Virus record (IMG/VR): IMGVR_UViG_3300021963_000089
DNA: 64,000 nucleotides
Strand: one strand, 5' to 3'
Source: an uncultured virus (IMG/VR IMGVR_UViG_3300021963_000089)
Lineage: Duplodnaviria > Heunggongvirae > Uroviricota > Caudoviricetes
Numbering within the stretch: the stretch's first letter is position 1; the number at the start of each line of letters is the position of its first letter. This document shows, piece after piece, positions 1-64,000 of this stretch. The notes under the pieces are model-generated. The model worked only from the letters and a program-made list of their open reading frames with translations. It was not told where the DNA came from and did not search any database. The translations under genes and the position numbers were made by a program.

Positions 1-605
1 TAAGATTTAAGCCAAAGATACGGGTGTGAGACCGCAATCAAATGCTCGTATGTAGATTGATAGAAAGAGGACCAAAGGCCAACCAAGGGACTTGATCTTG
101 AAAATCGGTGAAGTATCCGCAAGAGAAACACAAATGGCGTGTCGCATATTGTATCCCAAAAGGATATGAAACGACAAACAACGCACGTCATTGTTAGGTG
201 CATGATAACTCAATGGTAGAGTAATAGCTATGTAAAGCTATGTGTTGCTGGTTCAAATCCAGTTCATATATACAAAAACGCAAAGTCGTTGTTTGTCTAG
301 GATGAAAGTGACTTAACTCTGTGATCGAAAGATAACACAGACAACGAAATGTCCGCAAGACACTAGTTGTTAATCGGAGTCTGAACGGTGTCCGCAAGAC
401 TTAACTGCTGTCGAAGGCAGACGGATGGATGAAGGTTGAATAGTTCTAGGTTAAGGTTGATAAGCCACAACCCTAAAAAGGCAGTCATGTTGGATACGAT
501 TATAGGCGCAAGTCGTAATCGTGGATAAGTTAGGAAGCCTGTCCGCAAGATGGGTATAATCTAACCGAAGGTCAACAGTGAAGGCGGTAATCTCACGCCA
601 AACAC
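1..605 (+). ncRNA. Large structured non-coding RNA, 3' portion (GOLLD-like candidate; 5' end outside window)
   Basis: No credible ORF. Dense hairpins with GCAA/GAAA-type loops: tgtccgcaaga at 350, 389 and 540; ctgtgatcgaaagataacacag at 319-340; acgattat...gtaatcgt at 496-522. Embedded tRNA-like module at 199-271. The family name is inference. Confidence 0.6.
199..271 (+). tRNA. Degenerate tRNA-like module embedded in the large RNA (8-nt anticodon loop TATGTAAA, no CCA)
   Basis: D arm actc-aatggta-gagt; anticodon stem atagc/gctat; T arm gctgg-ttcaaat-ccagt; imperfect acceptor tgcatga/tcatata. Confidence 0.6.
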
Positions 606-719
606 TTAATAAGATATTTGTTGATAGACTTTATACGGAACATTAATGTGAAATCCAACAATACTCTTATAAAAAATTGATTGATATAATCACAATCTCA
701 TTTATATTTATATGAGATT

Positions 720-3700
720 ATGGCCAAATTCAAAAACATTGCACGAGAACAATTTTATCATAAACTCATCACCGAGTTTGTAAATTCCCACCACAAATCA
801 CAATTTACCGTCTTGAATGAAGGATTGGATACAAAGTCCAATCTTTATTATGCAATTCAATTGGGTGAACAAACTGCTAAACAGATTGAAGCAGACATTT
901 TGAGTGAATATCTCAATGAACACCCAGTTCTAAAGGAAGATATTTTTCAACGTGGTTTGGCCAAGACAAAAGCATGGTTGACTACACCACTTGGTAAAGG
1001 ATTTACACAAGGTAAAGACACACAAGTAATTCAGAACTTGTTTGCAGCTCTCAAGAAGAACACAGACAAAATCATCAATGCGGGGCCAAGTCCATTTGCT
1101 CCATCCGCTGAAGATGTCAAAAACAGTCCTACACAGATTGGCCAAATCGGTGCATTGATTGGTAAAAGATTTGCTGCTCTTCAAAACAATCCAAAGTTAA
1201 ATGTTCCAGCTACACCAGCAGAACAACAAGCTGGTATGGGTCGTATTCAACAATTGATTGATAAATTGCGTTCGACTGGTTTGGTCAAGGGTGCAGATAA
1301 TGTATTGGATGAAATTGGTATTTTTGCTCGTCAACATCCTACATTGACCAACATGATTGTCGGAGGTTTGGTCGCCGTATTGACACTTTCTACAGGCGGA
1401 GGTTTGTTTGGTATTCCACTTCTAGGTAAGTTTTTGGTCGGCACAGCATTAAGAACTTTGCTTGGTATGTTGAAGGGTGAAAAAGCAACCCAAGCAGCAA
1501 CAAAAGCAGCCGCAGTATCTGGTGCTGGTATCGCAATTGGTAAGTTGTTGGGATTGTTTTATGATAAGTTGGCAGGTTGGTTGAGTGGTCCAGACGATGG
1601 ATCTGCTCTTCCAGTTCCAACAAAACCGGTTCCTACTCCTCAAGCAATGGATGTTGATACTAGCGCATTGGGTAAAGAAGAATATCTATCTAGTTACAGA
1701 GGAATGCTGTTTAATAAGGCTGAGAATGCAGCTAGTGCTGAAGAGTTTCAAACATATCTTCAACAAATTCAAAACAGCGATGCTCAATATGGGTTTAATG
1801 GAGAACTTCCTCAATGGAATCCAGCAAATGCGAGTGGCCAGTTACCTATTGGAACTCCAAACGTAACTCCTCCACCAGTTCCAACACCAACCACAGTTCC
1901 GCCTGGAATACCACAACCAGGCTTTGATCAACAACCTCCTGTAACTGGTGTTGATATTCAACCAACACTTACTACTCTACGTCCTAAGTTGGATGCATTG
2001 GCTAGATTGGCAAGCACAACGGATGTGAGAGGTGCTACTGCTCCAGCTGCAAGACAAGCACTTCAAAACTGGGTAGCTGGTATTAGTCAACCAGAAGCTC
2101 AAACAATGTTGGCAGATCCTAATGTGACCAATCAACTGATGCGTAAGGGTGCTTTGGGATTATTGAAGAAGAAATTTGGTCTACAAGAAAGTGAAATTGA
2201 TTTGTTGAAAGCTGAGTTATTGGGAAGTGCAATTGCATTGACCGAAGCAAATCCACTTACAGCTGCTAAGAACTTTATGTTTGGTGGTCCAGAAGTCGGT
2301 GGTAAAAATTCTCGTTTGGATTACAAACAAGTCGAAAGCGACTATTTGAAGTTCTTGAATAACATGGAAAGTTCTTTGGGTCTCAAGAGTGAAAAAGATA
2401 TTCTTGATACATTGAAGAAGTATGATAAGACATTCCCAGGCGTTTATGATTATGTGAAGAAAGTCCGTGATTGGTTGTATGGTGCTACACCAGAGTCTAA
2501 TGCTGCAACTCCTGATCCAGTAGTTGTTCCACCAGGCGAAGTTCCAACACCAACAAATCCAAATCCCGGCCCAGCAAATCCTACTGATCCTAAAACTATT
2601 CCAAAAGATCCACCAAAACAAGGTGATACTCCAACCCCAACTGTTGGTGGAGTATATTCAAATAAAAACTTGTCAAAGTATTTGGCTGCTTTGAAAGCAA
2701 GTCCGTTGTTTACTGGAAATCTACAACAACGTGTGGTCAATATGTTGAAGGCTACTGACAATCCAAATAGTCCAGAAGCAAAAGCAGCCATGGCTACACT
2801 CAAGACATTCTTGATCAATTTCAGCAAAGCAATTAGTGATGCTTCTGCTCAATATCGCCAAAAGGTTGGAGATCCAAACGCAGTTCGTGCTGAAATAACA
2901 AAAGATCCTCAATTTACATCATTGGCTGAAGCAGCTGCTGATCTATTGGCACGAAACAAAGATAGACAAACATTTTTGGGTGAGTTCAATGCTTCTATAC
3001 CAAACTTGGTTGGAGCTGCTTTTGAACTTCGTCAAGCATTTAATAGAAAGAACCCAAACAATGTATACGGTATGCAAAGAGCAGCTGCCGGTGCAGTTCC
3101 TCCAGTAATTGGATCTACAGTATCAGAAGATTTGGAAACCCGTGGTAAGGCTGTTGTTCCAAACTCTAGTGCTACCGGTAACTTGACTGGACCAGACATT
3201 GCAAATGCTAGAGCAATGTTTGCTAAGTTGATTGACTTGGGACCAATTCTTCAAAGAATTAACCCAGACAGTCTTGATAAGGCATCTTTGAAACAATTGA
3301 TTATCTCGTTCTTGGATATTGGCGATGTGTTAGTATACAAGAAGGGTAGTAAGAAGACCAATAAAGCTGTTGATGCAGCACTTCAAGGTTTGGATCTTCT
3401 TGGACCAGGTGGTGCAGCTGTTCCACAACCACAACAAGGTGGATTCAAACCTAAAGAAAAGACTTTGGTTATAGCTGGACCAGAAGAAAAACCATTGACA
3501 CCAAAAGCTGTTTATCAATATTTTGGTGATAAATGGAATCTTGTGACAAAGAGTGGATTACAACCACTTGATGTTAAAGGTGCGGCTAATAAGATTGCTA
3601 AGTTGAATGCAATTGCTAAGGATGGTAGAAATGACTATGATAAAGCAATTCAATTGATCAAGACTAACAAAAATGATAAGAGCAAAGGTATTAGTTATGA

Positions 3701-3764
3701 TCTAGGTAATCAAATTAAGGAAGGACTATATGATCTAAACGATTATAGGAAGTTCTTTATCTAA
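720..3764 (+). CDS. Large hypothetical protein, probable protease-processed internal head/ejection protein
   Basis: 1014-aa ORF with TATTTATA motif upstream. Repeated (L/I/V)-x-E sites (LNEG, LQES, LTEA, LAEA, VSED, IKEG), Gly/Ala-rich hydrophobic segments near aa 213-285, and Pro-rich linkers. Confidence 0.55.
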   Translation: MAKFKNIAREQFYHKLITEFVNSHHKSQFTVLNEGLDTKSNLYYAIQLGEQTAKQIEADILSEYLNEHPVLKEDIFQRGLAKTKAWLTTPLGKGFTQGKDTQVIQNLFAALKKNTDKIINAGPSPFAPSAEDVKNSPTQIGQIGALIGKRFAALQNNPKLNVPATPAEQQAGMGRIQQLIDKLRSTGLVKGADNVLDEIGIFARQHPTLTNMIVGGLVAVLTLSTGGGLFGIPLLGKFLVGTALRTLLGMLKGEKATQAATKAAAVSGAGIAIGKLLGLFYDKLAGWLSGPDDGSALPVPTKPVPTPQAMDVDTSALGKEEYLSSYRGMLFNKAENAASAEEFQTYLQQIQNSDAQYGFNGELPQWNPANASGQLPIGTPNVTPPPVPTPTTVPPGIPQPGFDQQPPVTGVDIQPTLTTLRPKLDALARLASTTDVRGATAPAARQALQNWVAGISQPEAQTMLADPNVTNQLMRKGALGLLKKKFGLQESEIDLLKAELLGSAIALTEANPLTAAKNFMFGGPEVGGKNSRLDYKQVESDYLKFLNNMESSLGLKSEKDILDTLKKYDKTFPGVYDYVKKVRDWLYGATPESNAATPDPVVVPPGEVPTPTNPNPGPANPTDPKTIPKDPPKQGDTPTPTVGGVYSNKNLSKYLAALKASPLFTGNLQQRVVNMLKATDNPNSPEAKAAMATLKTFLINFSKAISDASAQYRQKVGDPNAVRAEITKDPQFTSLAEAAADLLARNKDRQTFLGEFNASIPNLVGAAFELRQAFNRKNPNNVYGMQRAAAGAVPPVIGSTVSEDLETRGKAVVPNSSATGNLTGPDIANARAMFAKLIDLGPILQRINPDSLDKASLKQLIISFLDIGDVLVYKKGSKKTNKAVDAALQGLDLLGPGGAAVPQPQQGGFKPKEKTLVIAGPEEKPLTPKAVYQYFGDKWNLVTKSGLQPLDVKGAANKIAKLNAIAKDGRNDYDKAIQLIKTNKNDKSKGISYDLGNQIKEGLYDLNDYRKFFI

Positions 3765-3787
3765 CAAATTAACAATATAATTAACGA

Positions 3788-3822
3788 AAATACATCTGCT
3801 TTCGGGCGGATGTATTTTTTGT
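3788..3822 (+). terminator. Rho-independent terminator
   Basis: aaatacatctgc-tttcgg-gcggatgtattt followed by a T run. Confidence 0.8.
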
Positions 3823-3826
3823 TTCT

Positions 3827-3853
3827 TGACATTGTTAGCAAAAGTGGTAAACT
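3827..3853 (+). promoter_or_regulatory. Sigma70-type promoter
   Basis: TTGACA ... TGGTAAACT upstream of an AGGAG RBS and ORF 3865. Confidence 0.55.
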
Positions 3854-3864
3854 AAAGGAGTATT

Positions 3865-4188
3865 ATGAATAACAGTAATATAAATAAACAAGAATTAGCA
3901 ACGTTGGTCTTTAACGAGGAGTTGAAGTCTAATGTTGAAAATACATTGAAGAACCATTATGGAGTCAAAACGGTAAACTATCGTTTGATGACCTATGGTA
4001 TGGGAATCGAAATATCTGGAAGTGATAGTTTTGATTTCATCCGTGGCGCAATGGTCAAGGTCAGTGGATTGCCAACCGAAACTTTTAGTATAATTTCAGA
4101 AGACAAAAAGTCACAGTCTGCATTTTATGTGTATATGCCTGAAAAAGATAAGGCACTAAACCGTAGAATTCGTAGAGACAAAAATTAA
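3865..4188 (+). CDS. Hypothetical protein
   Basis: 107-aa ORF with AAGGAG RBS. Confidence 0.7.
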   Translation: MNNSNINKQELATLVFNEELKSNVENTLKNHYGVKTVNYRLMTYGMGIEISGSDSFDFIRGAMVKVSGLPTETFSIISEDKKSQSAFYVYMPEKDKALNRRIRRDKN

Positions 4189-4249
4189 TCGGTTTTTAGA
4201 CATATTCTAAGATATTTATTGTAACCAAGATAATGTGAAAGGATTTTAT

Positions 4250-4393
4250 ATGATCGGAATTATTCGTAGAATTTTTAGTAAAATTTTTGGAACAAACAGT
4301 GGGTGCTGTAAGCTTCCAAATAAAGGCGAACTGACTAATGAGTTACAAAAGTCATATGTTACTTCTCAGAAGTCATATGCCAGTTCGAAGTAA
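4250..4393 (+). CDS. Small hypothetical protein (47 aa, amphipathic N-terminus MIGIIRRIFSKIFG)
   Basis: Read by hand. AAAGGA RBS and TATTTATT motif upstream; below the ORF-track cutoff. Confidence 0.5.
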   Translation: MIGIIRRIFSKIFGTNSGCCKLPNKGELTNELQKSYVTSQKSYASSK

Positions 4394-4425
4394 ACAAAAC
4401 ACAAATAAAAGGAAAATAGATAAAT

Positions 4426-5130
4426 ATGAAGAAACTAGTATTGATGGTATTGTCAGTGTTTGCTGCTTTGTCAGTCGCTCGTGCCGCTGATATCGCAAAC
4501 TTTAATGTTGACGCTGGTTACAACAACTATTATGTTGTTAACGGCGTTGCTTACGCAAAGGACACTCCATACGCAGGTATTGGTGCTGTTAAGTCCCTCA
4601 AGTATGCTGATGTATACGCTGGCGGTCTTTTCACTGCTGATAGTAACAATGAGCAGTCTCACTGGTTTGTTGGTGCAGGTAAGAGCTTGAGTCTTAATAA
4701 GGATTTTGCTCTCCGTTTGGACGGCACTGCACTTCGTCACCAAACTTCAACTGTTGGAATTGACAATTCTACGGAACTTGGAGCCAAGCTCGCTCTACAA
4801 AATCCATGGGTGACTCCATATGTTCGTGGTTCATTCAACTTTGAGTTGCATCAGAATGCATACTTTGTTGGTGCTGAACGTGCTCAGAAGCTCCCTCTTG
4901 GTTTCGTCTTGACTCCATCCGTTGAGTGGGGTAAGTCAACCTCTTATGAGGCAGTTAATGCCAAGGCTTCGTTGACTCGTCCAGTCACTTTTGCTTGGGG
5001 AACTGTTTCTCCTTATGCTGAAGTTGGTTGGTATCACAACAATGTTTTTGACACTACTGCTAGGGCATTTGCTTTGGGACGTTTTGACAACGACGTTGTT
5101 TATACTGCTGGTGTCAAGTTGAGCTTCTAA
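4426..5130 (+). CDS. Outer-membrane beta-barrel protein (porin-like)
   Basis: Sec signal peptide ending ARA-A, alternating amphipathic beta strands rich in aromatic residues, C-terminal beta-signal YTAGVKLSF, AAGGA RBS. Confidence 0.8.
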   Translation: MKKLVLMVLSVFAALSVARAADIANFNVDAGYNNYYVVNGVAYAKDTPYAGIGAVKSLKYADVYAGGLFTADSNNEQSHWFVGAGKSLSLNKDFALRLDGTALRHQTSTVGIDNSTELGAKLALQNPWVTPYVRGSFNFELHQNAYFVGAERAQKLPLGFVLTPSVEWGKSTSYEAVNAKASLTRPVTFAWGTVSPYAEVGWYHNNVFDTTARAFALGRFDNDVVYTAGVKLSF

Positions 5131-5157
5131 TCCAAATAAGCCAAACTAATAAATCAA

Positions 5158-5187
5158 AAGCCAATGGCAACCCCATTGGTTTTTTTA
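5158..5187 (+). terminator. Rho-independent terminator
   Basis: gccaatgg-caacc-ccattggt followed by a T run. Confidence 0.75.
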
Positions 5188-5377
5188 TGCGTTGATATGC
5201 AATTTCACTTTAATTGAAAAAAAATTAAATTTTCACTTTTTCTGAAAATGTGATCACTTTTTCAAATTTCGATGATATATATTGTTGTATGCGTAACAGT
5301 CTACAACCATCATTGTCCGTAGCGGGTCAACCTAGTTTGACCTGAGACCGATGGTTGCTATTTGCGAAAACTCAAGT

Positions 5378-5415
5378 AACCGTTGGTCTGAAAAGATCAA
5401 CGGTTTTTTGTTTTA
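5378..5415 (+). terminator. Rho-independent terminator
   Basis: aaccgttggtct-gaaa-agatcaacggtt followed by a T run. Confidence 0.7.
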
Positions 5416-5436
5416 AAAGATTTCGCAAAAAGCCCA

Positions 5437-5464
5437 TTGACAATTTCAAGGATGGTGGTAAAGT
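5437..5464 (+). promoter_or_regulatory. Sigma70-type promoter for the tRNA array
   Basis: TTGACA ... TGGTAAAGT. Confidence 0.55.
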
Positions 5465-5593
5465 AGTTACATGTTCGGGGTTGAAACTCTATCTGGTGTC
5501 CCCAACGAAAGTTAAAACACTTGATCGGTCTGAGGGTGATATGCTTAGTGCAGAACCTGACTGGCGATAATTGGATAAAAGAAAACAATTTAT

Positions 5594-5668
5594 GGACGAT
5601 TAGCTCAGTGGAAGAGCACCTCCTTTACACGGAGAATGTCGGGGGTTCAAATCCCTCATCGTCCACCA
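5594..5668 (+). tRNA. tRNA-Val(TAC)
   Basis: Cloverleaf; loop tttacac; TTCAAAT T loop; encoded CCA. Confidence 0.9.
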
Positions 5669-5675
5669 CTTTTAT

Positions 5676-5753
5676 CGGAATGTAGCTCAACTTGGCTAGA
5701 GCGCTTGCTTTGGGAGCAAGAAGTTGCAGGTTCAAATCCTGTCATTCCGACCA
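5676..5753 (+). tRNA. tRNA-Pro(TGG)
   Basis: Cloverleaf; cttgc-tttggga-gcaag; C1:G72, A73; CCA. Confidence 0.93.
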
Positions 5754-5759
5754 TTTTAC

Positions 5760-5837
5760 GGTGATATAGACCAACTGGAAGGAGTCGTTACTTTGAGATA
5801 GTAAATAGTGCAGGTTCGAATCCTGTTATCACCACCA
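5760..5837 (+). tRNA. tRNA with Leu anticodon GAG and short variable loop
   Basis: ttact-ttgagat-agtaa; 5-nt variable loop atagt; CCA. Confidence 0.8.
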
Positions 5838-5840
5838 ATT

Positions 5841-5924
5841 CGGCATGTGATGTAACAGAAGCCATGCGAGTCTTAGAAGCTCGTCCCGAAAGGGGTGTAG
5901 GTGCAAGTCCTATCATGCCGACCA
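5841..5924 (+). tRNA. tRNA-Leu(TAG)
   Basis: cgagt-cttagaa-gctcg; variable arm ccc-gaaa-ggg; CCA. Confidence 0.85.
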
Positions 5925-5934
5925 AATTTATAAT

Positions 5935-6012
5935 GGCTACGTAGACCAACTGGAAGGAGTCGTCTATCTCAAAAATAGAATAGTGCTGGTTCGAATCCAG
6001 TCGTAGCTACCA
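5935..6012 (+). tRNA. tRNA with Leu anticodon CAA and short variable loop
   Basis: tctat-ctcaaaa-ataga; 5-nt variable loop atagt; CCA. Confidence 0.8.
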
Positions 6013-6021
6013 ATCTAAAAC

Positions 6022-6107
6022 GGGTGTGTGGACTAAAGCGAAATTGGAAGAAGCGCCTTGTTTAAAGCGAGGAGTCCTTGGGGGTTCGAATCCCTTCACA
6101 CCTACCA
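6022..6107 (+). tRNA. tRNA-Leu(TAA), atypical (extra bases before the D arm, 7-nt variable region)
   Basis: ccttg-tttaaag-cgagg; T arm ggggg-ttcgaat-ccctt; CCA. Confidence 0.7.
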
Positions 6108-6114
6108 ATTTTAT

Positions 6115-6192
6115 GGGCTGGCATGTTCTAAGGCTAAGCGAGACTGCTTTGCAAGCAATCTGATGTGAGTTCGATTCTCACCTGGTCCACCA
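6115..6192 (+). tRNA. tRNA-Ala(TGC), atypical D arm
   Basis: Loop tttgcaa; G3:U70 in acceptor gggctgg/ctggtcc; CCA. Confidence 0.7.
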
Positions 6193-6291
6193 ATTTCAAA
6201 AGTGACTTTAAAATCATATTTGGTCGTATGATCTATGAGTGTAATTGACCTTTCGGGTGCAGTCACACATACCCAGTTTTTTAATTTATAC

Positions 6292-6379
6292 GGAAGTAGT
6301 CCGGCAGGTCGAGGAAAGCGTCTTGAAAACGCCTGGGGCCTAAAAACCCTCGTAGGTTCGATTCCTACTGCTTCCGCCA
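6292..6379 (+). tRNA. tRNA-Ser(TGA)
   Basis: Loop cttgaaa; long variable arm; G73; CCA. Confidence 0.85.
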
Positions 6380-6386
6380 TTTTTAT

Positions 6387-6480
6387 GGAAGGTAGACGAA
6401 TAGTTAGTTAGTCGTAGCAGTTTGCTAAACTGCCGTGGCCTAAAAAACCACTGAGGGGGCAGCACCCTCACCTTCCGCCA
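6387..6480 (+). tRNA. tRNA-Ser(GCT), non-canonical T loop GGCAGCA
   Basis: gcagt-ttgctaa-actgc; long variable arm; G73; CCA. Confidence 0.8.
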
Positions 6481-6486
6481 CTTTAC

Positions 6487-6562
<76 letters not shown>

Positions 6563-6571
6563 ATTTATAAC

Positions 6572-6645
6572 GCGGGTGTGATGTAACGGTAGCCTACATC
6601 CTTGCCAAGGACGATGAGAGGGTTCGATTCCCTCCACCCGCTCCA
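6572..6645 (+). tRNA. tRNA-Gly(GCC)
   Basis: GCGGGTG acceptor; loop ttgccaa; U73; CCA. Confidence 0.88.
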
Positions 6646-6655
6646 ATTTCAGAAC

Positions 6656-6729
6656 TGGGGATTTGCATAATGGTAGTGCGGAAGACTTTGAATCTTCTTG
6701 TAGGGGTTCGATTCCCTTATCCCCTGCCA
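6656..6729 (+). tRNA. tRNA-Gln(TTG)
   Basis: gaaga-ctttgaa-tcttc; G73; CCA. Confidence 0.88.
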
Positions 6730-6848
6730 TTTTATATATATCGGTTAAGGGTGTAATTTTAGAGAAATTGTAATAAGTGATCATCAGTTACAAGAGTAAG
6801 AACTAGTGATCGAAAGATCCATTCATCAAACACCGACAACAATTTATT

Positions 6849-6925
6849 CGGGGTGTATTGTCAATTAGGAGACGGCCTGATCTGGAGTCAGGAAGCTGCA
6901 GGTGCAAGTCCTGTCACCCCGACCA
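6849..6925 (+). tRNA. tRNA-Pro(TGG)-like, atypical anticodon loop (C33, A37)
   Basis: cctga-tctggag-tcagg; C1:G72 and A73 Pro identity; CCA. Confidence 0.7.
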
Positions 6926-6932
6926 TTTTATA

Positions 6933-7018
6933 TGCTAGCTGCAATCTGGTGAGAACGTTGGCTTAGGATTGAACCTAAGTTATCAGCGGTGATGGGTTCG
7001 ATTCCCATAGTTTGCACC
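6933..7018 (+). ncRNA. tRNA-like element / pseudo-tRNA
   Basis: T arm atggg-ttcgatt-cccat; closing stem tgctagct/agtttgca; long central hairpin gcttagg-attgaa-cctaagt; no proper anticodon loop. Confidence 0.45.
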
Positions 7019-7141
7019 GTTTTTTAGATTTAACAATGTGCGTGTTGGGGATTGACTCCAACATCGTGAGGGACACGATACACCCCTGTATGTCTGACCC
7101 GGACGAATCCGGCCCGGATAGGGTAGGGTTGAATTTAAATT

Positions 7142-7294
7142 TGATCGTTAGTGTATAGAATTATAGCACGATACCTATTTGCTGGTAGAGGAGATGGAAG
7201 TTGATGGGATAGATTAGTGAACAGTGAACCGGTCCTGTTCAATACTAGGAACGATTCGTGAAATCCCCATACATTCGCAAGTCACGGTCATCCA
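7142..7294 (+). ncRNA. tRNA-like RNA with acceptor stem, D arm, CCA and large internal insertion
   Basis: tgatcgt/acggtca 7-bp stem followed by T-CCA; D-like arm gtgt...gcac; about 110 nt of non-tRNA interior. Confidence 0.4.
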
Positions 7295-7338
7295 ATTTTA
7301 ACAGTTGACACAACAACAATCTGTGGTAGACTTTAGAT

Positions 7339-7566
7339 ATGAAGAAACTATTGATATCGTTGATTTTGATTGGCAACATTTTGGTTGCAAGTGAAATTAT
7401 CAAGGAAGAAAAGATCTTGCCAATTACGGTATATGTTGTCCGTAATGGTGACAGTGAACGATCAATTCATAAGGTTTTTTTGACCGAGAAGTCAGCAAAA
7501 AAGTATTGTGATATGTTTAAGGAAAATCACAATTACGAATATGAAGTTCTTGTGTTGACCGAATAA
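7339..7566 (+). CDS. Small secreted or membrane-anchored protein inside the tRNA array
   Basis: 75 aa with N-terminal signal peptide; own TTGACA...TGGTAGACT promoter at about 7305-7332. Confidence 0.65.
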   Translation: MKKLLISLILIGNILVASEIIKEEKILPITVYVVRNGDSERSIHKVFLTEKSAKKYCDMFKENHNYEYEVLVLTE

Positions 7567-7579
7567 TATTTATTAGAAT

Positions 7580-7653
7580 GCGGGTATGATGTAATGGTAG
7601 CCTGAAGCTCTTCCAAAGCCTATGCGTGAGTTCGATTCTCACTACCCGCTCCA
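7580..7653 (+). tRNA. tRNA-Gly(TCC)
   Basis: GCGGGTA acceptor; loop cttccaa; U73; CCA. Confidence 0.88.
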
Positions 7654-7666
7654 CTTTTTAAATATT

Positions 7667-7765
7667 ATGGCAACTAAAGGCATGAGACGACAACACTTAC
7701 GTAAAACCAAGAAGGGTTACTGCAATGTTAAAAGTTGTAGTGTAAAAAAACGTAAGAAGAAGTAA
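7667..7765 (+). CDS. Very basic 32-aa peptide MATKGMRRQHLRKTKKGYCNVKSCSVKKRKKK
   Basis: Read by hand; fills the gap between two tRNAs. Confidence 0.45.
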   Translation: MATKGMRRQHLRKTKKGYCNVKSCSVKKRKKK

Positions 7766-7772
7766 TTTTAAC

Positions 7773-7844
7773 GGCTGGGGTTTCAGCAAACGACGAATCC
7801 TCATAAGGTTTGTTAAGTGGGGGCAGCACCCATACCAGCTACCA
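7773..7844 (+). tRNA. tRNA-like gene with CAT anticodon (Met/Ile2), minimal D arm, GGCAGCA T loop
   Basis: gaatc-ctcataa-ggttt; T arm gtggg-ggcagca-cccat; ACCA end. Confidence 0.6.
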
Positions 7845-7866
7845 TTTTTGTTCTTTAAAATTTAAT

Positions 7867-8251
7867 GGGCGCGTTCAGGTTTCGATTTAAGGATGCGTTC
7901 ATGCTAGGCACGTAGAGGATGATAGTTGGCCTCTTTAAACGTCTATCAAAACATAACTGCTGAAGAAAACGTGGTTAGCTATGACTTCTCTTATGGAGAA
8001 GTTGCAGCACTCGCAGCCTAATTAAAGGTTGCACACTTGACTAATGACTGTTCGATAGTTGGTTGGGTGTTATCATCGAACTATAATTGGAATGATTGAT
8101 TTGCTCATCCAATCTACCATTCTGTAAATCTTAAGAAACGGATTTTTGATGATTTAGATTCTGTTTCCTATCAAATTCAAATCATACAAGCGTGTAGTCT
8201 GGTATGGATCACTTCTTAAAGACGCGAGTTCGATTCTCGCCGCGTCCACCA
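7867..8251 (+). ncRNA. ssrA: tmRNA; tag ORF 7959-8021 encodes (A)AEENVVSYDFSYGEVAALAA*
   Basis: 5' GGGCGCG...GGTTTCGA; 3' T arm gcgag-ttcgatt-ctcgc plus cgcgtcc-ACCA with G3:U70; resume context ataact-GCT; tag ends ALAA. Confidence 0.93.
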
Positions 8252-8262
8252 TTTTAACTTAT

Positions 8263-8289
8263 AACCCCGAGCATAGCTCGGGGTTTTTT
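8263..8289 (+). terminator. Rho-independent terminator after tmRNA
   Basis: aaccccgagc-ata-gctcggggtt followed by a T run. Confidence 0.8.
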
Positions 8290-8530
8290 ATGGTTCGAAG
8301 TCAATGTAACTATCAAATATTAGACAGTTTTTGTTGGTAGGATCTATATAACCTTCATCTGTTAGATACTTCACCATGTGTTCTCTACAATGTTCATCTT
8401 CATACAAATCACATTTTTCTGGGTGTCTTAATACAACAAAACGGTCATCCCATATGGTTATTTTGTGATTGTTGATTTCGATGTCATGAAAATTAACAGA
8501 GTCCATAACTATAAGTATATTTATATTCAA
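8288..8530 (-). CDS. Hypothetical protein (only plausible minus-strand gene)
   Basis: About 73-80-aa ORF fills the gap and converges on the terminator. Confidence 0.55.
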   Translation of the reverse strand: MNINILIVMDSVNFHDIEINNHKITIWDDRFVVLRHPEKCDLYEDEHCREHMVKYLTDEGYIDPTNKNCLIFDSYIDFEP

Positions 8531-8943
8531 TGAAATCCTACAGTTTGCTATACGAAGCTAGCATATATGATTATTTGATTTGGGAGCCTCAAGGCAAACT
8601 CAAGCATATTGCTGACACACTTGATACATACAATAACTTTTCGTCAGACGATTTGTTCAGAGGCATGTCCAAGAAGGAGTTGGATCTATTACAAAAGCAT
8701 GGCAGAGTAACTTCGAAGGGTAAAGGTAACACACGTAACATATATGGTAGTTATCTAGCTAGTGATTTCAAATTGAGTGCTAGATTTGCTTTGGTAAACT
8801 ATCGTGATAAGAAAGAGGGAGTCATAATCGTCGTAGATAAAAATAAGTTACCCGATTTAAAAAGTGTTGATCCAGGCAACTTTGTTACTAGTTATATACC
8901 GTTAGAAGCAGTAAAACAAATTATAGATTTATCAAAGTTATGA
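8530..8943 (+). CDS. ADP-ribosyltransferase-fold protein, probably virion-packaged
   Basis: LFRG, YLAS followed by helix SARFA, GVIIVVD strand and terminal IPLEAV; N-terminal SLLYE propeptide-like leader. Confidence 0.5.
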   Translation: MKSYSLLYEASIYDYLIWEPQGKLKHIADTLDTYNNFSSDDLFRGMSKKELDLLQKHGRVTSKGKGNTRNIYGSYLASDFKLSARFALVNYRDKKEGVIIVVDKNKLPDLKSVDPGNFVTSYIPLEAVKQIIDLSKL

Positions 8944-9119
8944 GCCAACTCAAATTAAACAAAGCAGATGCACAAAAGAAAGTATACGAACTAACCGAGA
9001 AGCTTCTCTTCGTAAAGAAGGACTTTAAGGATGTAGCAGCCGGATACAAGGAAAAGATCAAGGAAATTGAAAACGAAATCAAGGCTGTTGTAGAAGAATC
9101 TACGGCTACAACTCCGTAA
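8940..9119 (+). CDS. Small coiled-coil protein (59 aa)
   Basis: Read by hand (MSQLKLNKADAQKKVYEL...); ATGA overlap with the upstream stop. Confidence 0.65.
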   Translation: MSQLKLNKADAQKKVYELTEKLLFVKKDFKDVAAGYKEKIKEIENEIKAVVEESTATTP

Positions 9120-9242
9120 TATCATTTTTGTTTTTTAACACGTTTCTTTTTGGGTTTACGATCCTTATCAGTTGTCAATCGGATGCTATTTATAAACTCT
9201 TCCGTCTTGACATTTAATTTTTTCTTCATATAATTAAGTATC

Positions 9243-9635
9243 ATGTCAAGGATCAAAGAAAAAGTTAAACGTAAGAAACGTATAAAGAAAGATATTGTTG
9301 TTGACCGTGAGATATCTAAGTTGACAAAAGGTTTGGAAGTTGTTAACAAGACATATAGTGCTAACGGCAATCCATTCAAAATCTACAAGAATATTCCAAC
9401 CGAATTGGCGATAGATCATATGACTGAAAAGGGACGTAAGATATTGTCGTCCATATATCCAGACAGTCATGAAATTTATTTGGTTCAGTATCATCGCCCG
9501 GGTGAACCAACATATCCGCATGGCGGAGTAAAGATTTACAATAAAACATTGGGTGAACAAAGGTGTGTTTATCCAGATGCTGTGGTTAAACACAAAGACG
9601 TTGAGTATTACAATAAATCAATGGAAATCGATTGA
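9243..9635 (+). CDS. Hypothetical protein
   Basis: 130 aa; TTGACA(9207)-16-TATAAT(9229) promoter upstream. Confidence 0.7.
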   Translation: MSRIKEKVKRKKRIKKDIVVDREISKLTKGLEVVNKTYSANGNPFKIYKNIPTELAIDHMTEKGRKILSSIYPDSHEIYLVQYHRPGEPTYPHGGVKIYNKTLGEQRCVYPDAVVKHKDVEYYNKSMEID

Positions 9636-9739
9636 CATACATTCATCTAAGTGATATTGTAACGACCCTGTAGGGACTGATAATCCCCACAGTAACTAAT
9701 TATATCAATGCTATAACATAATAACACATATAAGAATAC

Positions 9740-9946
9740 ATGCAAACTAAGATTAAGAAAAACGAAAATATTAATGAGTCAGTTGATCGTTTTGTTGTGT
9801 TGCGAAATGGCGCTCGTGTTTCTGATGAGGAATATACGAACCGTAGTGAGGCACAACCAGAATTTGATCACTGGAACAAAGTTATTACTCGTTGGCCAGA
9901 TGGTAGTAAGTTGGAAATCGTTAACCTCTCAAAGAAAGGTAGGTAA
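9740..9946 (+). CDS. Hypothetical protein
   Basis: 68 aa; TTGACA promoter at 9632. Confidence 0.65.
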   Translation: MQTKIKKNENINESVDRFVVLRNGARVSDEEYTNRSEAQPEFDHWNKVITRWPDGSKLEIVNLSKKGR

Positions 9947-9948
9947 TT

Positions 9949-10179
9949 ATGGGACTACGTGAACAAATTAAAACCGCAAATTCTGAATCAGAAATTTCGA
10001 CCTTGTTGTCAAAGGGTAGAAATTTTGAGTTTGCATCTGAGCGAACCAAACAGTCTTGGAGATCCACAGCAAAGTTTAGACTTGCTCAATTGACTAACGG
10101 AGATACAGCACAAACACCAGAGAAGTCTAGTGAGACGAAGAAGGTCAAAGGCAAGACGGGTAAGAAGAAAGCTGTCTAA
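9949..10179 (+). CDS. Hypothetical basic protein
   Basis: 76 aa coupled to the upstream ORF; terminator-like hairpin at 10210-10243. Confidence 0.65.
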   Translation: MGLREQIKTANSESEISTLLSKGRNFEFASERTKQSWRSTAKFRLAQLTNGDTAQTPEKSSETKKVKGKTGKKKAV

Positions 10180-10263
10180 TAAATAGTAGATACAACTTGG
10201 TTAAATGATGAGGGCGCCAAAATTATGGCGCCCTTATTATTTTTGCGATAGATATTTATTAAC

Positions 10264-10638
10264 ATGGCAAAGAGGTTTCAACCAAAAATGATACCATCGG
10301 AGTTTAAGTCGATGGAGGAGTTTGTTATAAAGCATAAATCGGAGTTGACAGAACAAGTTGTCACCGCCATAGAATTTGCATTAAAAAACAATTTATCAAA
10401 TGTTGAGGTTTTCAATTTCAGTAAAACTGATTTTATAGTGGTTTTGAATATATCTACGTTCAAAGAGAACTTGGACAACATTTACAACTACTATATTAAC
10501 ACGGAACAATATGAATTCTGTGAACGTGTTTTGAACCTTCAAAAGATAATTAACCAAGAAAAACCTAATGAGCAAGAAAAAAGACACAAGTCCAAAAGTT
10601 CCCCAAAATCCAAAAATAAGGGACTCAATCCAAATTAA
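10264..10638 (+). CDS. Hypothetical protein
   Basis: 124 aa; TATTTATT upstream. Confidence 0.65.
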   Translation: MAKRFQPKMIPSEFKSMEEFVIKHKSELTEQVVTAIEFALKNNLSNVEVFNFSKTDFIVVLNISTFKENLDNIYNYYINTEQYEFCERVLNLQKIINQEKPNEQEKRHKSKSSPKSKNKGLNPN

Positions 10639-11278
10639 AAGTGTAGACTTAACTGAAAAACAAAAACAGCTCATAGAAGTATTACGAGACAAAAACACAA
10701 AACTAGTATTTGTAGCCGGTCCAGCCGGAACATCAAAAACATACACTGCAATTCTTGCCGGTTTACATCTTATTAATGATAAACGTGTAAGCGAACTGAT
10801 TTATATCAGAACAGCTGTCGAAAGCAGTGACAGCAAGTTGGGATTTTTGCCTGGTGAAATGGACGACAAGATGAGTCCATATATACAACCACTCGTTGAT
10901 AAGCTTGAAGAAATGTTGCCTAAACATGATATCGAAAAGCTTAAAAAGGAAGAACGTATTCATGGAGCACCAGTTAACTTTCTTCGTGGTCTAAACTGGA
11001 ATGCTAAATGTATTGTTGCCGACGAAGCACAAAACATGACCAAGAAGGAACTAATCACTTTGGTCACAAGAGTAGGTGAGTTCAGTAAGTTGTATGTTTG
11101 TGGTGACCCAGATCAAAGTGATATCAATGGCAAGAGTGGTTTGACTGCCATTATGAATGTGTTCGACGACGCAGAAAGTCGTGAGAATGGAATTCATATA
11201 TTCAGATTTACTGAAGACGATGTAGTGAGAAGTGGTCTGGTCAAATTTATATTAAAAAAACTCAAAAAGTTTACCTGA
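10568..11278 (+). CDS. phoH: PhoH family ATPase
   Basis: GPAGTSKT Walker A, LGFLPG, FLRG, DEAQN, GDPDQSD, VVRSGLV. Confidence 0.95.
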   Translation: MSKKKDTSPKVPQNPKIRDSIQIKSVDLTEKQKQLIEVLRDKNTKLVFVAGPAGTSKTYTAILAGLHLINDKRVSELIYIRTAVESSDSKLGFLPGEMDDKMSPYIQPLVDKLEEMLPKHDIEKLKKEERIHGAPVNFLRGLNWNAKCIVADEAQNMTKKELITLVTRVGEFSKLYVCGDPDQSDINGKSGLTAIMNVFDDAESRENGIHIFRFTEDDVVRSGLVKFILKKLKKFT

Positions 11279-11300
11279 TTGATAATTATATTTATAACAT

Positions 11301-13838
11301 ATGGCAGTATTAACAAATAAAGCGAGACCAGTCCCAGCCCTACCAGAAACAACAGGTAGTAGGGCTGGTGATTTTCTGATAATTCAGGACGTAACTAGTA
11401 ATGTAACCAAAAAGATAACGTTCAGTAATTTGGTCAACTCTATATTTTCGGCACCACCAAGCACAGTTGAATTTACTGGGTCTTTTTACGTTCCGACTGC
11501 ATATACTTTAACTTCAAAGGGTCTTACAAAATTGGGTGTCGGTCCAAGCGGTTTACCTTCAATAAATACATACTATGATGGAGTGCTTGGCAATCAAGTC
11601 TATATAAGAACCAACATATTTGATGTAGTCAGCAATGAAGGTAATATTACTGTAACCAATACACTTTTCTTGGAAGGTAGTTCGGTGTTGATTAATGGTA
11701 ATACTGAGTTCAACAGTCCTATCACGGCATCTTATGGAAGAATTACCAACCTAATAGCTACAGTTACAGGCAACTTTTTTGGTGGGTTGTATGGAGATGT
11801 ATACTCTGCAACTGGTAATAAAGTATTGGAGAATGGTGCTGGTCCAGCAAAAGATGCGCAATTTACTGGAACTTCTAGTTATGCATCAAGGGCAAAATCT
11901 GCATCATATGCACATGTTGCTACAAATGCATTTACGTGTTCTACAAATGTTGTTTTTGCTGATACCGCTACGTCCGCTTCATATGCTCTTAGTGCTAGTC
12001 AAACACAAGTGGCGAAAACCGCATCATATTTAGAATACAGTATAAATAATGGTTCGGCATCGTATGCGGTTTTTGCTGGAAGTGCATTGAACGTGATCAA
12101 CACTCCTACAACAGCTGTGAGTGCAAGTTATGCTTTAAAATCAGCTGCTACAGATGAAGTTGACGGAGTTGGTCTTGGAAATGGTAGTGGCAATTTCAAT
12201 ATCGCATTTTTCTCACAGTCTGTGGTTGCGTCAAATGTAGGAATGAAACGAGTTACAAATGGCACAGGCATTGGTAATTATCAATTGTTGGAGATATCTT
12301 CATCAAGATATTTGAACGGGTTGAGAGTAGCATCCAGAGGATATAATGGACAAAATCAATCATTGATCTCGTTCTATAATTTAAATAATGCAAAGAATCT
12401 AATCAACTATCCAAACATTTCTGGATATACGATTGGATCGATCAATAGTGGAAGTTTAACATTTATTGCTCCACTCGGTAGTGCAGAATTTTCTTCTTCA
12501 ACCAGAACAGCTGTAGGTAGTGCTACCGAAACTTACGGGCTTGTAAGCAGAAGATCTGGATATTATTTCTGGCCATATCTAGCATCAAATACTCCATCAA
12601 GAGAAGGATCTATTGGTATTGGTTTCCAACCACCTACATCAGCTGATACCGATCCTACATTGCTTGGTAAGTTTAGTATCAGATGTTTTAGCTCAAGCAA
12701 AGCACACGTTGGTAAAGTCACGGGACAAGCTTTGACTGGAACTGTGAAGTTGCCTGAGTATGCAATTTATGTAGACTATGGTTCTAGTAGTTATAATCCA
12801 ATTTTCAGTGTGGGTGCTTCTGGTTCAAATGCTGGTGACGTTTATGTTGGTGGTGACATGACCGTGGCAGGAACATTAAATGCTACACTTGGTTATGGAA
12901 CTCAAACTGCAAATGCATTTGCAGTAAGATATCCGCTTGGTGCGATAACTTACGGAGATTACATCTTCTATTGTCAATCCAATTTCACAAACAAAGGATA
13001 CTTTTTTAGACTAAATCAAGTTACAAATGAAGTAACTAAAATTTTTGACGGAAATAATACTTTTTCTCCAGCAAGACAGTTTTATGTTGGTCACATGGCA
13101 CTTCATAACTTTGACAACAATGGTGTCACTGGAGATTATATAGTGGTCACCGATAGTTCATACATATATGCATTCGGAGCTTTGACTTCTGGAACTCCAA
13201 CAATCACAGAATTTTCAACTGGCGGAGGTAATTTTTATCAATTTAAATGCGCGTATGTAGATGCGTCTTCTGGTTTACCTGGAACAGGTGCAGGAACGCC
13301 AACACACCCTACTTTCTACTTGTTACCCGACTCGTTTCAAGCTGGAGGTAATACGGCCAATGGTCTAACAATGTATAAGATTTACTGGAATGGATCTGCA
13401 TATACCTATGCTACAGTAGGAACAGCATTGGATATATTGAATAATTCTCTTGTATTGGGTAATTCAAATTTGGTGAGTATAAATGGCACCATTAACTACA
13501 ATACAATAACTAACATATATAATCCAGTTAAACGTAGATGGTATTGTATTAATAACAACAGTGGTATGTGTGATATATTCAATATCAATGCGTATAGTTC
13601 TAATGATATTGGAGCATGGTGGGCCCAGGCAGCAGCAATTAGAGATCCACAATTGCAATATGTAAAGACTATTGTAATTCCACAACAGGGTTCTAATTAC
13701 TGGACTGATTCTAACTGGGAATCATATGGTTTGGAGTATGACACAACCACGGGTCAAGAAAAGTTCTGGACATGGAATCGTGTCAACAACAGTTCATTGA
13801 CGGGTATTGTGGGTAAATCACCATACTACGGTAGCTAA
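11301..13838 (+). CDS. Tail fibre / receptor-binding protein
   Basis: 845 aa; repeated (T/S)ASYA units at about aa 190-280; Ser/Gly/Thr-rich beta structure; aromatic-rich C-terminal domain. Confidence 0.65.
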   Translation: MAVLTNKARPVPALPETTGSRAGDFLIIQDVTSNVTKKITFSNLVNSIFSAPPSTVEFTGSFYVPTAYTLTSKGLTKLGVGPSGLPSINTYYDGVLGNQVYIRTNIFDVVSNEGNITVTNTLFLEGSSVLINGNTEFNSPITASYGRITNLIATVTGNFFGGLYGDVYSATGNKVLENGAGPAKDAQFTGTSSYASRAKSASYAHVATNAFTCSTNVVFADTATSASYALSASQTQVAKTASYLEYSINNGSASYAVFAGSALNVINTPTTAVSASYALKSAATDEVDGVGLGNGSGNFNIAFFSQSVVASNVGMKRVTNGTGIGNYQLLEISSSRYLNGLRVASRGYNGQNQSLISFYNLNNAKNLINYPNISGYTIGSINSGSLTFIAPLGSAEFSSSTRTAVGSATETYGLVSRRSGYYFWPYLASNTPSREGSIGIGFQPPTSADTDPTLLGKFSIRCFSSSKAHVGKVTGQALTGTVKLPEYAIYVDYGSSSYNPIFSVGASGSNAGDVYVGGDMTVAGTLNATLGYGTQTANAFAVRYPLGAITYGDYIFYCQSNFTNKGYFFRLNQVTNEVTKIFDGNNTFSPARQFYVGHMALHNFDNNGVTGDYIVVTDSSYIYAFGALTSGTPTITEFSTGGGNFYQFKCAYVDASSGLPGTGAGTPTHPTFYLLPDSFQAGGNTANGLTMYKIYWNGSAYTYATVGTALDILNNSLVLGNSNLVSINGTINYNTITNIYNPVKRRWYCINNNSGMCDIFNINAYSSNDIGAWWAQAAAIRDPQLQYVKTIVIPQQGSNYWTDSNWESYGLEYDTTTGQEKFWTWNRVNNSSLTGIVGKSPYYGS

Positions 13839-13878
13839 ATTTAAAGTATAAAAGAAACAATACGATATTTATTAACAT

Positions 13879-15171
13879 ATGTCAAGTCCATGTAACAGCT
13901 TAAACGTCCAGACAATCAAGATAAGCTCTTTAAGAGATCCATCCAGAGCAATTCAATCGAATGATTATCTATTGTTGATTCAGAATGATTCACCAAACTA
14001 CTATTCTCGAAAAACAACAATTAGTGATTTGGTGTCATATATAAGTGACCTTGACGGTAGTTACACTGGTAGTTTTACTGGTAGTTTTATAGGAATACAC
14101 ACTGGTAGTTTTACTGGTAGTTTTGTAGGCGACCACACTGGAGATCTTGTTGGAACATCAAGTTGGGCTACAAATGCCGTAACTACTGAGACTGCTTCAT
14201 ATGTTGAGGGTTACGTATCTGGTTCAGGCACTACAGATTACTACGCATATTGGAAAAATTCAGCCGAAGTAGCCGGTTCTGATTGGTTACGTCGTAATAC
14301 CACTGGAACCGTCGCCGGGTTTGGATTGGCAGGAGCATATCCAGCCGCAACTGGCAGAGTTACATTGTATAGACCATTGGCAGTAAATAACTACATTGGT
14401 CAACAGTTTATTCAGTTCTCAGCATCTGCTGCTGGAATTAATTACATGTATGATATTGGATTGCAACCTGGTTCCAGCTACATAAGAACCGGTGCAAATT
14501 TTGCAATATATTATTCTGGTTCGTATGATGGAAATACCAGTTTTGTTTCTGCAAGTGAAAAAGACGGATACTGGAATCCAAATACCGCTGCTAAGAAAGG
14601 TATATATGGATGGACATCATTTGGTGTTCGTGGTCGTCTTATAGGTGTTGGACACTTCCCACAAACCAACAATGTTCAGGCTCAATTACACGTTCATTTG
14701 AGTAGTTCATTTGGTTGGCCTCAATACTATGCTGATAATGTGAGTCAAACTAACACTTACATTCCACATCGTAACGTATTCTTGGTCACATCTGGTAGCT
14801 CTTACACAAAGTTGATGAGAGTTAGTGGTAGTGGTCAACTCGACGTTCGTGGTGATATCGTGGCATATTCAACATTTGCTTCATCAGACGCACGTTTGAA
14901 GGATGATATTGAACCAATCGAAGACGCAATTGGAAAATTGTCATCTTTGAATCCAGTTTCATTTGTTTGGAACAACACTGAACAATCAGATTTTGGTTTG
15001 ATTGCTCAAGAAGTTGAAGATGTGTTCCCAGAGTTTGTCAAAGAAGACATGAACGGATTTAAAGCAGTTAAATACAATTCGTTTGTATCATTGTTGATCA
15101 AAACTGTTCAAGAACAACAAGCATTGATAGAAGATCTACAAGATCGTGTATCTGCCTTGGAAGACAAATAA
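13879..15171 (+). CDS. Tail fibre with C-terminal peptidase S74 intramolecular chaperone
   Basis: SDARLKDDI...GLIAQEVE...terminal coiled coil; TGSF repeats at the N-terminus. Confidence 0.85.
   Translation: MSSPCNSLNVQTIKISSLRDPSRAIQSNDYLLLIQNDSPNYYSRKTTISDLVSYISDLDGSYTGSFTGSFIGIHTGSFTGSFVGDHTGDLVGTSSWATNAVTTETASYVEGYVSGSGTTDYYAYWKNSAEVAGSDWLRRNTTGTVAGFGLAGAYPAATGRVTLYRPLAVNNYIGQQFIQFSASAAGINYMYDIGLQPGSSYIRTGANFAIYYSGSYDGNTSFVSASEKDGYWNPNTAAKKGIYGWTSFGVRGRLIGVGHFPQTNNVQAQLHVHLSSSFGWPQYYADNVSQTNTYIPHRNVFLVTSGSSYTKLMRVSGSGQLDVRGDIVAYSTFASSDARLKDDIEPIEDAIGKLSSLNPVSFVWNNTEQSDFGLIAQEVEDVFPEFVKEDMNGFKAVKYNSFVSLLIKTVQEQQALIEDLQDRVSALEDK
14061..14142 (+). repeat. Coding tandem repeat (actggtagtttt; TGSF units)
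   Basis: Four near-identical 12-nt units in two blocks. Confidence 0.8.
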
Positions 15172-15174
15172 TTT

Positions 15175-17079
15175 ATGTCTGCTATAACAAGACTAAATAG
15201 ATCAGGTCCAATTGCATTTTCCCAACTCACAACGGGAACACCATATGGTTCTATTAACAATTTGATAGACAATGTTGTTGGAACACCTCCGACTCAAAAT
15301 ATTTCTTTGTCTTCGTCGTTGGGGTTGTTGATGAGAAACACGGGTGATCCAGTAACAGACACTCAAAATGCTTTGGGAATTGGTATAGGATTGGTGACCC
15401 TCAATGATTTGGCTGATGCCAGAATGAGTGAGTTTTATGGAGGCAATTTTTTAAGTGCATCTATACAAGAATATGGAGTTAATCAAGGAGTTAGGTATAC
15501 AAATTTTTATCCAGATAGTGTGGTGCCAAACGCGAATTTCTTAACTAGAGAAACGTCTAGTAGAGTATACAGATATGCTGTTTATTCAAAACCAGCAGCT
15601 TCTCCAGGGTCAGATTTTAGACTACAATATTCATATGTAAGACCAAATGATTCGGATGAATATATTTCAAATCTCACCAGTAACAACATCTATAAAATTG
15701 TATTGAAAGATGTAGTTTCTAACGCATTTACATCTAGTATATTCACTGGAACTTGTTCATCAACATCTACAACAAGTCCAACAACATTGTTTCAATCCAA
15801 CAATACAACAAACTTTCAAACAGCAATTGATTCGACCAAAGCATCAATCAATGCTAGTAGTGCTATATCAAGTCTTCAACGTCAAGATTTGAATTTTGTA
15901 TGTAATTTTTTATCAACATTGATCAACACTCCTGAGACATATACACTCAGTGGATTTTCAAGAATAATATCTACATCGTGGCCATCTGGTGGCACCAGAA
16001 CTTTTACAGTAGAAGGATTTATAGCAAATGTTGTAAATGGAGGAAGATATTTTGCCGGATATGTTTCTGCTTCTGGAGGAACGGGAACACTACCATATTC
16101 ATATGCTATTTCTGATGCTACGACAACCACTGGAAATGCTAGTCTTGCGGTTTCTACTATTTCAGATCCAAGTGCGTCTTCTTGTGGATCAGCCCCATCA
16201 ATTACTATTTCAAATACATCGGTTACTCAAAGATGTGGCACAGCAGCACAAGTAACAAACAATCCTACTACCCCATTGCAAGTGAGGTTCAGTGGTAGTG
16301 CGATTTTCATAAATCCTTCTACAAATGCTTATAGTGCTACATACACACTAAATGCTGATTGGATAAATTTGGCAAACAATCAATCTTTGTATGCCGCACC
16401 AGCTGGTATTGCACAATTGTTGCCAACATTCAGTCCATCTACGTTTACTTTAGCACCTGGTGCGACACAAATTGTTCAATATGGGTTCGGTTTACCATAT
16501 TATAATCAATCATATCAAAGTTCAAGTTTTTCAGCACGTGCTACATTTGCGGCATCTTTTGCAACATCTCCAAGCCCAACCGTGTTGCAAGGTCAGGTAT
16601 CTGCAACTTTAGACAAATCAGTATGTTATGTAGCTGCTCCACCTCCAAGTGGTGGCGGTGGTGGATGTCCAGCTGCTTGGCAATTGATGGAAACTCTTGA
16701 ACGTGGATTTATACCTGCTAGAGAAATCCAAATTGGCATGCATTTACGTGACATACAAGATGGTTTGTGGAACAAAGTCACAGTTGCTTACATCGCTAAG
16801 GCACCAATCTACAGAACCACAATCAATGGTAATGATTTTGATGTAGACGACAGTCATCAATGGTATGTTGGTAACGATGTATGGAAGGTTGTTACCGAAG
16901 TTAAGAAGGGTGACAAGCTTGAAGGCACCGAAGGTGAAGTATTGACTGTAGATGACAATATCTTGTTGTTTGAAGAAGAAGAATACATGCACTTGAATTG
17001 TGAAAACCAGAGATTTGTTATGGGAACTAATGTCATAGGTCACAATTTCCCACTCAAGGTTCCTATCGTAAAAAATTGA
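15175..17079 (+). CDS. Virion/tail-associated protein with C-terminal Hint domain
   Basis: GGGGG-C(16666)...VDDSH...VKKGDKL...IGHN(17046) followed by only 10 residues. Confidence 0.7.
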   Translation: MSAITRLNRSGPIAFSQLTTGTPYGSINNLIDNVVGTPPTQNISLSSSLGLLMRNTGDPVTDTQNALGIGIGLVTLNDLADARMSEFYGGNFLSASIQEYGVNQGVRYTNFYPDSVVPNANFLTRETSSRVYRYAVYSKPAASPGSDFRLQYSYVRPNDSDEYISNLTSNNIYKIVLKDVVSNAFTSSIFTGTCSSTSTTSPTTLFQSNNTTNFQTAIDSTKASINASSAISSLQRQDLNFVCNFLSTLINTPETYTLSGFSRIISTSWPSGGTRTFTVEGFIANVVNGGRYFAGYVSASGGTGTLPYSYAISDATTTTGNASLAVSTISDPSASSCGSAPSITISNTSVTQRCGTAAQVTNNPTTPLQVRFSGSAIFINPSTNAYSATYTLNADWINLANNQSLYAAPAGIAQLLPTFSPSTFTLAPGATQIVQYGFGLPYYNQSYQSSSFSARATFAASFATSPSPTVLQGQVSATLDKSVCYVAAPPPSGGGGGCPAAWQLMETLERGFIPAREIQIGMHLRDIQDGLWNKVTVAYIAKAPIYRTTINGNDFDVDDSHQWYVGNDVWKVVTEVKKGDKLEGTEGEVLTVDDNILLFEEEEYMHLNCENQRFVMGTNVIGHNFPLKVPIVKN

Positions 17080-17197
17080 TTTTTCGTATCTTGACAAATA
17101 TATATTCTTGATGGTAAATTACCGTCACGGCAACGCTCGAGTGAGGTTGCTATGATAATAAGTTCAATAGAATTATTATAAAAAAGAAAGGAAATAT

Positions 17198-17680
17198 ATG
17201 AGTATTGTTAGATATAAAGTGCCTGCATTGCGTCCTACTTCTAAGGACGATTTCGTAACCCCATTCGACAAGTTGTTCGATGAGGTTTTTGCAAATACCT
17301 TCCCAGAACTTACAAAGGATTTTGGTGTGGGTTTCTTCGAAAAGCAAAGTTATCCCCGTGTAGACGTAATTGATTATTCAGACCGAATTGAGGTTGTAGC
17401 TGAGATTCCTGGTCTTGATCGTGACGAGGTTGGTGTTGAAATTGAGGAGAATCTATTGATTATCAGTGGTCAGAAGACCAAGACTGTTAATGATAGTGAC
17501 ACCAAACGCACCTACATTCGTAAAGAATTGAAGCACAGTAGTTTCAAACGTGCTTTTGTGTTGAGTGATGTGTTTGATAAGGACACACCGTCTGCTAAGT
17601 TTGAAAATGGATTGTTAACGGTTACTGTGAAGAAGGTTAAACCTACACCTCCTACCAGTAAAAAGGTTAAAATCACATAA
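17198..17680 (+). CDS. Small heat-shock protein, Hsp20 family
   Basis: PRVDV, AEIPG, FKRAF, AKFENGLLTV alpha-crystallin motifs; sigma70 promoter at 17091; AAGGA RBS; terminator at 17706-17732. Confidence 0.95.
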   Translation: MSIVRYKVPALRPTSKDDFVTPFDKLFDEVFANTFPELTKDFGVGFFEKQSYPRVDVIDYSDRIEVVAEIPGLDRDEVGVEIEENLLIISGQKTKTVNDSDTKRTYIRKELKHSSFKRAFVLSDVFDKDTPSAKFENGLLTVTVKKVKPTPPTSKKVKIT

Positions 17681-17755
17681 TTACACAGTAAATTGGTTAT
17701 ATTCTACCCTCCATTTAAAGTGGAGGGTTTTTTATTTGTATTGATATTTATATAT

Positions 17756-18871
17756 ATGATAAAATTTAGGCATCTAGTAATGTTCACATCTATGTTGATC
17801 GCAGGTTGCGCTGCTTTCTTTAGTGTGTATGGTATCGGACTACTATTTTCTGGCGCAGTAGTTGCTGCTATGATTATGGCTAGTTCATTGGAGTTGGGTA
17901 AGCTTGTAACTACATCATGGTTGTTTAGATATTGGCACATTGCCAACAAGTTAATGAAGGTTTATATGGTTATTGCCGTTGTGGTATTGATGTGTATTAC
18001 TTCGTTGGGTATCTTTGGATATTTGACCGCTGCTTATCAAAAGTCTTCGTTGGAGACCGAATTGGCAAACACAAAAATTACAACTTTGGAAGCTCAAAAA
18101 TTAGAAGAGACCAAAAAGTTAGACAACGTAAGATCAACCATTGACAAATTGTTGGCATTAAGAAGTAGTCAAGAGTCAAGATTGGGTGAAAGTATGACCA
18201 ATGCTCTTATTGCTAGAAATCCAGTTCAACTACAAATGCTTCAAAACCAAATCAACGAACAAATTGAGGGGTTAAATAAGCAGATTGAAAATGAAAATGA
18301 AAAGTTGAAGACCGCATCTACAAAATCTACTAAGATTGATGATGAAATTTTTAAGTTGAAGATTGACAATAGTCAGAAGAAGGATATTACTACATTCAAG
18401 TTTGTTGCGAAGGAGTTTAACTCTGATATTAACACCGTTGTGAAGTGGTTTATCATAGTATTGATTACTGTATTCGATCCTCTTGCTGTGGTTTTATTGT
18501 TGGCATACAACATGTCTGAGAACTATCGTGAAGTTGAGTCTGACAAGGAATACGAACTTTACAAGAAGAAAGATAAGGAAGAAAAGAAAAAATCAGTGTA
18601 TGACCAACCAGAACCAGTTCAAGAAGTCAAGCCAACAGTGATTGAGAAAATTGTTGAGGTTGAAAAGCCTGTTGAAACAATTGTTGAGAAAATTGTTGAG
18701 GTTGAAAAACCAGTGGAAGTTATTAAAGAGGTTGAAAAACAAGTTGAGGTGGAAAAAATTGTTGAAAAACCAACAGAAGTAATTAGAGAAGTTGAAAAGC
18801 CAGTCGAAAAAGTAGTGGAGAAAGTCAAGAGAATAAATGTTGGCGGATTGAGAAGAATGTTCAGCTTCTAA
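17756..18871 (+). CDS. Multi-pass membrane protein with long coiled coil and EKIVEVEKPV repeats
   Basis: Three N-terminal hydrophobic helices, coiled coil, fourth TM (FDPLAV), repeat tail. ATG 17756 preferred because the TATTTATA motif precedes it. Confidence 0.7.
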   Translation: MIKFRHLVMFTSMLIAGCAAFFSVYGIGLLFSGAVVAAMIMASSLELGKLVTTSWLFRYWHIANKLMKVYMVIAVVVLMCITSLGIFGYLTAAYQKSSLETELANTKITTLEAQKLEETKKLDNVRSTIDKLLALRSSQESRLGESMTNALIARNPVQLQMLQNQINEQIEGLNKQIENENEKLKTASTKSTKIDDEIFKLKIDNSQKKDITTFKFVAKEFNSDINTVVKWFIIVLITVFDPLAVVLLLAYNMSENYREVESDKEYELYKKKDKEEKKKSVYDQPEPVQEVKPTVIEKIVEVEKPVETIVEKIVEVEKPVEVIKEVEKQVEVEKIVEKPTEVIREVEKPVEKVVEKVKRINVGGLRRMFSF

Positions 18872-18918
18872 AATAAAAATTCGTTTTTCATACGTCTAAC
18901 TATATATTACTGTTAACT

Positions 18919-19056
18919 ATGAATAACGAAGAGCTTTTAGAACTGCGTCGAATTCTTCTTGATGCAAACGAAAATAATGATTGGTCTACTGTAGAAGAAG
19001 CAATTGACTTTATTAATGAGTTTGTAGATTTCGATGATGATACCGACGAACTATGA
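18919..19056 (+). CDS. Small acidic protein (45 aa)
   Basis: Read by hand (MNNEELLELRRILLDAN...); ATGA overlap with the next gene. Confidence 0.55.
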   Translation: MNNEELLELRRILLDANENNDWSTVEEAIDFINEFVDFDDDTDEL

Positions 19057-19397
19057 TCACAACTATATTAGTTACACTCCTTACATTGTCCATCGGCGTT
19101 GCCGTCTTTTTTTACGTTTCTCTTAAAAAGGCATTGGAACGAATTGATGTATTAGAATCTGAGTTGGATACCATTGAAAAGCTGAATACAGAACTTGGCC
19201 AATGGGTCGTTGATTTTAGAAAACTTGTATCTAATGTATACAAAAAGTTGAAAAGTGTTGATGAGCGTGGTATCTTTGAAAAAGACGACGATGTTGGCTT
19301 TCTTTTCCAAGAAATGGTAACTATTGTCGAAGAATGTAATAAAAGGATAACAGATAATGACGACAATCTCAGTAATGAAGAACAAAACAAAAAGTAA
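19053..19397 (+). CDS. Membrane-anchored coiled-coil protein
   Basis: N-terminal TM helix followed by heptads. Confidence 0.7.
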   Translation: MITTILVTLLTLSIGVAVFFYVSLKKALERIDVLESELDTIEKLNTELGQWVVDFRKLVSNVYKKLKSVDERGIFEKDDDVGFLFQEMVTIVEECNKRITDNDDNLSNEEQNKK

Positions 19398-20358
19398 AAC
19401 CTTATCTTCTAAGAAGAAAAGCAATTCTGTTCTTTCCAAAAAAACGAAGAAACAGAAACTCAAGGTTATTTATGATGTAAAAATCAAGAAGCCAAAGTCT
19501 GTTGCCAAGAAAAAGACCAAAATCAAATCGGATGATAAACCCATAGAGTCCCGTATAGAGATTGAAGTAAAACGAGACAGTGATGTTGATATTATCCCAA
19601 AGGCCGAGACCGATATTGATGTAGACGATGATACTGTCACACTTGATGATGAACCAAAGAGGGTCAGACGCCGTGGTAGAAACAAGAAAGAGAAGATCTA
19701 TTTTAGCAAGGCTACAGAAGAAGCCATTATTGAGTATAACGCAGAGGAAAACTTTGATATTAGAAATACCATCTATAATGAACGTATCAAGTTTAGTTTT
19801 GAAAAGTTGGTAGAAAACATTTATAATACATTCAAGTTTACTTATTTTGACAATGGCCCACTTGAGGTTCAAAAAGAAACGGTCACACATCTTGTAGCTA
19901 ACATACATAAGTTCCAAGCTGGTAAAGGAAAAGCATTTAGTTATTTCAGTATTGTTGCTAAGAACTATTTGATTTTCCACAACAATAACAACTACAAACG
20001 TTTCAACCAACACGTTGATATCAGTGAAACTCCATCAGAAGATACTGTGTGTCTACAGACTGAGGATGCTCATCATAAAGATGTTCAGACTCAAGAGTTG
20101 ATGCACTTGTTGATTGATTACTGGGAGAAGAACATTACCAAGATCTTTAGTAAATCTAAGGATCTAAACATTGCTTATGCGGTGATTGAATTGTTCCGTA
20201 ACTGTGATCGAATTGAGAGTTTCAACAAGAAGACATTGTATTTGTATATTCGTGAAATTAGCAATTGTAAGACTCAACAAATTACCAAGGTATTGAATAA
20301 GATGAAGAGTTATCAAACTGCGGTCATGAAGAATTATATGAATCGTGGAACAGTCTGA
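19357..20358 (+). CDS. Phage late-transcription sigma factor (T4 gp55-like) with basic N-terminal extension
   Basis: Region-2-like KFQAGKGKAFSYFSIVAKNYLI resembles the gp55/sigma F-x-Y-F motif; true start may be 19375; terminator at 20386-20414. Confidence 0.65.
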   Translation: MTTISVMKNKTKSKTLSSKKKSNSVLSKKTKKQKLKVIYDVKIKKPKSVAKKKTKIKSDDKPIESRIEIEVKRDSDVDIIPKAETDIDVDDDTVTLDDEPKRVRRRGRNKKEKIYFSKATEEAIIEYNAEENFDIRNTIYNERIKFSFEKLVENIYNTFKFTYFDNGPLEVQKETVTHLVANIHKFQAGKGKAFSYFSIVAKNYLIFHNNNNYKRFNQHVDISETPSEDTVCLQTEDAHHKDVQTQELMHLLIDYWEKNITKIFSKSKDLNIAYAVIELFRNCDRIESFNKKTLYLYIREISNCKTQQITKVLNKMKSYQTAVMKNYMNRGTV

Positions 20359-20427
20359 TTCGATAGAATAAATAGTATAAAAACAAAACCAATCGACAAA
20401 ACGATTGGTTTTTTCTATTTATTGAGT

Positions 20428-20778
20428 ATGGATACTAACTTTGAGATATACAAGGGAAAGAACTTCTCTGGTCTATGTAAGGACATAGTGAAAAACTCAG
20501 AAAGTAAGAAGGATCAAATTGACATTCTTATTTCTGAACTACGTTCTTTGATTAAGACTGTAAATGATGCGGTTATTATTGTTCCGTTAATCAAAGACTA
20601 TTATGACGTTGGAGTCAAGAACGATGAACAATTGGTTAAATTGGCTTCTATTGTTCAGAAATTGGTTGCCAAAGGTGAAGCTAGTGGTGAAGGAAATTCA
20701 ATGATACTATCCGACGATGAAAGAAGACAGTTGATGGAGGATGTGGTATCAATTGCCAAGGTCACAAAACAAGATTAA
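20428..20778 (+). CDS. Hypothetical helical protein
   Basis: ATG 20428 follows TATTTATT. Confidence 0.7.
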   Translation: MDTNFEIYKGKNFSGLCKDIVKNSESKKDQIDILISELRSLIKTVNDAVIIVPLIKDYYDVGVKNDEQLVKLASIVQKLVAKGEASGEGNSMILSDDERRQLMEDVVSIAKVTKQD

Positions 20779-20780
20779 TT

Positions 20781-22496
20781 ATGGCAGACTCATCAACAGA
20801 TATTTCCAGATACGTGACCAATCAGAATCCGTCTGGTAGAAACATAGACCCTTCAAATAGAATTGGAGACAATCCAAATTTTCAATTGGCTGTGGTAGTT
20901 GATGTTATTCTCAATGACCAACATCCATTCTTTAGTAAAAGTCCAGATGATCCAAGTTCAAGACCAACGATCACTATAAATCCACAACAAATACCAGTCA
21001 ACTATAAGAACGATGTTCCAAATAGTAATGATGTGGACTATAGTTTTATTGGTCGTGCTAAGGTAAGAATACTAGAGTTGGAAAAGAAAACACCAATTGA
21101 AAAATTACCATGGGCTATACCATTGGATAATACCATAACACAATTTCCGTTATTGAACGAACAAGTTATGGTCATAAAAGTTGGTGGTAATTTCTACTAC
21201 ACAAAGCCTTTTAATCGTTTCAATTTTGTAGGAACAAATGTAGACTTTGTTACTGAGTCTGGTTTGAGTAATGATAATACCAGTGCTACTCCAGCAAATG
21301 CTGATACTCTCAGAAAGAGTTATATTTCACACCCATTCTTCAAAGCAATAACAAAAGTGGGATATTTGGGTGACTATTTTATATTGAACCCATTTATTCG
21401 TAGTGTAAGAAAGTTTGAGGGTGATACTGTTGTTGAAAGTAGATTCGGACAATCAATAAGATTCACAGCCTATGACGACATTAGAAGCAATGATAAATCA
21501 AAATATCTATCGTATGCAATTAATTCTAATCTATTCAGAGAATCTGTTGCCGGTGGTTACGGTAATCCTCGCATAATTCTAAGAAACCGACAGAGAAATA
21601 TTGCGTTGGATAAACCACAACAACTACATCCAAAGTTGCCTCCAATTCCACCCATAACAGAACGTGAGAAAAATTATGGTGGACAAATTGAAGAGGATAT
21701 CAACAACGATGGAACTACAATTGAGATAAACAGTGGATCGCCAATAAGTGATTGGAAAACTACTGTTTATAAAAGCATGTTTGGTGTTACCAGAAACGAT
21801 AGAAAACCAACTGAAGAACAAGTTAAGTTTAATCCGCCAGGCTCTTCAAACTTTGAGTTTCCAACATTAAATGGCGATCAACTAATATTGAACACTGACA
21901 GAATTGTTCTTAGTAGTCGATTTGCTGAAACACTACATTTTAGTAAAAAGCGTTATGGCATTGCTACAGATTCGGATTATACCGTTGATGCAAATGATCA
22001 AATTGTTTTGACCACAAACAGAGTAGCTTGTGTAAACGCGCCACAGATTTTTTTAGGACAATATGGAGAAACAAACGAACCTGCACTACTCGGACAAACT
22101 ACTGTTGATTGGCTTTATGATCTTTGTAATTGGTTACTTGATCACGTTCATTGGTATCATCACGTTCATCCTCATCCTCACGGTCATGATGACGCTGGTC
22201 AGATTACTCAAGAAAATACCAACGATGCTAATCCCGACCAAACACAAATCCCCGTTCAACAGATAACACTAAAATTGTTGCGTGATAATCTACACAAAAC
22301 TTTGAGCCGTCGTGTTTATTTGACCGGTGGTGGATACGCACCTGGATCAAATGGTGTGAAACCAGTGGGAAGCGGTGCAGAATGTGCGCCTCCAGTAGTA
22401 ATCAATACTGTGACTGGTGAGGGTGCTATAGGAGACTTCAAGGGTAGAAATCGTAGAGAAGGTCCAGTTCAGATTGAGTTTGAATTCACAAATTAA
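20781..22496 (+). CDS. Baseplate hub / central spike (gp5/gpV-like)
   Basis: N-terminal OB-like segment (GRAKVRI...FPLLNEQV), EGDTVVESRFGQSIRF, beta-repeat region, His-rich tip; lies upstream of gp25/gp6. Confidence 0.65.
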   Translation: MADSSTDISRYVTNQNPSGRNIDPSNRIGDNPNFQLAVVVDVILNDQHPFFSKSPDDPSSRPTITINPQQIPVNYKNDVPNSNDVDYSFIGRAKVRILELEKKTPIEKLPWAIPLDNTITQFPLLNEQVMVIKVGGNFYYTKPFNRFNFVGTNVDFVTESGLSNDNTSATPANADTLRKSYISHPFFKAITKVGYLGDYFILNPFIRSVRKFEGDTVVESRFGQSIRFTAYDDIRSNDKSKYLSYAINSNLFRESVAGGYGNPRIILRNRQRNIALDKPQQLHPKLPPIPPITEREKNYGGQIEEDINNDGTTIEINSGSPISDWKTTVYKSMFGVTRNDRKPTEEQVKFNPPGSSNFEFPTLNGDQLILNTDRIVLSSRFAETLHFSKKRYGIATDSDYTVDANDQIVLTTNRVACVNAPQIFLGQYGETNEPALLGQTTVDWLYDLCNWLLDHVHWYHHVHPHPHGHDDAGQITQENTNDANPDQTQIPVQQITLKLLRDNLHKTLSRRVYLTGGGYAPGSNGVKPVGSGAECAPPVVINTVTGEGAIGDFKGRNRREGPVQIEFEFTN

Positions 22497-22502
22497 GATA
22501 TT

Positions 22503-24464
22503 ATGGAAGAGAAACTAGTAGACATTTTAGGATTCTTACAACCCGACTCTGGTAACAACTGGAGTAAAGGTCTGTATCTCAATGGTAATGCGAAAATAAT
22601 TTATGCATTTGAAGACATTGTGCCTTTTGTAGGTGGAGGGTTTGGATTTTTTGACGGAGATGATGAGTTTGGTAATTCGGATAAAGGTTACACGTATCCA
22701 GAGTTATACAAGTATTTGAATGATCGAAAGTTGTTACCTGATGTTCCAGACAAAAACAATCTACCTCCAGTAATAGTTGGTTATGCTGGTCCCAAAACAC
22801 CACATCAAAACATTATTGTCAATATAAATCAACGCCCGATTTTTAGAGAAATTTATTATTCAAAATGGCCATGTTTGAAAGATCTGGAAACATCAAGACT
22901 TGATACATTTTTATTAACAGTTCATGATTACATACAACGTTATGAAACTTCTTTGTTACGAGGAGATGTTTCATATGTAGAAAAAACCAAAACCCAACAA
23001 AAAGCACATCTTGCGTCTGTGATTGAAGATGCCATAGATAATGTTAAATCTGGTAAGTGGGATAAAAATAAAATACCAGCATGTTTCCTTCCAGACCCAG
23101 ATCCAGCCTTGGTTGGTCCTCCATCTCAAACCATCTATGGAACAATAAATAAAGCACCTAGTGTTGATAATCCCAACTTAAAGTTGCCATCATCCACACC
23201 AAAACAATTGGACCCATCAAAAGCTTTGACCGAGGTGGATAAAAAAGAGGATGACATAGACAAAATGTTGGACAAGAACAGTGCCGACCTTGACAAAATG
23301 ATGTCGGATTCTGCCAATGAAACTCCAACATCTTCAATATCAGATCCTAATGCTGTAACTACCCGCACTGTTACTTCTACCAACACAGTCACATCCAAGG
23401 AAACTGTGACTGGTGGTGGTGTGACTGTAAGAACAAGTTTCGCATCAGACGATCCTAGATCAAGGATGACATCGGCTGAGTTGGATGCTCTTCCAAATGG
23501 TGCCGGTCAAAGTGAGTTTAAGATACCAGGCAAAGATTCTGTAACTACCACCACAGATTCAATATCATCTACAGTTAGTCAAGTCAAGACTCCAACTGGA
23601 ACTGATGTCGTATCTAAGTTGAACGTTGATAGTAAGATAAAAGTAGAGACTCCAAAAGTTCCAACTGTAGAAAAACCAAAGTTTGTCAAAGATGGTCTCG
23701 GAGAGAATTGGAGTCCAGATAAATACAGACCTGAAACTATCGCTGGTAACACTAAGTTTGTTGATCCAGCTACGGGTAATATTGGTTCAACTGAGAAGAT
23801 TGCTGCTGTAGATAAACTAAAGAGTGCAATACCAGATGTTCCTAAACCAAACCTACCAGATTTACCAGCTAATCCCGTTCCTACAAACATAACCAATGCT
23901 GATGCGGCATTGACCAACTTATCAAATGGTAATGTTGGATCTTTGAGTCCAAACAACGCCATAACTCCTCCAAACACACTGGTTAAAGCGGCAACCGGAG
24001 GGTTGGTTGGTGGCGGTCTTGGTGCTGGAGTTGGCGCATTGGCTGGTGGAGGTCAAGGTGCGTTGATTGGAGGACTATCTGGGGCTGCTTTAGGTGGTGG
24101 CATAGCTTTGGGTGGTGTGGGTGGTGGAACACTCGCAGGAGCTGGTTTAGGAGGCGGAATAGGTGCTTTGGCTGGAGGTGGTAAGGGTGCTTTGATTGGA
24201 GCTGCTGCAGGTGGAGCACTTGGTGCTGCGGCTGCTAAACTAGCTTTAGTCAAAAAAGGTATGCCTAAACCAAAAATACCAAAACCACCGTCTGCACCAC
24301 GTATCAAAAAGGTCAAAATAAAGGCTCCTTCCAATACAAAGGGAGCAGAAGATCTGTTAAATTTACAAAAATCCAAATTGGAAGCGGCTAAAAACCAAGC
24401 TAATTCTCAAATAACATCTAATGTCAATATGAATCAGTTGAACTCATTGGGAGGGTTGGCATAA
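22503..24464 (+). CDS. Hypothetical baseplate-region protein with glycine-zipper segment
   Basis: GGLxGxGLGxGxGALAGGG repeats at about aa 498-580. Confidence 0.6.
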   Translation: MEEKLVDILGFLQPDSGNNWSKGLYLNGNAKIIYAFEDIVPFVGGGFGFFDGDDEFGNSDKGYTYPELYKYLNDRKLLPDVPDKNNLPPVIVGYAGPKTPHQNIIVNINQRPIFREIYYSKWPCLKDLETSRLDTFLLTVHDYIQRYETSLLRGDVSYVEKTKTQQKAHLASVIEDAIDNVKSGKWDKNKIPACFLPDPDPALVGPPSQTIYGTINKAPSVDNPNLKLPSSTPKQLDPSKALTEVDKKEDDIDKMLDKNSADLDKMMSDSANETPTSSISDPNAVTTRTVTSTNTVTSKETVTGGGVTVRTSFASDDPRSRMTSAELDALPNGAGQSEFKIPGKDSVTTTTDSISSTVSQVKTPTGTDVVSKLNVDSKIKVETPKVPTVEKPKFVKDGLGENWSPDKYRPETIAGNTKFVDPATGNIGSTEKIAAVDKLKSAIPDVPKPNLPDLPANPVPTNITNADAALTNLSNGNVGSLSPNNAITPPNTLVKAATGGLVGGGLGAGVGALAGGGQGALIGGLSGAALGGGIALGGVGGGTLAGAGLGGGIGALAGGGKGALIGAAAGGALGAAAAKLALVKKGMPKPKIPKPPSAPRIKKVKIKAPSNTKGAEDLLNLQKSKLEAAKNQANSQITSNVNMNQLNSLGGLA

Positions 24465-24520
24465 TATTACCATAAAAGATAAATTTTGTAAAATACCAAA
24501 CAAGTTAATAATTATATAAT

Positions 24521-24958
24521 ATGAAACTAGATACTCTTAAAGAATACATTCGTCAAGAAGTAAGAAATGCTGTCAGAGAAGAAGTAAAAAACTGCTTGTT
24601 GGAAGCATTTTCTAAAGAATCAATTTCAAGATCAGATTCGTCACCATCATTTTCATCTTTGGTGAGTGAATCGGTTACAGAACAACATGTGGAGCAATCA
24701 CAAAACAAAAAGAAGTTTGTCAAATACACTAGCAATCCAGTATTGAATCAAATATTGAATGAAACAACTGGTGGTGTGCCTCAAGAAGGTGGTTTGGCAA
24801 GTATCATGGGTGGTGGCGAACCAAGTGTTGTTGACAAGTTGACTGAATCTGTGACTGAACATGCTGCAGAACCAGTAAAAGCCGTTGCTCAAGCAGTTAC
24901 CAGAGATTATAGATCACTACTGAAAGCTGTTGATAAAAAGCGTGGCGAAAAGAAATAA
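24521..24958 (+). CDS. Hypothetical protein (probable head-associated)
   Basis: IRQEVRNAVREEV and PVLNQILNET; several LxE sites. Confidence 0.65.
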   Translation: MKLDTLKEYIRQEVRNAVREEVKNCLLEAFSKESISRSDSSPSFSSLVSESVTEQHVEQSQNKKKFVKYTSNPVLNQILNETTGGVPQEGGLASIMGGGEPSVVDKLTESVTEHAAEPVKAVAQAVTRDYRSLLKAVDKKRGEKK

Positions 24959-24964
24959 CAATAT

Positions 24965-25366
24965 ATGGCTAAACAGATACTTGGACTTAAGTTACCGTTG
25001 AGATTGGGTCAAGATGGATATTTTGAAACCAATACTGCTACTATTGATCAAGTATCTTCAAACATAAGAAACTTGTTGTTGACCAAACCAGGCGAAAGAC
25101 GATTCAACAATGAGTTTGGATCTGGATTGTATTACCTATTATTTCAACAAAATGAAGTGGAGGTCAATCCAGGTATTATTGTTGATGTTGTTCAACGTGA
25201 TATCAACAAATTTTTGAATGGTGTGATCGTTAACGATGTGAAGGTAAAAATAGCATCCACTCAAAACGAAAATACTGATGCAAATACGATATTTATAAGT
25301 GTGGTGTTCACTTATAACAAGATCACTTCTACTACTGAGGTGGAACTTACTAATAACAGAATCTAA
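24965..25366 (+). CDS. Baseplate wedge subunit, gp25-like
   Basis: NIRNLLLTKPGERRFNNEFGSGL motif. Confidence 0.9.
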   Translation: MAKQILGLKLPLRLGQDGYFETNTATIDQVSSNIRNLLLTKPGERRFNNEFGSGLYYLLFQQNEVEVNPGIIVDVVQRDINKFLNGVIVNDVKVKIASTQNENTDANTIFISVVFTYNKITSTTEVELTNNRI

Positions 25367-27363
25367 TGGCACAAATAATTAACAAGACTTTTAGAGCAAA
25401 TACTAAAGACGTAAATTACGTTAATAGAGATTTTGCATCTTTGAAGCAACAATTGATCGATTTCACTAAGCAATACTACCCACAAAGTTATAGAGATTTT
25501 AGTGAGAGTTCGCCTGGTCAAATTTTCATTGAACAAGCCGCATATGTTGGTGACATATTATCATATTATACCGATCAACAGTTCAAGGAAAGTTTTATTC
25601 AGTTTGCCACGGATAGAAGAAATTTGATCAACCAAGCTAGATATTTGGGATACAAACCAAAGGTCACATCGGCAGCTGCAACTGATCTTGAACTGTTTCA
25701 ACTAGTTCCAGCCAAAAGAGTGGGCGAGATAGACGGTGAATATGTTCCAGATGACACCTATTGTTTGATATTGAAACCATTCACACAATTGTCCAGTGTT
25801 TCTGGAGTTCCATTCTTGATTGAAGAAAGTGTAGACTTTAGTCAAGACACGGTATTTTCACCAAGAGAAGTGTCTGTGTATAACCGTGATGAAACTGGAG
25901 CACCACTATTTTACTTGATCAAAAAGACTGCAAAAGCATATGCAGGTAAACTTGTAGTCAAACAAGTAAGTGTAGGAACCGCAACACCATTTTTAGAAAT
26001 TAAATTGGACGCTACTGATGTATTGAAAGTAGCAAGTATAGTTGATAGTAACAATAACAATTACTATGAAGTTCAATATCTAGCACAAGAAACAATACCA
26101 ATTTCTGTTGACAACGTTCCATTAACAAATCAAACCTTGTCGAAGTATAGAGGTGAAACGCCTAAGTTGTTAAAGTATCTTAGAACCGAGAATCGTTTCA
26201 TTACTACAATTGATGAAAACAATTCAACACACATTCAGTTTGGTGCAAACACTGAAAACTTCGATAACACTGTGATCATACCAAATCCTTCAAACGTGGG
26301 TGTGGGTTTGTCTAATTTAGATAATCTTAACATCAGTTTGGACGGAACAAACGTGTTGAAGAGCAATTCGTATGGTGTATCTCCATCGAACACAATATTG
26401 ACCATCACTTATATTGTTGGTGGCGGTGTAAATTCTAACGTCAACTCTGGAGAAATCAATACAATTAGTGCGGTCGGATTGATGAATGATATTACTGGAT
26501 TAACAGATAGTCAAGTTACATTGTTCAATAATATCAAGAACTCTTTGAGAGTAAACAACCCACTTGCAGCAACTGGTGGAGATGGTCCAGAAACCGACGA
26601 AGAAATACGTCAAAATGCGATTGCAAATTTTTCATCTCAAAATCGTATCGTGACTGAGGAGGACATACTTCTTCGTGTATACGCAATGAGTCCACAATTT
26701 GGTAGTATAGCTAAAGCGTTCGTTCAATCAAATGCTACTAGACAAATTGCATATACTGGATTGATCAGTGGTGTTATCACAGGTTCAGCTGCTCAAAATG
26801 AGTTGTTGAATTTGAACCCATTGAATCCGCTTGATCGTAGAAAGTTTTTGGAGTCAAACAATCCATTCACAAACAACTTGTATATTCTAGGATACAACAG
26901 TGATAAGAAACTCACTCCATGTAACGAAGCAACACTTTTGAATTTGAAGAACTACTTGAGTCAATACAAGATTTTGACTGATAGATTCAATGTGATTGAC
27001 GGATACATTATCAATATCGGCGTTGAATTCAAGATCACAGTCTTTGCTGGTTTCAACAAACGTGATGTGTTGAATGAATGTATTGCATCTGTTCAAGCAT
27101 TTTTCAATATTGACAACTGGGGATTCAATCAACCAATCAATCTAAGTCAATTAACCTTTGAAATAATGAAAAACGAAGGTGTTCAATCTGTGACCGAAGT
27201 TACAATCAAAAATTTGACTTATGATACTGATGGAGTTCAATATTCGCCTATAGCTTATAATATTGATATTGCTACACAGAACAATATCGTATATCCATCA
27301 AAAGACCCTTCAATATTTGAAGTCAAGTTTCCAGATACCGACATTAAAGGATTAGTGGTATAA
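25366..27363 (+). CDS. Baseplate wedge subunit, gp6/baseplate J-like
   Basis: RDFASLK, AYVGDILSYY, ATGGDGPETDEEIR, QNRIVTEED. Confidence 0.9.
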   Translation: MAQIINKTFRANTKDVNYVNRDFASLKQQLIDFTKQYYPQSYRDFSESSPGQIFIEQAAYVGDILSYYTDQQFKESFIQFATDRRNLINQARYLGYKPKVTSAAATDLELFQLVPAKRVGEIDGEYVPDDTYCLILKPFTQLSSVSGVPFLIEESVDFSQDTVFSPREVSVYNRDETGAPLFYLIKKTAKAYAGKLVVKQVSVGTATPFLEIKLDATDVLKVASIVDSNNNNYYEVQYLAQETIPISVDNVPLTNQTLSKYRGETPKLLKYLRTENRFITTIDENNSTHIQFGANTENFDNTVIIPNPSNVGVGLSNLDNLNISLDGTNVLKSNSYGVSPSNTILTITYIVGGGVNSNVNSGEINTISAVGLMNDITGLTDSQVTLFNNIKNSLRVNNPLAATGGDGPETDEEIRQNAIANFSSQNRIVTEEDILLRVYAMSPQFGSIAKAFVQSNATRQIAYTGLISGVITGSAAQNELLNLNPLNPLDRRKFLESNNPFTNNLYILGYNSDKKLTPCNEATLLNLKNYLSQYKILTDRFNVIDGYIINIGVEFKITVFAGFNKRDVLNECIASVQAFFNIDNWGFNQPINLSQLTFEIMKNEGVQSVTEVTIKNLTYDTDGVQYSPIAYNIDIATQNNIVYPSKDPSIFEVKFPDTDIKGLVV

Positions 27364-27364
27364 T

Positions 27365-29230
27365 ATGCACACATTTATTTATCCGTCTCAAGACACCTAC
27401 ATCAATAACGCCAAAGTTTACAAAAACAAAAACTTTGGTATAGACGAAATTTTGGAGGTGTATGCTAGCAACGATGGTAACAAGTTGGTATACACAGATC
27501 CAATTTGGAGAACTCCTCCACAAAACAGTTCGTCATATGGTAACGAAGGTTGGTTGGCATACACAACATCTAGTTTCTATGTTTACTCTGGAAGTCTTTG
27601 GAGAGAATACCCACTCGCAACATCTGTGGTCGAATCTGCGATTGCAATTGCTTCGTTCAACGGTGTATTCTCAAATATAAACGTTAGTCCATTTGTTTCA
27701 CTATATGTGTCTGGTTCATCGGATTTTGCTTCTGGTTCGTTTAGTGGTAGCTATAACTTCTTGAGCAATGTAACCGTGAATGGTCAAATTTCAACGGGAA
27801 GTTTCAGTGGAACTGTTTACAGTGGATCGTCATTTACAAACCTAGATGTCAATGGTGTAACCTACACAACTTCACCACTAACACAGTCATTAATTGGTAG
27901 TGGTAGTATTGGTGGATTCTCAGGAAAACTATTTGGAACATCTTGCACTGGACCTGGACCACTTTGCATTCAAAATGGAACATTCGATGGTAGTGTAACT
28001 GGTTCTCAATTTGTTGGAATTATATCTACTGAAACGTCTAGCACCAGTTACTATTTGGATGTTGAAAATTTCCAAGGATATTTCCGTGGTTATTACAGTG
28101 GTTCTATAACTCCTCCAACATCTGTATACTATTTGTTGAGACCTGAGTTTTCAAGAACTGTGGTTCAGTTTGACATTACCAACATCAGTGCTTCTATAGC
28201 AAACAATGAGTTGTCTAGTTCAAACATAAAGTTCACTTTGAATTTGACTGCTTGTGGACAAAGAAATCTACCACTCAACTACACAATTTATGCTTACCCA
28301 GTAAGTCAAAGTTGGGACAATGGTAATGGTAGATGGGCGGATGGTGGAACCACAATGGGTGCAAGTTGGAATTTTAGAGATTACTCTGGAAGCAATGCTT
28401 GGTATGTGCCGTTTACTGGTTCTTACCAACAAATCGATTACTTGTTGACATCTTCTTATAAGACCGCCAGCTTTGAAAATGGTGGAGGAACTTGGTATTA
28501 TGATGTTCCGTCTACATATAGTGATGTAAACTTCTGGTTCTGTTCATCGTCTGCATTCCCATCATTGAGTGGTTCAAGTTTGATTTGCAGTCAATCATAT
28601 ACTCTCGGTCAACAAGGCGACATAACCATGGATGTCACCAACATAGTTCGTTCTTGGATTTGTGGATGTATTCCAAACAACGGAATCATACTGTTGTCTT
28701 CGTTGGAGTTGACTGTTCCACCGGTTGGTAAGACCAATGGATTGTTACAGTTCTTCAGTAAAGAAACCAATACAATCTATAGTCCATACATCGATGTTGC
28801 TTGGGATGATACTACATTCAATACGGGTAGTTTAGCACCTGTGACTGGTTCTATTGAGAACTTAATTACTCTACAACAGTTAAAAGACACGTATAAGGCT
28901 GGTAGTTTACCAAAAGTATTTGTGTTCGCAAGAGATCAATACCCTCTCAAGAACTTCCAAAAAGCATATCAACAACCTGTGATGGTAACACCTAAATACC
29001 TACCTACTTCATCATATTATCAAATAACTGATGCTGAGTCTGGTCAGGTTTTTGTAGACTTTGACGAATATTCTAAACTCAGCTGTGACCCTAACCAAGG
29101 AAATTATTTTAAGTTTGATACCACTGGATTGCCACAAGAAAGATATTTCAAGATATTTATAAAGGCGGAGTATCCAGATGGAACGGTGGACATTGTGGAC
29201 ACCGACAAGGTATTCCAAATTGTAAGATAA
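27365..29230 (+). CDS. Baseplate/tail structural protein
   Basis: DTYI...NFG...RTVVQFD...NNGII...FFSKE...SPYIDVAW pattern; SGS-rich insert. Confidence 0.6.
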   Translation: MHTFIYPSQDTYINNAKVYKNKNFGIDEILEVYASNDGNKLVYTDPIWRTPPQNSSSYGNEGWLAYTTSSFYVYSGSLWREYPLATSVVESAIAIASFNGVFSNINVSPFVSLYVSGSSDFASGSFSGSYNFLSNVTVNGQISTGSFSGTVYSGSSFTNLDVNGVTYTTSPLTQSLIGSGSIGGFSGKLFGTSCTGPGPLCIQNGTFDGSVTGSQFVGIISTETSSTSYYLDVENFQGYFRGYYSGSITPPTSVYYLLRPEFSRTVVQFDITNISASIANNELSSSNIKFTLNLTACGQRNLPLNYTIYAYPVSQSWDNGNGRWADGGTTMGASWNFRDYSGSNAWYVPFTGSYQQIDYLLTSSYKTASFENGGGTWYYDVPSTYSDVNFWFCSSSAFPSLSGSSLICSQSYTLGQQGDITMDVTNIVRSWICGCIPNNGIILLSSLELTVPPVGKTNGLLQFFSKETNTIYSPYIDVAWDDTTFNTGSLAPVTGSIENLITLQQLKDTYKAGSLPKVFVFARDQYPLKNFQKAYQQPVMVTPKYLPTSSYYQITDAESGQVFVDFDEYSKLSCDPNQGNYFKFDTTGLPQERYFKIFIKAEYPDGTVDIVDTDKVFQIVR

Positions 29231-29231
29231 T

Positions 29232-29708
29232 ATGGCTGATATAGTAGTAGAATATACAGTAGGTCTTAAACAGTTACAGACTTTTAAGGATCTTGGTCAG
29301 TTTCCGAACAACATTGATTCATTCGGAAACTTTCAACTCATTTATAATGATAATAAGACCGACGAAGGTAAGTTTTACTATACAGATATCACATTAAAAA
29401 CACTAGAATACAATCCAGACAAAGTTTTGGATACCAATTCGATTGGGTTTAATGAATTGCAAACTACTCAACAAGAGCAAGCACAAGATATCAATACTAT
29501 TTTACAACAATATAATGAAGCCATTGCCGAAAACAGAATTCTCAATGAGACTGTGAACTCTTTGGTTGAAAAGTATGAACTCAACGATGATAAACAAGTC
29601 ATAGCAGCAATGAAGACCGAAATTATCGATCTAAGAATCAAGTTGGGTCAAGGAAATGTTCCATCTGACTTCAGTGACGACTTTCCATTTTTACCATTAA
29701 CATCATAA
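29232..29708 (+). CDS. Hypothetical structural protein (coiled coil)
   Basis: 158 aa within the baseplate operon. Confidence 0.6.
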   Translation: MADIVVEYTVGLKQLQTFKDLGQFPNNIDSFGNFQLIYNDNKTDEGKFYYTDITLKTLEYNPDKVLDTNSIGFNELQTTQQEQAQDINTILQQYNEAIAENRILNETVNSLVEKYELNDDKQVIAAMKTEIIDLRIKLGQGNVPSDFSDDFPFLPLTS

Positions 29709-29709
29709 T

Positions 29710-32700
29710 ATGCCATATAGTTATCTAAATTTTGATGAGACGACGTTAAACACTGGAATAGCTAGTGGTTCATATTTTACCCCAGATCTACAAGAACTGT
29801 ATGAACAAAAGTATCTGGACCGTGAACGTTTCTTTGGAACGTCAGACAGTGACATCATTGAATTCAGTCTTTACAACAGTTCTCAAGAAAGTATTGCTTT
29901 CAATAGAGTTGTTCCAACCGTGTCTTATTCGGTGGTCCAAGGTTCTTATCGTGATATCAACAACAAGTTGACATATTACAACTTTGCGCAACCTTTTACA
30001 AACTACGCAAAGTTCAATAATGACATCTTGATTGATACCCAAGACGTTCTTAGACAGACACAAGTTGCGCCTGGTTTGTATTATGTTCTCTACAACTTTG
30101 TTAGAAACGTTGCTGGTAACAACCAAAACAGACTTGTAATCAAGGAAATTTCTCCAAGTAGAACTGAATTGCGTTTATCGTTTGCATTCAATACCACATT
30201 GACCCCACAGAATGCACTGGATGCTATAAAGGTGTCAGCATTTGCTGATAAGAAGTATTTGTTCCTACAGATATCTTCGTTCATCAACCAAATTGTTGAC
30301 AACAATCCAATCTCAGAGACGTTTGTTCGCAATTCTGTCAACTACAATTACAATGCAATTGCTCAAAGTTTGGGTCTTCAAAATGCGGCTGAACTTCAAG
30401 AGTTTATTATTCAGACCTATGTTGGTTTTGATAAAGTAATTACACTTTCGGCTAACGATGAGTCGATTCAACAAGCTTCAAAGTTCATTGGTATTGATGA
30501 CCAAATCAAGAACTTTACATACACATACAATTCAACCGAGTTTAGTGCTGACGAAATCTTGTTGGCATTCAAGACGATTGTAACCAAAGTTTCTCAAGAT
30601 AGAATTCTACAAAAGACATCGATCAACCAAATACAATTGCAGGGTATATTGGACTTGTTTGTCAAGATTATCTACACCGACTGGTTGGAAACTCAAACAA
30701 CTTTGCTTTTGACCGAGTATGCTAACAAGTATTTTGGTCTATACAAAAATGCATTGAATTTTGACAATGGTAATTTGGTTCAAATTTTGACTCACACAAA
30801 TTACTTCAACCCAATTGATGGTCGTGTAAATGTTCAAGTCAAGTTGTCTGATCCGTTGCCTTTGGAATATGATATCAGAACCACATGTTGGATTTCTAAT
30901 ATTTCAATTGCTCCTATTTACTTCAAGGTAAATCTATTTGCGGAGGCTGTAAAACGCAACGTATCTCTAAACGGTGTTAATTTTACGGTTAACGTAGATA
31001 CTGCTGACCCTATCAATCAAAAGTATTCTGACCACGATGTAAATACACTATTTGAAGCACAGTCAAGACTAAAACAAAGAATCAATGATTTGTTGATTGA
31101 TTATGATAACTTTGCAAACTTCATAGTTTACTCATCAGCTGAACTCAGAACCAAGATTGCCAAGAACAAGATTTCTGATTACAACAAGTTAGAAACTCAG
31201 AAGGTTCAAGTTCATACAGCAGCTAGTTCTTCAGCATTGACTATACGTGCTACATATGAAACAGATATAGATCGTATTACTCAATCTCAAATTGACATAC
31301 TAAACTCTCTTGATGAGTATGAGTCATATTTGTTCTTCAATACTTCTAGCATCGATGATAAGATTGAAGATGGTATTTCATATGACCAAAACAATGTAGA
31401 CAGTTTACTAAATCAACTACCAGAATATATTCGTGAAGACAGTCAGTCTGTTGATTATTTGAAGTTCACTTCGATGGTGGGTCATTTCTTTGATAACATT
31501 TTGGTCTACATCAAAAAGTTTCCAAAGACATATCCTCTCGGAGTATCTGAACTCAGTGATTATCCAAAGAACTTCTTGGATGAGTTATTGAATTCGTTCA
31601 GCTGGAATACAAACAACTTCAAGTTTCAAAACAGTGGTATTTCTCAATACTTGTTCGATAACACTGAGATATCTAGTTCACTATCAAGTTCTTATTTTGA
31701 CTACGGTAAGAAGATCTTAAATAGATTTGCTAACAACCTTCCTTATATCTACAAGACAAAAGGAACTTCAACATCATTGGATTTGATCAGATCATTGTTT
31801 GGTATACCTTCTGAGTTGATTCAACTTCGTGAATATGGAAGCACAGATGTAAATGTAAATCGTCAAAATTATTATGACTTTGAAGATATCATTTATTTGA
31901 CCAGAATCAAAGATGGTAGATACATAAAGTTTGATTATACAGACCCAGAATATGTTTCTGTGGTAGGTGATCCTTTATATTACAGTGGATCTCAGGCAAA
32001 CACATATACATCTTCAAGATCACAAACAGAAGAGTTTCGTGGATATGATACTTTTGAAGCTTCGTTTAGATTCAAATCAAAAGACTACAATTTCAACGAT
32101 AAGATTCCTATTGTAAGAAAGATCAGAAACAACAAAATTGACTGGGAAGTTTATATAAGAAAGACACAACAAGCTGAGTCCGGTGTGTTGATTTATGATC
32201 TACATCCAACTGAATCGAATACCACATCAAGTATCAAGTTGGATGAACTGCCATATTTGAATGGCAACATATTCACACTCATGATATCCCGTGATATTAA
32301 AGCTGATTATGAATATGATAGTATCACACCAGAACAAAACACGGACACAAACACTTATGGTAGTATTACCGTGTTTACATCATCACTCACATCATCAGCA
32401 GCTGAAAAGTATGTTCCCAACACATATACATTCGCAGTCAATCAGTATGATGGTTCGTTGAAGAATTTCAGTAGTATAAAGACCAAGGTAATTAACTACA
32501 ATCAAAACAATTATTTCTCAAGTGGTAGCTATTATGTTGGTAATTACAATACCACATACAACAACAATATTGAGTTTGATGGAAACATCGATAAGATAAA
32601 GGTTTTCCGTGATCCATTGAGTTTGTCTGACTTTGATGAACATAGTTACAATCTCGATTCTATATCAATTCCAGACAAGGCAGCATTGTATTACAATTTG

Positions 32701-34221
32701 ATTTACTTGTGGAGTTTTGATACTCCAATGCAATTATGGGCAGCAAGTTCGTCAATAAACACACCAGTCAGTTCATCTGTGAGTGCCTCTTTGGTTATTT
32801 CTTCAACACAAGTTGGTATACCAAATAGAAACACTTACTATGACACTTGGTTTACCGCTTCAAACTTTACGGGAGAATCTGTAACTCAACCATATCCATC
32901 ATGTGCTCCAGCGTATGTGTCGGAGTTTCCATATCAATTTGACAAGGTTGTTGTAAATCAAGCAATCAATTCAAATCGTTTTGGTCCAAACTATAAGAAC
33001 AATGTGAAGATAAACAAGATTGATGAATTTGCTACATCAAATCTTGTTCCTTATGACTATTCTACAAAGACCAATGACATCGTAGGTAGTGACAGTAACG
33101 TTGTAGGATTCTATATCAGTCCATACACATACTTGGAATCCAATATGGAAAACTTTTTGGGTAAAGAAGGTATCACTGATATTATTGGTGATCCAAAATA
33201 CCTAACCAGTCAAAATTATCCAGAGTTGGACTTGAGATTGAGGGAATTTGCTTCACTTCCATCGTCAAGTATTAAGTATATTTACCCTCAAGAGTTCTAC
33301 ACAACCTACAAGTTGTATATTGACTTTTCAATTTTTGATTATGTCAAGAATGTGGTTCCAAACCGTGCTTCAATAAAAACAGGTTTGTTGATTGAACCAT
33401 CTATTCTTGAAAGAAAGAAGTTCAATTACAAGGACATCTCATACAATGTAAGTGGATTGTATACGTCTAGTATTTATTTTAACAATGCTGCTGAATTGAC
33501 TCCTATATTCACAACCGGCAGTCCTATGAATATTACGGTCGAGTCAATTACAACGTATGATACAGATAGAAATCAATATAACTATCAACGTTTAGAAATC
33601 CCTCCGTCAATTGATAGTCGAGATTTCATCTACGCAAAGTATGGAAAGTATATCAATGTCGATTCTAATGGTTATCACGTTAGAAACACATATAATGTTC
33701 CAGGCAATGAGTATTATCAAATGGTAAATGATAATGGTAACATAGTGACATTCACTTCTAGTTTCAATACAGTAGAAGTAATTGGATCGGGATCTGTAAC
33801 TGGGTCGTCTGTATTTACCAATGTTTATAGAGGTGAAGGAAACACTGGATATTCTCCAAGACACTTGAGTAAGGTTATGATGCCTGGTTCTCGCCAAAAG
33901 TATATTGCGGTGAGTGGATCTAATTTTAGTCTAAACAATGGTGTTAAGGTGTTTGCTCCAGCACAGTTGACATATTATACTTACATTAAGGGTAAGAATG
34001 ATTCTACCACAACTGTGAACCGTAAAGGACTTCCAAATGGATCTAGTCCAGTCACTACAATACCTGGCTATTTGAGTCTCAATATCAGTAGTAGTGATTT
34101 CCCAGTATATGGCACCACAACGGGGTCTGCTGGAGATCCAAACAATCTATTTGTTCAGTTACCATTGACAGCTTCTATGGAAACTAGTGCAAGTTTGGAC
34201 AAATACATCATGAATTTATAA
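29710..34221 (+). CDS. Large baseplate wedge protein (gp7-like)
   Basis: LPEYIRED...MVGHFFD...NNLPYIYKTKGT...VPNRA motifs of gp7/P2 gpI-type wedge proteins. Confidence 0.65.
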   Translation: MPYSYLNFDETTLNTGIASGSYFTPDLQELYEQKYLDRERFFGTSDSDIIEFSLYNSSQESIAFNRVVPTVSYSVVQGSYRDINNKLTYYNFAQPFTNYAKFNNDILIDTQDVLRQTQVAPGLYYVLYNFVRNVAGNNQNRLVIKEISPSRTELRLSFAFNTTLTPQNALDAIKVSAFADKKYLFLQISSFINQIVDNNPISETFVRNSVNYNYNAIAQSLGLQNAAELQEFIIQTYVGFDKVITLSANDESIQQASKFIGIDDQIKNFTYTYNSTEFSADEILLAFKTIVTKVSQDRILQKTSINQIQLQGILDLFVKIIYTDWLETQTTLLLTEYANKYFGLYKNALNFDNGNLVQILTHTNYFNPIDGRVNVQVKLSDPLPLEYDIRTTCWISNISIAPIYFKVNLFAEAVKRNVSLNGVNFTVNVDTADPINQKYSDHDVNTLFEAQSRLKQRINDLLIDYDNFANFIVYSSAELRTKIAKNKISDYNKLETQKVQVHTAASSSALTIRATYETDIDRITQSQIDILNSLDEYESYLFFNTSSIDDKIEDGISYDQNNVDSLLNQLPEYIREDSQSVDYLKFTSMVGHFFDNILVYIKKFPKTYPLGVSELSDYPKNFLDELLNSFSWNTNNFKFQNSGISQYLFDNTEISSSLSSSYFDYGKKILNRFANNLPYIYKTKGTSTSLDLIRSLFGIPSELIQLREYGSTDVNVNRQNYYDFEDIIYLTRIKDGRYIKFDYTDPEYVSVVGDPLYYSGSQANTYTSSRSQTEEFRGYDTFEASFRFKSKDYNFNDKIPIVRKIRNNKIDWEVYIRKTQQAESGVLIYDLHPTESNTTSSIKLDELPYLNGNIFTLMISRDIKADYEYDSITPEQNTDTNTYGSITVFTSSLTSSAAEKYVPNTYTFAVNQYDGSLKNFSSIKTKVINYNQNNYFSSGSYYVGNYNTTYNNNIEFDGNIDKIKVFRDPLSLSDFDEHSYNLDSISIPDKAALYYNLIYLWSFDTPMQLWAASSSINTPVSSSVSASLVISSTQVGIPNRNTYYDTWFTASNFTGESVTQPYPSCAPAYVSEFPYQFDKVVVNQAINSNRFGPNYKNNVKINKIDEFATSNLVPYDYSTKTNDIVGSDSNVVGFYISPYTYLESNMENFLGKEGITDIIGDPKYLTSQNYPELDLRLREFASLPSSSIKYIYPQEFYTTYKLYIDFSIFDYVKNVVPNRASIKTGLLIEPSILERKKFNYKDISYNVSGLYTSSIYFNNAAELTPIFTTGSPMNITVESITTYDTDRNQYNYQRLEIPPSIDSRDFIYAKYGKYINVDSNGYHVRNTYNVPGNEYYQMVNDNGNIVTFTSSFNTVEVIGSGSVTGSSVFTNVYRGEGNTGYSPRHLSKVMMPGSRQKYIAVSGSNFSLNNGVKVFAPAQLTYYTYIKGKNDSTTTVNRKGLPNGSSPVTTIPGYLSLNISSSDFPVYGTTTGSAGDPNNLFVQLPLTASMETSASLDKYIMNL

Positions 34222-34267
34222 TATCAATTTTGATGTAAAACATAAAATCCTTGATAATTATTTATAT

Positions 34268-34909
34268 ATGGCATACTTAGACAACAATGTGATCACGATT
34301 AACGCGGTCTTGACCAAGAAAGGTCGTGAAATCCTAGCGAAAACTGGTGGATTAAACATTACAGCATTTGCTCTCGCAGATGACGAAATCGACTACACAC
34401 AGTTTAACCCAGATCATCCGATGGGAAGTGCTTATTACGATATCGCAATTCGTAATACTCCAGTAATGGAACCCATCACCGATGAATCACAGTTGATGAA
34501 GTATAAGTTGGTGACACTCAATCAAGGTGTTACTGCCGTTCCTACGATCAGCGTGGCACAATCGGTAATTACGGTAGATAGAGACTATACTGGTGATATC
34601 AGTATCAGCCCAAGCACAAACCCAACTTACAACGTCACTCTTGGATATACCGCAATTTTGGCAAACAAGAATGTCGGAACATTGATCGTAACAGAAACCA
34701 ACAGTCTAAACTCAACCACTGCAACAGTTCCTTCTTTCTCCGGCGATTTGGCATCTCAGACATCTCAAGTGGTAGTAGGAAACAAGTTTAGATTTGTTCC
34801 AAATGCTTCTTTGTCCAAGACAACCACCACAAATATCACTATCATAGGTAATGAGAGTGGCGGAAATACGTCGATTACTGTTACTGTTAAAGTCCCAACA
34901 ACAACATAA
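34268..34909 (+). CDS. Baseplate/fibre-attachment structural protein
   Basis: AVLTKKGREILA...FALADDEIDY. Confidence 0.6.
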   Translation: MAYLDNNVITINAVLTKKGREILAKTGGLNITAFALADDEIDYTQFNPDHPMGSAYYDIAIRNTPVMEPITDESQLMKYKLVTLNQGVTAVPTISVAQSVITVDRDYTGDISISPSTNPTYNVTLGYTAILANKNVGTLIVTETNSLNSTTATVPSFSGDLASQTSQVVVGNKFRFVPNASLSKTTTTNITIIGNESGGNTSITVTVKVPTTT

Positions 34910-34917
34910 ACTGAATT

Positions 34918-36021
34918 ATGATATTTAGTCAATTTACAAGTGATGACATCGTAGCGGGTAGAATAAACCAAGTATCTTCTGGATTATTCGGAACAGGTAG
35001 TTTGTATGTAACTCAATCCAGATTTACTACATCTTCTACACAAGCAAATAATCTTACTGGATCATCACCATTTGATGTTAAGAACGGACAATATTACTTG
35101 AATGTTTTATTGGATGGCGAAACTTATTTTGCTATTGCTTACGGTGACTATGAAACCAGTGGTAGTTCCGTGTTTAACGGATCATCTTCGATAAACGTGT
35201 TGACTCACGAAACCAAGGTAATTTATTCTCAATACAAGAACACATTGTTGCAACCAGGTGACCAATTGTTCTCGTTTGCTTCTGGTAGTGTAACAACACC
35301 AGTTGACAGTGAAAATATCTTTGTCATGAATTTTTCTTCAGACAAGATCAAGGATCAATTGGACCCAGGTCAAATCCAAATCAACTTGTCGGGATCTAGT
35401 GGATCTTTCTCATATATTGACGATTCACAAGTTATCAATAAACAACAAAATGTATACAATTTGATTTCTGGTTCTGTTATTCAGGGTGTGGCTACTCCAT
35501 ATCTTAAGAATGGAAGTCCAGTATATGCTGGTATCGGTTTGTTTTATCCGTCGAATGGCATCGTGGTTTTTAATACTACCAAGACAAATGCTCAAGTTGG
35601 ATTTACACACGGAACTTATATCAATCAACGATTGTCAAATTTGAGTAGTTATATTGGTGCAAATTCTGTTCAAGCAATAGCTCGTTTGTGGCAACGTGAC
35701 TTTTTTAATGCTATCAAACGTAGTGATAAAACCATGGCAGCACGTAAGAGTGAGTTTGTTCCATCAACAAATTACTTCGTTCGTGTAAAGAATAAAGAGT
35801 TCAACTACAGTAACAATCCTACTTTTGTGTCGGATGGAACTGACGGTCTCACAAAGGGAACAATTATTTATCAAGATTTGATCAATAACCCTAGAACCTA
35901 CATTACTAGTGTGGGTTTATACAACTCTAACAACGAATTGTTAGCTATTGGTAAGATCAGCAGACCAGTTCAGAAGAGTTTTGATAGCGAACTACTCATA
36001 AAAGTCCGTATCGATTTCTAA
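34918..36021 (+). CDS. Baseplate/fibre-attachment structural protein
   Basis: EFNYSNNPTF...YITSVGLYNSNNELLAIGK C-terminus. Confidence 0.6.
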   Translation: MIFSQFTSDDIVAGRINQVSSGLFGTGSLYVTQSRFTTSSTQANNLTGSSPFDVKNGQYYLNVLLDGETYFAIAYGDYETSGSSVFNGSSSINVLTHETKVIYSQYKNTLLQPGDQLFSFASGSVTTPVDSENIFVMNFSSDKIKDQLDPGQIQINLSGSSGSFSYIDDSQVINKQQNVYNLISGSVIQGVATPYLKNGSPVYAGIGLFYPSNGIVVFNTTKTNAQVGFTHGTYINQRLSNLSSYIGANSVQAIARLWQRDFFNAIKRSDKTMAARKSEFVPSTNYFVRVKNKEFNYSNNPTFVSDGTDGLTKGTIIYQDLINNPRTYITSVGLYNSNNELLAIGKISRPVQKSFDSELLIKVRIDF

Positions 36022-36042
36022 TACAATCCTATTTATATTAGG

Positions 36043-37668
36043 ATGATCAAGTTTTTTAGAAATCAAGACATCATACTAACTCCGTTCACTCTTGCCAAAC
36101 CACAAGAGTTGAACAGTGTGTTTAATGACATAATCATAGCAAACGAGGGTGACGAAACATTTCCATTGATCATTCCGATAGTAGCATGCGATGATAATCT
36201 GTCGGGAAGTTGCACACAAAAAAGTGTTGATGGTTTCTTGGGAACAACTCAATTTGAAGATCCTATAAACCTTCAAATTGGTATATACGTTCCTTCCAGT
36301 TCGGTATTTTATCCAAGTGGTAGTGCTGATTATAATCCTGCTACAAATCCACAAAACTTGGACGGAACATATCAACGTCAAGTGTATAATACCATCAAAA
36401 AGATGTATTATAACAACTACAACAATGCTTACAACATTTTTGGCATCGATGGTTATGACAATTCATTGATGACCAGTAGTTTGACCAACGATATTTCTGT
36501 TTTCAATCTAACCATCAATCAAACGGGTGACAAAATTAGACCAACTACCTTGGTGATAAACAATCAAAGTGGTGATATCGTTGCGGATGTTATAGATGAT
36601 GGAAATTACAATTTGATATTGTCTGGTAGTTACTTTATCAACAAGTATCCATTACAAAGTGATTCAACAGATTTGACTGTTCCATTGAACATCTGTGGTT
36701 TGGGTGCATATTTGTCCGATCCATACAATACGGGTGAATGTTGTATTGCTCCAACACCAACTCCAACTCCGGCACCTACTGCGACCCCAACTCCAACGCC
36801 GACCGCAACAGCAACTCCAACGGCTACTCCAACCGTAACCCCTACACCTACGCCTGGTCCTACAGCAACACCAACGCCTACACCAACAGCAACTTCGACT
36901 CCAACGCCTACACCCACCGCCACAAACACACCAACACCAACACCAACACCTACTCCAGTTGGTCCAACGGCTACTCCAACCCCAACGGCAACATCAACTC
37001 CTACGCCTACTCCAACACCCGTTGTTCCTACTAATACGCCTACGCCTACACCTACGGCTACTGCTACACCTACCCCAACACCTACTCCAGTTGGACCTAC
37101 GGCAACTCCTACACCAACACCTACAGCTACTCCAATACCTACTGACACACCAACGCCGACACCTACTGCTACTGCTACGCCGACACCAACGCCTACTCCA
37201 TCTGAGGAATTTTATTATGCGGTCTTACGTTCACCGGGATCTTGTTCAAGTCAGCCTGAATGCACTGATCCCGCAACGTGTGATCCTTGTTGGGATGGGA
37301 CGGGGACTGCTCCATATTGTGACCCTGGTTATATCGCCGTTACGGTTGATATTAACCCATATAATTCGGGTGGGGCTATCATGGAAGTGGTTGGAACACC
37401 TGTATCCACCATGGCATGTGGCATAGTAGATTTACAGACTGTAGCAACTATTAGATTCAACTCAGCATTTAGAGCAATGTCAAATTCTAGTAACTGTGAA
37501 CGAATTACCAGAACGATGCCAACAAGGGATGATAACGATTGTTGCAACACCACCGAATACGTAGGTTCATGGCAAACTTATGATGACATCAATAGTGCAA
37601 TAAGTGTCGCAGAAAGTGCGGGTCTTGGATCAGGCACAATAGCAGATCCTTGGAGGATAGGCGCGTAA
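36043..37668 (+). CDS. Structural protein with mucin-like Pro/Thr repeat and Cys-rich C-terminal domain
   Basis: N-terminal half resembles the N-terminal half of 34918; about 150 aa of PTPTPTAT repeats. Confidence 0.75.
36748..37200 (+). repeat. Low-complexity coding repeat (Pro-Thr)n
   Basis: Synonymously diverged ccN-acN units. Confidence 0.9.
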
Positions 37669-37696
37669 CGTAACTTTAAAGTAGAAAGAAAAAATT

Positions 37697-39457
37697 ATGA
37701 TCGATAACTTATACTCTTATCTTTTATACAAGCCAAATTTGATATCATGGCTTTTAACCATATCAGATACCGATAAATTTCTTTCTACTACAGCTATCAA
37801 ACTGATTTCAGACTTGGAAAATGACATTCTGACAACATCTCCTGCGTATAACTTGTTGTTTAAAAAATACAAGTTCAAGGTGACACAACAAAGTGTAGGC
37901 AATGGACAATCTTTAGGATACGTGTTGTTTCAGTATAACGACATCAAGGATAGTTTCACGTTTGTAGGCGTGATCAAAAATCCAATAATATGTCCATGTA
38001 ACTCAGAAGATTTGCCTCCTACCGCTACACCTACGCCAACCCCTACACCTACGCCAACCCCTACGCCTACGCCAACAGCTACAGTCACTCCTACGCCAAC
38101 TGCTACAGCTACATCAACACCAACACCAACACCTACTCCTACATCAACTTCTACACCTACGCCAACACCTATTCCACCAACAGCAACACCAACACCTACA
38201 CCAACATCAACACCTACTGTAACCCCTACGCCTACTCCGGGACCAACAAACACTCCTACTCCTACTCCAACACCTACAGCTACTTCGACACCAACTCCAA
38301 CCCCTATCCCGCCAACAGCAACACCTACGCCAACGCCTATTCCACCGGCGCCTACAGCTACACCTACTCCTACTCCAACAAATACTCCTACTCCAACAGC
38401 AACTCCTACACCAACTCCAACCCCTACGCCCGATCCTAGTATTCAATTATTTATGGTAGGTGGAGGTGGTGCGGGTGGTGACAAAATAAACAGCGTCGTT
38501 GCTAGTGAACCAACAATGGGAGGTGGCGGATCAGGTGCTTATGTATTAACAAATACCTTTATACCTGTTGCTGGTGTAACATACAACTTTGTTGTTGGTA
38601 GTGGTGGCGACTTTACCGGTTCAGTAATGGCTAATAGAAATGGTCAAACCACTATGTTTGCTGACACATATTATGCCGGTGGTGGCGGTGGCGGCGCAAG
38701 TTATATCAACGGCGCAGCTGTTCCTGCGGGTAATGGCGTATATGGTGGTGGCGGCGGTGGTGGCGGTGTTGCACCCGATGGCACCCTCATAGCAGCGGGT
38801 AACGGAGACGGATCCGGCGGTTCTGGCGGCGTTGGAATTGAAAACGTTGACTATAGAGCTGGTGGTTCTGGTGGTGGATACAATTCTAATGGAGCCAGTG
38901 GACAACTTGTGAGTGGCACCACACCACAAGGTGGTAATGGAACCGCAGTTATGACTGTCGGCGAAGTTCCAACTTGGTTTGATATCGATGTTGACCCGTT
39001 TGTAGCGGATGCTATTGCAGGAAGCGGCGGAGGTAGTTCTTTAAGAAAGAATTTATCACTTAATTCCGCAATAAGGTCGTCAGCACCTGGCAGAGGTCAA
39101 GGTGGTGGTGACGGATCTGTTGGAAGAGGAATTGATGGTGGAATGCCTACAAACCAGGCGGCGGGTTATGGTGCTGGTAACGGTGGTGGCGGTGGCATGG
39201 GCCCTTATGTAAGTGGATTTGGTGGAGATGGATTTATCGCTTATAGATATCCATCTACTTGGTCTACTCCAGTTGTAACATATACAGGCAACGGATCCGC
39301 TAGTTACTTTAACTACACAATATTGCTTAGTGGAGCATATAGAATACTATACATAACCATCGCTAGTAGAAATAATGGTGTCGAAGTCAATGGTCGTGGA
39401 TGGAATGATGGCATGAAAACATATTCTGGAACTGTAAGGTGGGATACTGTGGCTTAA
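37697..39457 (+). CDS. Mucin-like Pro/Thr repeat protein with glycine-rich C-terminal domain
   Basis: About 140 aa of PT repeats, then MVGGGGAGG...GGGG domain typical of phage fibre-associated proteins. Confidence 0.75.
38015..38431 (+). repeat. Low-complexity coding repeat (Pro-Thr)n
   Basis: Synonymously diverged ccN-acN units. Confidence 0.9.
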
Positions 39458-39509
39458 TACCTGTCATTTTATAATAATGGTTTGAATTGTTATAATATCT
39501 ATATAAACA

Positions 39510-40763
39510 ATGGTTATGTCTAAAATATTCGTTCAAATTGCTAGTTATAGAGACCCAGAGTTGGTTCCTACAATCCGAGATCTAATTAACAAAGCCAGAC
39601 ATCCAGAAAATCTGACGTTTGGCATTTGTTGGCAACGTGATGATACTGAGTCGTTGGAAGAATTTACCAATGATCCTAGATTCAGAGTTGTAGATGTTCA
39701 ATATCAAAAGAGTGAGGGTTTGGGATGGGCAAGAAACCTAACACAAAAGTTGTGGAAGGACGAAGAGTATACATTACAAATTGATTCACATCATAGATTT
39801 GTTCAAGACTGGGATGTGATGTGTATCGAAGACTATAATCAGGCTCTTGAATATTGTAAGAAGCCAATCATTACAACTTACTGCACACCATTCAATCCAA
39901 AGGACGATCCGTCAACATGGAATCCAGTTCCTTGTTTGATGAGTCAATATGAGTTTTCTTATGACAAGTTGTTGATGAGCATGCCTTGGTTTATACAAGA
40001 CTACAAGTCAAGAACCAAAGTTATTCGTGCAAGAACATTGTCTGGACATTTTATTTTTACACAAGGTAAGTTCTGTGAGGAAGTTCAGTATGACCCAAGA
40101 GTTTATTTTGGTGGTTACACAGAAGAAACCTCTATGAGTCTCAGAGCTTATAGTCATGGATATGATTTCTTTTCTCCATACAGAATGATTATGTGGCATG
40201 AGTATACGAGAAATTATCGTGTCAAACATTGGGATGATCATGGACACAAGACAGAACAGATCAAGGTTACCAGTGGTGAACGTGATGTATTGTCACGTAA
40301 TCTAGTAAGACAGTTGTTTGGTCAAGAGAATCACAATATTCCATTTGGCGTTTATGGGTTGGGAACTGAACGAACACTCCGTGACTATGAAGTAGCGTTT
40401 GGGTTTGACTTTAAGAAGTGTAGAATTCAAGGATATACTTTAAAGGTTAACGAACCACCCAATCCAGGTGTATGGGAAGAACAGTTTACCGTCGAGAATT
40501 ACAACATTGTGGTAAATTGGGACGTTGAGTTTTTCAAGAACAATGCATTAGATGGATACGAATTTATCACGTTAGGTATTATTGATAAGTTTGGTAACAA
40601 TTTACACAGAGTTGATTTCAAACCAAGTGAGAATCCAAACGTGTTTAACTATACACAAACCACTCACACGGCTAAGTTTGTGAGTGAAAATAAACCTGAT
40701 AAGTTGGTCATGTATGGTCACACCAAATCTGGATGGACTCCACGATACGAAAAGAACATATGA
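39510..40763 (+). CDS. Glycosyltransferase, GT60-like (Skp1-hydroxyproline/polypeptide GlcNAc-transferase type)
   Basis: IFVQIASYRDPEL, GLGWAR, LQIDSHHRF...WD, EE...RAYSHGYD, YGLGTERTL. Confidence 0.8.
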   Translation: MVMSKIFVQIASYRDPELVPTIRDLINKARHPENLTFGICWQRDDTESLEEFTNDPRFRVVDVQYQKSEGLGWARNLTQKLWKDEEYTLQIDSHHRFVQDWDVMCIEDYNQALEYCKKPIITTYCTPFNPKDDPSTWNPVPCLMSQYEFSYDKLLMSMPWFIQDYKSRTKVIRARTLSGHFIFTQGKFCEEVQYDPRVYFGGYTEETSMSLRAYSHGYDFFSPYRMIMWHEYTRNYRVKHWDDHGHKTEQIKVTSGERDVLSRNLVRQLFGQENHNIPFGVYGLGTERTLRDYEVAFGFDFKKCRIQGYTLKVNEPPNPGVWEEQFTVENYNIVVNWDVEFFKNNALDGYEFITLGIIDKFGNNLHRVDFKPSENPNVFNYTQTTHTAKFVSENKPDKLVMYGHTKSGWTPRYEKNI

Positions 40764-41863
40764 GAATTGCTTTTGTAGTAGTTGGAAATGTTAATAGAAG
40801 TGGCGATATTACTGGAGAAAAAATACGATATGAAGGGTCCAGTTGTTCTGGGACAGAAAGTAGTGTTGTATATGTGTCGGAGTATTTGAGCTCTATAGGA
40901 AATGATGTCACAGTTGCTCTTGAGTTTTGTAAAAACCCACAGATGTCAAATGGTGTATTTTATACAAACCTTTTATTTGATGAAGTTAAATTTAAAGAAT
41001 ATGATGTATTAGTTACATGTTTATGGTTTGATGGATATAAAAATCTTCCAATTAAAGTTAAAAAATCAGTGATATACTGGTATCATTTAGCTTGGGGATA
41101 CGCACATAATAGTATATTAGAGTATGCTAGTGTTAACAAACTTAGTATTGGATCTGTTTCTATTTCAAATTGGGCATTCGGTGAAAATAAACAATATAAT
41201 GACTTGTATAAAAATCATGAATATGGTTATCATGAAACTATTATACCCAACGCGATTGATACGAATTTAATAAAAAATATCTTGGATAAGAATATACCAA
41301 GAAAAAAACACAAAGTAATATTTTCTGGCCAGTGGTCAAGAGGTGGTGATGTTGCTGAAGAATCGGTTCGTAATTTAAATTGGACGGATTTAGAATTTGT
41401 TCACTTCGATTACATAAATCATGAAAAAACTGCATTAGATAAATCTAAATTGTATTATCATTTAGCCGAAAGTAACTACTTTATATTTCCATCTTTAACC
41501 CATCGAAAATTAGTATATCAAGATACTTTTTCTGTATCAATAGCAGAGGCTCTTGCTTTGGGGGTTAATGTTGTCACATATCCGTTTGGAGCAATACCTG
41601 AATATTATGGGCACCATTGTCATTTCATAAAATTTCCCGATGGATTAGATATAGATACACTTAAAAAATCGAGAGTATTTGAGGCGCCACAATTAACTGA
41701 AACTAAGCATATCGTTGATTTGGTAAATCATATAGATTCTAAAGATGTTTCAGTCCAACATAGATTTAGTCAATTTGAATATATAAATCAACAATTTAAC
41801 ATAAACAAAATCGGCAATATGTGGAATTTATTTATTGATAAAATATGTAATAATAAAGTATGA
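40760..41863 (+). CDS. Glycosyltransferase, GT-B fold (GT4-like)
   Basis: SGTE N-terminal loop, IIPNAID, DTFSVSIAEALALG. Start at ATGA overlap 40760. Confidence 0.75.
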   Translation: MRIAFVVVGNVNRSGDITGEKIRYEGSSCSGTESSVVYVSEYLSSIGNDVTVALEFCKNPQMSNGVFYTNLLFDEVKFKEYDVLVTCLWFDGYKNLPIKVKKSVIYWYHLAWGYAHNSILEYASVNKLSIGSVSISNWAFGENKQYNDLYKNHEYGYHETIIPNAIDTNLIKNILDKNIPRKKHKVIFSGQWSRGGDVAEESVRNLNWTDLEFVHFDYINHEKTALDKSKLYYHLAESNYFIFPSLTHRKLVYQDTFSVSIAEALALGVNVVTYPFGAIPEYYGHHCHFIKFPDGLDIDTLKKSRVFEAPQLTETKHIVDLVNHIDSKDVSVQHRFSQFEYINQQFNINKIGNMWNLFIDKICNNKV

Positions 41864-42558
41864 ACAATCCATTTAATTTTTTTGACAAAATATATTACAT
41901 AAATCCAGATGCTAATCTGGCTAGAAAAGTTGAATTGGAAAAAGAGTTTTCTAAATATGCAATTGTGGCGGATAGATTGTCCGGTGTTAAAATCTCCCTT
42001 GAACAAAGTGAAATGATTACAAAAAATGGAGGTATTCAGTGTGATCGACTTCCTGAGAGATTACCATATTTGGCAGCGGTTAGAGGTGTTACTTTATCAC
42101 ATTTGAATGCCATAACGTTGGCTAAATATCAAAAATTAAAAAATGTCTTAATATTTGAAGATGATGTTGTGTTTACCGATAGTATTTTACAAGATTTACA
42201 AGCCTGTGTAGATGATTTGAAAACTATGGATTGGGATATGTTTTTCCTCGGTTGCAATCCTGTTGAACAATTTCATCAAGTTACAGACAATCTTTCCAGA
42301 TGTGGTGGTGTTTACATGGTTCATGCTTATGCTGTGAATCACACATTTTATGATAAATTGTTGAGTTTTGACTTTTCACGGTTTTGGGTATTTGATCAAC
42401 ACACTTTTGGGTTAGCCAAAGATCCGCAATATGGTGTTTATATGTGCAACAAGAGTTTAGTCAATCAAAAACCAGGGTTCTCTGGTGCTGAGGGTCAGTT
42501 CGTTGATTATAATCTACTAGTGAACCATAATTATATAATAAACTTCAAAAAAATATAA
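41860..42558 (+). CDS. Glycosyltransferase family 25-like
   Basis: KIYYIN, GVTLSH, LIFEDD, HAYAV. Confidence 0.8.
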   Translation: MNNPFNFFDKIYYINPDANLARKVELEKEFSKYAIVADRLSGVKISLEQSEMITKNGGIQCDRLPERLPYLAAVRGVTLSHLNAITLAKYQKLKNVLIFEDDVVFTDSILQDLQACVDDLKTMDWDMFFLGCNPVEQFHQVTDNLSRCGGVYMVHAYAVNHTFYDKLLSFDFSRFWVFDQHTFGLAKDPQYGVYMCNKSLVNQKPGFSGAEGQFVDYNLLVNHNYIINFKKI

Positions 42559-43317
42559 ATGAATATTGGGCTTTTTTATCAAAGTGGTAATAATTTGGAG
42601 GCGTGTTATTATGCTTTGAATCAGTTTAGAACATTCTATCCCAATTCGCCTATTGCGTTATATGAAGACAACTCAGACATTCTGATACCTGTTGCAAAAA
42701 AGTTTAGTTGTGTCTATGCCAAAACCAAAGTAACTGGAATCAGTGGTCGGCCTGCTTTTAATTTAGAAACAACATTGGCGTGGTTGGACAGAGTGTATGA
42801 TGCATGCGTCACATCATTAAAAAATGTTGATTACGTAATGCATTTTGAAGATGATGTGTGGATAAAACGAGAGATACGAGGTATTCCACCATATGATTTA
42901 TCTGGTATTCTAGGTGTCGGGTGGTCGGATTCTGTTTACAATTATTTAAACGTTCGACCTACCGGCGTGTTTGGATGTGGCGGTGCTATTTTTAACAGAC
43001 TCAAATTTTTAGAGGCATATGAAAAATCTAAAACTATAGATTGGAATTTTATCTATAGTTTAGATAGTAGGCCGTGTGAATGGACTGACTCAGCACTTAC
43101 TTTTATTTTTGCTTTTTCTAAATTAACGTTCGGAAGTTGGGCTGAACTCACGCAGTATAAAAATTCAACCGTCACTACATTAGTTGACAGACGAGGGTGG
43201 AATGAACCTATACCGGAATTAGAAAAAAAACAAGGGGACGTTGCGGTCATACATTGTTGGAAACCATACTACTACCCCACAGATGAAGAAAAAATGTTTG
43301 TAAGAAACAATCTTTGA
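42559..43317 (+). CDS. Putative GT-A fold glycosyltransferase
   Basis: YVMHFEDDVW, GCGGAIF, WTD, VIH; coupled to the three upstream GT genes. Confidence 0.55.
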   Translation: MNIGLFYQSGNNLEACYYALNQFRTFYPNSPIALYEDNSDILIPVAKKFSCVYAKTKVTGISGRPAFNLETTLAWLDRVYDACVTSLKNVDYVMHFEDDVWIKREIRGIPPYDLSGILGVGWSDSVYNYLNVRPTGVFGCGGAIFNRLKFLEAYEKSKTIDWNFIYSLDSRPCEWTDSALTFIFAFSKLTFGSWAELTQYKNSTVTTLVDRRGWNEPIPELEKKQGDVAVIHCWKPYYYPTDEEKMFVRNNL

Positions 43318-43354
43318 TTTGAAGATATTCGGTTGTAATCAATATTTATAGTAA

Positions 43355-45946
43355 ATGTCGAATTTGTTAAACATCTATAATGAGAACTTTGGCCAACATG
43401 TGGTTACAAACGGTAACTACATAGCGGTTTCAAATACCAATTCAAAGCCATATTCTTGTAATGAGGGGTTTGCAAGACTTGGTGAGGTGTTAGTTTATCA
43501 AAAAAATAGGTTCACTACCAATTATTCTTTTGCAAAGACCTATAGACGAGGCAGTCCTCTCGACCACGGTGAACTACTATCATATTATACAGAACAAAGT
43601 GCAAGTTCTGCCTATACAGCATCATTAAGATATGAAAGTGGGTCTTTGGCTGATAATTCATTAGCCTGTGACTTTTTGATATTGGAAGACGGAACTGTAA
43701 TACAAAAACAAACGTCTTATGGTTCTGCTTTGGCAATATGCGAAAGATTCTTGGTAATATCAGACATTGCTTTTAGTCAAAGTATTGCTAGTATTGATCA
43801 AAATTATGCAACCGTAGACATATACAAAATTTACGATGAAGCATCAACGGGGTCTTGTTCAGTAGAAAATGACAGTTTATTTTCTTTGCCAAACAGTCCA
43901 TTTTGTGGAGTTACTGGATCGGCAGCTGAAGGATTTGGTCGTGCGGTTGCCGTGTCAAACAACTTTTTGGCAATAGGTTCACCATTCAGAAATTCAAACA
44001 GAGGTGCCGTTGACATCTATTTGTATACTGGATCTGGTTGTGGTTATTATAACTACTACCAAACTATTTCATCATCAAATGGTGCCGATCAGTATTTTGG
44101 TTCATCAATTTATATAGATAAATACAATGAAGATAGATTGGTAGTAGCATCTGCTTCACAAACAGGTAGCAAAGTTTTTGTGTATTTTAGAGAGGGTGGA
44201 TTAAATAATGGAACTTGGAAGAATACTCAAACTTTGACACAAGATACTTCGTCAAAGTGGTTAAAATTGCAAGGTGACAGAGATATTGAATGGTTACCAG
44301 TGAGTCAGACAGCCACAAGATATGGATATTCAGTTGCTATTGCTAAAGATAATTTGATTGTTGGTGCTCCAAACGATCTCATATACTACGAATACAGTAG
44401 TTCATTGGCTTTGATTGGGTCTCAACCCATAAGACAACGTGGTGCAATTTATTATTACAACATACCTGCTGTTGGAACCAAACAATATGTTCTATTGGAG
44501 AAGATCTACGGTGACACAAATACATTCAAAGACAATATGTTTGGATACAGTGTTGACATAAACGGTCATTATGTTCTTGCTGGTTCTCCAAAACCATATT
44601 TTCCATTCTCTAGTTTATATCTATCTTCATCGGTAAACAGATACAATATTAACTTTGAAACAAACGACTTTGGTGCTAGCACATTCAACGGTCAAGCAAT
44701 GTTATACAAGATTTCTACGGGGTCGTGTGATAATAATTTGACGTTGAAGATGGCAACAACCACACCAATCGGATACAGAAAAAAGTTAGACGAAAGTTTT
44801 ACCGCATTTGGTGCCTCAGTAGCATTATCAGATTTAAATTTGGTAATTGGTTCACCAGCACCTTTGAATGATGATTTGTATTTGTCAGAACCATATGCAG
44901 CTGAACAAAGCGGCAGTGGTTTGTTTACATGTAACTCAGATGGACCATCTATCAGTTCATTTTATTTCAGAATGGAAGATGAAATCTGTGGTTGTGATGG
45001 TAACAACTTAAACGCAACTGATAGTGGGTCAATTGTGCTTGTGATGGAACAAGATTCAAATGTCACAGATTCAGTATTTGGTAGATCGTTTATTTATGAT
45101 TTTGGTGATCTTCAAACCAATCCAAATATAGGTAACATATTTTATAGTTACAATAAGTTTGTGGTCAATAATACTGGTAGTATATTGTCTGATATATTGA
45201 AGAATCCATTACAACAATTGGATGACTATATTTACGGAGAATACCAAAGTCAAATAACTCTACATGAAAAACAATACATTTGCACTGTAGAACCTGGCGA
45301 GTTTAATATTTCTACAAATCCAACTGCTGTTACTGCATCTTATGTTGGACCATATTGTGTGATCAACAAAGAGACATTTGACTTTAGTAATTTGGATATT
45401 ATTTTGAGATATATTAACTATAAGTTGACTACAACTCACGTTGAATCATGGTGGGATGTATTGGTGTCTGGAGATGTTCAAGAAAGCATCTTTGGATACT
45501 TCAGTTCTTCGATGGTTGATTATACAAACAATAGATTGACTCCAGAGTTGAAGTGTGAGTTGGCAACCAAAGACTTTGATGTAAATAAAGATGGTATGGT
45601 AAATTACGCAGATGCGTATATGATCTGGAACTACTTTATAGAAAATTTGACGGTTGAAAATTACCAACAGTATATCACCCCAACATCAAGAAGGAAAAAC
45701 TATGACGACATCATTTCTTTCTTGGACAACCAAACTGGTAAAGGCAGTCAAAATACTATCAAAGCTGAATTTTTCAATTACAACTTTAGTTCGTCTGTAG
45801 ATCCTACTGGTTCTTATTTGGCACCATACATTACACAGGTTGGATTATATGCTGGTGCCGACCTAGTAGCAGTTGGAAAAATTGCAACTCCTATAAAAAA
45901 CAATGGTCAAATTCCAATAAATATTGTTGTTAAATGGGACACCTAA
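43355..45946 (+). CDS. Structural protein with FG-GAP beta-propeller repeats, EF-hand/dockerin-like motif and fibre-attachment C-terminus
   Basis: FGRAVA...IGSP, YGYSVA...VGAP, FGYSVD...AGSP, FGASVA...IGSP; DVNKDGMVNYAD; PYITQVGLY. Confidence 0.75.
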   Translation: MSNLLNIYNENFGQHVVTNGNYIAVSNTNSKPYSCNEGFARLGEVLVYQKNRFTTNYSFAKTYRRGSPLDHGELLSYYTEQSASSAYTASLRYESGSLADNSLACDFLILEDGTVIQKQTSYGSALAICERFLVISDIAFSQSIASIDQNYATVDIYKIYDEASTGSCSVENDSLFSLPNSPFCGVTGSAAEGFGRAVAVSNNFLAIGSPFRNSNRGAVDIYLYTGSGCGYYNYYQTISSSNGADQYFGSSIYIDKYNEDRLVVASASQTGSKVFVYFREGGLNNGTWKNTQTLTQDTSSKWLKLQGDRDIEWLPVSQTATRYGYSVAIAKDNLIVGAPNDLIYYEYSSSLALIGSQPIRQRGAIYYYNIPAVGTKQYVLLEKIYGDTNTFKDNMFGYSVDINGHYVLAGSPKPYFPFSSLYLSSSVNRYNINFETNDFGASTFNGQAMLYKISTGSCDNNLTLKMATTTPIGYRKKLDESFTAFGASVALSDLNLVIGSPAPLNDDLYLSEPYAAEQSGSGLFTCNSDGPSISSFYFRMEDEICGCDGNNLNATDSGSIVLVMEQDSNVTDSVFGRSFIYDFGDLQTNPNIGNIFYSYNKFVVNNTGSILSDILKNPLQQLDDYIYGEYQSQITLHEKQYICTVEPGEFNISTNPTAVTASYVGPYCVINKETFDFSNLDIILRYINYKLTTTHVESWWDVLVSGDVQESIFGYFSSSMVDYTNNRLTPELKCELATKDFDVNKDGMVNYADAYMIWNYFIENLTVENYQQYITPTSRRKNYDDIISFLDNQTGKGSQNTIKAEFFNYNFSSSVDPTGSYLAPYITQVGLYAGADLVAVGKIATPIKNNGQIPINIVVKWDT

Positions 45947-45979
45947 CCATATTTATTATATAAAGCGACATAAAATCAT

Positions 45980-46468
45980 ATGGCAACTCTATCTGACAGC
46001 AAAATAATTGACCGTGAATCATCAAACAAGAGTTTGGCAGACAGATATTTGTCTGGTCAAGCTGCTGGTGGTGCTTACCAACCAGTTCAAAAGAACGTAA
46101 AGACTCAAGGATCTAATGAATTGTCTCTTGGTGGTAGCACTGCTGATAGAGATTGGACCGTTAGTAAGGGATTTTTGACCAAGGTAACAACTGGCACTGA
46201 GAATTTCAATAAGAGCGCACTCAGTTATAGTGATAATACCAGATTGGGTCCGGTGATCACCAATGGTGTAAACAAGATTGCTACAAACTGGAACGGAGGA
46301 TCTTCAATCAAGGATTCGTTGTATACCGTTGACCCAGGCTTTGTTACAAATACTCCAACTGGTGCTACTCAGTTCAAAGATGCTACTGGAAATCAATCCA
46401 AGCAGCTTTCTATCTATTTGAAGGGATTCAATTCCAACAAATATATTAATGGCAAGTTTACCCGTTAA
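45980..46468 (+). CDS. Hypothetical protein with internal duplication
   Basis: GFLTKVTTGTENF resembles GFVTNTPTGATQF. Confidence 0.65.
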   Translation: MATLSDSKIIDRESSNKSLADRYLSGQAAGGAYQPVQKNVKTQGSNELSLGGSTADRDWTVSKGFLTKVTTGTENFNKSALSYSDNTRLGPVITNGVNKIATNWNGGSSIKDSLYTVDPGFVTNTPTGATQFKDATGNQSKQLSIYLKGFNSNKYINGKFTR

Positions 46469-46482
46469 TATATCTATTGTTA

Positions 46483-46995
46483 ATGGTTATACTGGGTTTA
46501 GATTCTTCAACATCTGTAACTGGATGGGCGTTTAACGTTGATGGTAAGATCGAACAAGCGGGATTTATTGACACAAAAAAGTTCGAAACTACCAAAGAAA
46601 AAACGTTTCATGTAATTTCAGAATTAGAAAAAGTGACACTCATAAAAAAGGTGGATCATATTAATCTTGAAGCTGCTCTAAGTGGTTTTGCAGGCGGGTT
46701 TACTTCACAACAAGTTATTATAACTCTGGCTAGACACAACGCTGTATTTGCTTACATCATTGAAGAACATTTCAAGACGAAAGTAAATCTTTTATCGGTC
46801 ACCACAATGCGTAAACATTTGTTTGGTAAGTGTCGTGTCAAGGGCATCAAACCAAAAGAGTTTGTAAAAGAAGAGTTGGAGAAGTTGATGCCAAACGTCA
46901 CCAAGTTTACTGTTAAGAATAAGAAGGGAAATTGGGACGAACGAAATAGCGACATGTATGATGGAATTGTGTGCGCAATGTATGTCGAAAAATAA
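46483..46995 (+). CDS. RuvC-like Holliday junction resolvase
   Basis: ILGLDSSTSVTGW, INLE, DMYDGI acidic triad. Confidence 0.75.
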   Translation: MVILGLDSSTSVTGWAFNVDGKIEQAGFIDTKKFETTKEKTFHVISELEKVTLIKKVDHINLEAALSGFAGGFTSQQVIITLARHNAVFAYIIEEHFKTKVNLLSVTTMRKHLFGKCRVKGIKPKEFVKEELEKLMPNVTKFTVKNKKGNWDERNSDMYDGIVCAMYVEK

Positions 46996-47039
46996 AAAGT
47001 TGAATCTTCCGATTCGTCGTGTAGTATCTGAAGTGACGT

Positions 47040-47951
47040 ATGGTAGAGACTTCTGTTATAGATACACTTACAAGACTGTTTAAACACAAACCGTCTGTCC
47101 AAAAGGGCGGAACGGAGTTGATGTTTTTTTGTCCTAATTGTAATCACTATAAAAGAAAGTTAAACGTAAACACCACAACTGGTTATTATCATTGTTGGGT
47201 TTGTAATTTTAGTGGTAAAGGATTCAAGAGTCTTCTAAACAAGATCAAAGCTCCGGCGGAGTTCTATGAGTCGTTGTGCAAAATAAAGGCTCCAAAAACA
47301 ATCAAATCCGAAATCAAAAAGTTACAACTTCCGTCTGAATTCAAACCCTTGTATAAGGCTAGTTCGGATGTTACGCACAAACACGCTTTGAACTATTGTT
47401 TCAAACGTGGTCTGTCGGTTTACGATATGATTCGATACAACATCGGATATTGTTCTGATGGTCAATTCAAAAACAGAGTTGTGGTTCCGTCATATTCTGC
47501 AACGGGTGAACTAAACTTTTATTGTGGTCGAGACATCTATGAAAGTAAGATGAAGTATAGATTGTGTGACTCGACCAAGGATATTGTTGGATTTGAAATG
47601 TTCACCGATTTTAGTAAGCCTGTAACTTTGGTGGAAGGTGTCTTTGACGCATTTTCTGTAAAATACAATGTGATTCCATTGTTTGGTAAAACGTTGTCTA
47701 ACAAATTAAAGGCCAAGTTGTCGTCACAAAAACCTCCGAGGGTCAATGTGTTGTTGGACAATGATGCGATTAAAAACAGTTTGGATATTTGTCAATTCTT
47801 GGTTTGTAATGGAATTGATGCACACTTGGTTTTGTTAAACGGTAAAGATCCAAACGAAATCGGACATAAAAATACTTGGAAAGCCATAGATGCCAGTGTT
47901 AAGATCTCTGAAAGCGATTTATTCAAATTGAAAATTAAACATAAGATATGA
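47040..47951 (+). CDS. DNA primase (Zn finger + Toprim)
   Basis: CPNC...CWVC, NRVVVP, VEGVFD, LDND, KDPNE. Confidence 0.85.
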   Translation: MVETSVIDTLTRLFKHKPSVQKGGTELMFFCPNCNHYKRKLNVNTTTGYYHCWVCNFSGKGFKSLLNKIKAPAEFYESLCKIKAPKTIKSEIKKLQLPSEFKPLYKASSDVTHKHALNYCFKRGLSVYDMIRYNIGYCSDGQFKNRVVVPSYSATGELNFYCGRDIYESKMKYRLCDSTKDIVGFEMFTDFSKPVTLVEGVFDAFSVKYNVIPLFGKTLSNKLKAKLSSQKPPRVNVLLDNDAIKNSLDICQFLVCNGIDAHLVLLNGKDPNEIGHKNTWKAIDASVKISESDLFKLKIKHKI

Positions 47952-50900
47952 TAGTATTAAAAAACACAGATCAACGTATAGACAATGTGGTTCAGGTATC
48001 TGATATTCACATTCGTCTAACAAAGAGGCACGACGAATATACCTCTGTATTCGAACGTTTTTATACTGTCTTGGACAAACTCAAAAAGAACACAAGTTTG
48101 GTTTGTGTTATTACCGGTGACGTTTTCCATAACAAGTCTGACCTCAGTCCAGAGTGTGTTAAAATTGGTAGTGACTTCTTGAAGAATTGTGCGGATAGAG
48201 TTCCTACCATCTTGATTGCTGGTAACCACGATGCTACATTAGCTAATAAGTCACGATTGGATTGTTTGACTCCCATCGTGGAAGCATTGAATCATCCCAA
48301 TTTGTATTATCTAAAGCCCAGTGAGGTGTTTAGATATGAGAACATTTTGTTCAATCATTTCAGTGTATTTGATGAACCAGATAAGTATATCAACTATTAT
48401 ACCATTCCTTCAAGGTATAAGGTGGAAACTGATCATCACATCGCACTATTCCACGGACCTGTGAATGATGCCGTAACAGATGTTGGTTATACTGTCAGCA
48501 ACAGAACCATCATGAATAATTTGTTTGAAGGTCACCACATCGCAATGTTGGGTGATATTCACAAACATCAGATACTTCAAGAATACAACGAGGATGAAAA
48601 TAAGCCAGTGATTGTGTATGCTGGATCAATGATTCAACAAAACCATGGTGAAGAACTCAAGGGTCATGGATTTTTGTTGTGGGATCTAAAGCGTAAGTTG
48701 TTCAAACACTATGAATTGGCGAACGACTATGGTTTTTATACTGTCGAAATCAACAAGGGTAAGTTGGTAACAGATATTAGTGATATTCCCAAGAAGGCTC
48801 GTATCAGAACCAAGTGTTTTGAATCTATTCCTTCACAAGTAAAAGAAGTTATCAATGAAATTAAGGATAAGTGTGAGATTCTTGAATCAACTTTTATTCG
48901 TATTGATGAATTTGATAACAGTTCTACTAAGATCAATCACGTTCTTGATATTCATAACATCTTCAATGTTGATTATCAAAACAAGTTAATTGAAGAAACA
49001 CTGACTTCAAAAAAGACTGACAAGGCCTTGATTGAGAAAGTCAAGAATCTAAATAAGGATATCAACCTTCAAATTCCTAAAGATAAGACTCCAAAGAATA
49101 TTCGATGGAAGCCAAAGACCTTTGAATTTGACAACATGTTTAGTTATGGTGAAGGTAATTATATCGACTTTACCAAACTCAAAGGAACTATTGGTTTGTT
49201 TGCTCCAAATGCTAGTGGTAAATCTAGTATCATGGATGCTTTGGCATTTTGTGTCTTCGATAAGTTCAGTAAGGGATACAAGGCTGGTCACGTTCTTAAT
49301 ACTCAAAAGATGAGCTTCAAGTGTAAGTTTAATTTTGAAGTGAGTGGTGTTGATTATTACATCGAACGTGAAGGTAAGGCTGATAAGAAGGGTAGTGTCA
49401 AGGTGGAGGTCAAATTCTATAAGATTGACAAAGATGGTAACGAAGTGCCTTTGAACGGTGAAGCTCGTAGAAGCACCAATGATATTATCAGAGACTATGT
49501 TGGAACATACGATGACTTTATTTTGACCGTGTTGAGTGTTCAAAACAGTAAGGCTGGATCTTTTATTGATCTTGGTCAGACTGAACGCAAGGACTTGTTG
49601 TGCCAATTCATGGGATTGAATATCTTTGATCAACTTTATAATATTGCTAACGAGAACTTCAAGGAAACTAATACTCTATTGAAGAATATCAGTAAAGATC
49701 AATTGGAATCAGACCTTGTTACCATATCTGGTAGTATCAATACCAACTTGGAAAACATTGCCTCTTTCAATGTTGAGTTGAAGAACTTGGAGTTAAAGAA
49801 AGATGAACATAATAATGAACTGTTACAGTTGAGCAAGAATATTGTTAAACTGGATTCGGTCAAGTATGTTGATATCACTTCTCTTGAAAAAGATAAGATT
49901 GATTATGAGGAAAAAGTCAACAAGTTCACTTTGGATATTTCTGAGAATAAGACCAAGTTGGAAGAGACTGACTCCGAGATTTCACAGTTGAGTTCTTCTC
50001 TAAAGGCGTGTGATAACATTGAGACTACATATCAAGAGTATAAGAATGCAAAGAAACTTGAAGAATCAAAGCAGGCTGAAATTGAACGATTGAAGTATGT
50101 TATCAAGACCAAGGTTGACAAACTCAAGAAGCTTGAAGAACATAAGTATGACCCTAATTGTGAATACTGCGTCAACAACGTGTTCGTAAAAGATGCTATT
50201 GCAACCAAACAAGATCTTGAAAATGAAAAGGTCAACGCAACTACTATCATTGGTGAATACAACACTTTAAAGTCTAAGGTTGAAGAGTTTGGTGATATTG
50301 AGACTAGATACAAAAATTGTCAGAGTCTAAATAATGATAGAGTCAAATTGGAAAAGAAGCGTGGTGTTATCAATACGGCAATACTACGTGATGAAAACTA
50401 TTTGATTACGTTGCAAAACAAGCTGAAGGATATTGTTGATGCAATTGATAGTTTCTATAAGAATAAGGATACTATTGAAAACAATCAGAAGTTGTTGGAT
50501 CAAATTGATGAACACAAGTCTTTTATCAAGGATATTGAAACTCAGATTAAGTTTGTGAATTCAAAATTGTTCACTGCTTCTACCGAAAAGGGTAAGTTGG
50601 AACTTCAATATAAGAATACTACCGATCAATTGAATAAGGTAAAAGAGTTGGAGTCTTCATATGAAGCTTACAAGTTGTATACCGCAATTATTAGTCGTGA
50701 CGGTATTCCATATGATGTTATTTCCAAGACCTTGCCAGAGATTGAGAAAGAAGTTAACAATATTCTTCATCAGATTGTTGAGTTTAGTGTTACTCTACAA
50801 ACTGACGGTAAAAACATCATGACCAACATTGTTTATGATGACAAACGTTGGCCTCTTGAAATGGCTAGTGGTATGGAGAAGTTTGTGAGTGGATTGGCAA

Positions 50901-51139
50901 TCAGAGTTGCTTTGATTAATATTAGTAATCTACCTAGACCCAATATTATTTGTATTGACGAAGGATTTGGATGTGCTGATAGTGATCATTTGGGACAGAT
51001 GGGTGCTCTATTTACATATTTGAAACACCAGTTTGAGTTTATTTGGATTATCAGCCATCTTGATCAAATGAGAGACATGGTTGATCAACAACTAGAGATC
51101 AAAAAAGAAAATGGGTATAGCAAGATCGATTTTCGGTGA
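47948..51139 (+). CDS. Fused Mre11/SbcD nuclease - Rad50/SbcC ATPase (T4 gp47-gp46-like)
   Basis: SDIH, GD, GNHD, GDIH phosphoesterase motifs; NASGKS Walker A; coiled coil with CEYC hook; ASGME; IDEGFG; ISH. Confidence 0.9.
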   Translation: MIVLKNTDQRIDNVVQVSDIHIRLTKRHDEYTSVFERFYTVLDKLKKNTSLVCVITGDVFHNKSDLSPECVKIGSDFLKNCADRVPTILIAGNHDATLANKSRLDCLTPIVEALNHPNLYYLKPSEVFRYENILFNHFSVFDEPDKYINYYTIPSRYKVETDHHIALFHGPVNDAVTDVGYTVSNRTIMNNLFEGHHIAMLGDIHKHQILQEYNEDENKPVIVYAGSMIQQNHGEELKGHGFLLWDLKRKLFKHYELANDYGFYTVEINKGKLVTDISDIPKKARIRTKCFESIPSQVKEVINEIKDKCEILESTFIRIDEFDNSSTKINHVLDIHNIFNVDYQNKLIEETLTSKKTDKALIEKVKNLNKDINLQIPKDKTPKNIRWKPKTFEFDNMFSYGEGNYIDFTKLKGTIGLFAPNASGKSSIMDALAFCVFDKFSKGYKAGHVLNTQKMSFKCKFNFEVSGVDYYIEREGKADKKGSVKVEVKFYKIDKDGNEVPLNGEARRSTNDIIRDYVGTYDDFILTVLSVQNSKAGSFIDLGQTERKDLLCQFMGLNIFDQLYNIANENFKETNTLLKNISKDQLESDLVTISGSINTNLENIASFNVELKNLELKKDEHNNELLQLSKNIVKLDSVKYVDITSLEKDKIDYEEKVNKFTLDISENKTKLEETDSEISQLSSSLKACDNIETTYQEYKNAKKLEESKQAEIERLKYVIKTKVDKLKKLEEHKYDPNCEYCVNNVFVKDAIATKQDLENEKVNATTIIGEYNTLKSKVEEFGDIETRYKNCQSLNNDRVKLEKKRGVINTAILRDENYLITLQNKLKDIVDAIDSFYKNKDTIENNQKLLDQIDEHKSFIKDIETQIKFVNSKLFTASTEKGKLELQYKNTTDQLNKVKELESSYEAYKLYTAIISRDGIPYDVISKTLPEIEKEVNNILHQIVEFSVTLQTDGKNIMTNIVYDDKRWPLEMASGMEKFVSGLAIRVALINISNLPRPNIICIDEGFGCADSDHLGQMGALFTYLKHQFEFIWIISHLDQMRDMVDQQLEIKKENGYSKIDFR

Positions 51140-51252
51140 AAAAAAGTTAAAGATGATATAAATAGTTAGGTGTTCCACTTTTCTGGCAATATTTATAAAG
51201 TAAACATAACTTTTGGAAAAGTTAAGTTGACACTCTGAAAGGAACATAAATT

Positions 51253-54200
51253 ATGCCAATTCAAGAAGGTGGACGCTGGAGTCCAACACAACAAATAGTA
51301 AGTCCTGGTGTATTCACCAGAGAAAATGACTTATCGGGGCTAGCCCAAGGCGTAGCCAACATCGGTGGTGCAATCGTGGCTCCGTTTGCTGACGGACCTG
51401 CGTTTTACCCAAATATTATAACTGACGTAGCAACACTAGAACAACGCTTCGGTATTGCTGACGGTGTATACTACGGTCCCTACACTGCAAAAGAATATCT
51501 CATTCAACAAGGCGTTGTAACTATCGTCCGTGTTGGTGGATTGACTGGTTACTGGCAAAAGAACCCATTGGTGGTTTATGCTGAACCAGGTCAATGGTTG
51601 AGAACATCAGACATTGGTGCTTTGACCACTGCTTCGTTCATGTATTTGAACAGTGATGACTATACTGCGAACATTCAATATGTTCACAGCGCATCATCGT
51701 GGGAAATTCAACCAAACGCTCTAACTAGAACAAACCCTCTCGCAGGTATCTGGATCACAGGTTCTAACACTACAAATCAAGAAATTGCTGATTTCGTTGG
51801 TGCAAATTCAAGTTTGCCAGACATCAACAGTTTGTCTGCTTCTCTTGTAGTATTGAAAGATGCTTATCAATTGGTAAGTTTGACCACATACAATGCTGAT
51901 TCAGCATTTAGTGCTTCGATTGTTGATAACGGACTAAAGGTAACTCCTTCAGGTGGTGGTTCTGACTATGCTTTGGCATGGTTTGATGTCACACAATGGG
52001 CACCAAGTGGATATATTTTCAAGTCTGGTTCTGGTGCATTTGCCTCTATTTTGATAGATAGTGGTATTACGGGCAACGTTGTAGCCGGATTCCCAGCTGG
52101 ATCTGGATCTTATTTGACCGCTTCGGTAACTAAGATCAATAATCAACAAGTCAAGTTCCCATTCGTAGTATTGGATACAAGTGTTGGTGCAAATGCAAAG
52201 TTGTGTTCTCACAGAGAAACTGGTGCGAACACCGCATTCTCGCCACATCTTTATTCAACATTTGATTGTTCATACTTGACAATTAGTGGTAGTATCAATG
52301 CAAGATTTGGTAGTGCCGCATTGACCAGTGGTTTCCCAGCCAACTATGATGGAACTGGTAACTTGAGTGGTAGTAAGTTGTATGCTGGTAAACAAGTAAG
52401 TCTTGGAACAGTAGAAACTGCACAACTCAGCAGATACTTCGATGATGGTGGCAACTTAGCACCTTCGGGATCTGTTGGTTTGTATTTCTTCTTGAGTTCT
52501 AGTGCTCAAGGAAGTAGCACAGCTACACCACAAACACAAATTGCTCGATCAATTCAAGAAAGCACTGAAGTTTCCTTCTTGTTGACTTCAAGCTTGTTGA
52601 ACATTGGTGGTGATACAACCGATATTACATTGGCATATGATCAAGATACATTTGATGCTACAAGCACATTGTATGTCAAGAGTGGTAGTTTTGCCACTGT
52701 TCGTAGTGCCGCAACTTGCGGTGCTGCATTGAGATTCTTGGGTCTTGTGAGTGGTTCTTATGGAGCATTTACAGGAAACTTCCAAGCTGATGGTTCGGGT
52801 GGATCTGATCCATGTAATCCATCTACTACTGGTCGTTCTTCAGTTGTGTTAGCAGTTTTGGCAAATACCCAAAATGCTTCGACACAATTCAGTAGCGACT
52901 ATGAAGTATACGGATTCGATACTTCTGCTGTAAGTCAATTGACCAGTTCAATATATCCATATCAAGGTATTGTAAATCCAAACGACAACGTTTATCAACT
53001 TATCTTGAGATACAACTGGACTGATACTGATGGTAACGTTTCTGACGGAACCTATGGTTACTATGACTTCAGTTTGAATGAAGACGACAACAACTACATC
53101 AAGGACGTTTTCGGAATTGATCCAACTGTTGGTAATCCTTCTAAACAAATTGCTGGTCAAAAGATTGAGGCTGCTTATAACTACATCCTCTTCGAAGACA
53201 CCATCAAGAAGTTCGTTGCTGAAAAGACCCGTCCAAATGCTGAGGGTGGTGGTTGGAGATTGCAAGTAGCAACTGCTCCATCTGCTTCGTTCAGTGTTGG
53301 TGAGTCTATGAAGTTCTTGGATCAATACTCACTAGATCCTAACAGTGGTGATTCACAATTTGCTATCACAAATGCTAAGACACCATGGATCTACAGTCAA
53401 CAAATTGCTCCATTCAAGGGAAGCGCTGATGAAGTTGCTGTTCCTACCAAGTTCAAGTTGTTCAAGGTTCACACTCTCAGTGACGGTAGTTTGAGCAACA
53501 AGAAGTATAAGATCGAAATTAGCAACGTTAAGTTGGCTGGAACTGTTCCAGGCAGCAACTGGGGTTCATTCACTCTTGCTGTTCGTGCTTACAGTGACAC
53601 CGACAAGCGTCCTAAGTATCTCGAAATCTTCCAAAACTTGAACCTTGATCCAGACAGTGCAAACTTTGTTGCACGTCGTATTGGTGATCGTTATGCTTAC
53701 ATTACGAACACCAGTAAGATCGTAGAATACGGAACTTACGTAAACTTGAGTAAGTATGTTCGTATCGAAATGACTGATGTGGCATACCCACAATCGGTTG
53801 TTCCATACGGTTTCGAATCATATTCAACTCCAGTAGACGGAACTCTTGGTAACTTGTTGCCAGCAGTTCGTTACAGTAAGGCATCTATCTATGGTCTAGG
53901 ACCTGGTAAGTATCCATCGGGAACAGTGTTCGGTGAAGTTCCAGAAAGTGGAGCTGAAATCGCTGCTCTATATCCTACCGCTTCGTTTGGAGTTGGTATT
54001 GAGAACGATACAAAGCAATGGTTCAAGCCACTTCCATACTACGGTGGCGCAGATCAAAACGGTGAAAACATCGACTTTGATCTTGAAGCCAAAGTATGGG
54101 GAACAGCTGACTGTTCATACTATGCTCAAGGTGTAGCAGCAAGCACAGGCTCGTTGCTCGCTCCAAGTTTGAGTGGTAGTATTCCTTCAGTATACGATCC

Positions 54201-55224
54201 AGTCAACGAATCTACTTATGTAAGACTTCGTAAGTTCGTGATTGGATTCCAAGGTGGATTTGATGGTCAATGGCCAGCAATTCCAATCAACGTTGGATCT
54301 GACATCACTGCTGGTAATACCCAAGGTTTGGATTGCACAAACATTACAAGCCCAGGTAGTATCGCATACAAGCAATGTATCACTGCTCTCGGTAACGCCG
54401 ATGAGTTTGATATCAACTTGATCGTGTTGCCAGGTATCTTCCGTGAACAACACAGCTATGTCACCGAGATCACCATTGATATGTGTGAAGCTCGTGGAGA
54501 TTGTTTCTACATCATGGATAACGTGGTGTTCCCAGCAAGTAACCAAAGCGTAGGTTTGATCAATGCAGCAATTAATACTGTTGCTACAATTGATAGTAAC
54601 TATGTTGGAACTTACTATCCATGGGTCAAGATTTTGGATACAAACTTGAATAAGATTATCAGTGTTCCTCCTTCAGTAGTGTTGCCAGCAGTTTATGCTG
54701 CTAACGACAATGCTGCTGCAGAATGGTATGCTCCAGCCGGTCTAAATCGTGGTGGTATCCCACAAGCTGTTCAAGTCCTAGACAGATTGACACATGCTGA
54801 ACGTGACACTCTATATGAGAATCGTGTGAACCCAATCGCAGCATTCCCAGGTCAAGGTATCGTAGTTTGGGGTCAAAAGACTCTACAAATTGCTCCAAGT
54901 GCCTTGGATCGTATCAATGTTCGTCGTTTGTTGATCAACTTGAAGAAGTTTATCGCAAGTTCAAGCAACTACTTGGTATTTGAACAAAATGTTGCTTCAA
55001 CTCGTAACCGTTTCTTGAGTATCGTCAATCCATACTTGGAGAGTGTTCAACAACGTAACGGTATCTATGCTTACCAAGTTAAGATGGATGCTGAAAACAA
55101 CACTCCTGACTTGATTGATCGCAATATTCTTTACGGTCAAATCTTCATTCAACCAACCAGAACTGCTGAATTCATATTGCTTGACTTCAACATTCTGCCA
55201 ACTGGTGCTACTTTCGGTGAATAA
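51253..55224 (+). CDS. Tail sheath protein (gp18-like) with large insertions
   Basis: SPGVFTRE, YYPWV, WYAPAG, VNPI, WGQKT, RINVRRL, FEQN. Confidence 0.95.
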   Translation: MPIQEGGRWSPTQQIVSPGVFTRENDLSGLAQGVANIGGAIVAPFADGPAFYPNIITDVATLEQRFGIADGVYYGPYTAKEYLIQQGVVTIVRVGGLTGYWQKNPLVVYAEPGQWLRTSDIGALTTASFMYLNSDDYTANIQYVHSASSWEIQPNALTRTNPLAGIWITGSNTTNQEIADFVGANSSLPDINSLSASLVVLKDAYQLVSLTTYNADSAFSASIVDNGLKVTPSGGGSDYALAWFDVTQWAPSGYIFKSGSGAFASILIDSGITGNVVAGFPAGSGSYLTASVTKINNQQVKFPFVVLDTSVGANAKLCSHRETGANTAFSPHLYSTFDCSYLTISGSINARFGSAALTSGFPANYDGTGNLSGSKLYAGKQVSLGTVETAQLSRYFDDGGNLAPSGSVGLYFFLSSSAQGSSTATPQTQIARSIQESTEVSFLLTSSLLNIGGDTTDITLAYDQDTFDATSTLYVKSGSFATVRSAATCGAALRFLGLVSGSYGAFTGNFQADGSGGSDPCNPSTTGRSSVVLAVLANTQNASTQFSSDYEVYGFDTSAVSQLTSSIYPYQGIVNPNDNVYQLILRYNWTDTDGNVSDGTYGYYDFSLNEDDNNYIKDVFGIDPTVGNPSKQIAGQKIEAAYNYILFEDTIKKFVAEKTRPNAEGGGWRLQVATAPSASFSVGESMKFLDQYSLDPNSGDSQFAITNAKTPWIYSQQIAPFKGSADEVAVPTKFKLFKVHTLSDGSLSNKKYKIEISNVKLAGTVPGSNWGSFTLAVRAYSDTDKRPKYLEIFQNLNLDPDSANFVARRIGDRYAYITNTSKIVEYGTYVNLSKYVRIEMTDVAYPQSVVPYGFESYSTPVDGTLGNLLPAVRYSKASIYGLGPGKYPSGTVFGEVPESGAEIAALYPTASFGVGIENDTKQWFKPLPYYGGADQNGENIDFDLEAKVWGTADCSYYAQGVAASTGSLLAPSLSGSIPSVYDPVNESTYVRLRKFVIGFQGGFDGQWPAIPINVGSDITAGNTQGLDCTNITSPGSIAYKQCITALGNADEFDINLIVLPGIFREQHSYVTEITIDMCEARGDCFYIMDNVVFPASNQSVGLINAAINTVATIDSNYVGTYYPWVKILDTNLNKIISVPPSVVLPAVYAANDNAAAEWYAPAGLNRGGIPQAVQVLDRLTHAERDTLYENRVNPIAAFPGQGIVVWGQKTLQIAPSALDRINVRRLLINLKKFIASSSNYLVFEQNVASTRNRFLSIVNPYLESVQQRNGIYAYQVKMDAENNTPDLIDRNILYGQIFIQPTRTAEFILLDFNILPTGATFGE

Positions 55225-55243
55225 CCTAGAGTAAACTAAATCA

Positions 55244-55278
55244 AGACCCCGGCCCTAAAAAGCCGGGGTTTTTTGTTT
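55244..55278 (+). terminator. Rho-independent terminator
   Basis: accccggc-cctaaaaa-gccggggt followed by a T run. Confidence 0.8.
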
Positions 55279-55344
55279 ATTTGAACAGACTAGATTGATA
55301 AATTAATATAGATATTTTTTGAGAACACCACATATTTATATGCG

Positions 55345-56127
55345 ATGATTAGTCTATCAGACCTTCTAACAGAGGCTAAATTGCCAGCAAGTGAACAAGA
55401 CATGGACTTGTATGCTAAAAAATACAAGAAGACCATGGATTATTTGCGTAGTAAAAACAAAGTGTTACTATTGACTACAAGTAATCGTTGGTCTCAACAT
55501 AAAGACGATGTTCCAAAAAGCAGTCAGTTAGCCATTAAAATTCAAGAGTTGCTTGGCAAAGAAAAAGTAACATTGATTGACACAACAAAACTACACATCG
55601 TTCCATGTGAAGGTAATGTGAGTAGCAACAAAGAGTTTGGTGGCAACCATTGTGGAACGATTGGTGCTTTATTGAAAAACAAAGAACAAAATCCAAGTGG
55701 TCATCATCGTTGTTGGGCTAGTGTAAATGAGAAGGGTGACGAACTTTGGAAGATCAGTAAGGAGTTGTTTGAGAGTGATTGTGTATTATTTTTTGCAAGT
55801 GTTAGATGGGGTCAAGCCAACGGTTATTATCAAAAGTTGATTGAACGTTTGACTTGGATTGAAAATAGACACTCGACTTTGGGTGAATCCAATCTAGTTA
55901 AAGATATTGATGCTGGATTTATTGCTGTTGGTCAGAACTGGAACGGTAAACACGTTGTTCAAACACAAAAGAGTGTTCTTGAATTTTTTGGATTCAAGAC
56001 ACCGGACCAATTGTTTTGGAATTGGCAATTTACAGATGATGCCCTTGATGAAACCAAACGTTCATACTTAAAAGGCGTATCTACATTCGAAAAAACATTT
56101 ATTAAACCATATGATAAAGCTGAGTAA
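55345..56127 (+). CDS. Flavodoxin-like / NADPH-dependent FMN reductase family protein
   Basis: LTTSNR...S, IVPCEG, SDCVLFFASVRWG, KLIERL; N-terminal SLSDLLTE leader. Confidence 0.7.
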   Translation: MISLSDLLTEAKLPASEQDMDLYAKKYKKTMDYLRSKNKVLLLTTSNRWSQHKDDVPKSSQLAIKIQELLGKEKVTLIDTTKLHIVPCEGNVSSNKEFGGNHCGTIGALLKNKEQNPSGHHRCWASVNEKGDELWKISKELFESDCVLFFASVRWGQANGYYQKLIERLTWIENRHSTLGESNLVKDIDAGFIAVGQNWNGKHVVQTQKSVLEFFGFKTPDQLFWNWQFTDDALDETKRSYLKGVSTFEKTFIKPYDKAE

Positions 56128-57163
56128 TATTTTGTCGGAAGTTCTTAGAGAAGGTGGTGCTGGTGGTCACATGGAACATCCATTTGACTTTGCATCCAAC
56201 GGAAAACAACTAGTTGACATCTTTCAGAAGTCCATTAACTCTTTGGAAAAGGGAACTGGTAGTGTAAAGATTGACGGTGTTAATGCAAGTATTCGTTTGG
56301 TTAATGGAGAATTTGTGATGGACCGTGGTAGTGCAAAACCATTAGACATCAAGGGAATGCGTCCACAAGATCTATCTGCTAGATTTTTACCAAATCCAGA
56401 AACAGGTGCTGAACATGGATTCATCAAGATTGGTTCTACTGTAATTCAAATTTTTGATGATGCAATTCCATCAACAACAAACGAGTTGAAGGCTCTTGGT
56501 TTGTTGAACAATCCAAACATTTTATTGAACGTTGAATATGTTGAGGGACAAACAAATGTTTTGGGTTACGAAGACATCGGTAACTTCTTGGCAATTCACG
56601 GTTTGAAAGAAATCAAACCCAAGACGTTTGGTAAGGATGGTAGTGTCAAATCCAGAGTAGCTACTGAAATTCCTTATGATAAGACAGTCATGCAATCATA
56701 TATCAATAAGTTGAATGTGTTTGCTAAGAAACGTGGATTTAAGGTATTGGGTAGTGTTGACACCAAGTTTAAGACCAAGCCAAACCTCTCCAAACCACTC
56801 GGTGAAAAGGTTACTTTGTATCCACAAGGTAATCCAGTCACAAAGAGTTTGAAGGATTGGTTAAAAGATGTAAATATTCAAACACCATTGATTACCCGTG
56901 AACAGTTCCAAAAGGCTGTTGCTAGTAAGAATATTGCCATGGATTTTGAGGGACAAGATATAGATAAAGTTGTCAATGATACAGTTGTATATTTGGCAAC
57001 GATCAAGCTTGGTGATGAAATATTAAAGAATGCTACTAGTGAAATTGGTGATCTTGAAAAACACGAAGGAATCGTGGTCAGAGATCCTAGTATTCACAGT
57101 AGTCCATTTAAAATAACTGGTAGTTTCATTATTAAGGGACTACAAAGTGGTTTTGGGAAATAA
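56111..57163 (+). CDS. Putative ATP-dependent ligase-like nucleotidyltransferase
   Basis: VKIDG (motif I), NVEYV, HEGIVVR (motif IV), FKI (motif V); N-terminal KLSNILSEVLRE leader. Confidence 0.5.
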   Translation: MIKLSNILSEVLREGGAGGHMEHPFDFASNGKQLVDIFQKSINSLEKGTGSVKIDGVNASIRLVNGEFVMDRGSAKPLDIKGMRPQDLSARFLPNPETGAEHGFIKIGSTVIQIFDDAIPSTTNELKALGLLNNPNILLNVEYVEGQTNVLGYEDIGNFLAIHGLKEIKPKTFGKDGSVKSRVATEIPYDKTVMQSYINKLNVFAKKRGFKVLGSVDTKFKTKPNLSKPLGEKVTLYPQGNPVTKSLKDWLKDVNIQTPLITREQFQKAVASKNIAMDFEGQDIDKVVNDTVVYLATIKLGDEILKNATSEIGDLEKHEGIVVRDPSIHSSPFKITGSFIIKGLQSGFGK

Positions 57164-57181
57164 AATAAATAAATATTGGTT

Positions 57182-57829
57182 ATGAAAAGAGCACAAGGCA
57201 AAAGCAATCTGGAGATTGTAAAAGATTATCTGGACGGAAATCGACCATTTATACAAGTTGGTTACACCGAAGACATAAATAACGCCACACGTAAAGAAGG
57301 TGAAGAGTGGGAGGATGGTCAAGGTCGTAAATGGGTTTGGAAGAATGGTAGCAAACGTCGAGTTCCAAAGAAGGTTATAATCGACAACAAACAAATTTGT
57401 AAGCAATGTAGTGCCGACGTTCGTTGGGGTAACTATTTGGATTCACAAGTTTGGCCCAAGACACATTTGTGTTATGACTGTTTCACTAACAATGAAACTA
57501 AGATGAAGATGGATGGAACTTGGGAATACTTTGACAAGATCCGTGACTTTAAGAATGAGAAAGCAATTTTGTCTGAATACAAAAAGAAGTTTGATGAAAC
57601 TCTCAAGTGGTGTGAAGAAAAAGAGGGTAAACCTCTTGAGTTTATCAACGAAGATGGTTCTATAGAAAAGTGGGAGGGTGAGACCGGTCTTGATAAGATC
57701 AAACAAGATGTTTTGAAGGATCTTGAGTATGTAAATGCTAGATTGTCAGAAATCGACACGTTTATTGACAATTTAGAAAAAGAATATGAGTCAGCAAAAT
57801 CTAAGAGAAATAATAAAGCAGGAGTATAA
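57182..57829 (+). CDS. Hypothetical Zn-binding protein upstream of terminase
   Basis: CKQC...CYDC; overlaps the terminase start. Confidence 0.65.
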   Translation: MKRAQGKSNLEIVKDYLDGNRPFIQVGYTEDINNATRKEGEEWEDGQGRKWVWKNGSKRRVPKKVIIDNKQICKQCSADVRWGNYLDSQVWPKTHLCYDCFTNNETKMKMDGTWEYFDKIRDFKNEKAILSEYKKKFDETLKWCEEKEGKPLEFINEDGSIEKWEGETGLDKIKQDVLKDLEYVNARLSEIDTFIDNLEKEYESAKSKRNNKAGV

Positions 57830-59399
57830 GAAGTGTGTTGAAAATCCGATATACTTCATGAAGAAGTATGTCAAGATTCAACATCCCGTCAAGGGAACCT
57901 GCAACTTTGACTTGTATCCCTTCCAAGAAGGTGCTCTACAAGACATGGTGGATCATAGTCTCAACATCATTCTAAAGAGTCGTCAGATGGGTATTTCTAC
58001 TTTGACGGCAGCATATAGTTTGTGGTTGATGACGTTCCATACAGACAAGAACATTTTGATCATCAGTATCACGCAAGAGACTGCAAAAGAAATTGTTACA
58101 AAGGTTAGATTTGCCAATGACAATCTTCCTACATGGTTAAAAGTTCCATGTGTAGAAGATAATCGTTTGTCACTACGTCTTAAAAATGGCTCTCAAATTA
58201 AAGCTGTGTCAAGTGCTGGAACCGCAGGTCGTTCCGCCGCATTGTCACTTCTAATCATTGACGAAGCTGCATTCATTGATGGTATTGAAGAAATTTGGTT
58301 GTCTGCTCAGTATACGTTATCAACTGGTGGTAGAGCTATTTTGTTATCGACCCCTAACGGTGTTGGTAACTTTTTTCACAAGACATGGGTTGCTGCCGAA
58401 GCTGGAGAAAATGGTTTCAATACAATTAGATTACCATGGCATTTACATCCAGAACGTGATCAAGCTTGGCGTGACAAACAAACTGAATTGTCTGGTGTAA
58501 AAGGTGCTGCTCAAGAGTGTGATTGTGACTTTTCAACATCTGGTAATCAAGTTGTGTCGGTTGATACTCTTGAGTTTTACAAACAAACTTACATCAAAGA
58601 TCCAGTTGAAAAACGTGGAGCAAGTCAAGATTTGTGGATTTGGGATCGTCCAGACAATAGCAAAAACTATATCGTATCTGCTGACTGTGCTCGTGGTGAT
58701 GGTGCTGACTATAGTGCATTTCATGTATTTGATGTTGACACATTGACACAAGTAGCGGAGTATAAGGGTCAGTTAACTACCAAAGATTATGGTAACTTGT
58801 TGGTGGCAATTGCAACTGAATATAACAGTGCATTGCTTGTTGTAGAAAATAACAACATTGGTTGGGGAACACTACAACAAATTATTGATAGAGATTATCA
58901 AAACACTTTCTATAGCACACCAGATCTGAACGTGGTTGATGTAGAACACAATTACACAAACAAACTTAATGCTCAAGATAAAAAATTAGTGCCGGGATTT
59001 ACAACCACCAACAAGAATAGACCATTGATGGTAAGTAACATGGAATCGTGTTTCAGAGACAAGTCAGTCACTATAAGGTCTATTAGGACATATGAGGAAC
59101 TCAATGTGTTTATCTGGAATGGTCCTAAGGCAGAAGCAATGAGGGGTTATAATGATGATTTGGTTATGGCTCTTAGTATTGGTCTGTGGGTTCGTGGAAC
59201 CGCATTAAAGTTGAGAACAGAACAAATGGCATATACACGAACAATGTTGAGCGGAATAACAAAAGTAACAAATACAACACCTGGTCCGTCATCACAATAT
59301 AAAATCATTCAATCGCCTCAAGAAACGTGGCAATTTGAAACTGGAGGTGGTGGAGTTCCAGGCACAGGTAAAAAAGAATCACTAACTTGGTTGTTGTAA
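57786..59399 (+). CDS. Terminase large subunit (gp17-like)
   Basis: KSRQMGIS, IIDEAAF, STPNG, ADCARG, NDDLVMA. Confidence 0.95.
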   Translation: MSQQNLREIIKQEYKKCVENPIYFMKKYVKIQHPVKGTCNFDLYPFQEGALQDMVDHSLNIILKSRQMGISTLTAAYSLWLMTFHTDKNILIISITQETAKEIVTKVRFANDNLPTWLKVPCVEDNRLSLRLKNGSQIKAVSSAGTAGRSAALSLLIIDEAAFIDGIEEIWLSAQYTLSTGGRAILLSTPNGVGNFFHKTWVAAEAGENGFNTIRLPWHLHPERDQAWRDKQTELSGVKGAAQECDCDFSTSGNQVVSVDTLEFYKQTYIKDPVEKRGASQDLWIWDRPDNSKNYIVSADCARGDGADYSAFHVFDVDTLTQVAEYKGQLTTKDYGNLLVAIATEYNSALLVVENNNIGWGTLQQIIDRDYQNTFYSTPDLNVVDVEHNYTNKLNAQDKKLVPGFTTTNKNRPLMVSNMESCFRDKSVTIRSIRTYEELNVFIWNGPKAEAMRGYNDDLVMALSIGLWVRGTALKLRTEQMAYTRTMLSGITKVTNTTPGPSSQYKIIQSPQETWQFETGGGGVPGTGKKESLTWLL

Positions 59400-59423
59400 T
59401 ACTTATATATAAGATAGCATTAT

Positions 59424-61400
59424 ATGGATGACAAATCATTTCAAGAGTTAAAAAATAGGTCACTTTACGCTAGGCTGAAGAGACTGTTCAGCAACGACGT
59501 AATTGTTCGTAACGTGGGTGGCAAAAAACTCAAGGTCATCGACACCGATGAAATTCAGTATGCTACCGACCGTAATAGTTTAAGAGATCGTTTCAATCGT
59601 CTCAGAACTACTGCGTATAATTCGTATACCCGTGACTTCAATTTGTCATATCAAAGCAGTCGTGTAGAACTGTTTCGTGATTATGATACGATGGACATGG
59701 ACCCAATTTTGGCATCCGCATTGGACATTTATGCTGATGAATGCACCACTCGTAATGAAATGGGTGACATTATCACTGTTCGTAGCACCAACGATGATAT
59801 CAAGAGCATCTTAAATAATTTGTTCTATGACATCTTGAATATCGAATTCAACCTTTGGTCGTGGACTCGTAGTTTGGTCAAGTATGGCGATTTTTATTTG
59901 AGAATGCACATCAGTCCAGAGTATGGTGTTTACATGGTTGAACCACTCAGTAGTTACTATGTGACCCGTGTAGAAAATGCGCATCTACAAAATAAGAATT
60001 TCGTAAAGTTCCAAGTCAATCTTCCATATGGTAACAAGATTGAAGATTTGGAAAACTATCAGATGGCTCATTTCCGTTTGTTGAGTGATAGTAATTTCTT
60101 GCCTTATGGTAAGAGTATGTTGGAAGGTGCTCGTCGTGTTTGGAAACAGTTGAGTTTGATGGAAGACGCAATGTTGATTCATCGTATCATGCGTGCTCCA
60201 GAAAAACGTATTTTCAAGATTGATATTGGTAACATTCCGCCAAACGAAGTTGATAATCACATGGAGAGAATCATTCAACAAATGAAGAAGACTCCATATT
60301 TGGATCAAGCAACTGGTGATTACAATCTTCGTTTCAATCTACAGAACATGGTTGAGGACTTTTTCTTGCCAGTTCGCGGTGGTGATAGTGGAACTGCTAT
60401 TGATAACTTGCCAGGTCTTGAATGGACTGGAACAGACGATATCGAATATCTACGTAACAAGATGATGGCAGCTCTTAAAATTCCTAAGGCATTCTTGGGT
60501 TACGACGAGAGTTTGAGTGGTAAGGCTACACTTGCTGCCGAAGATATTCGTTTTGCCAGAACGATCCAACGTATTCAACGTATCATTGTTAGTGAGTTGA
60601 ACAAGATTGCTGTGGTTCATTTGTATAGTCAAGGATACAGAGACGAGTCACTCGTTGATTTTAGTCTTGAATTGACCAATCCTTCTACAATCTTTGAAAA
60701 GGAAAAGATTGATGTATGGAAGAGCAAGGTTGAAGTCAGTAAGGACATGCAAGAACAAAAGTTGTTTAGCAAGAAGTGGATTTATGAAAATGTCTTTGGT
60801 ATGAGTGATCAAGACATGATTATGTTGCAAAAACAACTTGTTGATGATGCTAAGGGAACTTACAGATTTAAGCAGATCGAAGAAGACGGTAACGATCCTG
60901 CATTGAACTTCCTCAAGGCCAAGGGCTCAGAAGGAGAAGACGGAGCCGGAGGCGCGGAAGGGGGTAGCGCTGGTGGAGGCGAAGAAGCGGCAGGCGGAGG
61001 AGAAGTAGGAGGAGGTGCTGAAACCAGCGCTACAGCTCCCGCAGGTGGAGAAACTGCTCCAGCTGGTGGTGGAGAAACGCCAAAATTGACTGAAAAAGTT
61101 AAGATGTCTGCTCATGAACGTGCGGAAGCAAACCGTAAAAAAGAAGAAAACCGTGATAGGGACCAAACTGGTAGAAAAGATGCTAGAAAATACCCATTTG
61201 GTGAAGATCCACTTGGAACACTAGAGAACAATAGTGACAGTGATTTGTCTCCTACTCACAAATATAAGAAACGTTCTCCATTGTCTTTAGAATCAATGGA
61301 ATCACTATCGACAATTCTACAAGGATTGGATAAGTCCAAAGAAATTTTGAGAGAAGGAGTATCAGGATCTTATATGGACGAAACAAACATCAAAGAATGA
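59424..61400 (+). CDS. Portal protein (gp20-like)
   Basis: EDAMLIHRIMRAPEKRIFKIDIGN, EDFFLPVRGG, LPG, ALKIPK. Confidence 0.95.
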   Translation: MDDKSFQELKNRSLYARLKRLFSNDVIVRNVGGKKLKVIDTDEIQYATDRNSLRDRFNRLRTTAYNSYTRDFNLSYQSSRVELFRDYDTMDMDPILASALDIYADECTTRNEMGDIITVRSTNDDIKSILNNLFYDILNIEFNLWSWTRSLVKYGDFYLRMHISPEYGVYMVEPLSSYYVTRVENAHLQNKNFVKFQVNLPYGNKIEDLENYQMAHFRLLSDSNFLPYGKSMLEGARRVWKQLSLMEDAMLIHRIMRAPEKRIFKIDIGNIPPNEVDNHMERIIQQMKKTPYLDQATGDYNLRFNLQNMVEDFFLPVRGGDSGTAIDNLPGLEWTGTDDIEYLRNKMMAALKIPKAFLGYDESLSGKATLAAEDIRFARTIQRIQRIIVSELNKIAVVHLYSQGYRDESLVDFSLELTNPSTIFEKEKIDVWKSKVEVSKDMQEQKLFSKKWIYENVFGMSDQDMIMLQKQLVDDAKGTYRFKQIEEDGNDPALNFLKAKGSEGEDGAGGAEGGSAGGGEEAAGGGEVGGGAETSATAPAGGETAPAGGGETPKLTEKVKMSAHERAEANRKKEENRDRDQTGRKDARKYPFGEDPLGTLENNSDSDLSPTHKYKKRSPLSLESMESLSTILQGLDKSKEILREGVSGSYMDETNIKE

Positions 61401-61455
61401 TATAAATCCGATGATTTTCCAAATTTCAATATATTTATAAATAATAGAGAACTAT

Positions 61456-62328
61456 ATGCGCAAAAAAGCTAAACATTCTAAGTTTAAGAATAGCGGAGTA
61501 TTGTTTGAGTTGCTCACGCGACAGATTACCGCAGATATATTGGCAGGTCGTGACGAATCGTTCACCAAGAATTTGATGTTCAAATATTTTAACGAAAGCA
61601 CTGCGCTCGGAAAAGAATTTCAACTATACAATTTTATAGTAAGTCAATCTTCTAAAAATGCCGAGTCTGCTGATCGTATTTTGAACGTAGTATTACAAAC
61701 TCGTTCAAAACTAAATGAACGTGAGTTGAACTCCGAAAAATACAACCTCATCAAAGAAATCAAGGAGCAGTTCAACATCGATGAATTTCTAAAGAATAAA
61801 ATTCCAAACTATAAACTTTATGCCTCGGTATACAAGTTGTTTGAAAACCAAGGATCTGATGAAGTTAAGTTTGATGTAGAAGAAATTTTGGAAGCAAGAG
61901 AGTGTGTGGTAGAAAGTTTGACAAGAGAAAAGAAGAACGAAGAACAAGCTTTGGATGTATATAGTTCTCAACCAGCCGAAGTGAAGTTACTCGCATATAA
62001 GTTCTTGATCGAAAACTTCAATAAGAAGTATTCTTCTTTGTTGCCTGCTCAAAAGGTATTGTTGAAAGAATTTATTACAAACGTTTCCAACACTAACAAG
62101 TTTACTGAATTTGTTAATAACGAATACAAGAGGGTTGCTGACCTTCTCAAGGAAAGATCGATTTTGGTTAAGAATGATATTATCAAGATCAAGCTTAACG
62201 AAACGGTTGCTCAGCTTTCAAACAAAACACTTACAGGCATTGTAAAGGAGAATCAATTGACTCCTCTTTTGAGTGCTTATGAGTTGATAGAAGAATTGAA
62301 TAAACTTGCTGATGAAAAAGCTTCTTAA
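61456..62328 (+). CDS. Hypothetical head-module protein
   Basis: 290-aa helical ORF between portal and protease. Confidence 0.7.
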   Translation: MRKKAKHSKFKNSGVLFELLTRQITADILAGRDESFTKNLMFKYFNESTALGKEFQLYNFIVSQSSKNAESADRILNVVLQTRSKLNERELNSEKYNLIKEIKEQFNIDEFLKNKIPNYKLYASVYKLFENQGSDEVKFDVEEILEARECVVESLTREKKNEEQALDVYSSQPAEVKLLAYKFLIENFNKKYSSLLPAQKVLLKEFITNVSNTNKFTEFVNNEYKRVADLLKERSILVKNDIIKIKLNETVAQLSNKTLTGIVKENQLTPLLSAYELIEELNKLADEKAS

Positions 62329-63421
62329 AGAATCAGGCGATCCATTTAGAGATATTGTAAAAAAATACGCTCAATTGTATCGTGATAATGAATTGGCACG
62401 CATTGATAAAGCGCAATATCACGCGTGGCTACAAGCACATGCTGACAAGATTACACCAGCTGTAAAAGCAAGTGTCGAAAAAAAAGTCAAGGATCAGTTA
62501 AAGAATAAGAATGAAGCATCCACCAGTAGTGCTGCTGGTGCTTATATGACTCCCTTTGCCTTTTCTCGTAAAGGGCCTGGAAATGTTAGAGCTGCAACAC
62601 AACTTGGTTTCAAGTTGGCTAAACCAGTCAAGAAAAGTCCTGGATATGCTTTAGAAAACCAAATGTATAGTGAGCCAGCATATGTGACACCAGCACAGAA
62701 CATTGAACCTGTAGATACCTACGAGGATGAAAATGGATTGGTTCAACATGGAGATCCAGAATTAGATCCAGGTTTGGCAGGCAAGACACAAACAACTCTT
62801 CCAACTACAGAACAACGTAATTCTGTAAAGAAGATCGTTGAAGGATATCGTGCTTCTAGATTTTTGACTAGAGAAGCGGAAGCTGGCCAACAACCTGCTC
62901 CAGCTCAACCTCAACAACAAGCTGCTCCTCAACAAGCTGAACCCGCTGTTAATGTTCAATCATATGACATCCAACCAGACTTTACTCAATTTGACACCAA
63001 GTTGAAGGATGCAACTGAACAAACTAAGTTGGAACTTCAAAAGAAGATTCAAGACCAAATTTTAAACAAAAAGATTGTGGTTCGTGCTAGCAAGGGATAC
63101 AAACAACCAGAAACAGATTACACAATCAATGTTACTGGTGTTCAAATCGATTACTATTATGATCGATATGTAATCATCATTCTAGGTCGTGAAGAAAGTA
63201 AACAAAAGGCAGCCAAGTTCTTTGTAAAGCCTGGATTCAAGATTAAGATTTTGGGACCAGCCGATGTAAAGCAAAGAGACAAGTATCAAATTGCTAAATC
63301 AAAAGCATTGGTTGATCCATCACAACAAACGTCTGCTGGAGCATCTAATGTTGTAACTTCAAAACAACAACCAGCTAAACCAGAAGAAAAACCTGAGGCA
63401 CAACCAGCCCTACCAGCTTAA
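62312..63421 (+). CDS. Probable prohead core / internal head protein
   Basis: MKKLLKE leader; further E sites (ALEN, IVEG, LTRE); directly upstream of the protease. Confidence 0.55.
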   Translation: MKKLLKESGDPFRDIVKKYAQLYRDNELARIDKAQYHAWLQAHADKITPAVKASVEKKVKDQLKNKNEASTSSAAGAYMTPFAFSRKGPGNVRAATQLGFKLAKPVKKSPGYALENQMYSEPAYVTPAQNIEPVDTYEDENGLVQHGDPELDPGLAGKTQTTLPTTEQRNSVKKIVEGYRASRFLTREAEAGQQPAPAQPQQQAAPQQAEPAVNVQSYDIQPDFTQFDTKLKDATEQTKLELQKKIQDQILNKKIVVRASKGYKQPETDYTINVTGVQIDYYYDRYVIIILGREESKQKAAKFFVKPGFKIKILGPADVKQRDKYQIAKSKALVDPSQQTSAGASNVVTSKQQPAKPEEKPEAQPALPA

Positions 63422-63422
63422 T

Positions 63423-64000
63423 ATGAAAACAGTATTAATTGACGTATTACCATTTGAATTCAAAAAGACCGCACTTAACGAATCGTTGAGTAGTGGTAAA
63501 CTTCTTGTGACCGGCACACTACAACGTGCTGAAGCAAAGAACCAAAATGGTAGAATTTATCCAAAAGAAATTTTAGAGCGTGAAGCTACTAAATACATGG
63601 ACAACTTTGTTAAGCAACGTCGTGCCATGGGTGAACTTGACCATCCAGAGTCTTCTGTTGTTAACTTGAAGAATGTCAGTCATAACATCGTAGACATGGG
63701 TTGGGATGGTGATGATTTGGTTGGAACTGTAGAAATTCTTCCAACTCCAAGTGGTAACATTCTTAAGGATCTTCTCAAGGCTGGTATTCTATTGGGTATC
63801 AGTAGCCGTGGTTTGGGTAGTGTTAAGAAAGATATGAGAGAGGGTGCCGATGTGGTTCAAGACGATTTTGACTTGATCGCATTTGATTTTGTAAGTAATC
63901 CTTCTACTCAAGGTGCATTCATGTATCCACAAGGAAAGATCACTGAAAGTGTAAATCCTTCTGGAAATAGAATCATCAATCCTTATTCAAATATTGAGAG
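63423..64000 (+). CDS. Prohead protease (gp21-like), truncated by window end
   Basis: Read by hand: NQNGRIYP, GELDHP, VSH, GISSRGLGS, FDFVSNPS. Confidence 0.93.
   Translation, partial: MKTVLIDVLPFEFKKTALNESLSSGKLLVTGTLQRAEAKNQNGRIYPKEILEREATKYMDNFVKQRRAMGELDHPESSVVNLKNVSHNIVDMGWDGDDLVGTVEILPTPSGNILKDLLKAGILLGISSRGLGSVKKDMREGADVVQDDFDLIAFDFVSNPSTQGAFMYPQGKITESVNPSGNRIINPYSNIE

Follow-up and report, generated by a model that had tools for sequence, protein, structure and literature searches.

The GOLLD RNA env-38 has been solved by cryo-EM as a closed 14-mer cage with D7 symmetry and, in the part of that report available, the 5' domains form the caps and the 3' domains the rings of a shell held together by kissing loops and A-minor contacts (Kretsch et al. 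2025, PMC12286853). The same text describes a disordered, unresolved linker that faces inward, and mentions that linker tRNAs are sometimes present in GOLLD (PMC12286853). The 3' domain of another GOLLD forms 8-, 10- and 12-mers, as stated in the available portion of a 2026 review (PMC12990946), so that the copy described here need not share the 14-mer stoichiometry. The review text also covers a GOLLD of Mycolicibacterium with a tRNA-Phe in J13/15 and brings in the idea of 'inhibited storage' (PMC12990946), and the GOLLD of M. aubagnense holds a pseudo-tRNA for which no separate product was detected, according to the available part of that study (Behra et al. 2019, PMC6582537). The tRNA-in-linker architecture is already described for GOLLD. 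ROOL RNAs are likewise large, ornate, phage-linked, located near tRNAs and cage-forming, but their sequence and fold are unrelated to those of GOLLD, again as far as the available text goes (PMC12286853).

The sequence analysed here, referred to as the window, is a stretch of 64,000 nucleotides from an uncultured Caudoviricetes virus (IMG/VR record IMGVR_UViG_3300021963_000089). An earlier note, made from its letters alone, had placed a large ornate non-coding RNA at 1 to 605 and had named GOLLD as one candidate beside ROOL or a new class, to be decided by cmscan, covariation and RNA sequencing. Scanning with cmscan against Rfam 15 gave a match to GOLLD (RF02032) at window 132-599 (+) with 207.8 bits (E 2.8e-57), which exceeds the gathering score of 150 bits by 58 bits and covers the entire model, 1-416 of 416. 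ROOL, which we take to be included among the 4227 families of the release scanned, had no match in the region, either at its gathering score or at E<=1 over positions 4500-5760 of the identical contig L005 (introduced below). Together, the full-model GOLLD match and the absence of a ROOL match identify the RNA as GOLLD, neither ROOL nor a new class, and the candidate named was the right one. The feature is real, and it adds one more member to an established RNA family. Seven related contigs also match GOLLD, at 203-212 bits. The score of the window copy (208 bits) is lower than those of six other GOLLD matches, of the Lactobacillales type (254-280 bits). Besides GOLLD and a tRNA, the permissive scan of the intergenic region (E<=1) returned just two further hits, both at chance level, and intron families had no match in the GOLLD region at this threshold. 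Window 1-720 had no blastn match among 50,697 phage records.

Compared with env-38, the window copy shares a full length of more than 800 nt, a conserved 3' domain with a long-range helix, a variable 5' domain and a linker between them, and like other members of the family it is carried by a phage beside tRNA arrays. It differs from the family in two helices that are half formed in its clade, in extra hairpins capped by CGCAA or GCAA, and in a helix that closes the linker. Very probably, window 1 to approximately 650 makes up the 3' two-thirds of a GOLLD RNA gene in a large aquatic phage with a contractile tail, the full RNA being approximately 870-940 nt long; by homology it would assemble into a cage, and the tRNA-like module of its linker would be kept for its shape.

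To define the extent of the gene, five viral contigs were retrieved with a 32-nt pattern, and the upstream sequence was taken from L005, which is 100% identical to window 1-720 (window position = L005 position - 4984). Identity to the window is 99.3% for L004, 90% for L006, 86% for L002 and L003, and 68% for L130. The intergenic gap of L005 is 1134 nt long, from the end of the upstream ORF at 4569 to the start, at 5704 (window 720), of an ORF of 1014 aa. Neither of the flanking ORFs, at window 720-3764 (+; 1014 aa) and L005 3310-4569 (+; 419 aa), has a Pfam or PHROG match. Conservation with L002 and L006 spans L005 4726-5641 and a separate block at 4665-4712, and this block contains a conserved sigma-70-like promoter candidate, TTGACA-16-TAAGAT. 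The most likely start of the RNA, predicted from this element, is about 7 nt past the -10 hexamer, near L005 4720, which corresponds to window -265. Approximately 265-300 nt of the GOLLD 5' domain thus lie upstream of the window in the identical contig. At the other end, similarity to L002 reaches about window 657, and the probable 3' tail of the transcript is at 600-659 (+), where contigs from RNA libraries end at 638, 642, 645 and 659. The scan for terminators found no terminator-like site on the + strand. For the feature proposed at 1 to 605, base 1 is not the start, as the RNA is cut by the window, and the end is probably at about 640-660 and not at 605.

Two further observations were made at the ends of the transcript. 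The palindrome ACATTAATGT is located at window 640-649 (+), at the probable 3' end, and may be there by chance; the aligned place in L002 holds another palindrome, AACGTT. The other observation is a hairpin element of some 66 nt at the 5' end (columns 1-66 of alignment A4, between L005 4727 and 4728), which L020, L006, L002 and L024 have and the window lineage and L023 do not.

Sequences of the gene were detected in public libraries. At least half of the sampled words were contained in 20 of the 24 sequencing runs listed, 12 of these 20 being RNA runs, and the metagenomes come from freshwater, riverine, estuarine and marine samples. For four of the RNA runs, each from a different study, the contigs were placed on L005 4300-6100. 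Run X12 has one contig of 865 nt (4760-5622) and X16 one contig of 946 nt with a depth of 492 (4686-5626); X6 (4760-5643) and X8 (4764-5629) cover the gene in several pieces. In X16 this depth compares with 3.5 and 4.4 for two contigs of the downstream gene. The upstream ORF was reached by no contig in the four runs, and L005 4300-4685 and 5644-5729 were uncovered, which is not evidence of absence. The starts of the contigs disagree, since that of X16 (4686) lies before the start predicted from the promoter and those of the other three, near 4760, lie after it. Neither the ends nor the strand nor the level can be proven from contigs, and some of the signal may stem from carried-over DNA; because of this, and of the disagreeing starts, the contigs are taken only as a hint that the GOLLD unit is approximately 0.87-0.94 kb long and abundant in RNA libraries. 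The contigs of the four libraries cover just this unit. The tRNA module in the linker is bridged unbroken in three of the four runs (X12, X16 and X6), by contigs that could derive from precursor molecules.

The structure of the RNA was analysed by mapping the Rfam consensus manually onto window positions, with a check by script, and adding the cloverleaf of the tRNA-like module and the helix 176-182/288-294. L130 was added to the alignment as a distant relative (68% identity, GOLLD 209.8 bits). Over six sequences from five lineages, 46 of the 135 model-derived pairs change on both sides and 88.5% of cells are paired. Shuffled controls gave 13.7±2.6 such pairs, with none of 500 as high, and slid controls gave 2-5. 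Before the addition of L130, with seven rows of which two were partial, 21 of the 135 pairs had changed on both sides (shuffles 8.5±2.0, 0 of 500 as high; slid controls 0-1). Covariation, the second of the checks, is thus positive. Thirteen of the 135 model pairs are non-standard in the window, and helices 385-388/421-424 and 464-469/477-482 are just 50% paired over the six sequences. The + strand folds better than its shuffles and than the - strand, with folding energy z scores of -3.66 and -2.37, respectively (20 shuffles each).

Upstream of the Rfam match there are a further 400 nt or so of structured, covarying sequence. RNAalifold predicted 106 pairs for the 5' domain from six sequences, 19 of which changed on both sides (shuffles 8.7±1.9, 0 of 500 as high; slid controls 1-3), a count that is favoured by the structure having been predicted from the same alignment. 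L020 and L024 cover the 5' part only and were used just in alignments A4 and A5. L125 and L126 carry the clade motif without a GOLLD match at the gathering score, and were excluded from the counted alignments. A MAFFT alignment with the distant GOLLDs L011-L013 (A2) was visibly misaligned and was dropped for covariation, and a global alifold of A3 gave pairs between the promoter and the 3' domain, so that only its local hairpins were kept as leads.

The end of the 5' domain, cut by the window start, occupies window 1-131 (+), outside the Rfam model. It is conserved in relatives at 83-90% identity, and at 68% with L130. It includes a hairpin at 18-27/42-51 with an inner helix 30-31/38-39 and a CCGCAA loop; the block of about 56 nt around this 18-51 hairpin is invariant in the four A3 sequences, and L023 and L130 differ from it at a few positions. 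A variable hairpin follows at 68-94, then a stretch at 96-126 with CGCAA at 118-122, and bases 1-13 are predicted by alifold to pair with sequence upstream of the window. The Rfam model begins with a long bulged hairpin at 132-193 (+; model positions 1-62), the last stem ahead of the linker. Its helices 132-140/185-193, 141-145/171-175 and 148-156/162-170 are 83-86% paired, with 6 compensatory pairs over the six sequences.

The linker is closed by helix 176-182/288-294 (176-294, +), which forms a pseudoknot relative to the hairpin at 132-193 and encloses the linker together with the tRNA-like module. Over the six sequences 95.2% of its cells are paired, and three of its seven pairs are compensatory. 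The earlier description of a tRNA-like module inside a longer helix therefore holds, since this helix brackets the module. The first half of the 3' domain is framed by the long-range helix 295-303/443-451 (295-451, +), written with [ ] brackets in Rfam, which is 100% paired in the six sequences with five of nine pairs changed on both sides. Between its strands are the hairpins of 318-437 (+): one at 318-341 with a GAAA loop, one at 342-369 with a CGCAA pentaloop at 354-358, and a multi-stem element at 372-437 that contains 389-401 (CGCAA at 393-397) and 405-420. The hairpin of the family model at 464-482 (+) is half formed in the clade, with three of six pairs. An enclosing helix at 489-494/571-576 (489-576, +) then holds two hairpins, of which 495-523 is extended in the clade by 505-514 with a GCAA loop, and 529-565 carries a clade-specific insert hairpin at 537-555 (CGCAA at 544-548). 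The model ends (599) with a terminal 3-bp hairpin at 584-598 (+) that has the conserved loop GUAAUCUCA.

Repeated hairpin tips had been noticed in this region by eye. The tip TGTCCGCAAGA does have exactly three copies in the 64-kb window, at 350, 389 and 540 (+), compared with a mean of 0.02 in shuffles (0 of 100 reach three). CGCAAG itself is not in excess overall, with 14 copies in the window against a shuffle mean of 11.6 and with 25 of 100 shuffles reaching that number. Its clustering is genuine, though, as five of the 14 fall within 1-605, at 118, 354, 393, 507 and 544. In the repeat motif a 4-bp stem (UGUC/GACA) carries a CGCAA pentaloop, and the CGCAAG hairpins are mostly CGCAA pentaloops on 4-bp stems. 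Those at 354-358 and 393-397 are conserved positions of the GOLLD model, CGCAA 544-548 and GCAA 508-511 are in clade-specific insertions, and CGCAA 118-122 is in the 5' domain.

Two other explanations of the region as a whole were weighed against its identification as a GOLLD RNA. That it is a ROOL RNA, or a new ornate class merely resembling GOLLD, has in its favour that the 5' 400 nt are outside every Rfam model, that two family helices are weak in the window clade, and that there are extra clade hairpins at 505-514 and 537-555. It is nevertheless highly improbable, as the full GOLLD model is matched well over its gathering score, the long-range helix and most hairpins covary as that model predicts, ROOL is absent even in the permissive scan, and a variable 5' domain is itself stated as a trait of the GOLLD family in the source text available. 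A - strand coding gene, the end of a gene or an intron, in which the hairpins would be incidental, is hardly conceivable. The - strand of 1-605 does hold ORFs of 47-68 aa, and in five full-length sequences from four lineages it has stop-free frames of 99-148 codons. However, all five of the - strand ORFs tested (three in 1-605 and two longer ones in the upstream part) were without a Pfam match, the open-frame lengths vary among lineages, relatives differ by indels that are not multiples of three, and substitutions are paired across helices. Moreover, the flanking ORFs stop before the gene and begin after it, and no intron family was matched. On the + strand of 1-605, the sole ORF of at least 30 aa is 30 aa long. 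The earlier reading of this stretch as free of any credible ORF agrees with these results, and that of a large ornate RNA with the cmscan match, the covariation and the contigs from RNA libraries.

The GOLLD gene is surrounded by phage genes and tRNAs. Matches to PHROG families include tail sheath, baseplate wedge, tail fibre, large terminase, portal and an SbcCD-like nuclease, and by these predicted functions the genome is that of a contractile-tailed phage. The nearest record, G001 (65.8 kb, starting at window 334), is rated 22% complete, and related contigs reach 108-112 kb, which together indicate that the phage genome is large. The first 8 kb downstream of GOLLD hold 11 tRNAs and a tmRNA, and six tRNAs lie within 4 kb upstream. 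The downstream array at 5594-7653 (+) encodes tRNAs for Val, Pro, Leu (three), Ala (two), Ser, Gly (two) and Gln, all with an encoded 3' CCA.

Other small RNA genes were also observed in these genomes. The tmRNA is at window 7867-8251 (+), with 120.5 bits in Rfam against a threshold of 47, and ARAGORN gives its tag peptide as AEENVVSYDFSYGEVAALAA. A tRNA with a CUA anticodon ('Pyl' in ARAGORN, resembling an amber suppressor) is located a few hundred bases upstream of GOLLD in L002 (4415-4490, +) and L024 (577-651, -), and is absent from the 5 kb upstream in the window lineage. On very large viral contigs of 372 kb and 229 kb, other GOLLD genes are preceded, at a distance of about 470 nt, by matches to the bacterial small SRP RNA, of 42-47 bits against 40 (L011 1816-1899, -; L013 1833-1920, -).

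The tRNA-like module of the linker is at 199-271 (+), where Rfam tRNA (RF00005, model 1-71) matches with 50.5 bits against a gathering score of 29, in a stretch that the GOLLD model treats as unpaired linker. ARAGORN also reports it, at 198-273, as tRNA-??? with no anticodon or amino acid named, so that the module noticed by eye is found by both programs. Its acceptor stem is at 199-205/264-270, the D arm at 208-222, the anticodon arm at 224-241 and the T arm at 247-263, and T271 is in the place of the discriminator. The D, anticodon and T stems are 97-100% paired over the six sequences, with one, three and two compensatory pairs, respectively; in the D stem of the window lineage a G-C pair has become A-U with pairing kept. 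Pairing is lower in the acceptor stem, at 80.6%, and all five copies aligned there have a C·A mismatch (201/268 in the window), L130 being gapped. The window copy has the core nucleotides U8, the D-loop GG and the T-loop TTCAAAT; in L006 and L023 the D loop is without GG and T-loop position 55 is a G.

Between stems 224-228 and 237-241 is an anticodon loop of 8 nt, UAUGUAAA, at 229-236 (+). It has the length given to it in the earlier note, and it is common to the window, the strains L004/L008/L022 and L005/L007/L021. Since the contigs of the four RNA runs report no insertion or deletion, the 8-nt loop is present in those libraries too. In L002, L006 and L023 this site of the linker is occupied by a regular tRNA-Thr(UGU), whose 7-nt loop is CUUGUAC or UUUGUAC. 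In L130/L132 (632-701, +) the loop is AUUAUAC, with the anticodon UAU and a compensatory change in the anticodon stem; these copies are without 7 nt of the 3' acceptor strand, and Rfam tRNA matches just model 8-63. By homology with the regular copies, UGU is at loop positions 3-5 of the window module, the preceding U has changed to A and an extra A is on the 3' side. The Infernal alignment alternatively places the extra base before U33 and reads the anticodon as GUA. As these placements differ, the anticodon is not assignable, and the window module has no 7-nt loop with U33.

The 3' end of the module is T followed by ACA, and the CCA reported missing by the earlier note is indeed not there. 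CCA is encoded in no lineage's embedded module and in 11 of the 11 free tRNAs of the window, and the module, with its mismatched acceptor, thus does not have a 3' end like that of the phage's own tRNAs. None of nine other GOLLD matches scanned (L011-L013, L026, L029, L031, L032, L034 and L038) has a nested tRNA. A wider scan with a consensus motif was unspecific, as only six of the 20 loci passed to Rfam, out of 80 fetched, were GOLLD; the absence of a tRNA within 120 nt upstream of the motif in all 80 says little for this reason.

Two described kinds of tRNA can be compared with the module. A tRNA-shaped element in the linker is shared with the linker-tRNA GOLLDs, so far as these are covered by the available text (PMC12990946, PMC6582537), but the element in the window derives from tRNA-Thr(UGU) and has an 8-nt loop, and its relatives have UGU or UAU. 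No description of an 8-nt anticodon loop in a GOLLD tRNA was found in the available text of the literature on GOLLD, on GOLLD with tRNA and on GOLLD and ROOL cryo-EM. What is new here is modest, namely the tRNA variant series and a hint that what has been preserved in the module is its fold rather than a role in decoding. Loops of 8 nt are also a feature of +1 frameshift suppressor tRNAs, such as the suf tRNAs of Salmonella. As in these, the window module has an extra anticodon-loop base in an otherwise regular cloverleaf; it differs in being embedded in a larger RNA, without CCA, with a mismatched acceptor and with U33 lost by homology.

How such an RNA may work can be proposed from the solved relative. 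A transcript starting about 265 nt before the window, after the TTGACA-16-TAAGAT promoter, would begin with a variable 5' domain, followed by the linker with its short closing helix and then by the family-wide 3' domain, whose last element is the GUAAUCUCA hairpin. By analogy with env-38, loop-loop and A-minor contacts between copies of this RNA may build up a closed homo-oligomeric shell, in which the CGCAA-type loops are the likely adenosine donors and the linker, together with the tRNA-like module, would face the interior. Cage formation here is an extrapolation from one solved relative, and we infer it on that basis.

Within such a shell the module could either be a structural mimic or a stored tRNA. 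We infer that it is kept for its L-shape, that is for the D, anticodon and T arms, and not for decoding, because these arms covary, the anticodon drifts (UGU, UAU and the 8-nt loop), CCA is never encoded and the acceptor is mismatched or shortened. A more specific idea, which is put forward tentatively and may well be wrong, is that in this clade of aquatic-phage GOLLDs the linker tRNA is selected as a shape, and that as many as 14 tRNA mimics, tethered inside the shell, could serve as a decoy or bait for some tRNA-binding factor; candidate targets would be a host anticodon nuclease, RNase P, the CCA-adding enzyme or the ribosome. It is, on the other hand, rather unlikely that the module is a working tRNA gene, with GOLLD as its precursor or store, from which the tRNA would be released by RNase P and a 3' nuclease and completed by the CCA-adding enzyme of the host, the 8-nt loop then being a four-base (+1 frameshift) decoder or the mark of a dead copy. 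Three lineages do keep the canonical Thr-UGU loop, and a decoding role is possible there; furthermore, the other Thr tRNAs in the window and the 5 kb upstream are only GGU and CGU, so that an embedded Thr-UGU tRNA would round out the set. The conserved core nucleotides of the window copy are also consistent with a functional tRNA, and embedded-tRNA storage is proposed in the available text of the review (PMC12990946). Against this are the free tRNAs, which encode CCA where no embedded copy does, the acceptor mismatch in every copy aligned there, the shortened acceptor of L130/L132, and the G55 and missing D-loop GG of L006 and L023. In the window copy the base 5' of UGU is, by homology, A and not the usual U, and the RNA contigs pass through the module. 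The mycobacterial pseudo-tRNA likewise gave no separate product, in the part of that study available (PMC6582537). The reading of the module as a shape and not a decoder is therefore preferred.

The structure of GOLLD has been solved recently, and the copy described here adds no new class of RNA. What it does provide is a natural series: across five related lineages the tRNA of the linker occurs in a canonical form (Thr-UGU), in a recoded form whose acceptor is shortened (UAU) and in a form with an 8-nt loop, with the arms staying paired. This series could help to decide whether the tRNA of GOLLD is releasable cargo or a fixed structural part. If true, tRNA mimics kept for their shape inside an RNA shell would be a first handle on the purpose of GOLLD cages.
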